Assembly: GCF_902459465.1 (NCBI RefSeq)
Contig: NC_047079.1
Span: 7,068,001-7,132,000 of the forward strand
Origin: Asterias rubens
Taxonomy: Eukaryota
Direction of reading: 5' to 3'
Length of the DNA stretch: 64,000 bases
Shown here piece after piece: positions 1 through 64,000 of this stretch. How positions within the stretch are numbered: position 1 is the first letter of the stretch; every line of letters begins with the position of its first letter. Below the pieces are notes generated by a model, which ran no database searches, had not been told where the DNA came from, and saw only the letters and a list, made by a program, of their open reading frames with translations. The translations under genes were made by a program, and so were the position numbers.

Positions 1-30
1 GGCATGTAGGCATTAAAACACGCAAAATCC

Positions 31-144
31 TTCAGAGGGAGTCGTTTCTCACAACATTGTATACTATCAACAGCTCTCCTCTTGTCACCAAGTAATTTTT
101 TATGCTAACAATTATTTTGAGTAATTACCAAGTGTCCAGTGCCT
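31..144. mobile_element. Terminal fragment of Kolobok-like MITE family A
   Basis: Ends taattacca-agtgtccagtgcct then TTAA; matches the right end of the copies at 37698 and 48037. Confidence 0.75.
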
Positions 145-706
145 TTAAACGATGAGCCCCCATTGATAAGATTTAAATAAAATGTTCACTGATATTTACA
201 CACAGAGATCGTCATGACCAACTTCAGGTGGAGGTCACTGACCTATGTGTCAATCAAAAATGATATCAATTTAAAATTTGAATTTTGGATCTTCCTAAGT
301 CGAGTAAAAGTAGCAGATTCATCCGAATTGTAATTGATGTCCCATAAATCTTTTGATTCGTTAGGATGGTATGTGATTAAAATGTAGTTTCGCAACCTGT
401 CCTGCTTCATCAAGGTTCATGCGTCTTGCCCAAAACCTAGAGATGATTCAAAGTACAGTAATTTTCTAAGGTCAAGGGGAACTTATGAAAGATCTGTGAA
501 ATGTAAGTAGGAGGGCTAAAGGAAAGGGATTGACCGAATTTGAATTGTGAGAACCGGAACGAGAACTCGCTGATTTCCTCGTGTTTACTTTGTGGATGCT
601 TCATTTCCGCGCGAAAATTAATTTGGCAGAAAAAGTTGTCATAAATCACAGGCTGTAACCACCTTACGCACGTAGGCCTGTCAAATGCCAACCATACAGC
701 ACACTT

Positions 707-888
707 GGCTCAATTTCACAGAGCTTCTCCAGGCTCAACAAGTGTAGCTAAGCACAACAAAACTAAGCTTAGCAGAAAAAGGCTACCAACCAAACTATAA
801 TGTCACGTGTACAATTTGTGACTGGTTTCGTGCTCATTTCTCCGCTATTAAGCTGAAAGTTGTTAAGCGCTATTTTCTGTTGCAGCCC
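707..888. mobile_element. PIF/Harbinger-like MITE family C
   Basis: ggctcaatttcacagag start; body similar to the copies at 13354, 25383 and 53631. Confidence 0.55.
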
Positions 889-1268
889 TATTATTATTAT
901 TATTATTTTTTTTAGGGGGGGGTGGCTTGGTAGGCTGAGCTTTTCAGAGAAAGTATTCGCCCTGTGTTCTCTGTTATGATTGGCTACAGACTGTCCATCA
1001 GCATCTTCAAACCGTTACATGTTGCTCTGTAAAAGAGCGTTTTTATTTCGACCATAATTCCCCATATATAAATCTTATGCAAGAAACATAATAAACGCTG
1101 TGAGAACTGCATATTGTTGTAATAATTATCATGAGAAGTTCACTCGCCCCAACTCACCCTAAACGCTAAAACTAAAACCCAAATGACGGTCATTCTATTT
1201 AGGGACCCGTTTCTTGGTAGGAATCAATCCTCACTGTGACTGCCAGCCCGGGGTGATCATAACACATA

Positions 1269-1335
1269 ACCACGCCCCTGCATCCCTGGTTATGACGTCA
1301 TCGGCTGCCAATCAGCCGTCCGTCTCTCACTTCCT
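1269..1335. promoter_or_regulatory. Promoter-like motif cluster (GC/KLF box, CRE TGACGTCA, CCAAT, ETS core)
   Basis: accacgcccc 1269, tgacgtca 1293-1300, ccaatc 1308, cacttcc ~1328. No linked gene identified in the window. Confidence 0.4.
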
Positions 1336-2932
1336 TATTAAAATACAAAGATAAAGACTTCACGAAGTTGTCATCTTGAGGCCAATGCCCTCTTCTTAAA
1401 AGACACAGGTACAATCGAAACTTGTAAGCGTTTCCTTGTTACTTCCTCTATCAATATTTGGGTATAGTCTTTATTTGGGTTGAATAAATTAACATAAATT
1501 TACAGCCGAATGTGAATTATTCTTCTCTCCTTACATTTTAGAAACTAGCGACGTTATTCATTGGATTTAATCAAGTGTAGATAAGGAACGTAACAACCCA
1601 ATTTGAGTAAATCAAAGTTGGGCAGGTCCCACTCTGACTGAAAATTTAAATGTGTAGAAGTTGGGTCAGAAACAAAATGTCTGTTTGGACAAAGTTGGGT
1701 GTAATCAGCCGACCCTGTTGGGTCATCACAATATGAGTTTTTATATGAAATACGTATAATTAATGTATGTGCACTATGATAAAGTAAACATAATTATATT
1801 TAAACAAAGAATAATGGGTTAAATAAGTATTTACAATTCGTGATTTGTGCTTTGCGTATAGGAGTCGTTTAAAACTGCCAACTTTTAAAATAAATAATAA
1901 CTGATTCTACATCGGCTAAACTCAAGCTGCGTGTGGTTTGCCCCGACGGAAATCGTCCCTATAGAAAGGTGTATACTATGAGGTGAACTTACAAACAGTT
2001 ATTTCTAGCAATGGCTGTTCTTCTATATGATGATGATGAAAGACAAGGAGGCAGCATCGAGATGCACATGTCTGTTCGCATGTTGTGCTATGGGTGTGCA
2101 ATTTATATCTAGCCTACGGTTGAGTAAAAGTTCACTGTACCAAAATGATGAGTCTGGCCTATATATTTGGAATAGCATTACCAGGTGTGCGGGGGAAGAG
2201 TTTTAAGATGGGAAGTGGATCACAAAGGTGGCTACTTGGGGCAACGATAGGGGGTCAAGATTGATGGAGCCGGGTTTAAGCTACTCGTCTTACGCAGAAA
2301 AAGGCATTTAAGCTAACCGTATGTATCGGTTGATCGATATTGGTAGATTTTTTTCCACAAGGCAAAATTGTGCAAAAAAGCTATTTCGTTGTTCTGAATA
2401 CATTTCCCCCTTACCTCATCATTGCTCTTAAATAAAAAGTGTAGGTTTGAAATTTTGCACGGTGTAGATAAGATATAAAGTATTTTTGGTTTATACCAAC
2501 AGTTAACAAGTTATTTTGTTTCTAAAATGAGACCGTCCCTAGAGTTGTTTGATACAACCGATGCTTGTAGAGCCTCAGCTCAGAGAAAGATTGCATGGTG
2601 CACACTCTTAAGTTTTCACGTTGAATTTAAAGATACTGTGCCCCCCAACGAACTTTGTCCAACTTGTTATGCAAAACTATTTTGGCAAAAGTTTTGCCTT
2701 GCAGTATAAATTTATTTATTTAAATACTACTTTGCCATTTATCTATTTCATATCTTTGAGATTGACAAAGTAATGCCTTGCAGTGACTAGTTCATCTTTG
2801 AAATACTAGTAGATATTACACGTTTAGACCTTTTACCAAATCCCATACTTGAAAGCACTCGCTTGCCAAAGTTATGCATTTAAACTATTTTACATATTTG
2901 TAAAGAATACTTTACAAATTATGCATTGGAAA

Positions 2933-4606
2933 CTATTTCATCTCTGCCAACGAAGCGTACACAGTGGGCTCCTCCTTTGAGATTGGTCTCTCATTATGTT
3001 TGGATGGATTATTAATTAAATCCAAGTCAGCGTAAACAATTCCCTCCGCCTCAACCTTGGCCCACAAGTGACCCTCATCCCCGGGGGTCGAAGAGGCAGG
3101 TTCAGACGGTTTTGAGCTTCCGGTGGTACTTTTACAAGAGACCTCTTCATGTGGGGTTAAGTCTTTGATGCGGTCCTTATTGACTGAGGTATATATAGCC
3201 TCCTGTTGAGGTTCGTGAGGTGTCACCAAGTGCTCATTTTTACGATGAGGATCCACCGATGCATACACTACAGGGAGTTCCGGTTCTCTCGAGACCTGCC
3301 TGGTACTCATGGCGTATGGAATGGGTCTCTTTGGAGGCTTGTCACCGGTTCCCTTCACGGTCACATCCAGTTCTTTTGAGACCTGCCTCGTGCTCATCGC
3401 ATACGGGATGGGTTTCTTTGGAGGTTTGCCCCCACCAGTACCCTTCTTCTTGCTCTCTTTGTGGACGGAGGCGTAGACAACCCCGGTAGGTTTCTCGGGT
3501 GAGGCTTCGCTACTCCCACGGCGAGGTTGTACGGGCTCCGCGGGTGCAACCTGGTCACTCCCTTGCCGCATACTGAGCGCGTAAGGCACTGGCTTCTTGG
3601 GTGGTGGGGCGCTGCCGTTCTCCACAAGGTGCTGTTCTGGAGGTGGGTGAGAGGAGGGGATGGAACGTCCTAGGCTCCGTCGCATTTTAAACGGTGACAT
3701 TCCCAGCTTCCTGCGGCAAAGAATCAGCGCAGTTATTACACCGAGGAGGATCAGTACCAATATTACGATGACAACGGCGACAATAGTCCCGGTACTGGAG
3801 GACGCTTGCGGTGATGTCGTGGTCGTAAGTGTCGCTGCGAGGTCCTGGGTCACGGCGAGGTCCCGGGTCACGGCGACAGTAGACGGAGTTGTCACCGAGA
3901 GAGGACCAATCTGACAGCTGAGGGTCACATCTGAGAAGTCCACAGCCACGGACGAGCAGTTAAATGTCACTCCATCCTCAGCGGAGCTTACCGGTATCGT
4001 CAGCTGTGTTCCAGTGCCGTTGATCGGGACGCTGGACGGCCAGTCGAGGACGTCATAGGACTCTCCTGTAGAAACGGTGACCACGGCGGCCATCGCGTCC
4101 GACTCAACGGTGCACGAGATTGGGGTACCTGCGAGTAGAGACGCCGGACCTAAGGGTGAACAGGACGGGAAGATATCCGCTGGGTAGACGGTCATGGAAG
4201 CTTGTGCCGTAGAAATAACCGCAAATGTTTGATTATAGACCGTGCAGGTGTAAGTCCCGCTGAAGTCTTGGCTAGCCGGGGTTATAGTCAGAAGATGCAC
4301 TTCAGGTACCGTGTCTGGGCTCGAGGTGCTGATTACGCTCGTGGTATAACGCGGATTAGTGATTTGAGCGAGAAGCTTCCCGTTGAATGTTATAGTGTGG
4401 GTTTGGTTCCTCCAGCTTACAAGGTGGAATCCTGCCTGGAAACGGAGGATCTCACAGCGTAGCGACACCGCGTCACCCTCCCGGGGCTCGGCGGTAAACT
4501 CCGGCAGGACGCTGACGGTTGCTACCGCTGTTTGCGGGAGGACGTAAGGGGCAATGAAGATGATAAAACACAACACCCCGAAACGTACTTCAGATAAAAG
4601 GGCCAT
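2933..4606 (-). CDS. Ig-superfamily type I membrane receptor A (2 Ig domains, Thr-rich stalk, TM, ITIM/ITSM-rich tail), single coding exon, ~557 aa
   Basis: Uninterrupted ORF. The track start (4687) is a TTG; first ATG is 4606 (MALLSEVRFGVLCFIIF, signal peptide). V-type domain C...W...LTI..D.SGTYTC; second Ig domain PSCSPLG..C..C..CQIGPL; TM TIVAVVIVILVLILLGVITALIL then CRRK; tail has VVYASV x2, IVYADL, TVYASL. Confidence 0.9.
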   Translation of the reverse strand: MALLSEVRFGVLCFIIFIAPYVLPQTAVATVSVLPEFTAEPREGDAVSLRCEILRFQAGFHLVSWRNQTHTITFNGKLLAQITNPRYTTSVISTSSPDTVPEVHLLTITPASQDFSGTYTCTVYNQTFAVISTAQASMTVYPADIFPSCSPLGPASLLAGTPISCTVESDAMAAVVTVSTGESYDVLDWPSSVPINGTGTQLTIPVSSAEDGVTFNCSSVAVDFSDVTLSCQIGPLSVTTPSTVAVTRDLAVTQDLAATLTTTTSPQASSSTGTIVAVVIVILVLILLGVITALILCRRKLGMSPFKMRRSLGRSIPSSHPPPEQHLVENGSAPPPKKPVPYALSMRQGSDQVAPAEPVQPRRGSSEASPEKPTGVVYASVHKESKKKGTGGGKPPKKPIPYAMSTRQVSKELDVTVKGTGDKPPKRPIPYAMSTRQVSREPELPVVYASVDPHRKNEHLVTPHEPQQEAIYTSVNKDRIKDLTPHEEVSCKSTTGSSKPSEPASSTPGDEGHLWAKVEAEGIVYADLDLINNPSKHNERPISKEEPTVYASLAEMK

Positions 4607-5799
4607 GTCAACAAATGGCTCAATACAGTTAGCCTTACCCAGTGGTAGTTTTAATCCAAGCAAAAACGTACGTACATTGTTCAACACATTTGTACACAGT
4701 CATCGAAGTTTTCATTGAAGTCCTGCATTGCTGATCGGTGTTTCGAATTGTAATAAAACAGCATTCACTACACCAACACCGATCCTCAACAAAACTTTAA
4801 ATAATATTGGGACAATAAATATATTTCCTACACCTTGAAGATCCGAGTGAACAGTAACGTCCCCAATGTTTCTAAGGGTAATGTCTGCTGATTCTCAATT
4901 TGACAAAAAAGTCTTCAGAATGAAACAAAATATTCGTTTACTTCAGCTTTCCATCAGATTGTCACGATGAGACGGCTTCGGTTGGCCAAACTGCAGGGAT
5001 GTACCATGGAGCAATATGAACCAATACTCCCATGAATCAACACTCAATGTAAAGATTTCTCATGAAGCATCTCCTCACCTGTATATTTACAATCTTTATT
5101 TCCGCAATAAATAAACAATCTAATTCCATTTTCCAGTCCTCACACAGTCACAATCAGAGATTCGTATTCAAAGCTAGTCCTGACGTCATATAAATATCAA
5201 TTACACGATCGTCTCCCCACGGAGTGAATTGTTCCGACTAATCCTGACGGTCACAACACGGAAGAGCTGGTTTATTTCCGTCTTTTATTTCCGGGTTTTT
5301 GAAGTACGGATGGCAAGGTGTACGAAGAGCCTGCTGACCCATCCTAAAGATGATATTCTAGTTAGATCATTGTTAATACTCACTCAGCCAGAGTACTTCT
5401 GAACAAAACGCACTGGGAACTGGATACCATTTTGTTCTCATGCAAATGAACGAACGGCTCTTTTTAGAACCAACCCAAATCATATGGTGTTACCGCAAAC
5501 CTTACTACTATATAGTATTTCCACCATGCAAAGTTTGAACAAGAGAAGATTTCTGTTTGAATACTGGGGAAGTTGTTTTCACTTGAGCTTAGTTTTCAAG
5601 TGTAGATTCGCGCACCATAAACGGGCAAAAGTTGAATTCTTCCCGAGCAGGTTTATCACCCATGGCTGCAATATTGAAACCATTTGACCTTCAGATAACG
5701 TTACAATGCCATTGTGAATTATTTCCATTATTCACTCTTGGTGAGACAGCAGATTCATATACAGTTGTTTTGTCTCGAACCACACAATAATAATTTACA

Positions 5800-5890
5800 C
5801 TCCGGTAGATTTTTTGTCCACAGAACACGGTAAAGTAGCTGAGTAATACAGTGCTTAATACACATCGGTGTATAAGGGTAAAAACAATTT
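5800..5890 (+). mobile_element. SINE body fragment (same family as 21274)
   Basis: Shares ctgagt-atacagtgctt-atacacatcggt with 21385-21420. Confidence 0.5.
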
Positions 5891-7499
5891 TGTCCCGATC
5901 CATTGAAAAAATCTATTTAGACAATTTACATGATTTTGGGTTTAACACAGATTGATTCATATTTTATAAATAGTTCGCATGTCAAACACAATGCAGTCCC
6001 CCCCCAAAAAAAAAGAACATTGGGGGGGGGGGGGGGAGTTCCCCTTCACATAAAAATAGATCACTGTGTCTCAATTGAAGTTCAACCAAAGGACGAGAAA
6101 ATGCTCTGACAAAAAAGAAGATTGTTCACTCGGGTTATTGACTTGGAATTCTTTAAACATACTCCTAACTGGACATGACAGTAAAGACAAGCGATCTAAT
6201 TGAGCGAATAGGGCATTGACGCAGGGTCCTAATCATCCTTCATTAAGAGGACATCGAGGTTGACGAGTAATTGAGGTCGCTCCCCGCGAGGTATCTACAC
6301 ACAGCCAGGTGATCGAGTACACTTAGCCTTTTAGGGGTTTCCAGGGGTGGCCAAGGTCTATGGGGAGTTCCGGTTCAACTCCCGGTCAGGTTTTCTCTGT
6401 GGTCCTCATCAGATCGAGTAAGAGGTCGTGGGGAGTCTTCAGAATTTTCAAGGTACGATTTTGCAGCCACTTGTGATTTCGCGTACACAATGACAGTCGT
6501 GAATGTTGAAAGCTCCACCCCAATCATACTACTATTATTTTTTAAATAATAGTACAAAACTACATAAATGGAGAGGATAAAACACAACGCAACAAAAGGT
6601 ATAAGTAAATACTTGTCAGCAAAATACAAATCCTATAATAACACTGACAAACGAAGACGGTCGCACAGCCTTTGCGGACTATTTTGGTCTCATAAAAACA
6701 AATTGAAGAAAAGATGAGTTATTGCAGAAATCAAAAAGTTATCCTTACAGCTTGAATACTTGAGAAAATAGAATTAGCTGTTGGAAACAACTTACCAACC
6801 AAAAAGAAAAGGACCTATGGCATAAATGCAAAAGAAAGAAACATATAGTCATGTTTTGCACCTCTTTATCAGGTTGTGCACCTTTACTGCATCTTGATAA
6901 ACTTAACAGCTTAACATTCAAGGTTAAACTGTAGTCGGGTTTAGTACCCCCTCTCCACAGGTGTAAATTACCTATTCCTCTTGTCTCGTTGAGGGGGGGG
7001 GGGGAGTTGGCTAATCATAGTTTTGATACCCTGGATCCTTAGTGACAGGTGATTTGTGATTGACAGACAGCTAGGCCGCTGATACAAACAGGAAGACAGA
7101 TAATAAGCAAAGAAGCAGGTAGATTGACAGACAATAATTGCAATCGACAGAATCGAGACATCCGCCAGAAATGCGGCGTTTAGTGGCACCTGTAGCAGAG
7201 GGAAATGTGTATCTGCTATTTTCAGATTAAACGAATGCGTTATTTTTCTCATTGGATGTCTCATAATGTTGTTGGTTTATTTTCAAGATGAAATGCTGTC
7301 AATACTGATCGAAAAAAAGTTGAGAAAAGTAAATAATTGAACAAACACAAATAAATATTTTGTTTTAAGGTATGCAAGTTCGCCCACGCCAAACAGGGCC
7401 AAAAGCCACTATTGGTAAGGGGCTACAAGAAGGAATCTTCAGGTAAGCTAAAAGTTGGAGTTTTATCTTAAACAGTGTTATTGTGAAATATTAATTTAG

Positions 7500-7830
7500 A
7501 TTAAAAACAGCTCTGGGGAGCTAAAGGTATGACTTGATATTAAAACAGTCTAGATTGTAGGATGGAGGGAAACATGCATCAGACAAGGAGTTCTATTAAA
7601 AGAGAGAAACTCGAGAGAGCTGAAGGCAGGAATTGATATTCCTCTTAAAACAGTCTAGATTGTAGGATGGAGGGAAACATGCACCAGACAAGGAGTTCCA
7701 AAGAGATGTTACGTGGGTGGTTCTATGTTCCATCTCTGACAGCAAATGGAAAGTGTGTCGATGAGAAAAAGCAGAGAGCATGGTTTCACGCTCAAACATC
7801 CTGATAGGAGGAACCAGGTCGGACAATCAA
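7500..7830 (-). mobile_element. 3' fragment of CR1/L2-group LINE with duplicated 3' end
   Basis: Translation LWNSL...CFPPSYNLDCFKRNINS resembles a LINE ORF2 C-terminus; ~54 bp repeated at 7540 and 7645. Confidence 0.75.
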
Positions 7831-8810
7831 TAAATCGCCCAGGCACTTGTTTCTTTTGACACACCTTAATTCTGGGCCATAACGATAGCATATTGTATGT
7901 TTGCTTATTGGTTCAAAGTTCGACCTCGCCCAAAATTATACCAATGTGTGGCTGCTGCTAATGACGCTGATGTGGGCCTACATTTAAATCGTCCCCTCCG
8001 ACACCCCCCTCTCCCTACCCTGGACCACCCCGCTCCACATGAGCAGTGACAGCAACTGTCTACCATGACGAACCCCCACATGATGTCGGTATGGGAAACG
8101 GGGCCTTTGCGAGAATCCGTTACTTTGACATATTATAAACCGCCAAGCCGAGCATGTGCTCGTTCGCAGTAACAGGTGCTCTGGGGGATCGATCCAACGC
8201 GACCATCTCTTCCTGGGAGCAAATTGCCCCCCGTTATTAGTCACGTCGGGACGGGTGGCAAATGTTACACTACGAGCCTAATCCAGTGATGAAAGAACAT
8301 TTGAATGTTCTGTCAACAGATGAACAAATATCCCATAAGGCCAGCCTTCCACATTATGACCTCGATATCGACATAATTACCAAAATGTATCAGAGGATAA
8401 GTATTATGAAATCCTCTGAACTGGTGATGATTAATTGCAAAGTGTTTTTGACAACAGCGTTATTGAAAACCTCCGTCCGTGCCAAGTATTGTAGGTTACA
8501 GACGAGTAAGGAGGGGACTGTCAAAAATAAACTCTAAGCTTTACCGGGTTTTACATGTGACCCTGATCAAAAAGAGAAGATGCTCGACCCTGCGCATGAC
8601 ACGTTTCAGGGCCAACATTATTGGAGCCTTCGTTAGGATACAGCAATTTGAGAAACATTTAACTTAAAAGTAATGTGGTTATATAAAAACGAAGTGTCCC
8701 CCCCCCACTCAAATGTTATTCTGAGAAGCGTGACTGTCAGTAATGGTTCTCATATTGTGTGTTCCTATTTGTGATTATTCTTCCTGAGTGGCGAAATCGC
8801 TCCACGTTAA

Positions 8811-9191
8811 AGGAACACGTTGCCTTGGATCGGTCGAGTTGGTCTTTGAAAAGCGTCTTGTAACCGTTTGTTATCAAATCGATATGGTTAAAAAGATGTT
8901 GTAAAAGCAGAATACAATGATCTACACAAATATGCCTCGAAATTGCGTGGTTTTCGTTTTACCTCGTCGACAAACACGGTCGGCCATTTATGGGAGTCAA
9001 CATTTGACTCCCATAAATGGCCGACCGTGTTAGTTCGCGACGTAAAATGAAAACCGTGCAATTTTGAGTGATACTTGTGTGGATCAATATATTCTACTTT
9101 TAAAACATCTTTCTAACCATATCATTTCATAACAAACGGTTTCAAACGCTTTTCAAAGACCAACTCGTCCGATCCAAGGCAACGTGTTCCT
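8811..9191. mobile_element. Fold-back (whole-element palindrome) MITE with TTAA target duplication, Kolobok-like
   Basis: TTAA 8807-10 and 9192-95; ends aggaacacgttgccttggatcgg / ccgatccaaggcaacgtgttcct; imperfect inverted symmetry runs to the centre near 9001-9003. Confidence 0.9.
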
Positions 9192-10182
9192 TTAAGGAAA
9201 ATATACATGTTTCTCTGCTATCTAAAATAGGTGTCTAGCTAGTTTTTCAACACTATAAAGCTTCCCAAAAAGAGCCAATCTCCAACAACCAATAAAATTC
9301 CCTCTACCATGCACCATATTAATCCGGACCTCCGTCCACCTTTCCCCAGTGACTACACCCGATAAATCAAGGCCAAGTCCGACCCACATCTCGTTTAAGG
9401 GATATCCACACTTCCCCTAGTTTGCATTTCCAATTTCCAGGAGGGAACTAAAGAAAAATTGTATCAATATTTTGGCAGTATGTTTTGGCGCTCAGTTTCT
9501 TGTCAGTCACCCAGTGACTAATATAAAGTGACATTTTAAAACTACTTTTATGACATAATTGAAGCTATGCTTGTACAATTATTCTGACCACGTGTTGGGG
9601 ATGGAGTTTGTCCATCATACATTTCCCAGCAGATTATGACATGTTCTCTAACTTGGTAAATATAACTTCATTACTTCTGATATTTCTTTAAGTGTGTTCT
9701 TCTTAATGCTTTGTTTCCGTTTGAGTTGGTAGTATCGGCAGAGATTTTTTTAGGCGAATATAGATATCCGGTGTTGATTGTACGCCGGGTGCTTAAAGCA
9801 ACATTTTGTGGTGCTTTTCTCAGATTTTGATGACCTTGGTCTTAAAGCAAGCTCAAGATCAGCATTGACTGCGATAAGATTTTGTTTATGAGTGCAAGGA
9901 AGAGAAACAAGTGCAAGGAACAACGAAATCCTAATAATGCGTCCGCTGTCAACTAAGTCCAACCAAAACCTTTTGGATTGCTTGCGTGTGAATTGTAAAT
10001 CTTTTAATTAATGAAAAATGAATAATATATATTGATTAATCTATAAGAGTAACCTAGGCTTTGTGTTCAATTAGGCTGACCGGATTTCCCCTCACGCCCC
10101 CCTGAAGGGAGTTGGCAGAGGCAGCTGGGTAAGCTCTCTAGGTACTGTCCCACCGGGGGTTTCAGTAATAATTACGTTTAGT

Positions 10183-10340
10183 GTCGTGTCGAGGCCGATC
10201 GGTCAACCGCACTGGGCTCAATCTATGGTGTTTCTGATCAGCAGAGTGTAGGTTTGAGTCCCGGTCTTGACACCTAAGTCCTTTATCCTTCGGTCGGGAC
10301 GAACAGCCGTGGGTCCCGTGTGCACGTAACACCGTGTGTA
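10183..10340 (+). mobile_element. tRNA-derived SINE
   Basis: Degenerate A box, B-box-like ggtttgagtcccgg, then a SINE-like body; no acceptor stem. Confidence 0.6.
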
Positions 10341-11993
10341 ACTAGCCGCGCATCTTCTCTATCCGTTAAAATAATTTTAGATAATGCATCAAACCTTTTT
10401 TGCTAAGTTTTTATAACAATCAAAAGTTTAAGGAAGCGATTTTTCCCGAGTCACCATGTTTTATTTGGTCTGAAACCAAACCGTCCGTTAACACTCCAAG
10501 CCAAAACTGCAGACCTAAAAGCATAACAATTACCAACAACAATTCTAATTACAGAATTCCGTTACGGTGTCCCAATTAGAGATCTTTGCCCATCCGTAGT
10601 CTATTCTAGACATGTCTGTAATCCGCCTGCCAAAATGAGTTAGGGAATCAGACCATCTGCATGAAGACCCCGGCTTATCAAAAGTCCGGTGTATGTGTTT
10701 CAAGCCTCACCTGGCCGTCGTGTTCCCCTAACCTTCCCCCATTTGTTATTGACCGTTATGGGTTCAAGGCACCCGCGCTTCCACGAGGACGCTTGCAAAC
10801 CGCTCCCCACAACCCGGAAATGTTGCAGTTTGTAAATTAGGGAGTTTCAAAAGGCAATAACAATTTCTGCATGTAAACAAGACAATAATGTAAAAGAATT
10901 AGTGTCTGCAAGTTGTGGGAAACTGGATGTGGTTCATTCATAGGGTTTTCGAAGTAAAGCAATATAGAAACTCTCATTCAACGCTTTGGATACAAGATTA
11001 TAAAATGAAATCATTTGACGTTCGTATGTTATACATATGGCTGATAGGCTTACAAGGAAATGTGTAGGCCTAGTCTTCTTTCCAATTCTGTATGTTGTTA
11101 AGTATAAGCCTTTGGAGAAATATGATTATTTCTAACATCTTTATTTGATATTTGTTCAATGAGAACAATGCAATAAGAAAAGCCATGAATCAACAACAGA
11201 ACATCTCAAGATCTTCAGTACAGAATTTCAAACATAAAATGTTTTGACGATTTGTCAACTCGGTTGAATCTAATACTCGCAAACATCGTCGTTGAAATGA
11301 TTATTTCCTGGGGTAAAGACAGTCATCTTGGAAAGAAGTAGTCAGTCCCGGTTTGATTGAGGGAGCAGCACCCCGACCCATCTCTCAAACGTTGCTATGC
11401 ATGGACAGCCAGTCCTTGATCGAAGTAAACACAGGGGGTTCCCCTCCTATTATCCACAGAGCACCAAACAATCAAGGTACGCTGTCAGACTCATCAGCAG
11501 TGTCTTCAAAAAGGTGCTTCAAATATAAAGAAACTTTCTAAGAAATGCACTGATTGAAAACTACCTGTAGGATATTTGATAATGAGTTGGTGGTGACACA
11601 CCACATATTCACCGGGGAAATAATCCCGTCGTCTTGGGGGTAACGCTATCGCAAAACCCTATGCACGAGGCTGTTCCGTCTTTGATAGAAATTACTCTGG
11701 GCATATTATATCCCTGTGCTCATTAAAATTTATTTATATCTTTCTTGGAGGGAAAGGTAAGACATTGCGATGACTTCTGATGGAGTTGTGTATAATGTTA
11801 TAGTTCATTGGTTTAGATTGTTTTCTATACACACATCTGAAAACAATATGTCTATAGGCCTACTGATTGAGGTGTTCAGATGTGGTGAAACTCACCACCT
11901 CAGTCACCATGACCGCGACCTCTGCGTCCCAATTGACCTTGTATAAAAACTATGTTGACAAACAAAAATAACCTTGCATGGCATTTCCTTTAA

Positions 11994-12300
11994 AGGCAGT
12001 GGGCACGATGGGTTATTACTCAAAATAATTAATAGCACAGGTAAGAGTAATGGGGAGAGGTTGATAGTAAAAAAAACATTGTGAGAAACGGCTCCCCCAG
12101 AAGTGAATTAGTTTTCGAGAACAAAGTAATTTTCATCGAACTTAATTTCGAGACCTCAGATTTAGAATTTGAGGTCTCGAAATCAAGCATCTGAAAGCAC
12201 ACAACTGCGTGTGACAAGGGTGTTTTTTTCTGTCATAGTAATCTCGTAAATCCGACGACCATCAAGTTCAAATTTTCACAGCTTTTTGTTGTTGTCATGC
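11994..12300. mobile_element. Truncated Kolobok-like MITE family A
   Basis: TTAA then aggcagtgg; internal hairpin tttcgagacctc...gaggtctcgaaa; same orientation as the 49073 copy. Confidence 0.8.
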
Positions 12301-12571
12301 ATCTCACCACCTCAGTCACCATGACCGCCATACGTCCCATTTGACCTTGTATAAAACCTATGTTGCATGGCATTTCCTTTAAGACTAAACTTGTCATTAT
12401 AGTTATAAGAAACGTTGTACATTGAAATCATAATCGCGACAAAAATAACACCTACACGAGGGGCGAAATAAAAGTTCATAAAAAAAAAAAAAATCGTAGA
12501 GTGCAATCTCCACGGGAACGTAGACTTTACGCAGTCCTCCATTGAGCTGATTGTGCCTGCAGGAAGTCCAG

Positions 12572-12660
12572 CAGCCGATTTCACAATCCTAACTCGAGTT
12601 AACCCGTCCCAAGTTCTAAGATTAATCCTAAGTTAGGAAGAGTTTGGTGAAATCGACGGC
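12572..12660. mobile_element. Short Harbinger-like MITE family B
   Basis: Ends cagccgatttcac / gtgaaatcgacggc; related to 48741-48915. Confidence 0.55.
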
Positions 12661-13353
12661 AGGCTATGTAGCCCTTCTCTTCTAAACATGTAATGTCACA
12701 GGTTACATCTTTATAAAAAAGAAAGACGTTATCCCTTTTGAGATATGGTGGCCACTTTGGTTTTGGTGTCCTTTACCCAAACCTAATAGTGTCATAGTAT
12801 CGTGCCCACCATCATCTCAAAATGGCTTATAGTGGTTGGTTGTTATTGACTCTTCTATGCATGGATTCACTGACAAGAATCATTCGCAAGGTGACGCATA
12901 CAGATTGAACAAAGATTGTCAAACAAAATGGTATTTTCCACCAAATTATCATTTGAACTTCCCAGACATTTAATTGCTTAATTATTTAATTAAGGTGGCT
13001 GCATATTCACGCGTTATCTCTTCCCGATTATATCACACCATTTTACACTTTATATAGATAGCATCGCGTTCGCAATTTACACCAAACTGGGTTCATCCAA
13101 TGGGCAACGCCCATGCGCGCTTCGTCGTCTATACATGGGATTGAATCAAAATGGTTCCAAATGGGTTGACCTATGTTTTAAATGGGTCTACACAAGTCAC
13201 TTAATTAATGACATCTGATGCAACGGAAAAGATCAAAGGAAAGACTGGAGCATTTTAAAAGAGAGGTAAAAGTTGACCTATTACTTCACTTAAAGCCATG
13301 GATTTGATATTGGTTATATATGGGGTAAAAGCTCGAGGGAACAAAATAGACTT

Positions 13354-13546
13354 GGCCCAATTTCATAGAGTCGCATAAGCGGAAACAAATGCTTAATAAA
13401 TTGTCTGCTAAGCACAATTTAGCAGGATACCAGTTACAAAGTGTACACGTGGTAAGATAAACTTGACTGGTAACCTTATTCTGTTAAGCTTAGTTTGCTG
13501 TGTTTAGCTACTATCTGTGCTTTATTAATCAGCTATGTAACTGGGC
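13354..13546. mobile_element. PIF/Harbinger-like MITE family C
   Basis: Ends ggcccaatttcatag / ctatgtaactgggc. Confidence 0.65.
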
Positions 13547-14499
13547 ACAGGTAAATAGAACTACGTCATTGTGCAGCCATCTTTGTTAGGTTCCCTGTCT
13601 CAATATAAACACCCATTCTCATTATATGAAAAAGCACCAGAGTATTTTGTCATTTCAGCCTCGATTTGATGACAATGATTTGAATGCGAGAAAAACATAA
13701 GAATACAAAACACACGCCATTCTTGTTCTTTGTTTAACTTCAGATATATTATATATTTCTTACTCCATTAATCGTCATTTTGTTTATAACACATTCAGTC
13801 AAGTTGTGAACACTAACCGTATTGAAATTTACATTTCAAGTAAATTGTATACAAAGAAAAAATATATATTAAATTCGAATAAATAATTACATTCTCGTTT
13901 CTAGTCTTGGAAAAGAAAAGTCTTTATACATCAATTACAATCATTCCTGACTTGCAGGAGACAGTTCAGATGGGATTTTAAATATTAACACTTTGAGAAA
14001 ATCAAAAAGGATTTAACTGACAATAATTTCCTACATCACATTTCAGTATTGGTATTCGATAAGCTTATTAGCGGAAACTTTGTGCCGCATAAATAATGAA
14101 CTCTTTACAAAATAATTAGAGCGCTAAATCTCAGATGCGTATCTCCCCTTCTTCCTGACCTTAAACAAAGTTAAAGTTTAGACTTAAGTTACACCAATTG
14201 TTCGTCAAAACCATCGAAGAGTGCACTTTTAAAGGGAACACCAGCCTTTAGTAAGTTTTGCTATTTGTCAGGTTTCTTTTTGGTATTTTACAACGAAAGT
14301 CAATCGATTTGCAATAAAAATTGCTGCATAAATATAAATTATCACCAAACACACCCTAACTTTATGAAACACAGAACGACAACACTCAGCAACAATCAAT
14401 AACAACAACAGCAACGAGCGTCATCTGTAAACGATGTCATCATTGTGTTTGGTATCACTGTCCTTGTGTTTTTCAATAATTAATGACTGCCCGTTGTTT

Positions 14500-16347
14500 T
14501 TATGGGTCCAGAAGTGTCTCGTACGGATTTGTGGTTTCAGAATGTACATCGCTATAGATCACAAAGCTATTGGGCAATGTCACATAACGGGCACAGTCTT
14601 CAAAACTGCTGCTGATGTGGCCGTATTTCTTCCGACTTTTCGTGGAGGGTCTAACTCTCCGACACGGCATCGTTCTGCTTCGATCCGAGTCCGCCAAATC
14701 AGCCTCGTAGAGACTGTTGACGACCGTCTCAGCGTAGACGACTAGGGGTAGGCCGCTGGCGCGATCCACGGTAGAGTCAACCCGGGGTTTGTCCGTTAAG
14801 ATCCCGGCTTCGTGATAAATATGCATGGATGTTATGACATTGTTTCGTCTACTCGAATCGGCGGGTAAGGTGGGGTACTTGGTGCTCCATACATTCTGAT
14901 ACCGCGGACTGTGAAACTTCATAGAGATCCTTTTCCGTTTTTGCCTCTGGGGGAACCGTTTTACATAAGCGATGCCGATGATGCCTAACAGGACGAAGAG
15001 GAACAATGCAATGAGGACGATAAAGGCGATACCCGTGGGTCGAGAGAACCAGGCCTGTAAAGGGACAGCCGGTAGGCTTGGTTCGGAAGGCATCGGCCTG
15101 GTGGGTGTAGAGGTAGATTTGGGTAAGTTTTGATCTTTTGACCCGGTTGTCAAAACGGAGTCATCTCGACCTGACGAACTCCATCCCGTAACGAGGCTTG
15201 TTGTGAGTGATTTTAGAGTTGTTGTTTTGGTAGGTTTGGTTGTTGTCGGTGCAACCCTGCGAATCGTGACCGTAGTCGGAGGGGGAACGGTGGCCGGAAC
15301 CACCCGGAGTCTCGAGCTTGCCGTCCGGATTACACCAGCTATAACTGTTTTGCATGTAACGACCATGCCATCATCATCCAGGTCTACGGCTTTGAGCCAC
15401 ATTGAGTCCGCATAACCTCTGTTAGGTACCATAATCCTGTCCGGATCGACGAACGGAACTGTCGTCCATGTTTTTTGTACCTTCGCTTTGGGCACGTGTG
15501 GCGTTACGGTCAGGACGCAGTTTAGTTTAGCCGGGGAACCGACATACACCGTCAAGACTGGTTCCATGGTAAGAGCAATCATTGAACTGCGTGGTACTGG
15601 AACGGTAACAATCGGCCCAATGGTACAAGATGCCGCTCTTGGCTTGGGACTACTTGCCCTGATACGACACGGGTAGCTACTTGCAGCGTACTTTGCAGAC
15701 ATACTCACCGTTAACTCACGGGTAATTATGTCATCGTTTTCGTAGTATGACCAGTTTGCCGGCCGGATCCCGCCGGTCGTGAGGAGCGGGACGGACCCCG
15801 CGACCTCCCGCGTGATCCTCATATCGACGGTAGGGTTCCCGGACTCTGAGAGGCACGCCATTGTCATACGACTGTTTTCGATCACGTAGAACTCACCGGA
15901 CGGGTAACACGTCGGAGGACTGGGGAAGTATAACACAGAGATGCTGGTAATCCCATACGCCACGGCAATGTTTTTAAATCTATCCATAATCTGGCACCGG
16001 TAAGTTCCATCATCTTCCTTGCGTAGCATTGTGACGACGAGGCGGTAACGCGTCCGTCTTGCTCTCGACTCCTCAGACACTAAAAATCTCTCTCTGTAGT
16101 GGGCCTGGACGACGCTCCCCACGCTGACCAGCGTATTCCGGACACTCTCAGCGTCCAAAAATACCCATGTTAGATACTGTGTTGCTTTGTTTAAGTTTTG
16201 GACATTGCACTCGATGGAAGCTCGCGTGCCGAGTTTCTGCTCTACCGGGGTGCCAACATCCACCCTCAGTACGGCATCCACTCCGGAGAAACTGCAAATC
16301 CACATCATAGCGAATAAAGTGACCCATCGGATGGTTAAGGTGAACAT
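14500..16347 (-). CDS. Ig-superfamily type I membrane receptor B (3 Ig domains, Thr/Ser stalk, TM, Tyr-rich tail), single coding exon, ~615 aa
   Basis: Uninterrupted ORF; track start is TTG, first ATG 16347 (MFTLTIRWVTLFAMMW signal peptide). V domain C..W..LVVTMLRKEDDGTYRC; D2 PTCYPSG..C..GNP..C..CTIGPI; D3 C..W..DDDG..C; TM IAFIVLIALFLFVLLGIIGIAYV. Confidence 0.9.
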   Translation of the reverse strand: MFTLTIRWVTLFAMMWICSFSGVDAVLRVDVGTPVEQKLGTRASIECNVQNLNKATQYLTWVFLDAESVRNTLVSVGSVVQAHYRERFLVSEESRARRTRYRLVVTMLRKEDDGTYRCQIMDRFKNIAVAYGITSISVLYFPSPPTCYPSGEFYVIENSRMTMACLSESGNPTVDMRITREVAGSVPLLTTGGIRPANWSYYENDDIITRELTVSMSAKYAASSYPCRIRASSPKPRAASCTIGPIVTVPVPRSSMIALTMEPVLTVYVGSPAKLNCVLTVTPHVPKAKVQKTWTTVPFVDPDRIMVPNRGYADSMWLKAVDLDDDGMVVTCKTVIAGVIRTASSRLRVVPATVPPPTTVTIRRVAPTTTKPTKTTTLKSLTTSLVTGWSSSGRDDSVLTTGSKDQNLPKSTSTPTRPMPSEPSLPAVPLQAWFSRPTGIAFIVLIALFLFVLLGIIGIAYVKRFPQRQKRKRISMKFHSPRYQNVWSTKYPTLPADSSRRNNVITSMHIYHEAGILTDKPRVDSTVDRASGLPLVVYAETVVNSLYEADLADSDRSRTMPCRRVRPSTKSRKKYGHISSSFEDCARYVTLPNSFVIYSDVHSETTNPYETLLDP

Positions 16348-19300
16348 GCTTAGTCCAATTTCACCTCTTAGAGGTCTCCAGAGATAAATAAATCCCAAAG
16401 GATGCTTGTCCCACTTGTAGAGTTAGCTTAGTAAATCTGGCACAACGAAGCTCACCGTCGCCACCATATCGACGCACCGAGCAGGTTCAACATTCCAAGT
16501 GGGCTGAGCTGACTGAGCTACATAAACCATCCCAGTCAGACCTCCATGACAGTGTTCTTCAAAATGTGGAAGTCGCAAAAAGTTGGGTCCCACAAATACC
16601 TCAGCTCCCCGTTAGTCAGACAGCTCCCTGATACGTCTGTCTCTTCACGTAGAAACGCACCACCACCGTCAAGTGCGAACCGTGTCTCAGCAGAGCGCAA
16701 CATACACACAAATTATGGGCATAAACACCGTGTACTAAAATATCGCATTAAGTCACTCGCAGGAGATCCTAGTGAGATGGTGTGTGGCATGCAGCTGTTG
16801 TCAGTGTCGGCTACCATCATCATGTAGACGCACTGATGGATGGGCGACTGGGTGTTACAAGCTGTATTGCACTCCTGAGCAATAGTTGGTTCGGTGCCAG
16901 TGAGTACCGTCCGCGTCGCTACTGGGAGAGGAATTGCTTTAAGTGCTTTGCTTAGATAAAGAGTGTAGATGCGTCAATGAGTGTGAACACTGATGTTTCT
17001 TTACTACTTGTACTATCTAGTAAATGAAGATGCATTATTAAACCACGCCCACTTCAGTCACAGCCCCAGCAACGGTCCCTAGTGACTTGGTCACGTGCGT
17101 ATACGCTCCAATAATCTAACCAAAAGATTACGTCATAATTTGTATACAAAGTACATGTCCAACGCAGCCATTCCATGAATCGGCAGCTTACATTTCTGTT
17201 GTGTTTTAACGTGTCTAGTTTTGGTTGTTTTAAATGTCTTTAAGAAACTTTTAGGCGCACCTTCAAGGGTTAGTCAGCAGAGCGCTTTAAGGGGCGGAGC
17301 TTCATGCTGCGGTTCATGATTAAATCAACATGAACATGTTTGGCGCTAACATAAGTTGTATCTGAGCAGTTACAGAACGTTCACTTTGAATCTCACAGGG
17401 ATCTATGAAAAATCCCGGGTGAGAATTGACCCATTTTGGGGGAACAAGGCCTATAAAGGTCATTTTGAGAACTAACCCTAGGTCCTAAAATTCCCCCATT
17501 GGACACATCATAAGGTATTGTTGCCTTGTCTCAAGTCATTGCAATCATTTGTCTTACTAAATGTTTTTTGCATGAACTAACTCTTTAACTCTTTGCAATC
17601 TTCGAATCGCAGAACAATATCGTCTGGGTCGGAGACTAGTCTGCGTGAAGAACGGCTACACATGTTGCTACAAGTTCTTTGACACAGGATGTGTTTAATG
17701 ACGCATAGGAAAAGATGGAACCGATCTGTCCTATGGTGTGAGACTACTTGTCGAAATGTTATGCAAACAATAGCACATCTAGCAGAATACGAGCTTACTG
17801 CTGACAAAAGTAAAACGTGTGTCACATTACGAAGTGTTTCTGAGAACATTCACTCTTTTTTGTGCATCCCTGTTCTTTCCTTTGTCCCTGTAGTTAAATA
17901 CCTCCCTTAGACTTTGTACAACAGATTTCTTGTGGAGCACTTCAGTCACTAATATTCCTTAATAAAATGTCTTTCTTGTGCAATACTTGTGGTGCTTTAT
18001 AAACTTGTGCGAGCCATGTGATTCTTCTGTCTTATGTCTTTACTGGAAACCTCTTGTTTTCCTTTTTCTGTTTTGTCCTCGGTCTCTATAAGATAGTGAA
18101 TAATTAAATCACGAGTTCCTCACAAATGCAGGGACTTGAAACACCATGTGCACACTAACTACGCCAAGGCACACACAACCTTATAAGGGTCCAGTTTGAA
18201 GGGGCTTGCTTTCGTTGTACTGTTATTCCCATCAAAATGCATTATATTTATTCTGAGAGAAAAATCCCACAATCTCATTACGTCACGTGGTGCATGTGAC
18301 ATTTGGGGGGACTGTTCATGGATCTGGTCACTACAATTTGCAACACCGGCTCAACCGAGAGTCCGACATATTCCCTCCAAGCCATTCATGGACAGGAAAC
18401 ACCCAATTTCTACATACATATAAGGAGGATTACTATCGCTCAACCTCTTTAACGGTGACAGATCCTTGGACTCTAGCCATGTATGTAAGGGGGAGGGGGG
18501 GTCGAGCGAGAGGCAGGGTGCCAATGCCCGAAGACATCTCGACTTCCTCATCTGAAGGAATCAGCCGAGGAGGAACTTAAAAACGGAAGTCTGCTAAAAT
18601 AAAGGGACACTAGTCTGAAACATTCTTCAGGTCTCACAGAACATATGTACACATATATAAATAAACTCAAATGACTTCAGGCCAGGCGTACACCCACTAC
18701 ACGCAAAGGTCAGGCAATTCTAGAAGTTGGTAAATTATTATACATTGAAACGCTTTCTAACATCTTGGACACACATCTTGGATACAAGTTCAAGAACCAT
18801 CGCCAACAGAATGTATCTACGCTCTATTTTTTCTATTTTTAAATCTCGTACAGGTATTACTTGCGTATCATGCATCACCAAGCGCCAAGGTTTAGTCATA
18901 ACTTCTTAATGTTGATTTTAAGGAGGCAGAAATCACATAATTATATCGTCGGATTGAGGTACTTCGTCAAAGAAATGAGAAAACTATCAACAAGACAGAA
19001 CCATAGTAAGACTTTTTCCCGGGTCGTAAGGTTTGCTTTTGATTACATGTCACCCAGAGTTAAAACAAAGTGAAAACCTAAACCCGCTAAGCAGGTGCTG
19101 TATTAACCATCTGACAAATCGAATAGAGTTGGGAATCATTTTTGCGGGAAGCATTTACAAACCGGGGGCTTAAAAGGGAGTTCATAAGGTCTGTTTACCC
19201 CCTTAACATTACAATACACATCAAGTTACTACAAGGCAATTAACTTTACAAACTGCGAGCGTTAGTGTCTTTATTTGATCAAGTGTTGGCAGTTTGGTTT

Positions 19301-21273
19301 GACTAAAAGTTTCATCTTTATATGGGGTTAATTTCCTTTTCTAGTTTGCTTTCCCGCATTTAAAAAAAAAAAAATTATATTAAAAGCCCAACCATAAAAA
19401 GACTCGACATCAGTGATAAGACGTCACCGTAAACTACATCTTTCAAGTCTGTCTTAATTTCAAGTTTACTGGGTTTTTAAGTCTCAGTGCATTCATGTTA
19501 TGAAGGGTGTTGTGGTAGTATGCGATTCTCCCAACGATTTGCCTTCATTCGAAAGATACACCAGTCTCAGAATATACAAAATGTGATCATCTTAGCTTCA
19601 TTCAAATATCGAGAAAAAAAAATCACAACAAAACACATTACTCAGACAGGCAGAAAACCCAAACAAACACTTTAAGGGGGTTTTACATCGCCTTTAAAAA
19701 GGAAGAGCATAGCAGTTTTGTTAGGACTAGTGTAGACTTGGTAGAACCACCTTATCTCGACTCTGATTTAACTGGCACTGTTATGAAAGATGGGGTTGCG
19801 TTAGCTTATTTTTCCATGTAAATTATTATTACTGAATATCCCAGGGCCTTAGCGGAAGGCAAGATCCTACATTCTGGTCAATGCACTATCGGAAATTACA
19901 CATTATGTCATAATTTCCTCATAAATTTAACAGTTGTAAAAGTAACAGCTGGACATGTTTTGAAATATGCCCCACATGTGTGATTGTTATCAACTGTCAG
20001 ATCAAAAACTGCTAAAAACCAGACAGTGTAATCTGCACAAAAATTATTTATTCAATTGATCTGGTGAGTACAAATCTAGCCTGCAAGTCCAGGGGATCCG
20101 TGGCTCTTTGAGCTGTGTACTAATTGTACATGAAGTCCCGGCTCTATATGACTCTTTTTAAAAACATGTGATGTTACGAGTGATAGTCTACAAAAATTGC
20201 AATCTGTTTTAAAGCTTCCTCCATGGTATAAACGTCCTCTGAACCATGCCCGGAAATGCTGCCTGATGGGAACGGTACAAGGTCGCTCTGCAATCAGGCA
20301 TATCTTAAGTCCCTATTTAGTCAAACCACTGCGACAGTAAACGCCTTAATGGACCCGAAATATAGCAAAAGTGACAGCTGAATTATTAATTTGCAGTCCT
20401 TTCACACGCCACCCCAACCAAGGTTTGAGCCATTTGGTAAAACAGTGGCCTAATTAGCTGGAAATTTAAAAACAAGGGGTCCAAATTGTTCACTTAAAAC
20501 AAACTTGCATGTAAAATGAAAAAAAAAGATTGTCCAAATTACAATCGGGTGTCCAAAAGACCCACAGACACCCCTCTGGCGACTAATTCTTCAACAATTT
20601 TTCACATGTATAACCTAAAACATGTTTAGATTCTTGTTTTGATTTTGAATCATCAAAACCATGTGCGCAGGTGTCAAAATAAAATAAAAACATCATTTAA
20701 ACTCTTCAAACGCAGTGTTTACAGCGTAACTCTTAGCTTTAAAGTCAGAGCAGAGGTCGGAACACTGACCGTCATCATTATTTTTTATTGTTTTAGTTTA
20801 ATGCAAGTTGCCAGACACACAAGGCCTGAATGCCACTTGAAACAGGGTTACCCCTTCAACTGTCAATACGGGTAGGCTTGGGTATCATCATTCATGCGTT
20901 AGAATGAGCCCAAATTCATCTAAATCTTCATTAAAGCATGATTGATTGATTGTGGATGACGAACCGACAAAAAAAGGATATACATAAGAAAAGTAGAACA
21001 GATTATAGAGGAATTGGTGACGAATGGACAAAGTCCGGCGTACGGAATCTTCCTCCGATCAATTGGTAACACGAATGACAAGTGTTCTTTCCTGTTGGTT
21101 CAATGTTGGCTTTCAAACCACAGGGCAAACTATTTATTGCAACATGACAAATTGGATGTGTCCAAAGACTGGAATGTGCATGTCAATTCTAATAAAATTG
21201 CCTAATACACTAACATGCAACCATGGCTTTATACAAATTGGGAACAAATATGACTAATGATTTCGTTTAGTTC

Positions 21274-21420
21274 GGGCTTACTCGGTGGTCTAGTGGTAAG
21301 CCATCTGTACAAGCAATGCAAATATCATGGGTTTGAATCCCAACCGTGTGATTGCCTGTTGATTTTGTTCAATAGCCTGGGATAGTACTGAGTATACAGT
21401 GCTTTATACACATCGGTATA
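21274..21420 (+). mobile_element. tRNA-derived SINE
   Basis: A box tggtctagtgg, B-box-like gggtttgaatccc; body shared with the 5800 fragment. Confidence 0.6.
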
Positions 21421-21857
21421 TCAAATTGTACAAACATAGTCTTTGTACCTGATGCAAAACTAACATTAAATTTGTAGCATATTCTCAAAAACAAAAACAA
21501 ACAAAAAACTTCCATAACAAAATAAGTACTCACATACAAATATATAATGATCTATGCGACTCATATTAATACACAATCACAACTAACATTAACAATCTTA
21601 GTTTATCGTGAGACTTCATAGAACCTTGTTGAAGGAATCAGATTCAGTTTCTCGTTTGTTGTGATGTTTGTTTGCTTTATTTGTTAATCTTAATTTTGTT
21701 TATTTTGGAATCATTGTTTATATCATTATTGAAACCCACATACGACGCTTTGGTTACAGCACTATTTTGAAATTCTGTGTCACACCTTAAGTAAATAAAA
21801 CTGCAATTCATGATTTGGGACTTTTGTCCACCACATTTTCCTCTATATTTATAGCCA

Positions 21858-23627
21858 TTATCTCAGCTGTGTCTCTAAGACGGTAGAATATCCATCCTCC
21901 AAGATAACTTCTTCAGTCAGAGGAACATAAAGAATATTCTCCACAGTTTCAGCGTACAACTCCAGCTCTGGAACGGGAGATCCACATTCAAAATGCACCT
22001 CCTCCGACTCGGAGATGAGCACATCCTCTTGGCTCTCGTTCAACGGCAGAACCACCACTTCAGCGGCCTCTTGGTAGACATTCTCCCCTTCTGTTGAGAG
22101 CGGATCCGTCGAGTCCACTGCTTCGTGGTAAATATTATTTCCAACAAATGTGGACGTCACAGTTGGGCCCACTGTCTCGTGGTAGATGTTCTCTCCGCCG
22201 AATGCATCCGGTGGTCCTGTTGTCGGATCGCTTGCTTCGTTGTAGATGTTCTCAGAAAACATCGTCAGTGGTCTTGAGTTTAGGTAAACCGGTGAGTAGC
22301 CTGTGTCCTGTTCAGACCGGAGTTGAGCTTCTTGAACCGTGTTGCGATTCAGTTTGCGTCTTCGGCGGCATGTCAGGCACACTACCATGAGTATAGTCAG
22401 CAATAAAAGCACCACAGCAGCACCAGAAATTATTGCAATGGAACTTGGCTCGGTATACCAAGGGAGGTTTGATGTTGGGGGTAAGGTGCGCGTAGGCACA
22501 GAATTGGTTGCAGTGGTGGGATACGCAGAATTGGTGGCAGCGGTGGGATACGCTAAAGTTGTGTCAGGAATCGATTCACGTGTGACATGTAATGTTATGT
22601 TTCCTATGTAGACTTTACCCCTGAAAGTAACCGCACATTCTAAGACACTTCCGCTATCCTGCACAAGGACGCCTATATAAACATTTCTTTGGATCGGATT
22701 GCCTGAATGGAATGTTCTGTTGTAATCAATCTCGGAAGGGATCTGCCAGTGACGCTGGATGTAGTCTGTTGCCGACACGGGTGGTGTAAATACAATATCA
22801 CAGGTGAAGCCTGAAATGACACCGTCCCGTAGTGGGAACTGATGCTGACGAATATTGACTGATACGTCCATTGCTCCAGGAGGCACTGCCAACACTGTGA
22901 TGAGACCTATTATGCAAGTTCCATAAACTAGATAGCTATCCACTTCTGTTTCAGTAGCACATACAAACTTACTGTCGTTGAACTTGTTATCAACAATTAA
23001 ATTGAGCTGTTTGACAACCGAGCCACTACTGTCATTCACGACCTCCCAGTCAGCGTCTTGAGGTCCGTCCCAAGACGTCAAGGTGTTCCTGGGTGGTATC
23101 CATGTTAGTGTCATATTGCCCGGTGATGTGACCTTCTCCGATGAGCAAGAGATACCTAGCAAGCTTCCCTCCATGACGCTGACCGATCCCTCAGGGGAGC
23201 ATGAAAGAGCCTTCGGGTGATCGTGTAAGGAGACGGTTGCAGTTGCTGCTGCCAACGTTCGGCGAGTCCTTATATCTACCACCACACACCTATAGTCACC
23301 AGTATCGCCAGGCATTAAGTCACTTATAGTCAAGTAATAGTCCAGATTTGTGAGAGTCAATTTGTATACACTGACCTCAAATCGCCCATTGCTGTACTGT
23401 CTGGCTACCGTCAGTCCAGAGCTGACGACATTCTTATGAATCCAGTAAAACTCTTGATTCAGTAAGTTCACATTCCGAATGGCACATTTGATTGTCACAA
23501 TGTTCCCTTGGTATTCTCGGATGTCCATCAGCGCAACCGTAACATTGAGCTCCATAGCGGCAGACACACTTTGAATAAGGACGGCGATGACCAGTGTCCT
23601 TAGTGCAGTAGTTGCTGAACCCTTCAT
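21858..23627 (-). CDS. Ig-superfamily type I membrane receptor C (3 Ig domains, TM, acidic tail with repeated ENIY motifs), single coding exon, 589 aa
   Basis: ATG at 23627, signal peptide, V domain C..W..LTISDLMPGDTGDYRC, D2 LSCSPEG..C..W..C..CIIGL, D3 C..W..QDSGSVLEC, TM IAIISGAAVVLLLLTILMVVCLT followed by RRRRK. Confidence 0.9.
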   Translation of the reverse strand: MKGSATTALRTLVIAVLIQSVSAAMELNVTVALMDIREYQGNIVTIKCAIRNVNLLNQEFYWIHKNVVSSGLTVARQYSNGRFEVSVYKLTLTNLDYYLTISDLMPGDTGDYRCVVVDIRTRRTLAAATATVSLHDHPKALSCSPEGSVSVMEGSLLGISCSSEKVTSPGNMTLTWIPPRNTLTSWDGPQDADWEVVNDSSGSVVKQLNLIVDNKFNDSKFVCATETEVDSYLVYGTCIIGLITVLAVPPGAMDVSVNIRQHQFPLRDGVISGFTCDIVFTPPVSATDYIQRHWQIPSEIDYNRTFHSGNPIQRNVYIGVLVQDSGSVLECAVTFRGKVYIGNITLHVTRESIPDTTLAYPTAATNSAYPTTATNSVPTRTLPPTSNLPWYTEPSSIAIISGAAVVLLLLTILMVVCLTCRRRRKLNRNTVQEAQLRSEQDTGYSPVYLNSRPLTMFSENIYNEASDPTTGPPDAFGGENIYHETVGPTVTSTFVGNNIYHEAVDSTDPLSTEGENVYQEAAEVVVLPLNESQEDVLISESEEVHFECGSPVPELELYAETVENILYVPLTEEVILEDGYSTVLETQLR

Positions 23628-24619
23628 TGTTTACAAATGATACACTCAAAAACAAGAACACAACTTAAAACAACTGGAAATTCCTTAAAATATGTGCGCT
23701 CTCCCTCCAAAAGACAATGACATCCAGTAGTCAACTCAATTTACCTTTCATGGTATTGTAACTCACTTCCTCACGTAAATCCGAACTGACAAAGCATATT
23801 CAAGGCTACCGGTTGATTGGACAAGATCTTACGTCACAAACAACCTTCTCTGACGGAAATACCAACGGTATCAAAACTTTGTATCGGTCAACGAACATTT
23901 AGGACAGTCCTGTCATATCCGATGAATCAATTGTTATTATAAAAACAATGAAACTGATGCAACTGGACATTGTTTTAAACCTCGGGTTCAATTCCTAATG
24001 GTATTTGTCTATTATTCAAACGAGACACGAGGTAAAGGGAAACTGACTGGGTAAATTGTGAGTATTTTGGGGCTGATCTAGAAAACTTCAGTATGCTTTT
24101 ATTACAAACTGGGCCACCTAAACATAACAGATGGTTGACGGTCTCCCTATATTTTTTCGGGAGCGAGTCAGAAGCCAACAAGCATTTCTCGACGTGTGTA
24201 GAAAATAGAAACACAAAAAGAAGCCTTACTAGAAAAACCCCATAGCTTTGGCTTATATGCTACGTCCATTTAAAAACGTAGAGTTTCCGTACAAGGCTTA
24301 AAAATGGCGAACGGAGCCTCAGTCGGAGCAAAAGCTAGAACCGTGATATCAAAGAGGGCGGTACACACCAACAAACTTAACAGACTGGTGCCTTCGCATG
24401 ATTAACACTGTAACAACTTAGTGAATACAGGAAGCCTTACAAAGATGGCTGCCAAAAGCTTTAAAAGACCGTTTTTTGTCAAACAAACATGATTATCGAG
24501 TGAGACCCTATAAAGGAATATAGGCCTATGCAGCCGGGGGGGGGGGGGGGGGGGGAGAAAGTGTGTCATGTTGACATTCTGTTCCAATTTCCGCTATAGT
24601 AACAGCTACGGAATCCCAA

Positions 24620-24805
24620 AACATCTCGTCCTTGATTGAAAAAACAAGTTTTTCATACCAAACTAAATATAAGTGAGGATATACAGCAGGGTTGAAACTT
24701 TACTCCTGATGAATGAGACATCTCGTCCTTGATTGAAAACACAACAGTGTGGGTTTGAACTTTAACTCATGATGACTGAGACATCTCGTCCTACGATTGA
24801 ACCAG
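24620..24805. repeat. Three degenerate direct repeats (core acatctcgtcct..gattgaa)
   Basis: Core visible at ~24621, ~24718 and ~24781. Confidence 0.7.
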
Positions 24806-25950
24806 TGCAGTCTTTGATACCAAACAAAATAATTAAAGTGAGATGAGAATATAACAGTATACATTGTAAATTGCAACACTTGAATCTTGTCATTGTTTGA
24901 ATAAAAGTCTTAAATCTAAAAGAACAAGTAATCAGACCCCGAAACCTGATCTGTAGGGCTGAGTTTAGATGTTATATTAAAGCATTGCATGGTCTCTATC
25001 AGAATTAAACTATATAACATTGTTTTTGATTCGATCTGTTTAGACATAGTTGGGTTTAAAACAAGAACATTGTATAAAATGCAGGAAACACTCTTTGTGA
25101 GAGTCTGGTCCCCAGAGAACCGGTACAGCTGTGAGTCAGAAGTTCATTGTATAAAGAGATTAAAGCAATGCAAGGGGGTCAGTCTGAAAAACTGCCCCAG
25201 ACGTTTAATGACAAAGGAAAGAATTAATTCATCTGTCATCAACTCGGCCTGTTTATTTGTGTCAACTTGTATTCTGGGGGGGGGGGGGCTCGAGATGTCA
25301 ATTGTCTCTGTATTTTAGTCAATAATTGAAACTTACCTGGTATGTCTGTTGCCACCTAGCGTTCTAAAGAATTTACATTGTATGGGCCCATGAGAACAAG
25401 CATTTTTTGCTAAAGCACAAACAGAACTATGCTTAGAAGAACAAGGTTGTCGGCCAAAAGGTTGTTTTGAAACTGTCTTAGACTGGTATCATACTTATTT
25501 TCGTTAAGCAGAAAACCGCTCAGCAATGTTTTCTGCTAAAGCAGCTCTAGCTCTAATGATGTCTATGCACCTCTTAACATCGCTACTACACAAGCAAAAG
25601 TTCTCAAGACACCCTTTAAGAAAATAACGTAGATTTGTGAATAAGATTTGCTACGGGGGCCGGTACCATGCTTGCTTTTCCCAGGCACGGAGAGAGTGTG
25701 GCCGTGGGTCGCGGTTTCCAAATAATTAATTTGCAATTTGCTGAGAAATTGAACCTTTCCGTATTGCTTGGCGTGGCTTCCGTACGTCGGCTTAAGCTGA
25801 GGAAATTGCACGTCTCTCAACTTGAGGCAGGGGCTGTCAAACCTGAGAGAATGTGTGTTGACGGGAGGTGGAGGGGGGGAGGGGGTAGTTTCAAGGGGGA
25901 TCGGTGTTCTAGGAAGAAGAAATAAAGTGGGCTTTTTCATGAATGTGAAC

Positions 25951-25992
25951 TCTCCTGAAGACGAGCAGAGTATACTGTTCGAAACGTCGAGA
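25951..25992 (+). ncRNA. Minimal type I hammerhead ribozyme motif (Penelope-like-element type)
   Basis: tctc-CTGAAGA-c-gagcag(agtata)ctgttc-GAAAC-GTC/gaga: stem I tctc:gaga, 6-bp stem II, palindromic ACGT helix III. Predicted cleavage after 25988; AATAAA at 25921. Confidence 0.75.
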
Positions 25993-28900
25993 CCAGACCG
26001 GCTCTTTTCAGAGGCTACACTCCACCCAAAAGCGATGTTACTTCTTATTTTCAAAAACATGCAACACTTCAAACACCACTTAATTCGAATAGAATTTATT
26101 GGTTATTGCATGTAGCGTGCGAAGAAGACAGGAACGTGTTTAAAGAACAAGGGAATGACTAAACCTCTTCACGCAAGTAAGCCTAACCAATGTCAACCTC
26201 AAAGAAACTTTTAAAGAATAACCTGAAACTTAAATGCATACTACATTGTGTGCCAAATGCTCCAAGGAGATCTATAGCACGTGTTTTGCATCGTTATTTA
26301 TACTTCGTTACATCTTACCATGACCTCACATGTCATGGCACACTTTCATCTTCTCCATCGCCAAAAAAATATTGGAAAATCACATAAACTACCCGGCGCC
26401 ACTTAGGATCCGAAAAAAGGGAATTAGGAAACAATGGCAATTGTGTAAGACGAAGTGTTGAACATGTATTAGGGAACAAAAATAGACACCTTGACGTAGG
26501 TCTGGTGGGCTGTTCAATGTGTTACACAGGTAGGGCATCATATGAATTTCATATGAATTATGATATAATAAGGTTGTGGGTCAAGACAGGCGTGACCCCG
26601 GCAGATTTAATCACTGCTTCCTGGTGCCCCTTTTTTGCAATCTGAAATGTATTTTTATTCAATTTTTCGAGAGAGAAAATAGAATTAGCTTTTGCATTTT
26701 TTTTTCTTTTTTTCCAATAAGGACCTATGGTAGACCACCATTTTTCAAATTGTATTGTTGTTGTTGTTAAACTGGATTGGCACATTACTACACGACATGC
26801 CTTAGCTTTTTATTAAAAAACACAATCTTTTATTTTCTTTTTCCTTCTAGAAGAACATGGTGTGAACTTTGTAGCACTGACATATCCGCGATTAAGGTAT
26901 CTTTCCTAGCATTGCTGCATATACATGTATGTATGTAGCTGTTATTTTGCTATTAAATTAAATGTTGTAGAAAGGAATTGTCACCAATGTCAGTGAAGCG
27001 TGCTGATATATGCAGCTCTAGAATTTCGCCTATTGTGTTTTCTGATTGTTCAATTTAAAAACAGTAGGCCTAATCCATGACTATTTCTATCTTTCTATTC
27101 TAGCTCCCAACCTGTTGATCAAGGTCTCCTTAGCTAGACATACGGCTGTGTGTTGGCAAGTATACTGGTAAAAATAGGTTAGTGTTTACTGTTGCCATGG
27201 AAATAATACAACAGGCAACTCCGGAACTCCACCACCATACAATACATGTACCTGTATGACCTTTTAACAATACACTACACTGGCACGAACAAAGTGGCGA
27301 ATTCATCGCGTGCTATTTCGCAGCAAAGGGGAAAATGTCAAAGCTACCTTGAAAACAGGCCCCCGCAGGCAAAATATAAATCCATGTTACAATGGAAACC
27401 ATGCCAAACAAGCCTTTCAGTAAACAACCACCATGAACCCGATGACAAATCATTCACTGTGATAGAATTATGTACAGCACTCAGCGAAATATGTAAATTT
27501 ATTCAGTTTTTGATCACGGTTCTACTAAAAATGTTTTCCACATTTAACTACACGAGCAGCGGTTCAATATGATACTGTTTGAAAAGAAAACATAACATAT
27601 TCTGATACATGTACATGATGATATAATATGTACAATTGAAATACATTTATTCAATTTAAAAAAGAAGAAGAAATTGCAGCATGAATGAAAACAGAAATGA
27701 CACAAAAAGTATAATCACAATTGTCAAAAGTGCCACACAAATAATATACAATAATATAAAACATCTTCAATTATACACAACAATATCACAAAAACCCTGT
27801 ATCAAATTAAAACACAAAAACATTCTAAAAATGCAAGTTAAAAAAATATCACCGGCTCAGCCCAAAATAGTGAGGGGTATTTCTATTTAAAAAATCAACA
27901 TATTTAAATTGACATTGCTTTGGCTGGTGGTCCATATTTCCTAGAAGTGAACCAAAAATATCAATTTCCATTAGATACATGTATGCTGTGCGGATAAAAA
28001 CTATTGCAGTGAATGTACTGTATATTATTGCGGTTTTCCCTAAATATTGCCAACAGAGACGTTTTGTCCTTGACAAAAATAGCCATGACACAATACAAAA
28101 TCAATTTTCTCATTACGGCTATAGGCGTATTATTTCTTGCCTGGGGTAAGGGACATTATGTCTCCGGTGGGAAAACCCACGTTTTACGCCTACAGGTTCC
28201 TCCCAGTTTAATTTACATGTTTGTTGTCTGTCATGTTTGTGGGGCATTGTATGGGAAAAGGTATAAGTGTAGAAAATATTCAGTTTTCAGTTCCACCCTA
28301 CTCATTACTTTTTTATATTCAGTTTTTGCTATAAACACATAGGGGTTGTGTAATATAAACACGCGAAAGGAACGTTGTATAAAGTTGTATTAAACTACAA
28401 GGCAATATACATATATATGATTGTGCAGCATGTGCCAGACCTGAGACTTATGCCCCCTACTAAAGCCTTGGTGCCCTTGAAATGCTTCAGTAGAAGTCAG
28501 TTAATACACTATCCCAATAGGGTGCCCTTTACCAAGGAGAAAATGCCTGGATGCCCTCGCTCTTTCAAAAACGAAGCATATATTATTGGCCTGGCATACA
28601 ATCAGTCTACCAGTGATTAACGTTTTATGTTTCACACGCGACCAAAGTATAAATATTATTTTGAGTTACAAAAAAGGCACCTTATTGACCATAAAATAAC
28701 TGCATCACTCAATACTAGACGTATGATTCCAATCTGTCTTTAAAGTATTTCCTGTTTCAAGTCAGTCCCAATACACAGTATATATCTACTCTGTAAACTG
28801 ACCATTTTTGTTCATTGATGCTTTGATAAAGAAATACCAATTTTTATTTGAGTGGACAAGCCTAGAGTACATGTCTGGTGGTAATGCAATTGGTCAAAGT

Positions 28901-29852
28901 GTTACTTGAGATCTTCAAAATCAAAACACACCCAGTCTGTTAATCAGACACAGACACGCCCCTTAAAAGACACACCCTTGATTCCACAATCATGTAGATC
29001 TAACATTATATTTGGTAAGGAGAGATACATGTAGAAGTTCACATATAAAGCAATAATAATCACACCTCACTTTTAAACTTGTTGTTCTACTTCTCTGCAA
29101 AAAACATAATTTTAAATAAATTGTAATAATTTTGTTTCCTAACATATTGGTTTCAAACCTTCAGTTTTCCGCCTTGAAGGTTAAATAAATTTGGCTATTG
29201 TGAAGCCCAGAACACCCACAGCAATTGCCGTGGTGCTCTGTGCTTCTGCTGTGGTGCCCTTTGTAAAGTTCCAAATGCAAATTTACATTTTCCTTTATAG
29301 AGGTGCCCTTACCAGAGGGAAATTGCTTATAGCCCCTTCATGAGCAAAGTTAAAGGCCAGTGTACATTACTTATTCAGGCCTAGAATTTACCCAAATCAT
29401 CAACAATCATTGTCCCACAATTTTGCGAGGTAGACCTTTGCAAAGTCTAAAGAGAAGAGAACATTGCCACGCCCCCTTCAAGAATGAAGTTGAAGGTCTG
29501 AAATCTCAAGACCAGTTTGAGATGATCAACACTCAACAGAAAGTTGAAGAATACTGTGGCTTTCCTGTTATGAAGTGGAATCTGCCTCGGCTACATGAAG
29601 GTAGGCCTATGCATTGCTGAATGCTATGAGGTGTTTTATTCATTTAATTGCACAAACCACCATGAAATCAAATATTTTGTACAAGCTTCAACTAAGACCT
29701 ACTACTAAAGCTGCCCACAAACTAAAAAAACTAATAACTTGAGCATTTAAAAAAAAAGGCAGTACAAAATTCATTTTGTATTGCATACATTTGATCTCTA
29801 TTTCCGAGTCTACATATTTGTTTAGATCTCAATTGTTGAGTTGTATTGAGTT

Positions 29853-31748
29853 TCAGTGTGAAAACTGCTGGCTAACTGAGGTGAAATTCGACAGAGACCC
29901 AGTTCCTTGGGAGGCAGTAGATTGACTATCAGACCCTGTAATGTTTATGAGGTTACTAGGGAGCGTCATTGCATAGCATGCCATACGCAATGCAGGCGCG
30001 GGTAGCTCCCCCACGACGTCCCATTCATCTTCAGCAACTGTATAGCAGTGAATGTCTTTTTCTCTATGTCGACTGCGTCCGTTGTAGCCACCTATGATGT
30101 AGATCCTCTGATTGTCTATGACGGCCGAGCCGGCCATACTAAGACCGGTCAGCATTGGGGAGAGGGGTGTCCACTGGTCATTTGAGGGATTGTAACGTTC
30201 AACACTCATCACATCCACTCTGTCACCATATGGGTTCAGATGGTTCCCACCCATGGCGAACATCTGATCACGGACGGCGCACAGCATGTGGAAACCTCGT
30301 TCTGCATTCATGGAGCACCGTTGCGTCCACTCGTTCCGTTGGGGACTGTATTCAAACACAGTCTTCCTGAAATTGTGATTTGCAAACCCACCAGAGATGT
30401 AAAGTTTATCACTGATGACGCAACAAGCATGAGCATACATGGATTCAGGGAGATGCTGGACATAAACCCAGGTATCATTGTTCGGATTGTAAGACTCCAT
30501 CGAAGCAAGGGCGCCTTGCTCATTTTTACCTCCGATAGCAAAGAGTTTACCATCTAGAGCAGCAAGGCCGAAGAAAGCTCTTCGTTGCTGCATTGGGCAC
30601 ACCTGAAGCCAGTTGTTAAATCTTGGGTCGTAGCGATGGACAGTCCCAATACTTTCCTTCCCGTTTGAGGTCAGAGTCACTTGTCCTCCAGCAACATACA
30701 AGAAGTCATTCAAGACAGCAACACTGTGATCCACTCGTCGTAGAGGCATCGATGTTAGATGCTTTAGCTGACAATGAGGTTCGTCCAAAATCATAATATT
30801 GTTACTTACACACTTGTTGGCAAGCTCCCCACCAACAACTAGAATCACCTCGCTGGTGGAGCGCATTCTGGTCCGTGCCGACTGCATAAGATGTTGGCGT
30901 TGGGGTACAAGATGATAATTCAAGGCTTCTAGGAGAAATTCATGACACGTTGCATTCTCCATCATGAAGCTCTCCGACTGCACATGATCTACAAGCTCAT
31001 TCGTTGAGATCAACGGGAATCGGATGTGCTTCATGAGACGAGGTGCAAACTGTTCCCTGGAGTTGCGAGAGTGGTTAATCCACTTGGCTGCCGCTCCAAA
31101 CAACTCCATCTCAGTGCCTGACATCATGCGATCCTGCCGTATGAAATACGTGATTTGTTCCGGGGTCAGAGTTGGGAAATCTCTCGTCGTCGACACTTGG
31201 ACGAAATTTGCTATCACAAAATCCTGCACCGATGAGAGCAGCATTGGAAAGTCATACTTCTCAGCGAGATGAAGTAACTCTACGCAATTCTGCAAACTGA
31301 TTGTTGTGATGAGGTACTGTACGCAGTACTCGGTGACGCGCCTGAAACCAAGTTTAATAGCAGCGTACAGTGTCTTGCGGACATTCTCTATGTTCAACGT
31401 CAGCTGAGACGTGTATGCAAAATGAATTAGCATCTCAAGACCCAGTCTCGGTATGCTAGTACTGATCTGGATGTCCTTGATGTTCTCATTCTCTACAAAC
31501 ATCTTGTGGAAGAAATCACTACAAGATGCAAGGACGATGCGATGAATTGAGAAGTGATGCTCTCCACAAATGAGAGTTCCATCACACAACACTCGCTTCT
31601 TTAGCAATCCATCGAGTTGCTTCAGCATCTCACCGCCATGCTCTGCGCACTGGTAAACCCTCGTGGGTGGGGGCGCTGTGCTATTCCAGAAAGAGAAACT
31701 GCGTTCTAACGGACTGGTTGGAATTTGTGAAGAGACTTTTGAAGCCAT
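29853..31748 (-). CDS. BTB-BACK-Kelch protein (KLHL9/13/14/26-like group, putative CUL3 adaptor), single coding exon, 631 aa
   Basis: BTB (LCD..L....F..HRIVLASCSDFF), BACK and six GG-Y/W kelch repeats (RYDPRFNNW, GGNHL..DVMSVERYNP). ATG has an in-frame TAA three codons upstream. Likely non-coding upstream exons at 32676-32747 and from 33500. Confidence 0.93.
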   Translation of the reverse strand: MASKVSSQIPTSPLERSFSFWNSTAPPPTRVYQCAEHGGEMLKQLDGLLKKRVLCDGTLICGEHHFSIHRIVLASCSDFFHKMFVENENIKDIQISTSIPRLGLEMLIHFAYTSQLTLNIENVRKTLYAAIKLGFRRVTEYCVQYLITTISLQNCVELLHLAEKYDFPMLLSSVQDFVIANFVQVSTTRDFPTLTPEQITYFIRQDRMMSGTEMELFGAAAKWINHSRNSREQFAPRLMKHIRFPLISTNELVDHVQSESFMMENATCHEFLLEALNYHLVPQRQHLMQSARTRMRSTSEVILVVGGELANKCVSNNIMILDEPHCQLKHLTSMPLRRVDHSVAVLNDFLYVAGGQVTLTSNGKESIGTVHRYDPRFNNWLQVCPMQQRRAFFGLAALDGKLFAIGGKNEQGALASMESYNPNNDTWVYVQHLPESMYAHACCVISDKLYISGGFANHNFRKTVFEYSPQRNEWTQRCSMNAERGFHMLCAVRDQMFAMGGNHLNPYGDRVDVMSVERYNPSNDQWTPLSPMLTGLSMAGSAVIDNQRIYIIGGYNGRSRHREKDIHCYTVAEDEWDVVGELPAPALRMACYAMTLPSNLINITGSDSQSTASQGTGSLSNFTSVSQQFSH

Positions 31749-33499
31749 GTTGATATATTATGTTGCCAATATGAGTTGTTGAACACTTCAGTAAGACCAA
31801 GAAAATCCAACCTTTTAAAAGAAAAATTGAATAACGCTTTAAAAAAAAATCAACAAAAACCATGACAAGGCACTTAGCTCTTCTTCATTCATTTCTTGTA
31901 CTTTCTCTTGTGATTTCTCTGTCTTTTCATCTCTTTGCACTTTGACTGCTTCTGTTGTGCCAGGTTACCTGTTTATGCGTGTTGTGTTGTCATTTAGCCT
32001 TCGACAAAGACTCTGCTAGGGTCTAAACTATTTTGTTTGTAAAATTTGTTTTAACAAAAACTGTACTGAAGTAGGTCTACTAAAATTCAGATCATTTGTT
32101 CCCAAATAGTCTGTTTGCATTGATTTTAAACCTTTTTTATTAATACTACTAAAGTAAATTTGATGTTGGGCAGTGTATATTTTACCAGCACTGAGCCTGC
32201 ACAGAGACTTTTTGAGGGGGAACTGAAAATTTCACAGCAAAGTCTGTTTTTGCGTCGTGTTAGTCGATGTGTCTTCGTAATAACGAGATGGGATTCAGAC
32301 GATTCGGACTTTATATCACTTTCAAATTTCTTCAAGAGCCACAATTTTTTATTTTTTTATTAAAGTAATTTGTATCCATTTAAATTGTTTATGTTCTTAT
32401 TTTTTAGAATGTTTTTGTTTTATTTATGGCGGCGAAATCAATTGCGCATAGCGCATGTTTCAGTAGATAATAGCGATTCCACTTGACCATGCAGTAGTGT
32501 TCGAAAATCCGTGAAATTTAATATATGCAACAGTGCATATAACATAGCGTCGGTAATTTTTGCAGCAAAGAGTGCAAAAAAAAAAAAAGATCTGTCGGCT
32601 TAAAAAAGCATTTAGTAAAATGTAGTAAACTCCTGAAATTACATGTTATCTGAAACATCAAACTTGAATACTTACAAAGCTTGATGTGCCTTCAGGTAGC
32701 TTGAAGACCACGAGGGAACGTTTTCCTAAAGCATCTCGATCAAATCTCTGAAACGAAAATTATTTACAAGTTAGTTACAATTTTAAATTGTATACTCAAG
32801 AACACACCAAATCAATGCCTGACCAATGCACAATATCGTGAAAACTGTGCCTCGATAACACAGATAAAAGTATTTGTTGATGATATTGGTAGACCTTGAG
32901 TGAATAAAACAGCAATTGAATTCATCATCTTTTCAAACAATTTTTGGAGGTATGATTAACCCTGTAATGATGATTGATAATGACATCTACTGACCATGAC
33001 ATTGAGAATCATTGACTCAATCAATTGACACAAGTTGAAAACGGACAACTGTCACACCATGGATGGATGTAAGAAGTCACACTGACTGACACTCTGAGTC
33101 TGACACTTTTATAATCTACTAAATTACCTCTGCATTATTAAATTGATTGAAAAGGCAAACCAAGGCAGGAGTACAGACCATTTTTTAAAACATAAATGAT
33201 AAATTATTAATGTGACGGCCTCGACCTTGGATTGGTGGGCTTGTGTTGTGACGTCAAATTAATTCACACTATTGAATCACCTAACTACTACAACTGCACT
33301 CATTTGTCGTGTAGTAGACGCAAAACACCGTTGTTTTGTTAGTCATTCGAAACAGCACTGAACAGTAACCCGGCCGACATACACCTCTGGGCCCTTGCAT
33401 ACAATTTGGCATTACTCATCTATATTATGCAATTATAATAATTAAATTCAGTTATTTAATTTACCGCCCTTAACAAAACAAAACAGCGTGTGTACTCAC

Positions 33500-33962
33500 G
33501 TTCAGTCACGCATCTCAAACAAGTGATTCACAGTTTGCCTTTTTAAAACCTGTCAGTTTTCACAACAGCGAAACAGGAACGAGCAAAAACAAAACAAAAC
33601 AGATGTTACGAAAATGTTTTAATCTTGTTGTGCCAAACAAAACACGTCAATATATCGACGAAAATACAGTCTGGCAGTGAATGCATGCAGGGCGTCATTG
33701 GTTGTCGAAGGAACGTCGGGTTAACACCTTGACCTTTGACATTGTTTTCATTTTTTTTTTATTATTAACCTCGTTTTAATGGACTCAACTAGCTGCACAC
33801 AGTTAACTTACACGGACGTGGCGGCGTTCAGTTGCTCATGAGGACGAGGTTGTTTACGCGTGGCTGTAGAAGTCTGGTATTTACTCATTTGCAGGGTAAA
33901 ATGCTTGTTGAAAGTAAGTGGTATCAGACTACTTGTCGGAAAGAAAGAAAACAAAAATCAAA
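33500..33962. promoter_or_regulatory. Probable bidirectional promoter between the Kelch gene (minus) and BCAS2 (plus)
   Basis: Minus-strand donor gtgagt at 33494-99 implies an upstream Kelch exon from 33500; BCAS2 ATG at 33963; CpG-richer DNA between them. Confidence 0.55.
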
Positions 33963-36789
33963 ATGGCCGGTGAAGTTCTAGTTGACGCTCTGCCGTATCA
34001 CGATAAAGGATACGACGAACCAGGAGAAAAAGAAGCGGTAATATTTCACATAATTATTTATAAAAGGAGTATATTATTGTACATTCTGCTCTGGATCTGT
34101 AAAGATTTATTCGTCCATTCGTTTGCTGTGTCGAAATATAGGTTTTGAGAGTTGTGTAGTTTAGGTATCCGTTATCCGTGTATTTTCGACACATGTCCGT
34201 TCAAAAAAAAAACACGGTGTATATTTTGCTGACACACTGTAGTGATTTTGGGGGGCATGTAATACTTCCCTTGTTTCTCTTTATAAAAACGCCAGAAATT
34301 GGTGTCGAGGTCGTACAATTTGTCCTCAAGTCAAGGGAGGAAAAAAAGAAAGAAAAATCCCTGTTGAGAATCAAACATAACTTAAGTGCGCATGGTCACT
34401 GCACTGGTGTGTGTCAATTGTAGCACAACGAATTAGTTTCCTCTCGGGGAGTCGGCCATCGTGATATGCAGATGGAAACCATGGTAGGGCCTACTAGGGC
34501 CCTCGCTATATTATAATTTCCCTGTTCAAAACAGAAGAAAGCAGGTAATGAAAGCAAGATGTTTATGAACAATGAAATCTGTAATCTGATTACAACCATG
34601 TCAATCCATTTCTTTGCCTCAGGCCTATGCCCTGGTCGAGGAAGAAACGAGACGTTATCGCCCAACAAAGAACTATCTGGAACATTTACCAGCCATTGAT
34701 CATACACCGTTTGAAACCGACGTCCTTAAGAATGAGTTTGAGCGGATGGCATCTAGACTTCCTATGGACGTCCTCAGCATGAAAAGGTGATTTATCCCTG
34801 CACATCTTGGCTTTGATTTTCCACCAAGGCATTTGATTTGACGGTTTAATTTGTTTAAATATTGGGGAAAGTTTTGTTGATAAGATTTAGAGACAGCAAA
34901 TATAGGGCTAGTGAGCTGAATTGGTGGAGCACTGGCGCGTCAATTAGGGCAGATATTTTACTGGACCAGAGTCAAAATGAGAGAACAAAATATCTACACA
35001 CCTCAGCACTTATAAAGAGAAGTTTTTAAAAATTTGTTTTAAAAGTGTACCTTGATACTGGCCATGTTCATTTTTCAAAGGGCACTTCCATTAGAAACTC
35101 TTAAAGTCTATGGGACACTTTTTAAGGGCACCAAGGCTAATACCAGGGCAAAGATTGTCTTTGTGGCCTCTGTTTGATTCCATGACTGTATTAATTATCA
35201 AGCTTTTTGAATAATTATTGCTGCAGATATGAGCTACCCCCTCCACCTGCTGGTAGACAGAATGACGTACTCGCTTGGAATGAGTCCGTGGAGAACTCTA
35301 TGGCCCAGCTAGAACATCAGTCCGAAAGGTGAGCCTCAACTAAGGGTGTTGAAGGATAGATAAACTATGCCAACCTGCAACATGATATCATGTGGTGAAT
35401 GCATCTGGAAACGCAAGGTCAACCCTTCTACTGTCTGACCATTCAATATCATCTACTGCGGTTTTGAGTTATATTTAAACTATGCCAGCCTGTAATATGA
35501 TAATAGGTTTCTTCTTGGTGGACTTGGTTCTTGTCATCCAACCAAGAATGTAAAGTGTGAAATATTATGAAGCATCGAAGTTTAGGGGGAATTGTTCCAA
35601 TACCTTTTAAAAAGTATAATTGTAATCATGATTAAAATTTCTGACATCATTTTCTTTTTCAGAATTGCCAATTTGGAGCTCCTTTCAAAGTACGGCAGTT
35701 CAGCCTGGAGATTTTACAATGAGTAAGTTCCTATAATATGGCTGAATGTGACATAGCAACTGTCTCTGTAGTCTGAGGAAGTCAAATTTAAGAAGTGGTA
35801 ACTGGTGACAAAGCAAGTCATTGTACCAGACTTCATTGCAACTGGATCACTGAATGCTTGCTATGCCTTTTTTATTTTAACTTCATCAATTTTATGACTT
35901 ATACTGTTTTTGTATTGCATTTTTCAGTATTCTGGGGAAGATGGTCGAGCAAGGCCAGGATCAACTGACAAAAACTCGCAAACACATCCAGGAGCTGAAC
36001 TGGCAAAGAAAGACAAAACAGGTACGGAATACAATCAACCTTCCTTATAAACAGCACTGTATCCCTTCTGATTGACAAATCTTGCGGTTGTTTCTGTTTT
36101 TAACGGTAATGTTTTGTGTCTTACGTTTGTTTTCAGAAAAGTGCTGGCGAAGCCTTGAGGAATCTTGAAGAAAGGTAAGTAAGAGAAAAGGTTTTCTCCT
36201 GAAGACAATCCGATCGAAACCTCTCATCCAGGAGATGTACAAGGTGTACCTTACAAGATGAGCAAAATGTTGTTTCTAAAGCCTGGTTCATACTTGAATT
36301 TTGACATCACGGGGCTTTTTTCGCTGCGAATGGTTCACATTAGTTGAGTACAGCTCTACTGTTGCGAGCTGTTCGTTGCAGGAAGTATGATCCAGGCTTT
36401 AAATTTGTTTTATGATTGAATACAAAACGTGATTGAAACAGAGTTTGCATCATTACAAGCTCTTTGTAATTGTAATTTTTGTTTGTTACAGTTGGACAGG
36501 CCTTGTTGGCAAGAACTATGAGATAGAGCGAGCCTGCCTAGAGCTGGAGCAAGAAGTGGAGAGACTGAGACAAGAGCAAATCATCAAACACGCCAAGGAG
36601 GAGTACAAGACGCAACAGATGCTGCAACATCCTCAAGAAGAAGATGAGGAGGAAAGAGTCAAAGCAGAGGAGGAGGAAGAGGAAGAAGAGGAGGAGGATA
36701 GTGATGAGAGTGGGGAGGAGGGAGGGGACGATGTGGAGAGATATCGGGTTGGGAGTCACTCCTCCTCGGAAGAAGAAGGGGACAGGTAG
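33963..36789 (+). CDS. BCAS2: Pre-mRNA splicing factor SPF27/BCAS2, 7 coding exons, ~276 aa
   Basis: Exons 33963-34037, 34623-34786, 35227-35328, 35663-35722, 35928-36021, 36137-36174, 36492-36789, all GT-AG and in frame. Recognised motifs: [50 protein letters not shown]. Confidence 0.96.
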
Positions 36790-36990
36790 TTGCAACATCA
36801 TCTTGAAGATGGGGGTTAAGATGTGAAATTATGGGTTTGGGTTTTGGGAGAGGATTCTGAATAAGGATAGAAGGATGTGGAGAGATATCGGGTTGGAAGT
36901 CACTCCTCGAGATGGAGAAGGGGACAGGTAGTTGCAAGATCATCTTGAAGTTGGGGGTTAAGAGGTGAAATTATGGGTTTGGGTTTTTAA
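36730..36990 (+). repeat. Tandem duplication (offset 144 bp) of the BCAS2 terminal codons, stop and proximal 3'UTR
   Basis: gatgtggagagatatcgggttgg...gacaggtagttgcaa...gggtttgggtttt at 36730 and 36874. Confidence 0.9.
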
Positions 36991-37697
36991 CTTCCCCAAA
37001 GTATTGTAAACTTTGTATGAAATGGAACCCAATGTAAAGATGGACCATGCTAAAGAAAAAACATTTATTCACTGAAACTTGCTCCTTTGCAAACCAACAC
37101 TTCTCTCACTCAGCTTTTTGTATTTTTGTTTTGTTTTTACTGGTTTTCAATAAATTCATTTACATTTCATGAACATGTCATTGTATAAGTCTTTTCGCAG
37201 CTGTTGTTTTAACATGAAGGTTATTTTATTTAGCACCGGTAGAGGGCGCACTTCATTATTAACGGACGGCAGTAGTGGGTCTATTCCTAAAACATCTTTG
37301 CTGTTTCGAACGTCGTCACAAAGCAGTAATCATTTGAAACTTTTGATTTCCGCCACGTGGCTTTTGGTACGGACGTTACTGGAGCCAACATTGAGGTTTT
37401 AGAAAAAGACACCAAAATAATGAGCCACATTTGTACAAGTTCCTGGCCATTAATTATGTAAAAAGCTCCATGTACATTGGTGTTCTCTCGTATTTATCAC
37501 GCGTCCAAAAACGAGGCTTGAGGTAACTTTAATCTGGCTCTGTGTTTATTTGTTTTGCTTGTTGCTTTTTGATTCATACAATCACACGTACAGATAAATA
37601 ATGAATAATGGTCATTACAAAATGCATCAAAGAACAATGCAGTATGAATTGGAGTGACATCCATAGAACTACTAACATTTTAGAGCTATGTCTTTAA

Positions 37698-38065
37698 AGC
37701 CAGTGGACACTATTGGTAATTGTCAAAGACCAGTCTCTCAACATATGCATAAAATAACAAACCTGTGAAAATTTGAGCTCGATTGGTCGTCAGAGCTGCG
37801 AGATAACTATGAAAGGAAAAAACACCCTTGTCACACGAAGCTGTGTGCTTTCATATGCTTGATATCGAGACCTCAAATTCTAAACTTGAGGTCTCGAAAT
37901 CAAATTCGTGGAAAATTACTTCTGTCTCGAAATAAAACTACTCCACTTCAGAGGGAGCTGTTTCTCACAATGTTTTGTACCATCAACCCCTCTTCATTAC
38001 TAGTTACCAAGTGAGGGTTTATGCTGATAATTATTTTGAGTAATTACCAATAGTGTCCACTGCCT
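37698..38065. mobile_element. Full-length Kolobok-like MITE family A
   Basis: TTAA on both sides; TIR ag(c)cagtggacactattggtaatt / aattaccaatagtgtccactgcct. Confidence 0.9.
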
Positions 38066-38139
38066 TTAAGGAACAGCCTCAATGATACTCATAACAAGAA
38101 AAGGTAAACCAAACAAAAGAAATAACCACATCGTGAAGA

Positions 38140-40437
38140 TCAACTGCTCATTTCATTTACAAAACACAGCATTTCATTCGACAGAAATGTAATGTACATT
38201 CTGACGACTTTGACAATGCTCCATATATCCTGAGTACTTGAGATGGCGTCTGATAAAGCAAAAGGCATCGTGGATGGGATGAAACCTCGCCCGTATTCAA
38301 CCATCCATGTTCCCTCGCTCCACTGCACCATTGTAACATCACCCCAGGCGTGAAGTATCGTGTCACCTGTTGAAATAGGAAACAAAATAGTTTTTGTTTC
38401 GGTCGCACAATTTCAAGAAATTCGATAGCATTGACGAGATATAATTAATTTCTGAATAAACTGATTCTTCAGACATGGAAATCATACTCTGTATTATAGA
38501 AACCGTGAAAAATGCATTTCAATAGGTAGCATTTTTTAGGTAATGCCGAAAAATGACACACCTGACTCATCCGTGCAAATATTCACGGGCTGCCCCTGGA
38601 ATGGCGAAGTACTATCTCTAGACCAACATGGTGGCACTGCTATCAGTTAGTTTATCCCTCGGTACATGAACAGCATTTTGATATAAGCATTGCCAGTTGT
38701 CAAAGGACATGGCTTATTAACGTCATAAATGGACTCTTACACTTGAGGGTTTTAAAAGGACTGACAGTTAAACAACGATTTTGTCAGTTCTGTGCTACCC
38801 CCCCCCCCACCCCCAAACAAAAAGGGTCGGCCCTAAAGACCTGAAGGGTGAAGGAAATTGAATGACATTTGTGATTGAGTTTTACTTACCTGGGATAAAG
38901 ACTTGGCTTTGTGTTGTCCCTTCCGTCCATTGCCTGAAAGTGCCGGTCATGACAGTGTCGGATATATTGGCCCAGTACCGTCCTAGTAAAAAAAAAAACA
39001 ACCCCAAAACAAATAAAAATGGAATTTTAAATGATGCATGCGGTTGACACTACATCTTGGGTTCTGAGCGGACCCCCTTCCACTCCCCAGCCTACCAAGC
39101 TAACGGGTGATGTCTCATTGACTGGAATAAGTATTGTCGTCTAGTTTCTGAAACACAATGAATTTCTGCATGATTCATAATCATAGACGTTAAACCAATG
39201 TTTGTAGGAGAGAGATTGGCCGTTACTATAACTTTGAGTATACACCCTTGTGGGAGTTTGCGGAGTTCCATTGACGGGAAAATCGTCTTAATCAAAAACA
39301 CAAGCAAAACAAAAAAACTAGAGACTCAATCAACCCTTGACCCCACATGACCCCATATCAACCCACCTGAATGTCCCACTGTATCAACAGCTGTCCCAAA
39401 GAACGTCACATACTCCGTGACGGAGGCATGGATCATGCGCATCGCACCTTTCCATCCTCCTGCGCATACAAACATCCACTCGGTATCCTCTGGTGGTAAG
39501 ATGTGACCCGGAAACATCTTCATGAGGTCAGAGTAGACTCTGTCAAAAGCCTCCTCGTGGGGCAGTCCTGTGAGAGAGAAGCAAAATATTATCACAATTT
39601 TTTTCCCATTTTTTCCCAATCTACTGTTTTATTCTTATTTCCGTTCGGGATGGATAGCTCAGCTGGTAGAGCGCCGGCACGTTAATCCGGAGGTCTTTGG
39701 TTCGAGTCCAACAGCATCTAGTCAATTTGTCATCATTCAACCCCCAAACCATTTAAAATTTTAATCACTTTACTAGCCAAGAATGGAGAGAAGACAAGGA
39801 AGTTTTAGTTTTATTGGATGTGGGAGGAAAACCCAAGACATTATGATGAAAACCCACGCAGTCAGGTAGGGACTGACAACCCAATTCACGTAGTGCCCCT
39901 GGTGGGATTTGTACCGGGGCCCCAGAGTTTGAAGGCAAGGCAAGACACCACTACGCCAATCCAACCGCCCTCTTTTCAGCTGCCACACCCAGACGTGTGT
40001 ATTGAAAAAGTTGCGACATGGAGGGAGCAGTTTGAACCACGTGACCAGTGCACTGGTCACGTGGTTACTGGACGTATCAGAACCCATTGTGCAGTCTAGT
40101 CTAGCGTTATAGTTTTGCTGAAAATGACTGGGAAAACCTTTACAATAATTTTATTTTTATTTAAATGATTTATAAACAAACTTATTTGCCTGACGTGTCG
40201 ACCATGCCAGAGTCTTTCTCAAAGGCTAACACTTATATACACTTTAGAACAAAAAAAACAAATTATTTTAGGTAAGATGATAACAATCTTACCAACATAT
40301 TTTTCAGCAATCTGTGCAACAATCTTGTCATCAAGGAGGTAGGTTTTATTGTTGAGCCAGTGATGTATAACCATTATACTAAGACCTATGGCGATGGTCA
40401 AAATCACGGCAAATCGAACGACAGATTTGAAGTTCAT
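38140..40437 (-). CDS. SIGMAR1: Sigma non-opioid intracellular receptor 1 (ERG2/sigma-1 family), 4 exons, 221 aa
   Basis: Exons 40437-40293, 39567-39367, 38982-38890, 38366-38140, GT-AG and in frame. Motifs [38 protein letters not shown]. Confidence 0.96.
39647..39760 (+). mobile_element. tRNA-derived SINE in SIGMAR1 intron 1
   Basis: A box tagctcagctgg, D arm, anticodon-like arm ccggc-acgttaa-tccgg, B box ggttcgagtcc; no acceptor stem. Confidence 0.7.
39775..39965 (-). mobile_element. Second tRNA-headed SINE in SIGMAR1 intron 1
   Basis: Minus strand tggcgtagtgg (A box), ggtacaaatccc (B-like), then a body with gggttttcctccc. Confidence 0.55.
40188..40226 (-). ncRNA. Mutated minimal hammerhead ribozyme motif (U3-A8 variant, A14 to C)
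   Basis: gcct-TTGAGAA-a-gac(tctggcatg)gtc-GACAC-GTC/aggc on the minus strand. Confidence 0.55.
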
Positions 40438-42627
40438 TCTCTCAGGATGGCGTCTTCCAATTCAAGCAGGGGAAGAAATAATCTTGAGAGATCCGGTCCA
40501 AGTCACTCACCGACTCAATATAATCGTGAAACAACACTTCTTAAAAAACACTCCGTGACGCTTATCTGAAATGAAGCAATATTGTGTTAGTGAGATTTTG
40601 TGTTAAATGACAATACATGGATGATCCAGCGAGTCATATTAATGGCATTGATTCTGTTTGTATACGACTTTGCGTTTGCACTATAGGCTGGGGGTATTAC
40701 GGCTCTATTTTAAGGTGCTGGTATACCCGCACTTGTTTGATGGAAAATCTCTGGGAGTGAAATCGAGTTTGTTTATCACATCGATGGTTAGCATGATTTA
40801 TCTTCTAATTTGTGTGTTTCAAGGGATGTTGACAAATTTTTACAATATATTATTTGCAAAACTGTCATAAAATGAGACCACTTTGTATGTTTGTTCAAAC
40901 GCACTGTTCGAAACATCCAACCCTTATCCCTTAAACATACTTTTAACAATATACCTACACCAATGTGTGAAAAGCACGGTACACTCCAGTCGTTTTGACA
41001 ACAATCATAGAAATTATTATTAAAAATATTAACTATTATACATGATTATCATAAACAAAATGCAATTGCTTCAACTTCGTAGATTGTACTTTGATCATCA
41101 GCAGCGTAAGGGGAGGGACGGTCGGACCCCCCCCCCCCGCTCATAATGCTTGCCCCCCCCCCCCCCCCCATCAACACTGACCGAATACAACTTCACTGCA
41201 GGACCCATAATGAAGCACATAACATAAAAAGTAACATGGATGATAATCACTTACCAACAATTGGAGTTTTCTCAATCAATGTTCGGTTAAACCGTTGCTT
41301 CTTACCCGTTGCCGTACCTACATACTTACACATGAGCTCTCTACACTGACCCTATGTATAGCGTAAAAACTGCATTCATTGCGATAATGTTGTTTGCTAG
41401 TTTTACCAATAAAACAATGTCTATTTGTAGTTTGAGCTGGGCTATTGTTAGATTGAAATTAATTACATCGGTATATACACGCTATCGAGATACCTCGTCA
41501 AATCAAAGTGCAAAGTTTCAAGGACGGGCAACTGAAACTTTTAAGCAAATTGGCCGTGCTTACAAGGTCTTATTGACAGCTTACTAATAGGTCTTTGTGA
41601 TCACGGAATAACAACGTGTACCAAAACCTCAGGATGATCCCTGACCCCAAGACGGTGTTTGCACCAGATAAAGACGGAGAGTTTGGATGGGGCCTCAACC
41701 CCCTAAAGCTCCCCCCCTCTCCAAATTGACACCACTCGTAGAGCCAAACTCAGCTTCGTACAATGGGACAATTTGTTTTTCCAATGCTCGCAATTCGTCT
41801 CCGCCTCCCGATCCTGGGCAGGTAGGTCGGCGTAATTCGGAAACAATTTTGAGAAAAGCAAGGAGGCCTTCAGAAAGTTGTTTTGTCATGCAGCGGGATG
41901 AAAGTGTAAAAAGAGGCCGGGATAGGAATTTACACACATACAATTATATTATGCCTTTAGAAAATTGAGAAGGAAACATGCTCTCGGCTAATTAAGAAAT
42001 GATCTTTTGAAGAAACCAAATTTTTCGAGCTGGACTGTTTTGCTTCAATATTCTGATAACCCCCTCCCAAAAACATCCCTAACCACGCCCATCATCAATG
42101 TAATGCGTCCTGTATCTGGAGGTCGTAATTTAAGAACCGATAGCAATTTTCAATGTTCAATTGAATATAAATAGATTTTTACAAAATTATGGATTAATTT
42201 CTGTTCCACTTATCCGAATTGGTTAAATATTTTGACAAAACAAAGTCATTAGACCTACTGTCCTGGTGTACATACTAAATCTGAATTTTTCAAATGAAAT
42301 TTGTCTTGCATTTTGTTATTAATTTGACGACACACCTCTATGTCACTGTCCATAAACAAAATAGTATTGTACTCGTTTGCCAAAATCAACTTCTAACCTC
42401 TAAACCAGTAACTCAATACATGTATTTTGTTTACATCGTTGCCCAGTTGTTACTCAGTCACCTGACTGCTCAGGGATAAATATTAAAGCTACTGTGCAGC
42501 AAAAACGGTCGATATAATGACCTACTATTTGCATAACAATCGGGGGAACTGGCATTGTAATGTCACAACCCCAGTGGTCCTGCAACAGTATCTATTCAAG
42601 CACTTTTCCCCTTCACTGCTCACGTCA

Positions 42628-42712
42628 ACCCGGAAACAAAAATGGCCGCCAAGAGAAGATGATCGAGTGTTTACGCTGTCTCATTTTTAAGATTTGTCTG
42701 AAAGATTTAAAG
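42628..42712 (+). promoter_or_regulatory. ETS + YY1-like motifs and probable non-coding first exon of the plus-strand FN3 gene
   Basis: ccggaaa 42630, aaaatggccgcc ~42639-50, donor aag/gtaaga at 42712. Confidence 0.5.
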
Positions 42713-43100
42713 GTAAGATTTACTTTCCCCTCATAGTTTAATTTAAAATAATTGTTAGTGCTTACCGACTCCAATGATGGTGTCAAGCTTTAGAGGTGGG
42801 GGTGACGGGAGATAGCATGCGCAGGGTCGCCCATCCAGTGCCGACTTCTCGCCGCATCCACCATGTTCCAGGCTTGGGTGAGACTTGAACCACACTGGAT
42901 TGGGACTGAGGGTGTCCCTCTTAATGTACCAATGCATCTTCCTCCGTGCTTTTAAAACACAATCGTTTCTCTTGTTCAAAAGTACCCCCTAAAACCCTTT
43001 GTCTAAAAATTCCTCAGATTCCTAGAGAACACAGTGAAGGTGAATACACAATGGGGGGGGGGACAACCATTTAGGTAGAGAAATAGACAATATTATATTA

Positions 43101-43365
43101 TTTGGTTTGCCGTAACACCATGTGTATACTCTACTTGCCATGTACAGTTTATTCTTGTAGAGAATTGCTTTCTTCATTCTACTGAGACTTCTCGGTTCGA
43201 ACTGTCCTGCTTTTTAACTACTAGGAGGAAGTTCTTTTCAGAACTGAGAAGTCTCCCGAACATCCGATAAATTTACTCCGCGGTAGTTAAATAAAGAAAG
43301 ACAGTTCTCTAAGAACAAACTCTACCTGGCAAGTAGATACACACGTGGTGTTACCGCAAACCAAT
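43101..43365. mobile_element. MITE with ~40 bp terminal inverted repeats
   Basis: ttggtttgccgtaacaccatgtgta..ctacttgcca / tggcaagtagatacacacgtggtgttaccgcaaaccaa; the same terminus recurs near 5485-5500. Confidence 0.75.
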
Positions 43366-43483
43366 TACATGTATATTGAAACCTCACCACGCATTGCCTC
43401 AAAAACATCCCATTTAGCACTAAATTGTGAAACTAAACAAAATTCATCTTTTTCGGTTACATAACGCAGGTATAATAGTAACC

Positions 43484-44101
43484 ATGGCAACTGGAAGGCT
43501 TTCACAAAACACCCGCTCCAATGGGTTGTTGATCCTGGTCTTATCAACTGTGATCACCATGAGCTCAGCACTGGAATATGCTTCGAATCTCACAGTTTCT
43601 TCCAAGACGGCCAACACCGCGACTCTTACCTGGACATCAGCAGCCAGTGGTGGTAATGCCTCAAGCTACATCGTCTCTGTTGTCTTAGACACCAGCGTTC
43701 TCGAGAATGTGACCATCTCGACCATAGCTACTAACACGCACACAATCACCGGGCTGACCTACTCGACCTTCTACACCGTGCTGGTGTACACCTACGATTC
43801 GACCGGGCAGAGCACTGGGGAAGCAACCTCTGTTTCCTTCTGGACTAAATACACCTCATGGAACACGAAGTTCATCGGAGCGTTGGGTGTGATTGGCTTC
43901 ATCATTGTCACTTTATTGACGATGATAATCTTGAAGAGTAAGTGCCTCCCTCCCGATCCGAAGCCTATGGTTATGGATGATGAGAAGCTTGTGGTGGATG
44001 GGGAAGGTGTTAATGATGAACTACCCAGCGAGGAGGGTAACAAAGAGGACAAGGAGCAGCCGAAAAGTCCGATCAAAGACAGAGATATAGCAATATTCTA
44101 A
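43484..44101 (+). CDS. Small type I membrane protein with one fibronectin type III domain, single coding exon, 205 aa
   Basis: ATG 43484 lies 14 nt after an acceptor (cag 43467-69). Signal peptide; FN3 (LTV..TANTATLTW..Y...TITGL..ST.YTV.V); TM FIGALGVIGFIIVTLLTMIIL; acidic tail. Probable non-coding exon 1 ends at donor 42712. Confidence 0.85.
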   Translation: MATGRLSQNTRSNGLLILVLSTVITMSSALEYASNLTVSSKTANTATLTWTSAASGGNASSYIVSVVLDTSVLENVTISTIATNTHTITGLTYSTFYTVLVYTYDSTGQSTGEATSVSFWTKYTSWNTKFIGALGVIGFIIVTLLTMIILKSKCLPPDPKPMVMDDEKLVVDGEGVNDELPSEEGNKEDKEQPKSPIKDRDIAIF

Positions 44102-44205
44102 AATGAAAATCAATTATCCATGTGTAAAGTTTGTGGACTCCTTTTTTTTTGCAGTGAACTGATAAAGTTTTAAGTTCGGGTGATAGTTGTTTTAAACTTT
44201 ATTTA

Positions 44206-44376
44206 GGTCCTTTTAGCATCCATGGCTTCGGCTCCAGAGTCGGCTCAGGCTAGGTTAGCCCCGCGGTTGTTTTGACAATTTATTGTGCGTCCTTTGCGTA
44301 CGTGCTCAGGACATCAGACGAGAAGACGGAGCCCGAAGCCGAATCCAAAGCCGAAACCGTGGTTTCGAAAAGGGCC
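44206..44376. mobile_element. PIF/Harbinger-like MITE with TTA target duplication
   Basis: TTA-ggtccttttagcatccatggcttcggc...gccgaaaccgtggtttcgaaaagggcc-TTA; partial second copy at ~51988-52078. Confidence 0.75.
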
Positions 44377-45667
44377 TTACAGAGAATGTCTCCAAATTGA
44401 TTGTATATAAAGTCCACTGCAGCCTATTAAACCTTGTACCGGTATGTCTTGAGAAAACCTTGTTTGTATTGAAGTATAATTGGAATTGCACTGTAACCTA
44501 TTTCACCACTTTAAATTAATGTAGTGTGGAGTCCAATACGTCAGTCTTGAGTCAAACACCGATTGCAAAAACCAATTAGGGCACCATCTTCAAGTTCTGT
44601 TTTATGTAACAAGCAAACTTAATAATTTTTCTGATTTTACTTCAAAGGGTATAGATTGTGGTTGACAAAAACTACATGGTGTACGTGTTTAATGAGTTAC
44701 TGGCCTGACGCTTTGACCATACTAGCTACGTGAGAAGAACTGAAGTTATAAATCATGCATTCAATTCAAAAAGGATTTCAATTTTGTTGTCGCCACAATA
44801 TTTAGCGAACCATAAATCATACACAATAATTCACAAGAAAATCTATGTTTGGAAGGTAACAGACAGCACACAATGGAACCGAATTTAATAGTGACAATAG
44901 TTGAAGTTACTATATCCATGCGCTGATGATGATCAAAAGGATAACAGTTTGTTGTCGCTTCAACTACCCACTTGAATTCAACGAACCACGAATCTATGCA
45001 CAATAATATAATATTCAAAAGAATATCAATACATGTACATAGATTTTGTTGATGCATAAAATGATGTCCCATCTCTTTGATTTTCGTGTGTTTTTGCTAG
45101 TTTCCTCGCCTCCAAACCAAAGTGACTACATGAACACAAATTCTCTAATGGATAACAATGCATATCAAAAAATATAGTCTCTGTGTCATTGTTCATGAGT
45201 ATGAATTTATTTTACTACAAAAAACTTTCTACTATTTTAACCTAACTATACGATATAAATAAATGTGTTTGTTTATGCAGCCATTAAACCGTGTCAAGTA
45301 CTGATAACATGCACTGCGTATCAGATACAATCGTGTGCGTGTACATGTATTAGTCAGAAGCTATAGCGAAATTTAGCCAAAATGTATGTGACGAAAAGTT
45401 TTCAAGCCGCTCTGTAAAAAGATAATAATGGGTAAATCTTAAAACAACTTTTTAATAACAAGTTCCAAAGTACTTTTAAATCTCAGCCTAAAATGCATTT
45501 TGCTGTCTCAGACCTTTTCTCGTGCATTTTTAATTTGATCATCTTTATCCATGTTTATGCAACATACAGCAAGCAACTTTCTCTTTTTAGTTCTGGCTTT
45601 GGAAGTACCATTGCACAGAAGTATCAGTGTTTATGTTTACACACTTGTTGAGCCAATATTTGTTTGC

Positions 45668-46318
45668 TTAAATATTATTTGACAAATCTGCGTCCATTGG
45701 TTGGGGCTCCTCACCATCTGGCTCATCGTAGGGGGCGCTAGAGATGGGTCTACCAGAGGCATTCTTCTTCTTTCGGGCCTTGCCTTTCTTCTTTGAGTGT
45801 CTCTGGAAGGTCTGCCAGCCTTGCTCAAGGAGCTCCGTTCGCTTGTAGGCCAACACCCTGTTTCGACTCTTTGAGACCACGAAATCCAAAATGGCGAACG
45901 TCACCAAGCAGATAAGGAGGAATAAGCCCGCTACGATGGCAAGAGATGTCGTTGAACCCATAGGTGTTGAGAACTGAGCACAGCCAACTTCCGGTACTTC
46001 CGGTGCAGGGACAAGGGTCGCCACGCATGCGTTGTAGCCTCTCAAGTCGTCCAAATCTGGCAGGCTGTACATTCTCGATGAAACATTGTGAATGTCTTCA
46101 ATCATGTTCATTGCAAAGTCACCTGAGTTGGTGAGACTAAATCCAGTCAGATTAGAGGATTGCGGGATGCCCAATTCCCACCGTATGGTGGCGCTATACG
46201 CTGTGATGTTAACAACGGTTACTGTTAAGGCGGAGTGTACAGTACGGAAGCTCAGAGAGGTCATGAGTATCGTTAGCTGCACGGCATAGTATGCACAGAA
46301 GGTCACGGCAGACGCCAT
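45668..46318 (-). CDS. Second small single-FN3 type I membrane protein (Cys-containing FN3 like the juxtamembrane FN3 of LRR-Ig-FN3 proteins), 216 aa
   Basis: Acceptor ttttacag at 46385-87, ATG 46318. Signal peptide; VTVVNITAYSATIRW..L.DL...YNACV...CAQFST; TM LAIVAGLFLLICLVTFAIL; polybasic tail with YDEP. Confidence 0.8.
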   Translation of the reverse strand: MASAVTFCAYYAVQLTILMTSLSFRTVHSALTVTVVNITAYSATIRWELGIPQSSNLTGFSLTNSGDFAMNMIEDIHNVSSRMYSLPDLDDLRGYNACVATLVPAPEVPEVGCAQFSTPMGSTTSLAIVAGLFLLICLVTFAILDFVVSKSRNRVLAYKRTELLEQGWQTFQRHSKKKGKARKKKNASGRPISSAPYDEPDGEEPQPMDADLSNNI

Positions 46319-47862
46319 GATTGCCAAGTTTGGATTGTCCGCTAATGGCCACCGTCCCTGTCCACTTAAAGTACTCTTAAAGTTCTGTAAAAAAAAAATA
46401 ATAAAAAAAATTGAACAACAAATAATTATGTTTGCCAATAACTGTGAATTATGTGCTATTTTCACGATACTCTTAATTTCGTGCTTTTACACAAGATTTC
46501 TTGGAATTTAGATTTTTATATTGTATCGGTAACTTACGATTTGTTTAATCTTTGACCTTTAGAGCTTCAGCCCAAAAGTAAAACCCCACAAGTAACCAAA
46601 AGCTCTCTCGATGGACACTGACTACGTAGTATGTAGCGAGCACACTTATGCAAATTCCAATCGTGCATTTATCATTTATACGAATTCAATCTTTGTTATT
46701 AAAAAAGAAAAAAAGAAAGAAAAAAAAATCTTTACACCACATCAGAGTGTAAAACACACTCTTTTGTTATTTCAAAATCCTTGGTTCAGAACTGTCCATG
46801 CTTCAGTGCATGCATAGTACGGCTCAATGTCAACTTTAAATGATACATGCAGGCGTGTATGAAACACACTGTACGTGTAGGCGTGTGAGTACAATGCGAG
46901 AAGTCAACTGTGAATAACTGAATGGCAACGCATTTAATCTTGCGACAAATGTTTTGTTACTCTAGTTTTGTTACTCTAGTCAAGGTGACATTTTAATACG
47001 ATTTCTGCATGACTAGCATTGTCATGGCGAATCACTTTGTGTATTTTTCTTAACACTTGTTTCGTATTGTAATTTCAGTTTAACAATTATTGACATGAGT
47101 AGTAGCCTATTTAAACCTTTGTTTGCCATCCTCGTATATATAGAGAAGGTCGAATTAAACTTTGGGATCATGAAGGTTCGGGGGGGGGGGACACTGCCAC
47201 CTTCCGTTAAACTGGTGTCAAATGCCATTGTATATGCGAGTTTTGTCAACATCCAATAAAAATATCCAAGGATGTCACATTTTCTACGCAGGTTGTTCAG
47301 TCCTACAATTTGATGACATCTACAAGAAAGTCATTGAATTTACTTTTTGAGATGCGCAAACAAATCCGTTGTTGTTGTGGTTCGTATGTTTCAATTTTCT
47401 CTCTGAAAGAGTATAAAATCAAAAGACAGGTTCAATCATCAAATGTGAGTTTCAGGCTTAACATTTCCCCTGCTTTCACAAGTACAGCGCATCATAGGGA
47501 CATCACACGGTGATAATATGTGCTATATAAGAATGGTTTTATTATTAGTACTACGTTCTATTGGATAATGAGGGCATTGTCATGTCGATCATAGAGACCC
47601 TAATTTCCATGTTATTTTAATGATGATATGAATATGCATGAACTGAGTGTAGTTTCCTGTCTTTTGCAATTTGAAGTCCTAATGCGGACTGGATAACGGA
47701 AACGTGCGGCCTGAAGGAAAACAACTCGAAATGGCAAACCACACTGTGTTTTATTTAGATCAGCAATTTCCCTGTTTCGATTTGGGCTGACGAAACACAT
47801 AGCTCACCAAATGAATGTAAAACACCAACCGAGACTTGAAACCCTTCAGTTTCATGTATTCT

Positions 47863-48028
47863 TATGATTAAAATCATGACATATCGCAGAGGGTAAACAG
47901 TAGAGGGCGTGTCCGAATGTACGACCTTTATCCTTTTAAAATATGATTAAAATCATGAAATAATATCACACAGAGGGTAAACAGTAGAGGGCGTTTCCAA
48001 ATGTACGACCTTTAGCCTTTTAAAATAT
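47863..48028. repeat. ~79 bp tandem duplication
   Basis: tatgattaaaatcatga...agagggtaaacagtagagggcgt...gtacgaccttta.ccttttaaaa occurs twice (47863, 47942). Confidence 0.85.
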
Positions 48029-48036
48029 TAAGTTAA

Positions 48037-48415
48037 AGGCAGTGGACACTATTGGTAATTGTCAAAGACTAGCCTTCACAGTTGGTGTATCTCAACATAT
48101 GCATAAAATAACAAACGTTTGAAAATTTGAGCTCAATCAGCCATCGAACTTGCGAGATAATAATGAAAGACAAAAACACCCTTGTCACACAAAGTTGTGT
48201 GTGTTTAGATGGTTGATTTCGAGACCTCAGGTTCTAAATCTGAGGTCTCGAAATCAAATTCGTGGAAAACTACTTCTTTCTCAAAAACTATGGCACTTCA
48301 GAGGGAGCCGTTTCTAACAACATTTTATACCATCAACCTCTCCCCATTACTCGTTACCAAGTAAGGTTTTATGCTAATTATTATTTTGAGTAATTACCAA
48401 TAGTGTCCACTGCCT
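48037..48415. mobile_element. Full-length Kolobok-like MITE family A
   Basis: TTAA on both sides, with a long TIR. Confidence 0.9.
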
Positions 48416-48740
48416 TTAATAGTTTATGCCTAATATTTACTCTTTGACTCATATGAACAAGTCCTGTCACATGAGACGTTTGTTACATGCAATTTAAAGG
48501 CGCATGGCCTGATTTTCATCGATTATTTTAATTCATTAAACAATTTTTTTAACTCTTTTCTTTTTCTTGTATAGAAACTCTTCAGAAGATTTTAAGGGGC
48601 GTGGTACTTCTAAAGACTTCCAAAGATATCCATAACACAACGATGACGTGATAATTTGAGGGGAGGGGTGGGGTACGCCATGCCGCCTATCTAGTATAAA
48701 CTACAATATCATTATGGTATTATGTTCTGTTCATAACACC

Positions 48741-48915
48741 AGCCGTTGATTTTACCATAAAATTAATCTAAGGACTTTGGACGAGTTAAGTTCCGTATCC
48801 TTAGACGTTAGGACGCAAATTGAACCCATCCTAAGTTAGGACATGGTTATTGGACGAGTTACTCATTTTAACTCGAGATAGGATTAATCCTAGCGTTTTG
48901 TGAAATCAGGTGCTG
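48741..48915. mobile_element. Harbinger-like MITE family B
   Basis: agccgttgattttac...gtgaaatcaggtgct; internal aactcgag/cctaagttagga motifs shared with 12572. Confidence 0.55.
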
Positions 48916-49072
48916 GCTTTTTAATTCGCATAATATCTCCTCAAAGAACTTTCATTCTAAAGAAAAATTTAAATTATTATGTTGTCAAACCTGCTTAGAG
49001 AATGTTGGGCTGATCGGTGGACGCCCACTCATAACTAAGCCGCGGCACGGATAGCTTAAAGATTACTGTTAA

Positions 49073-49455
49073 AGGCAGTGGACACTATTGGTAATTACTC
49101 AAAATAATTATTAGCATAAAAACTTACTTGGTAACGAGTAATGGGGAGAGGTTGATAGTATAAAACATTGTGAGAAACGGCTCCCTGTGAAGTGACGTAC
49201 GGTAGTTTCGAGAAAGAAGTTATTTTCCACGAATTTGATTTCGAGACCTCAAGTTTAGAATGTGAGGTCTCGAAATCAAGCATCTGAAAGCGCACAACTT
49301 CGTGTGACAAGGGTGTTTTTTATTTCATTCATATTTCGCAACTTCGACGACCAATTGAGCTCAAACTTTCACAGGTTTGTTATTTTATGTATATGTTGAG
49401 ATACACCAAGTGAGAAGACTGGTCTTTGACAATTACTAATAGTGTCCACTGTCGT
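49073..49455. mobile_element. Kolobok-like MITE family A, inverted relative to the 48037 copy
   Basis: TTAA-aggcagtggacactattggtaattactc...gacaattactaatagtgtccactgtc. Confidence 0.85.
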
Positions 49456-51879
49456 TATTAAACGAAACCAACCGAGTCTCATAAATAGTTCGGTAATCCC
49501 CGTTGAGTAATCGCAAAAGTAAATGTACATTTCATTGCTCATAAAACATGATCCCGTGATACCTTTCGTTTTTTTGTCAGGCCTTTATGCTTTTATAATT
49601 GACACTTAAAGTAGAGCCCGTCGTGTACACAAAAGTGCCGAACTTACATTTCGATGCTAACAAAAATACTGCAATTGAGGTGGGGCATTCACTGCAGGTC
49701 ACAGTGCAAATACAATGCTTAGCTTTGTGGGTTTTCTTTGGGTTTGGACCAATGGCTTTAGTTATGTTTAGTCCTACTACAGATTGTATTTTTTACGATG
49801 TCAGAGTTTGAACACATATGCACATACGAATATATACGCAGAGAAAACTCCTACATAAAAACATTTTAAATGGTTTTCCCCTTTGTGTTTCCCTCAATTT
49901 TATCTTTTATTGTTTACAAACGGAAACCAAAGTCCTTGGTGTATGTCGTTAACCGTTTCCTCGATACGCTGATGTTTCTTGTGAGTTTCCAATTTGGGTA
50001 ATTTCCCGAAAATTCCCGATAACTTCTTTTTATATATTTTTTATTGAAGTTCACGTGTGGTACATAGAAAACTCTCGCACACTTGTTGTATCACTTTTTT
50101 CTGCGATTTTCATTGGCAAAGCATTACAAATGTAAGATACATATCGTCACATAAACGAAAACACACAACAACAAACCATAGAGCAAGTCCTTGCCCTATA
50201 TGAACAAACAAACAAACAAACAAAAACAAAAACAAAAACAAAAACAAAACTGCAGTGGTAATTTAAAGCCCTATTTCCCCTGAAATAAAGACAGCAGGCG
50301 AAGATGGATAGTGCAAATAATGAAGGATTTGTGGTAAACACTAAACAGCACTAAAAATATTCACCAACATCTTACCTTTATACGTTCCAACTCACAGTAG
50401 CTCCATCCATCATACTAGACTCTTCAAAGGAACGTGAACGTAACTACACCTCACCAGTTGTCAAGAACACTCATGTACACATTCATGGTTTATTTACCAT
50501 AATTTATGCCTTGGATTTCCCGTCTTTTCCTAATTATAATAATGCATGTCTCGTGATACAGTTCTGGTTGTGGTGTAGTGTTGGTGGTTTGCAGATCATC
50601 CATGTAAGAAAAAGGAAGTCACCTTCATCATCTACGCACACCAAACAAAAATGGTCTGTGGGGCGACTTCTCGGCAGTGTTGTTTCAATAAGTGTGGTCT
50701 ATGTGTCAGACCTGCTGCATTCTGCTAGCGCTAACCCTCGTGGGCTGCCTTGACCTAATAAGTGAAACCAATGGCACAAATGCGATCTCTATTGGTACAT
50801 GCTTGGCTTATTATGCCTGGAATGTACTACGCACTATTCCACAATGATGAAGGACAGTCCTATGATCAAACTGTACACTGCCTCCTTTGCACACCACAAT
50901 CGAATCAGACCACCATGACCTCCACGCCCCAAGGTCAGTCTCGGAGGGTTTGCATCCGGTCCGGTTCATGGAAGCTGTTCAAAGCAAGCCTCGTGTTTAT
51001 TTGAACATTATTTGATATATTGTGATGACAGATTATGTTCAAATCTCAAAGTCAATAATCGCAAGTGGTGAATTGTATTATTCGGATCATGCACTTGCGC
51101 AGATGGTTGGTAGGGAAGGGCCTTAGATTGTGACGTCATGAAGGTCAGTGTTCGGTAGTATAGACGCAACACTATGTAGTTGGAAAACAATTAAAACGAG
51201 CAAAATGATTTTCAGAGTACAACGAGTGAAACTTAAAACATGGAAGTAAAACATGTACACAATTAGGGACTTCGACAAAATAATAAAAAGAACACTCAAA
51301 GGGCGGACCAAAAACTACACAAATATATTAAACAGCGCCCTCAGATTACTGGACGTATAATGGCCTTTTCGAATAACGGCCTTAGTCTTGAAATTAAGTC
51401 GGTAATGGGAAACTTTAGACTATCTGCCAATCACCAAGAGAGGGCGCTCTTCACCAGGTAATGTCAACAACTTAGGAAGGAAAAGCATGAGTGACGGTCA
51501 CTGACAGCAAATACCTTGTGTTTTGCGTGTTTTTGATTTTGTATTTTAGATTTAGCCAAACTGTATTTTGTTTTTTATAACACATTGCCAGCAAAAACCA
51601 AACTGTTCTGAAACAGGACGTACTGGACACGAGTTCCCCAATGATAACAAGCGATGTGCATGAGTTTTTGGGAGTGTTTCTTCTAGGGTAATTAGCAAAA
51701 ATTCCAAAATGCTGACCTACCAAAAATTGAGAAGAAATCTAAAGTTAAGTTGTATGACAATGTATCTGATTTAATTTTCAAGAGGCTGAGAGACTTCTAA
51801 ATATTGTTTGAGTGTTTTTGAATTTTTAGCATTTACCATTGTTTGCTATAGGAGTTGTGCACCCTTACCTGGTAGGTCT

Positions 51880-51894
51880 GCTGCCCTCTAGTGG
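51880..51894 (-). promoter_or_regulatory. CTCF-consensus motif
   Basis: Reverse complement CCACTAGAGGGCAGC matches CCASYAGRKGGCRS. Confidence 0.4.
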
Positions 51895-52409
51895 CAGAGC
51901 TTTCAAAAAGTCTCCCATTGTTTTAGCGCGGTGTGGTTATGGGACTGTGACTGTTGCATGAACAGCGGACTGTGTCAGTCATCAAATCTAGCTTTGCGTA
52001 CGCGCTCAGGGCTTAGACGAGAGGACAGTCTGAAGCCGAATCCAAAGCCGAAGCCGTGGATTTGAAAATGTCCAAGGTCACATCCCCTACCCCTTAGACT
52101 TGGGTCATATATACCCCCCCCCTCCCCAAGTCTCCTATCCTGAGGTTCCTTCTTCGTTCCTGTTACATCCATGGTTACATAAAGGGTGTGCCTCATTTAA
52201 ATAAATTAAGCCAATATAGGTTTCCCCAAGTCACACCCCACAATACACTACCGTATTATACTTTTTCAACCTGTAAACAATATTTTGTTGATATAAAATC
52301 TTCTAGGTCAATTCAAGTCTAGTTTATTAAAGACCCAAGGTCAGTTGGAATAATAAAATGCATTAATTTGACACCTGAACTTTTGTAAGTGACGAGCTAA
52401 GCTTACAAC

Positions 52410-52616
52410 GGGTGCGTTCGATAAGCTTCCCTGGGTCGACCCCGCAGTGCTCACTCGGTCGAGCCCCTGACAAGAGCTAATCGAACGATCACACACTCGC
52501 CCCCAAGTGACCCACTCCACAAGCATGGCACTGGGGGCTGACCCGGGTGAGCCCCGTTAAAGCTATTCGAATGTACCACCGGGGCAGACTGGGGTCGAAG
52601 CTAAACGAATGCACCC
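52410..52616. mobile_element. GC-rich MITE (Harbinger-like ends)
   Basis: TIR gggtgcgttcg / cgaatgcaccc. Confidence 0.65.
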
Positions 52617-52973
52617 ATCATGAAATACGGCGCCAGGAAGTGCACAATATTTCACGCCTGAGTACACAAACATTTCTCCCAGGGGTCAAATACAAGGTTT
52701 TATCAAAATCATAAACGGTGCCTTGAGCGTTATTGGCGGGACACAAGTTCACAGAAAAATAAACATTATTTCGTGTATTGAAAATGAAATGATGAATGAT
52801 GAACTTCAGTAAAGGTTACAGACGTCGGCCCCCATAGGATGCGTGCTGTCTGTATTTCAGGAAGCGTCTAATCGCGAGTCTGAACTTGACAACAACTTGA
52901 CAGATCAGAGTAAGCTATCAAGCAGTTGAGTTCGAGAGCCCACCGACTCAAGCCTTTTTTTTTCTCGAGCAGC

Positions 52974-55900
52974 ATGAAGATGACTGAAGAAGGTGGTGAG
53001 GCAGGGACTTATGTACCACAAGGCGATGGACGTACCACCAGGAGGAAACCCGGAGACAGTGCCTGTATGATTCTACTCAAGTTCATTGTGATTGTTGGGT
53101 TCGTGATATTCCTGGTCGCAACAAGTAAGGCATGCCTGGCGGGCAAATTCTCTTTTTCTGTACATCAAAACTACCACTGTCGTAGAGCTTTTCAGAAGGA
53201 TTCTTTTATCTAAATTGATTCAAAAAGGAAATCCTTAAAAAATACATCAGCAATTTTGATGTACGTGATTTGCATGTCTGGAGCACTGTATTTTACAAGC
53301 TCACTGACCCTGTCCTAAAGTACAGCGTTCGTATATTGTGCAATAATTGCATTCTCGTATATTTCATTTGATTGTACATTGTCAATCCTATCAGGGCAGA
53401 ACAGGGCGCCCTTATTTCATATTATCATTTCTACGGCTGCATCAGATTACTACAAAACTTCTGAGAGTTTTCAACGTTTTTGTGATTTCGTTTTCTTCCA
53501 AAAGGCCGTGTTCTGATAGTGTCAAAGGCATGCCGTAAACCTTAGGTGCTGAGTTCGAATTCACTTGGTCTTTTGATCCAACACAATTAAGTGAAATTAT
53601 TTTAGTAACTTTGCTGCTGTCATCGCGAACGGCAAAATGTCATAGAGCTGCTGAGCAATTTTCTGATTATTTACCAGAAATGAGCAGGAAATCAATTATA
53701 CATGTGGTAGTTTGGCTGGTAACCTTATTTTGATAAGCATAATTTTGTTGTGCTTAGCTATACTTTTTGTGCTCAGCCTTATGAAATTAGTCAGCTCTAA
53801 TGAAACTTGACATAAGTCTCTCTTGTTTTTCAGTCGTCCTCTTATTTGACAGAATTAACACCAAAGGAAGTAGTGGATATGAAGATGCCATATGTTTGTC
53901 TGAACAATGCGTCCAGTCAGGTAAGTTACTCCACAAACTTGCTTCAAAGTGCTTAAAGTTTAGGACCCAAATGTTGATTGGAGGCCAGTGTGATAACACT
54001 ATTGTTGTTTGTTGTTGATGTTTGTTGTTGATGTTGATGTTCTGCCAGCATCCTTTATGTGCTCTCTTAATGTAAAAGAGTGAAAAAGCACTCGTTGAAT
54101 AGCCGTATGAAGGACAACTCTTTGTCGAGTGGTCTTCCACTCTTTTAGATTGAATGATGCATCTTTTTGAGTGATTTTTCACTCTGTCCTGGAGTGAAAC
54201 CCTTCTAAAAGAATGAAATAACCACCACTCTCTTTGAAGAGCCGTATGGAGGACAGCTCGAAATGTAAAGAGTGGTGTTTTTTACTCTTTTACACTTAGA
54301 GAAACCGACTATGTCAAGTGTAGAGTAAACCAAACTATACAGCTTAATTAATATTGCAAACAGATAACTTCAAATGACCAATAATTTAACAGCATATGCA
54401 AAAAAGTCGCTGGAAAAAAATTGCAAAACGAACAATCCTAACCTGTGGAAAACAATGTTGCCAGCAGGTGCTGGAGAGTTTTAGCGAATATTATCCAAAA
54501 TGACGTATTAAAGAAAGGATTGAAGAAGGAAATGTTCAAGACAGTTCAAGTTGTTATTGCCAAAAATAAACACGTCTTCGCGTTTCGTTTTACTTAAAGG
54601 TTTAGTTTGGTAAGGATAAAAGTCATTAAAGTTATGGGAGCTTACTGAATACGACTTCTTTTCTTTTGAAATGAATCACTCGGGCATAAAGACTTATTCG
54701 AGAAAACTGTATTATATGCACAAAAAAAGTGCAGGAGATGAGTTTGGTTGTTACAACTGCATGCGGACAATATATTTACTTGCTGAAAATGGTGCATCGT
54801 TTTTACCTTTTTTCTTCCAGGCAAAACAGATTAAGCCCACATTGTCACAGCTTATTATTTCACGATTGTTGAAAGCGTGAACACTATTTGTGACTATTTT
54901 TGTCCATGTACTTATCCTGTTGTTACAACTCAGTGATCGAATGAGCGCATTTTCTTAATTTCCTTCATTTAAATGAAGTCGCATGTTTGACGTTATCTTT
55001 ATCATGTCTCTCACTGTAGGCTACTTGGCAGTAATTAAAATCAGCGTGCGGCTGTTTTGGCGAAAATTGTTTTCGTGCGGCATACACAGTAGTCTTGTTT
55101 CAAGGCGCAAGACAGTTCAACTTTAGCTTATTCTCGAATATTGGTGCGCAAACAACCCATATCTCATCGTGTCTAATTTTAAGTAATTGATGTTCTGTCT
55201 TTTCAAACTGTCTCAATATCAATGGATTGTTTTTTGTCTATACATGGAAATAATAATGTGTGTGTTGATCCCTTTTTGTCTTTTCAAGCTGCCATGTTAC
55301 AGACGAATATGGACAAATCAGCCAAGCCCTGCGATGATTTCTACGACTTTGCCTGCGGTGGCTGGGCCAAGAAACACGTAGTAACGGGGGATCAAACAAG
55401 CTTTGGTCAGTTCGCCAAACTTCAAGAGGCAACGAGCATGAAACTCAAAGGTGGGTATACAGGATATACTAGACCTTGACTGCTGCCATTTTGGCTGGCT
55501 TCGCTTTACAGTTTATTGTTGTTTGCTCAACAAGAGTGTTCCATGCCCGAAATGTGGCAGAGGGTGTACTCCCCCATTCAATGTTCGCATGCTTTAACAC
55601 ACTACTTTCATCTTGGCAGAAGTACCCACCCCTTCTGAAATCTTCTAAAGAATTCCTGAGATTCCCAGATCACAATGAAGACGCAACGGGGGGGGGGGTG
55701 GGCACAAGCTACACATTATCGAACAGACACCGTATTCATTCTGAAACATTCACAGGTGATTTTGATTGTATCTTTCTTGATAATGGCAGAACAATCAACG
55801 ATTCTGTCTCTAAGCAGCTTCAGGAATTACAATCGACTTGTATCAAGTGCTGTCTTCCAGTTGATCATGTGGTATGCGTCTTCACGAACTCGGCAAACTC

Positions 55901-58900
55901 TCGCGACAAGGGGATATATTATACGCCAAGCTGGCGACAGCCATTCTCTCTCATACAAACATTGGTTCAACGTATATGGTTATGAATTGCACAAATCAAC
56001 TATGACTTAGTATAGTAGACGGGATTACTTGCTTGTCTATGCCTTTAAAAAGTTCCCATGTGACAAGACCAGCTAACATTAACAATGTTTGTGTTTTTAC
56101 TATAGGACTGTTTGAAAGAGATCCGAAATCAAACGAGCCCGCATCTTTCAAGAAAGTCAGGGATTTCTACCATGGGTGTATGGACACAGGTATCGTTTCA
56201 TTTTTTTAAAACTTTTATTTCTAAAATTATGTTTTTCTATATTACCCCATAACAGCACCATAAGCGCCAATAACCCAATGGATAGTAAACGAGAACAAAG
56301 GTTAAGTTTTAAAACATGCCCACCAGATTTACGGGTGATGTAGCACCTCACGTGCCCTCTCTTCCGCCCTCGCTACCACTCTCACACCCTTTAAACAATC
56401 TGTCCCAAAATGGAAGAGAAACATTTACAAACCATGAGCTGTCTTGTTTCTCTTGAAGTAATATTGACCACTGATTTCCTTTAGAAACAATCGATAACCT
56501 GGGCAAGGCACCAATGATAGAGATGTTAACCAGTCTCGGTGGCTGGCCAGTCCTCGAAACAAACCCTGGTGGCAACTGGAACCAAAGTGCCTTCAGCTTC
56601 GAGCGACTGTTGGCGACTCTAATTGGGCAGTACGACACTTATCCCATCATATCTGTCTTTGTGGAAACGGATGACAAGAATTCTAGTGAATATGTTTTGC
56701 AGGTAATTTATTAAGTGTCTGTTTATACATCAAGTTAAATAGTCCAAACATCTAGTTATAAATTGAATTAACTTGAGTACAAGTTAAAGTACCATGACTG
56801 GGGGTTGATACCCCTTTTTCGGGAGAGGGGCTCATGGGGAGCTTACTGTGTGCCCGTTTTCGTATTTGTAAAAGTACTCTGTCTTTTTCGGTGAACTTGC
56901 CACGGACGTCTATTTCACCATCACGTTCTACTTAACAGTAATGTGAACTTGACATTTTTCAGGAAGTTTTTATGGTAATCAGCTGCACCACCAGTTACGG
57001 GCAAAACTACACGGAGGGGGGGGGGGGGGGGGTTGCAAAGACTTCACCGGACCTTGGGGCTATAAAACAGTGAGCAAACTTATGTGCAAAAACAATGGAA
57101 GAGAAAAGCGGACAACTCAAGGAAGTTCTCGATTCATAACAAACAATGCATGAGGTTTTTGAGTCTGTTTTTAACGAAACGCATCCGGATGGTTTGACAA
57201 GCTGGGGACGTATCCTCGATCTACTTGATCGGCCAGAACGTTTGCGTGGGCGGAGCCTCGGGTGTCAAAAAGGTATAGAGGATTTTCTACTGGAATATTG
57301 TTTTGGCTAATCCATGAATGTGTACAAGTGAAGGATTTGTGAGAAAAACAATCATAGTAAACTCTTGTCTTTTTTTGTCATAGATGGATCTGCCGGGTTT
57401 TGATGTGCCAAGCTTAGTCAGTGATAAAGACACCCGTCAAAACCGGATTAAGTCTTTGGTGAGAGAAGTGATTTTAAATGAACCTGCAAGAAATTATTAT
57501 AACTGATGTTTTTTTTTATTGATCTGTTGTTTGTGTCCACTTTGTGTATTGTTTTACCTTTACACCAATCTTTTCACAGATTCCTGAGCAGCCTCAGTAT
57601 GATCCTGGATACAGAAACTTAGTTGGCAAAGGAACAGAGTACTCAGCGGTAAGAAAATAGTATTGAATCAAGCCGTAATTTCTCGTAAATCAGTTTCTTG
57701 AGTACACACACTCACAAAGCCAGGTATTAAATAATGTCAACAAATAAAAACGACTAGAAAACACGTCTAGTAAGATTGCATGCATTATCCAGTGAGCTGA
57801 ACAAAATAATGTGTGTTTGTGCATTCTCCACTGTACTCTCTAACCCCTGGGAGCTCGAGCTGTTACTATTAGTCTTAACTCGAGTCTTTTTATACATGCA
57901 GGCCAGAAAGGCATACCTGAAGTACATGGTTGATACCGTAGTCGCTCTCGGTGGGAACAAAACGACTGCAATCGAGCAGATGAATGAGACTATGGAATTT
58001 GAAATAGAGTTGCAGAAGGTAAGACATGGCTAGTAAGTTTGTACAGTGTCTTGAAACAATTGACATTGTAAGACATGACCGTGAAATACGTCAAAAGTTC
58101 CTAAAGCCTTATGACACCAAACCATTCTTATCTAATTTTTACGCGACTTATTTCTTCGCAGATCAGAGACACTACGGATCCGGATCAAAACTATAATGAG
58201 ACCACAATAGAAGAGATGGGAATCACCTACCCTGAAGTGAGTAACAAATTTAGAGTAAAAAAAAACATAAAGCGTAATTAATTGAAGCATCGTTAGCTTC
58301 AAAACTGATCCAAACCTAAGCCAGAACCGGAGCCAAAACATAGGCCGTTTTTGGCTCAAGATGTTGTTATTTTTGGCAATTCTTATCATTACATCATGTT
58401 TAGATTGATTGGGAGCTGTTCTTTGAACACGTCATGCCAGAGACTATGACTCCACCAGTGACACCATCTGAACGGATCATTGACTACGCAGGGGGACCCA
58501 CTGGTTACTTCACGCATGTAATCAGATTGCTGGCGGCAGAGGATAGATTTAGAAGCAGGTAAGACATAATAATACAATCATATAAAAAAATAAAAAAATA
58601 AAATGAAAATAATTACTGAATAAATAAGCCCAAACTTAAACTACCTGAATAATTTCGGATCTTCCAGGGTGACAGCCAATTACATGCTCTGGCGACTTGT
58701 GGAAAAAATGGTTTCGAACCTTGGAAGTGAGTTTACGGATATAGTGCAGGAATACAAAATGGCGACCCGGGGAACAACTAAAGAGCTCCCACGATGGAAG
58801 ACGTGCTCGTGGAACACAAATGCTGTACTTTCTTTCGCCTCTGGGAGGATGTTTATTGATGAGTACTTTCCCGAAACCGCCAAGGAAAAGGTAGAGTAGG

Positions 58901-61900
58901 AACTGTTGAAGAGTCACAATGAACAAACAAACTGGACTAAAAATGTTGGCAGCCTCTGAAGCGGAGTCAGCTCTATGTATTCGGAGAGTTGCAGCATTGT
59001 TATGATACATAAACATACACAGCTAGCCTACCAAAATAATTAACAACATTCAAGGAGTTTTGGGTAAATAAATTGTCTTCATAGTGATTGTCTCCTGCAG
59101 ACACTTACAAAAGAAACAAATTAATTTTGGAAAGAATTTGTGAACAAAATTCAGATTTTTCTGTTATCCATAATACAAACAAAATGCAAAACAATGTACA
59201 CAGCAAAGTAGGAAATAACATAACATAAAACAAAATAATGAGATGAATAATCGACTTGTTTATAATCCCCAATGAAATACTTGTACATATAAGTAGGACT
59301 CAGAACTGTTGATGGATGGGAGTATCCTAGGTGAGGCTCATGGTATAGCGCTACGTGTAATGGTGCTACCACGAACTTCACCTTATTGTACAAAAGTAAA
59401 AAGAAGTGAAAGTCCAGACCTTTATTAAAGCTTTAATCTTGTCAACTTGACTTGCTTTCAGACGAAGGAGATGGTTCATAAACTCTTAGACGCCTTTAAA
59501 GTCATGTTGGATAGTAACGAGTGGATGCAGGATGCGGATAAGAAGGAAGCACGTGCAAAGGTCAGTTTTTTTTTTGCACTTTTTAAAACGCCCACATGCC
59601 CCCTTCCAGTCTGCCTTAACCCCCCCCCCCCCCAACCCCACCCACCCCTTGTTGTTTTCTTTCCTTTTTAAGGCTCAACACGATTAAGACTTTAAAGCTT
59701 TCAAAGGAGAGTAAATAAAGGTCACAGGTTTCACTCATGGAACAATCTCCCTCTACACATCAAACAAGCTACCACTGTCCCACGTTTCAAGAGTTTTCTC
59801 AAAACATTCAATGGGAGACTTTTGGGACGCTTGGTGGCAGCAGACTTACCAGGTAAACTCCATTGTTCTCGGTAATCTGCGCACGCTCAGAACTACGTAA
59901 ACAATGGACATTTGAGAGCTTAGATATTCTTTTTGGGGTGTTAGGCGCTATATGAATGCAGTTGTTGTATTAACGTTATTATTTAAATAAAGTTCATTGG
60001 TTTGAATTGATCATGTAACATTTTTCATTGAAAACAGAAACCAAACTTCCAACTATTGGTTTAAAGCCATTGTACACTTTCGGCACAGAAAAAAATCAAC
60101 AAAAAAAATCACAGACTTACAAATAACTTTAACAGGGTTTACAGAAGGTAATGGTGAAAGAAAACGTGCGGAAACAATGGTGGGTTTACCCCGTTATTTT
60201 CTCCCGACTCCGATGACCGATTGAGCCATATTTTTCACAGGTTTGTCATTTTTTATATGTCAGTTGTGATACACGAAGTGTGGGTCTTGGACAATGCTGT
60301 TTACCGAAAGTGTACAATGGCTTTAAAATACTCAGGTACATTTTTAAGTTACAACAGCATAATATAACATTACTTTTTCAAATTGAATTCATTTATATTT
60401 TGGATTGCATGTTGACTATTATTATTGTCATAAACCAACAGGCAGATAAGATGGAAATTGACATCGGTTTCCCAGAATGGATGAAGAACAATGCTAAAAT
60501 GGACGCCAAGTACAAGGACGTATGTATAATTATTATGTAATTTAATTTTAGAAAGGGAATTTAAAACCATGGTTTTGCAACAATTTGGAATGAGAAAGTT
60601 TTTGCCCCTTTTCTGTCCTGCCTTTCAAGTCTTGTCAAAAATTGCACGGGAATCTTTTATCCGTTTGGTTAAAACTACAGAAATTAATTATAGGATAATT
60701 GCCCCCGACAAAAAAATTATAAACTATAAAATAAATTATAAACTCTCACCCTTGTTGATGTGATGGTGTGATTTGTTGATTTTAGATTAATACTACGAAG
60801 GAAAACGGATTTGCAAACTTATTATCGTACTACAAATGGAGGTCAAGAGAAGATCTGCAAATTCTGCGACGCCCGGTCGACAAGAACGAGTAAGTTCGTG
60901 TACTTGTTAGTTGATCCCTTATAAACAAGGAAAAAAAAACTAAATAAATGATTCTGGTCTAATTATCATTCTAAATTGATTGTGTTTTCTTTATATTAAC
61001 AGGTGGAGGAAGGGACCTGCTACTATAAATGCATTCTACATCGGTTCATCGAATAAGATGCGTAAGCAATGCATTTGATTTGACGCCACACCCTCAGTTT
61101 ACCCCTAATATGGACCGCCATGAGCATAAAAGTGCCCCCTTTCCCTCCGTATTTTTCAAAGTTCCCAAGTTTAATGAAACTTTACACAATGTTCATTTCA
61201 CATTTCAAATGTTCAAGTTCTATGATGACATTATTCAAAACTTTCCCATTTTAGTGCATTGGTTGTTGGAGTTTGTTCATACAAACTATATATTTGTCTA
61301 CTAATAGTTTCCGCATTTCTTTCTGTGCCCAGTCAAAAGTAGTGGTTCGCATAATTATCATAATCTAGACCTAAACGTATTTTGCGTAATCTTGTTATGG
61401 CGAGGTTTTCTGATAATGTCGGCCGGGCTGGGAGGTGTGAGGCTTGTTTACACAATGTATGTTAGAGAGCATGGTACATTGTAGTCTCGCAGTGGGAAAT
61501 ATTGCAAACAACGGCTTTATTTCAAGTCAAGCATTCTCATATTTTGCTTTCTTGATTGTCTTTTCAGAGTTTCCAGCAGGTATTCTCCAACCGCCATTCT
61601 ACCACCAAGACCTTCCATGGTAATGTTACTTGGTTGTAGTATTATTTAGCTTGTCTCCTTAGTGCTTACTGTAAGATATCTCTATGGCTTCTCGAAGATA
61701 ATTCCCTTCACGGGAAATCACTTTAATCCGGTGTCCTTAGGAAATCTGTCCCCATAGATTCTGTCCCCTGTATGGGAAATTAACATAAGCTAGAGGAGGA
61801 GGATTCAAAAAATGGCGCTGTTTGAAGAAGTTTGTACACAGTTGGCCGTTTGGACGACATGATAATCTTCAAATAATAAACCACGTGTAGTAATAATAAT

Positions 61901-63794
61901 AATAATAATAATAAGACTTGTAATGCGCACATATCCACCCTGCTGGGTGTTCAAGGCGCAGTAAAACCAAAAACAAAACAAAAACACAACACAAAGAAAA
62001 ACAGACACAACAAAATTAGTCATTGAAAACCTGTGACATAAGATAAGTTTTGAGAAGAGACTTGAATTTTGCAGTACAAAGACAAGATCGAAGATTAAGT
62101 GGTAGAGAGTTCCAGATGCGTGGCGCGGCTGAAGAAAAAGACCTGTCACCCCATGAGTGTCGAGACTTGGGTTCAATGAGGAGAAGCAATAACTGCATTC
62201 TGATGATATAATCAACGTGCTCTGAAGTCCTTTTTTCGATTCCTATGAACTTCATTGCAGGTATTTCAATTATGGAGGGATAGGAACAGTCATCGGTCAC
62301 GAAATAACTCATGGGTTTGATACAGAAGGTGAGATACAGTTAGGTTGACTCCGCAACGCCTACTTCACCTATAGCCATGCCTATTTCATCTAATAGCCAT
62401 GCCTATTTCACCCATAGCCACGCCTACTTCACATATAGCCACGCTTACTTATCCTAATAGCCACGCCTACTTCACATACAACCACGCCTATATACTTTAT
62501 AATCCCGCAGTAGGCGTGGCTATGAAATGAAGTAGGCGTGGCTTACACTGGCAGTTAGCTCTGTTATTGAATGAAAATGTTTAAACATCTTTCAGGAAGG
62601 ACTTACGACAAAGATGGGAACCTCAGGACCTGGTGGAGTGAGAAATCTATCGATAGTTTCAATAACCAGACTCAGTGTATGGTGGAGCAGTATTCAAAAT
62701 TCGCCTTGCCGGACACAGAGACACATGTAAGTAAAGCACGGTTTCCCGTTTGGTTTTTGTCAAATTATCTGACATTTTTTGTAAAAAAAGTTGATGTTCA
62801 AGTAATGTTAGATAAGAATATGATCCTACTTTTTGCCTATTTAAGTGAAACTTGTTTCTTACTTATTCACAAGGCACTATTGATGCATCTTGAGATGAGT
62901 TGTCAGTTTTACCAGAGCGATGTGTACTATGACGTCATACTTTGCTTCGGCAATACTCAGTTTTAAGATCAATAATTATTAGCTCTTTGTGAACACGGCC
63001 CATGATTGTCTTGTGATTTTGTTGTTTTTACTCCAGCTCGATGGCGAACGTACTTTGGATGAAAACATTGCTGATAATGGAGGAGTCAAGGAAGCTTATC
63101 TGGTATAATAAACATTTAACCCATTTCTCGTTTTATAGACAGGGTACACTTTTGGTATTGTCAAATATCAAAATGTCAAATGTCAAATATATCAGAGTAC
63201 ATGTATCCTTAATTGGTGCATCCCTACACGCACACAAAATAAATGTGAACAATTTTGCTAAATAGTCGCTGCTTTAAGTACCCCCTTGTTATATTATGTT
63301 CCCGTCAGGCCTTCAAAGATAGCTCACCAAATGAACCCCTTCTACCCGGTGTGGACTACACTCAGGATCAAGTCTTCTTTATCTCATACGCTCAGGTAAG
63401 GTCATAGGTCAAATGACTTAGAATAGGGTCACCCAACTTGAATCACGACACTACATCGGTGATTCTATGTTTTAAAGGATTTTTGTCCGTCTTCTCTTTA
63501 TAGATTTGGTGTTGCATTTTTACTCCAAAAGGTGCACTTCACTCGATTTCCCGCAAATCACACTCCTTGGAGCCATTTAGGTGTGTATCTTTATTATTGT
63601 GTTACAACAGCATACTATTAATTCTCACTTGGCATCAAAGTTGTTAAGCAAACTTGCTAATTCCTACCCTTGTCTGTTTTCTTTCCTGATTTAGACCTGT
63701 CGGCACTCTGCAGAACAATGATGACTTCTCAAAGACCTTCAATTGTGCGGCAGGGAGTTACATGAACCCTACTGAGAAATGCAAAGTCTGGTAA
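52974..63794 (+). CDS. Neprilysin/endothelin-converting-enzyme-like M13 zinc metallopeptidase, type II membrane, 22 coding exons, ~778 aa
   Basis: Exons 52974-53124, 53834-53920, 55289-55450, 56106-56189, 56485-56702, 57384-57458, 57580-57648, 57902-58018, 58162-58236, 58404-58558, 58668-58890, 59462-59560, 60442-60519, 60786-60889, 61003-61061, 61568-61619, 62261-62328, 62596-62726, 63037-63102, 63309-63395, 63504-63580, 63695-63794 splice in frame. Motifs [42 protein letters not shown], terminal CKVW. Confidence 0.93.
53631..53792. mobile_element. PIF/Harbinger-like MITE family C
   Basis: Body matches the 13354 copy (ctggtaaccttatt...ttgtgcttagcta). Confidence 0.6.
60065..60322. mobile_element. 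Kolobok-like MITE, second family
   Basis: TTAA-agccattgtacactttcgg...ccgaaagtgtacaatggct-TTAA. Confidence 0.88.
61890..62210 (-). mobile_element. L2-clade LINE 3' fragment with (TTA)n tail
   Basis: Translation [22 protein letters not shown]...FKSLLKTYL, then 3' tail ggatatgtgcgcattacaagtc and (att)n. Confidence 0.85.
62358..62545. repeat. ~20 bp minisatellite (gccacgcctacttcacatata) ending in two inverted units
   Basis: About six direct units, then gtaggcgtggc twice. Confidence 0.85.
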
Positions 63795-63915
63795 TCAGTG
63801 TGGACGCCAGGCTATATGTCACGAAATAACCACCTTAAAAATGAACCCTACTGAGAAATGTAAAGTCTGGTAATCAGTGTGGACGCCAGGCTATATATGT
63901 CACGAAACGACCACC
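63762..63915 (+). repeat. Tandem duplication (offset 79 bp) of the M13 peptidase terminal codons, stop and 3'UTR start
   Basis: atgaaccctactgagaaatg(c/t)aaagtctggtaatcagtgtggacgccaggctata at 63762 and 63841. Confidence 0.92.
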
Positions 63916-64000
63916 GATAGTTGTATTTTATTGTAATAAGCCTTATATTAATCTTCTTTTTAATTATCAATAACTGAGGTGTTTTAGCTAAAAGGTAAAG

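What the first reader, a model, noticed from the sequence alone, without database searches (positions are those of the whole stretch)
2933..3719. Receptor A tail: ITIM/ITSM array interleaved with repeated PPK[KR]P[VI]PYA[LM] modules
Seen: VVYASV x2 and IVYADL fit the ITIM consensus [ILVS]xYxx[LV]; TVYASL at the C-terminus is ITSM-like; AIYTSV is a near match. PPK[KR]P[VI]PYA[LM] occurs three times, two copies from an 87-bp in-frame duplication (3291/3378). Established: tandem ITIM/ITSM pairs recruit SHP1/2 (PD-1, PZR, SIRPa), and Pro-basic motifs bind SH3 domains. Inference: an inhibitory receptor whose SH3 sites dock a kinase beside its target tyrosines, with the tail growing by exon-internal duplication.
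Basis: partly seen in the sequence, partly recalled or inferred. Interest (0 to 1): 0.7.

Follow-up and report, generated by a model that had tools for sequence, protein, structure and literature searches.

The report
Sea-star Ig receptor with SHP-docking tail
A single-exon, expressed sea-star gene encodes a two-Ig-domain surface receptor whose tail carries eight conserved tyrosine motifs, ending in the same two-tyrosine site that vertebrate receptors such as SIRP-alpha use to recruit SHP phosphatases, plus a conserved proline-lysine-tyrosine module copied three times in this lineage; it is a new member of a known kind, not a new kind.

Summary
ORF 2933-4606(-) encodes a 557-aa type I receptor: signal peptide, two Ig-like domains, uncharged TM and a 260-aa tail. 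The tail holds VVYASV x2, IVYADL, TVYASL, AIYTSV and three PPK[KR]P[VI]PYA[LM] modules. Two of the modules come from an 87-nt tandem repeat.

The motifs are not chance. There are 4 ITIM/ITSM fits against 0.38 expected, and 7 of 8 Tyr are followed by Ala. They are conserved in the Patiria and Acanthaster orthologues: 8 tail Tyr each, 6 invariant columns, last pair always 25 apart, last Tyr 7 from the C-terminus.

The end pair hhYA[DE]LDL-x(22-27)-xxYAxh recurs in paralogues and in two hemichordate proteins. It mirrors the SIRP-alpha SHP2-binding peptide. The genome carries an SHP-type gene (tandem SH2 plus PTP).

Module 1 is ancestral. Modules 2 and 3 are a 48-aa insertion absent from both valvatid orthologues; a ~96%-alike relative also has both copies. 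Both copies are under strong purifying selection (dN about 0.03, dS about 1.5). The exact module occurs nowhere else in the genome.

The SH3-site reading is weak, because no class I/II consensus is met. TVYASL is not a strict ITSM. "Inhibitory" is untested.

The scan found this receptor family before on other DNA of this genome (s1-150347).

The parts
2933..4606 (-). Complete intronless CDS of receptor A (557 aa plus stop). The Met at 4606 is followed by a hydrophobic signal peptide.
   Evidence: ORF listing. A run-X3 contig of 3712 nt is colinear over 2700-4900. Orthologues align end to end.
4187..4528 (-). Ig-like domain 1 (V/I-set-like), about aa 27-140
   Evidence: Pfam ig 22.6 bits (over the 21.8 cut-off); Ig_3 and V-set score below their cut-offs. 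AlphaFold2 model with pLDDT 87.
3887..4174 (-). Ig-like domain 2, about aa 145-240. Three family-invariant cysteines (C149, C217, C231) sit in the motifs FPSCSP, FNCSS and CQIGPL; a fourth Cys (ISCTV) is kept in the three orthologues.
   Evidence: Invariant columns C149, C217 and C231 in the 29-sequence alignment. Cys in ISCTV read. Model. Fold hits are generic two-Ig cell-surface proteins.
3716..3784 (-). Transmembrane helix (aa 275-297) without any charged residue
   Evidence: Hydropathy scan; coordinates
2933..3715 (-). Cytoplasmic tail, 260 aa, with 8 Tyr (plus the stop codon)
3557..3604 (-). Module 1, PPKKPVPYALSMRQGS. This is the ancestral copy, kept in Patiria and Acanthaster.
   Evidence: Three-way alignment
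3374..3424 (-). Module 2, PPKKPIPYAMSTRQVSK, which lies in repeat copy 3366-3433
3287..3337 (-). Module 3, PPKRPIPYAMSTRQVSR, which lies in repeat copy 3279-3346
3279..3452 (-). Two 87-nt tandem units, a 48-aa insertion absent from both valvatid orthologues (this genome's lineage); nt identity is 81% over 68 nt
   Evidence: The gap appears in both valvatid orthologues. Both units are present in a ~96%-alike relative (X1 record 2).
3464..3481 (-). VVYASV (ITIM fit 1). The orthologues have G[GQ][IV]YA[KI]V here.
3254..3271 (-). VVYASV (ITIM fit 2). The orthologues have V[HQ]YASV here.
3182..3199 (-). AIYTSV (near fit). The orthologues have AHYAAVNK here.
3023..3040 (-). IVYADL(DL), the first member of the conserved terminal pair
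2948..2965 (-). TVYASL, the second member of the terminal pair. It lies 25 residues after the first Tyr and 7 residues from the C-terminus in all three orthologues.
1470..1475 (-). AATAAA hexamer at the inferred 3' end of the transcript contig (3' UTR of about 1.46 kb)
   Evidence: Sequence. The start of the X3 contig maps to about window 1468.

Best explanation
Receptor A is an expressed, intronless gene of a sea star, probably Asterias rubens. It encodes a type I membrane protein with two Ig-like domains. Its 260-aa tail is a multi-phosphotyrosine docking platform.

Proposed mechanism (inferred): ligand-driven clustering lets a Src-family kinase phosphorylate the hxYAx[VL] tyrosines. The C-terminal pair, G-[IL]-[IV]-Y-A-[DE]-L-D-L then 25 residues then P-T-V-Y-A-x-L, engages the tandem SH2 domains of the SHP-type phosphatase encoded elsewhere on the same chromosome. 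The upstream YAxV sites add avidity or recruit further SH2 proteins.

The PPKKPxPYAxSxRxxS module is a separate, selectively maintained docking or phospho-site of unknown partner. It was single in the ancestor and was triplicated in this genome's lineage by in-exon duplications. This raised the number of that site from 1 to 3 without changing the total of 8 tyrosines.

Shown: gene structure, expression, motif presence, conservation, purifying selection, and the presence of an SHP-type gene.
Inferred: phosphorylation, SHP binding, and the sign of the signal.
For: Gene and expression:
- ORF and motifs were read. The two-Ig model has pLDDT 87.
- In run X3, a 3712-nt contig at depth 21.7 comes from a 152-Mb run. 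That run is about 0.36x of a 417.6-Mb genome, so the contig must be RNA.
- The contig is colinear with 2700-4900 and ends at an AATAAA. Runs X4-X6 hold 91-96% of the words.

Orthologues and conservation:
- The orthologues are Patiria XP_038077646.1 and an ORF at L054:13913-15427 in Acanthaster. The orthologue of window receptor B lies upstream of the latter on the same strand, which shows synteny.
- The three-way alignment gives 8 tail Tyr per species and 6 invariant Tyr columns. Invariant residues number 24/48 near Tyr against 39/139 elsewhere (Fisher P=0.008).
- The last pair is spaced 25 residues apart and the last Tyr is 7 from the end in all three.
- The terminal pair is present in 19 of 206 family proteins, with spacing 22-27. 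These include Ptychodera XP_070568247.1 (spacing 25) and a Glandiceps nephrin-like protein.

Known SHP ligands with the same residues:
- The SIRP-alpha peptide ITYADLNL...TEYASI (24 apart) is phosphorylated by Src and activates Shp2 (PMC5589908).
- pYASI and pYASV are listed as C-SH2 ligands, and pYxDLDL as N-SH2 ligands, of SHP2 (bioRxiv 10.1101/2022.06.29.498118).

SHP-type gene and module selection:
- SH2 exons lie at C19:5152365-5154075(+) and PTP exons at C19:5163284-5166471(+).
- Between modules 2 and 3, the 17-codon core has 8 synonymous differences and 1 conservative (K/R) difference. This gives dN 0.03-0.05 and dS 1.4-2.0.
Against: - No phosphorylation or binding data exist. The tools cannot model phosphotyrosine.
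- YxxPhi motifs also fit AP-2 sorting signals.
- Three of the eight Tyr (the modules) have Ser at +3 and fit no SH2 class that I know.
- The first VVYASV has Gly at -2 in Patiria and Gln at -2 in Acanthaster, and the Tyr next to module 1 in valvatids is lost in this genome. Individual upstream sites therefore turn over.
- The expressing cell type is unknown, so an immune role is an assumption.
Confidence: 0.6

Rival explanations
1. One reading: the PPK[KR]P[VI]PYA[LM] modules are SH3-binding sites that dock a Src-family or Csk-type kinase next to the ITIM tyrosines.
For: - Each module has a PxxP core (PKKP) in a basic setting.
- Related modules in paralogues, KP[TRE]PYKP in L029, L045, L036 and L026 and in Acanthaster P0047, do fit class I [RK]xxPxxP.
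- The SIRP-alpha double-motif linker also contains KGKKPAP.
Against: - In receptor A and its orthologues neither class I nor class II is met. The residue at the last P position is L, M or V, and there is no basic residue in register (reading).
- Conservation extends over Y-A-[LMV]-S-x-R-x-x-S, which an SH3 groove would not read.
- The consensus patterns are permissive in Pro/Lys-rich tails.
Confidence: 0.15
2. The module is itself a phospho-switch site. Its Tyr (and the RxxS serine four to six residues later) are phosphorylated and bind an SH2/PTB or other reader distinct from SHP. Copy number tunes that output.
For: - The Tyr is invariant in all five copies across three species. The R-x-x-S that follows it is kept as well.
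- dN/dS is about 0.02-0.03 between copies 2 and 3.
- The -2 position is always Val or Ile, as at the other tail tyrosines.
Against: - The module fits no known SH2, PTB, WW or 14-3-3 class by my reading.
- One paralogue copy (L006) has Cys in place of the Tyr, so the Tyr is not always needed in related modules.
Confidence: 0.35
3. The tyrosine motifs are mainly YxxPhi endocytic or sorting signals (AP-2 mu2), and the protein is an adhesion molecule with regulated turnover rather than an SH2-docking receptor.
For: - YASV, YTSV, YADL and YASL all fit YxxPhi.
- The nearest folds are adhesion-type two-Ig proteins such as CADM, IGSF5 and TMIGD1.
Against: - AP-2 does not explain the near-universal Ala at +1 or the hydrophobic -2.
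- It does not explain the DLDL extension or the fixed 25-residue spacing.
- It does not explain eight copies, or the match to experimentally defined SHP2 ligands.
Confidence: 0.1
4. The array is a chance or low-complexity product of a fast-evolving disordered tail, without function.
For: - Tail length varies (260 aa against 189-191 aa), with several indels and a 45-nt indel between individuals.
Against: - Shuffle tests argue against chance.
- The motifs are conserved across two sea-star orders and hemichordates.
- Selection is strongly purifying, and the gene is expressed.
Confidence: 0.02

Closest known systems
SIRP-alpha (SHPS-1) cytoplasmic double ITIM ('BTAM')
   Same: - It is a type I Ig receptor.
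- Its tail has four tyrosines as two pairs of YADL(N/D)(L/M) followed about 24 residues later by xEYAS[IV]. One pair ends a few residues before the C-terminus.
- Its linker contains a KKPAP stretch.
- The peptide is phosphorylated by Src and activates Shp2 (PMC5589908). pYASI and pYASV are SHP2 C-SH2 ligands.
- Receptor A ends in IVYADLDL, then 25 residues, then TVYASL plus 7 residues.
   Different: - No sequence homology is detectable outside the short motifs. The ectodomain has two Ig domains, not V-C1-C1.
- Receptor A has eight tyrosines, three PPKKPxPYA modules, and an intronless gene.
- Whether the likeness is common descent or convergence is open.
PZR (MPZL1) and PECAM-1 type SHP-2 docking receptors
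   Same: These are Ig-domain adhesion-type receptors with two hxYxx[LIV] motifs about 22 residues apart near the C-terminus that bind SHP-2. PZR has YAQL and YADI (from my own knowledge, not checked here).
   Different: PZR has one Ig domain and a short tail. Neither protein has the module repeats. Their output is often positive signalling, which is why 'inhibitory' cannot be assumed for receptor A.
Sea-star/ambulacrarian intronless two-Ig receptor family (undescribed; earlier scan note s1-150347)
   Same: - Receptor A shares the ectodomain hallmarks FPxCSPxG, FxC and CxIGP.
- In the long-tail subfamily it also shares the terminal hhYA[DE]LDL...xxYAxh pair.
- At least 58 paralogues exist in this genome, and relatives occur in Patiria, Acanthaster, Asterias amurensis and Ptychodera.
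   Different: - Receptor A is the only member in the genome with the PPK[KR]P[VI]PYA module.
- Other long-tail members carry KPxPYKPK modules or 4-7 tandem KPxPPA[IV]YAQVNK units.
- Still others have ITAM-like, TYYQPV/TDYEAV or no tails.
CD3-epsilon proline-rich sequence abutting the first ITAM tyrosine (Nck SH3.1 site)
   Same: This is an analogy from my own knowledge only.
   Different: The pattern differs (PxxPxxDY in CD3-epsilon against PxxPxPY here). No test was possible, so this is a lead and not a classification.

Membership tests
ITIM-bearing Ig-superfamily receptor (SIRP-alpha/PZR/PECAM-1 type) | Type I membrane protein with Ig-like ectodomain | tested here: met
   Pfam ig 22.6 bits (cut-off 21.8). 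Two-Ig AlphaFold2 model with pLDDT 87. Two-Ig fold hits. TM helix.
ITIM-bearing Ig-superfamily receptor (SIRP-alpha/PZR/PECAM-1 type) | At least one [ILVS]xYxx[LVI] in the cytoplasmic tail | tested here: met
   Three fits (VVYASV x2, IVYADL). 0.38 ITIM/ITSM fits are expected by shuffling.
ITIM-bearing Ig-superfamily receptor (SIRP-alpha/PZR/PECAM-1 type) | Two motifs about 20-30 residues apart, able to span tandem SH2 domains | tested here: met
   Y525-Y550 are 25 residues apart in all three orthologues. The spacing is 22-27 in 19 family members. SIRP-alpha has 24.
ITIM-bearing Ig-superfamily receptor (SIRP-alpha/PZR/PECAM-1 type) | No charged residue in the TM segment (not an adaptor-coupled activating receptor) | tested here: met
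   TM aa 275-297 contains only I, V, A, L, G, T and C.
ITIM-bearing Ig-superfamily receptor (SIRP-alpha/PZR/PECAM-1 type) | Motif tyrosines conserved in orthologues | tested here: met
   Six Tyr columns are invariant in the window genome's receptor, Patiria and Acanthaster.
ITIM-bearing Ig-superfamily receptor (SIRP-alpha/PZR/PECAM-1 type) | An SHP-type (tandem SH2 plus PTP) phosphatase available in the organism | tested here: met
   SH2 exons at C19:5152365-5154075(+) are followed by PTP exons at C19:5163284-5166471(+). The single-gene architecture is inferred from the exon order.
ITIM-bearing Ig-superfamily receptor (SIRP-alpha/PZR/PECAM-1 type) | Tyrosine phosphorylation and phospho-dependent SHP/SHIP binding with an inhibitory output | not testable with these tools
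   This needs biochemistry. No phosphotyrosine modelling is available.
ITSM (TxYxx[VI]) | Thr at -2 and Val or Ile at +3 | tested here: not met
   TVYASL here and TVYAEL in both orthologues. Thr at -2 is met, but +3 is Leu in all three. The motif is ITSM-like only.
Canonical SH3 ligand | Class I [RK]xxPxxP or class II PxxPx[RK] | tested here: not met
   The modules read K-P-P-K-[KR]-P-[IV]-P-Y-A-[LM]. Only a bare PxxP (PKKP) is present (reading). Paralogue modules KPxPYKP do fit class I.
ITAM | YxxL/I followed 6-8 residues later by YxxL/I | tested here: not met
   The smallest Tyr-Tyr spacing in the tail is 17 residues. The ITAM regex gave 0 hits.
WW-domain ligand (PPxY) | P-P-x-Y | tested here: not met
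   The module has P-[IV]-P-Y, so Pro sits at -3 and -1 rather than -3 and -2.

The most novel reading that the evidence does not exclude
The 16-residue block PPKKPxPYAxSxRxxS is a previously undescribed docking motif, possibly a proline-anchored Tyr/Ser phospho-switch. It is related to the KPxPYKPK modules of sister receptors. Its copy number (1 in valvatid sea stars, 3 in this genome's lineage) has been tuned by in-exon duplication under strong purifying selection. This would point to a signalling partner in ambulacrarian ITIM receptors that has no described vertebrate counterpart.
Probability: 0.25. Interest if true: 0.6.

Novelty: new member of a known kind. Interest (0 to 1): 0.4.

Why it matters
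Inhibitory-type Ig receptors with SHP-docking double motifs are central to vertebrate immune checkpoints. In echinoderms they are essentially undescribed: two full-text searches for ITIM with echinoderm or sea-star terms brought up nothing describing such a receptor.

This gene shows that the exact grammar, hhYADLDL then about 25 residues then xxYAxh at the C-terminus, is fixed across sea-star orders and hemichordates. It gives a compact, expressed, intronless test case for three questions:
- Does SHP recruitment by such tails predate vertebrates?
- What does the conserved PPKKPxPYA module bind?
- How does tandem duplication tune motif dosage in disordered tails?

It is one member of a large clustered family with ITIM-like, ITAM-like and tail-less forms. 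That family deserves study as a possible paired-receptor system.

Tried and rejected
- A tail-only word-based homology search (residues 300-557) gave nothing at E<=0.01. This is uninformative, because the Patiria orthologue aligns over the tail.
- Fold searches with the ectodomain model returned only generic two-Ig proteins: antibodies, Dscam, DIP/Dpr, CADM, IGSF5, TMIGD1. No specific vertebrate family can be named.
- NCBI's Acanthaster 'TFIID subunit 12-like' protein (P0002) first looked like the orthologue with a short tail. tblastn showed that it is a neighbouring paralogue and that the true orthologue is the ORF at L054:13913-15427.
- I recall the SHP-1 SH2 consensus LxpYAxL / (V/I/L)xpYAx(L/V). 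A literature search found no paper printing it, so that point rests on memory and is not used as evidence. I used the SHP2 ligand lists instead.
- Asterias amurensis proteins P0003, P0060 and P0028 are only 72-80% identical to their best counterparts here. They are not safe 1:1 orthologues, and the A. amurensis orthologue of receptor A was not shown by the tools.
- Complex prediction was not run. The claim concerns phosphotyrosine-dependent binding, which that tool cannot represent, and an SHP SH2 query would have had to be spliced by hand.
- ITAM, PPxY, class I/II SH3 and 14-3-3 readings of the module were considered and do not fit.
Full report
**1. What is in the sequence**

Window 2933-4687 on the minus strand is one open frame.
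- From the Met at 4606 it encodes 557 aa.
- The parts in order are a hydrophobic signal peptide, an Ig domain, a second Cys-containing Ig-like domain, a Ser/Thr stalk, a TM helix and a tail.
- The Ig domain scores 22.6 bits against Pfam ig (over the cut-off); Ig_3 and V-set score below theirs.
- The stalk holds a small 18-nt tandem repeat at 3837-3876.
- The TM helix has no charged residue (aa 275-297, window 3716-3784).
- The cytoplasmic tail is 260 aa.
- An AlphaFold2 model of the ectodomain, built on 29 family sequences, has mean pLDDT 87 and shows two beta-sandwich domains.
- Foldseek against PDB and Swiss-Prot models finds only generic two-Ig surface proteins.

**2. The observation**

- VVYASV twice, IVYADL, TVYASL and AIYTSV.
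- PPKKPVPYAL, PPKKPIPYAM and PPKRPIPYAM.

The last two modules lie in a direct repeat, 3279-3346 / 3366-3433. The period is 87 nt (29 codons) and the nt identity is 81%.

The array is not what the tail's composition would give:
- 200,000 shuffles average 0.38 ITIM/ITSM fits against 4 observed (P about 2e-4).
- Seven of the eight tail tyrosines are followed by Ala and the eighth by Thr. No shuffle reached this.

The back-translated module pattern occurs three times in the whole 417.6-Mb genome, all three here, and zero times in the reversed control.

**3. Is it a real, expressed gene?**

One contig of run X3 is 3712 nt long and lies colinear on 2700-4900 with a single base difference.
- The run holds only 152 million letters, about 0.36x of this genome, yet the contig depth is 21.7. 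It must therefore be RNA (inference).
- Its start maps to about window 1468, directly after an AATAAA at 1470-1475 on the minus strand.
- This fits an unspliced mRNA with a 3' UTR of about 1.46 kb.
- Three more runs of the same study hold 91-96% of the sampled words.

The coding region is therefore one exon, so 'exon-internal duplication' is the right description.

**4. Orthologues**

The only close database protein is Patiria miniata XP_038077646.1, with 40-47% identity over the full length.

In Acanthaster planci the annotated neighbour P0002 (named TFIID subunit 12-like) is a paralogue.
- The true orthologue is an ORF at L054:13913-15427.
- It lies downstream of the orthologue of window receptor B on the same strand, as in the window. 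Synteny therefore supports orthology.

The three-way alignment shows a diverged tail with conserved islands at the tyrosines.
- Each species has eight tail tyrosines and six columns are invariant.
- Invariant residues are 24 of 48 within -2..+3 of a Tyr against 39 of 139 elsewhere (Fisher P=0.008).
- The last two tyrosines are 25 residues apart, and the last is 7 residues from the C-terminus, in all three.

**5. The terminal pair**

The pattern is G-[IL]-[IV]-Y-A-[DE]-L-D-L, then 22-27 residues, then x-x-x-Y-A-x-[LIV], a few residues from the C-terminus. It recurs in 19 of 206 family proteins examined, including:
- About ten long-tail paralogues of this genome.
- Proteins of Patiria, Acanthaster and Asterias amurensis.
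- The hemichordate Ptychodera flava XP_070568247.1, which again has a spacing of 25.
- A nephrin-like protein of the hemichordate Glandiceps, which carries VVYAELDL, then 23 residues, then TEYATI.

This is the grammar of experimentally defined SHP ligands.
- The SIRP-alpha peptide ITYADLNL...(24)...TEYASI is phosphorylated by Src and activates Shp2 (PMC5589908).
- pYASI and pYASV of SHPS-1 are listed as high-affinity ligands of the SHP2 C-SH2.
- pY-x-D-L-D-L peptides (IRS-1, Gab1) are listed as ligands of the N-SH2 (bioRxiv 10.1101/2022.06.29.498118).

The genome has the reader protein. SH2 exons at C19:5152365-5154075(+) are followed on the same strand by PTP exons at C19:5163284-5166471. That is the tandem-SH2-plus-PTP order, which to my knowledge only SHP-type phosphatases have (inference from exon order).

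**6. The PPK[KR]P[VI]PYA[LM] modules**

History:
- Module 1 is ancestral. Patiria has PP-KPVPYALSKRHPS and Acanthaster has PPKKPVPYAVSKRHPS at the same place, about 40 residues after the TM.
It reads PPKKPxPYA[LMV]SxRxxS.
- Modules 2 and 3 sit in a 48-aa insertion that both valvatid orthologues lack.
- Contigs of a ~96%-alike relative (X1) cover both repeat units without a gap. The duplication therefore predates that split.

Selection:
- Between modules 2 and 3 the 17-codon core has 8 synonymous differences and one K/R change.
- This gives dN 0.03-0.05 and dS 1.4-2.0. The chance of at most 1 nonsynonymous change among 9 is about 3e-4.
- The duplication is therefore old, and both copies are held by purifying selection.

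Related modules in paralogues:
- KP[TRE]PYKP[KN] occurs twice in L029, L045 and L036, and once in L026 and in Acanthaster P0047.
- PKKPAPYKSK occurs in L006, beside a PKKPAPCKPK copy.

SH3 reading:
- The paralogue versions fit the class I SH3 pattern [RK]xxPxxP.
- Receptor A's own modules fit neither class I nor class II. They have only the bare PKKP.
- They also do not fit PPxY.
- The SH3 reading is therefore possible but weak.
- I rate a dedicated Tyr (and RxxS Ser) phospho-site with an unknown reader as somewhat more likely. Neither reading could be tested.

**7. Tail growth by duplication is a family habit**

- The valvatid orthologues have a tandem EPAHYAAV pair.
- L003 and L007 carry 4-7 tandem KPxPPA[IV]YAQVNK units.
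- The tail of receptor A is 260 aa against 189-191 aa in valvatids.
- Transcript contigs of X3 and X7 carry 45 extra in-frame nt at about 3097 relative to the window (record coordinates).

**8. Family context**

At least 58 intronless paralogues exist in the genome. They are clustered on C19 (6.94-7.13 and 11.78-12.22 Mb), C13 and C1. Their tails are of several kinds:
- The long ITIM-pair type.
- TYYQPV/TDYEAV pairs.
- Short ITAM-like tails.
- Almost no tail.

My own data (genome size, nearest relatives) are compatible with that, but I did not verify the species.

**9. Verdict**

- This is a new member of a known kind: an ITIM / double-motif Ig receptor that most likely docks an SHP-type phosphatase. 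It lies in a lineage where such receptors are undescribed.
- The added feature is a conserved, lineage-amplified Pro-Lys-Tyr module of unknown partner.
- Whether the receptor is inhibitory, what it binds outside the cell, and which cells express it are all open.

Noticed in passing
window about 3096-3098: Contigs of runs X3 and X7 each carry 45 extra nt (43 unmatched letters plus a 2-nt overlap) relative to the window, inside the tail between AIYTSV and IVYADL. X1 has a loose end at the same place. This looks like an in-frame 15-codon indel between individuals, or an assembly difference. The inserted letters were not shown by the tool.
   Followed up: partly
window 3277-3440 and 3535-3601 (run X7): X7 holds near-identical contigs and also contigs about 85% alike at similar depth. 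One of the latter skips 3277-3440 (exactly modules 2 and 3) and 3535-3601. No such close paralogue exists in G000 (the next best is 36% aa identity). It could be a very divergent allele, a paralogue missing from the assembly, or another species in the sample.
   Followed up: no
L054:13913-15427 and L054:10001-11164 (Acanthaster planci DF978538.1): The true Acanthaster orthologue of receptor A is an ORF that did not appear among the called genes of the fetched locus. The neighbouring paralogue is annotated 'transcription initiation factor TFIID subunit 12-like', which is a misnomer caused by its Pro/Ser-rich stalk.
   Followed up: partly
window 14500-16398 (-) and L054:1108-3012: Receptor B has a 46%-identical Acanthaster orthologue in conserved order with receptor A. 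Its tail motifs are conserved too (HIYHEA, VVYAETVVNSLYEAD, a C-terminal NPYE[ST]L).
   Followed up: partly
G000 C19:6.94-7.13 Mb, C19:11.78-12.22 Mb, C13:15.10-15.13 Mb, C1:11.40-11.41 Mb: There are at least 58 intronless paralogues in clusters. Their tails are ITIM-pair, TYYQPV/TDYEAV, ITAM-like (Yxx[LI]x6-9Yxx[LI]) or nearly absent. This is the layout of a paired activating/inhibitory receptor family.
   Followed up: partly
G000 C19:5152365-5166471 (+): A tandem SH2 plus PTP exon series, i.e. an SHP-type phosphatase gene, lies about 1.9 Mb from the receptor cluster on the same chromosome.
   Followed up: partly
window 29853-31748 (-): A 631-aa BTB-BACK-Kelch (KLHL-type) protein is encoded as a single uninterrupted ORF, possibly a retrogene.
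   Followed up: no
window 3837-3876: An 18-nt tandem repeat (2.2 copies, 95% matches) lies in the extracellular stalk and encodes VTRDLAVTQDLA. The orthologues have a 3-5 aa gap here.
   Followed up: no
window 43427-44101 (+) and 45668-46465 (-): Two small single-FN3, single-TM proteins are encoded by intronless ORFs in divergent orientation.
   Followed up: no
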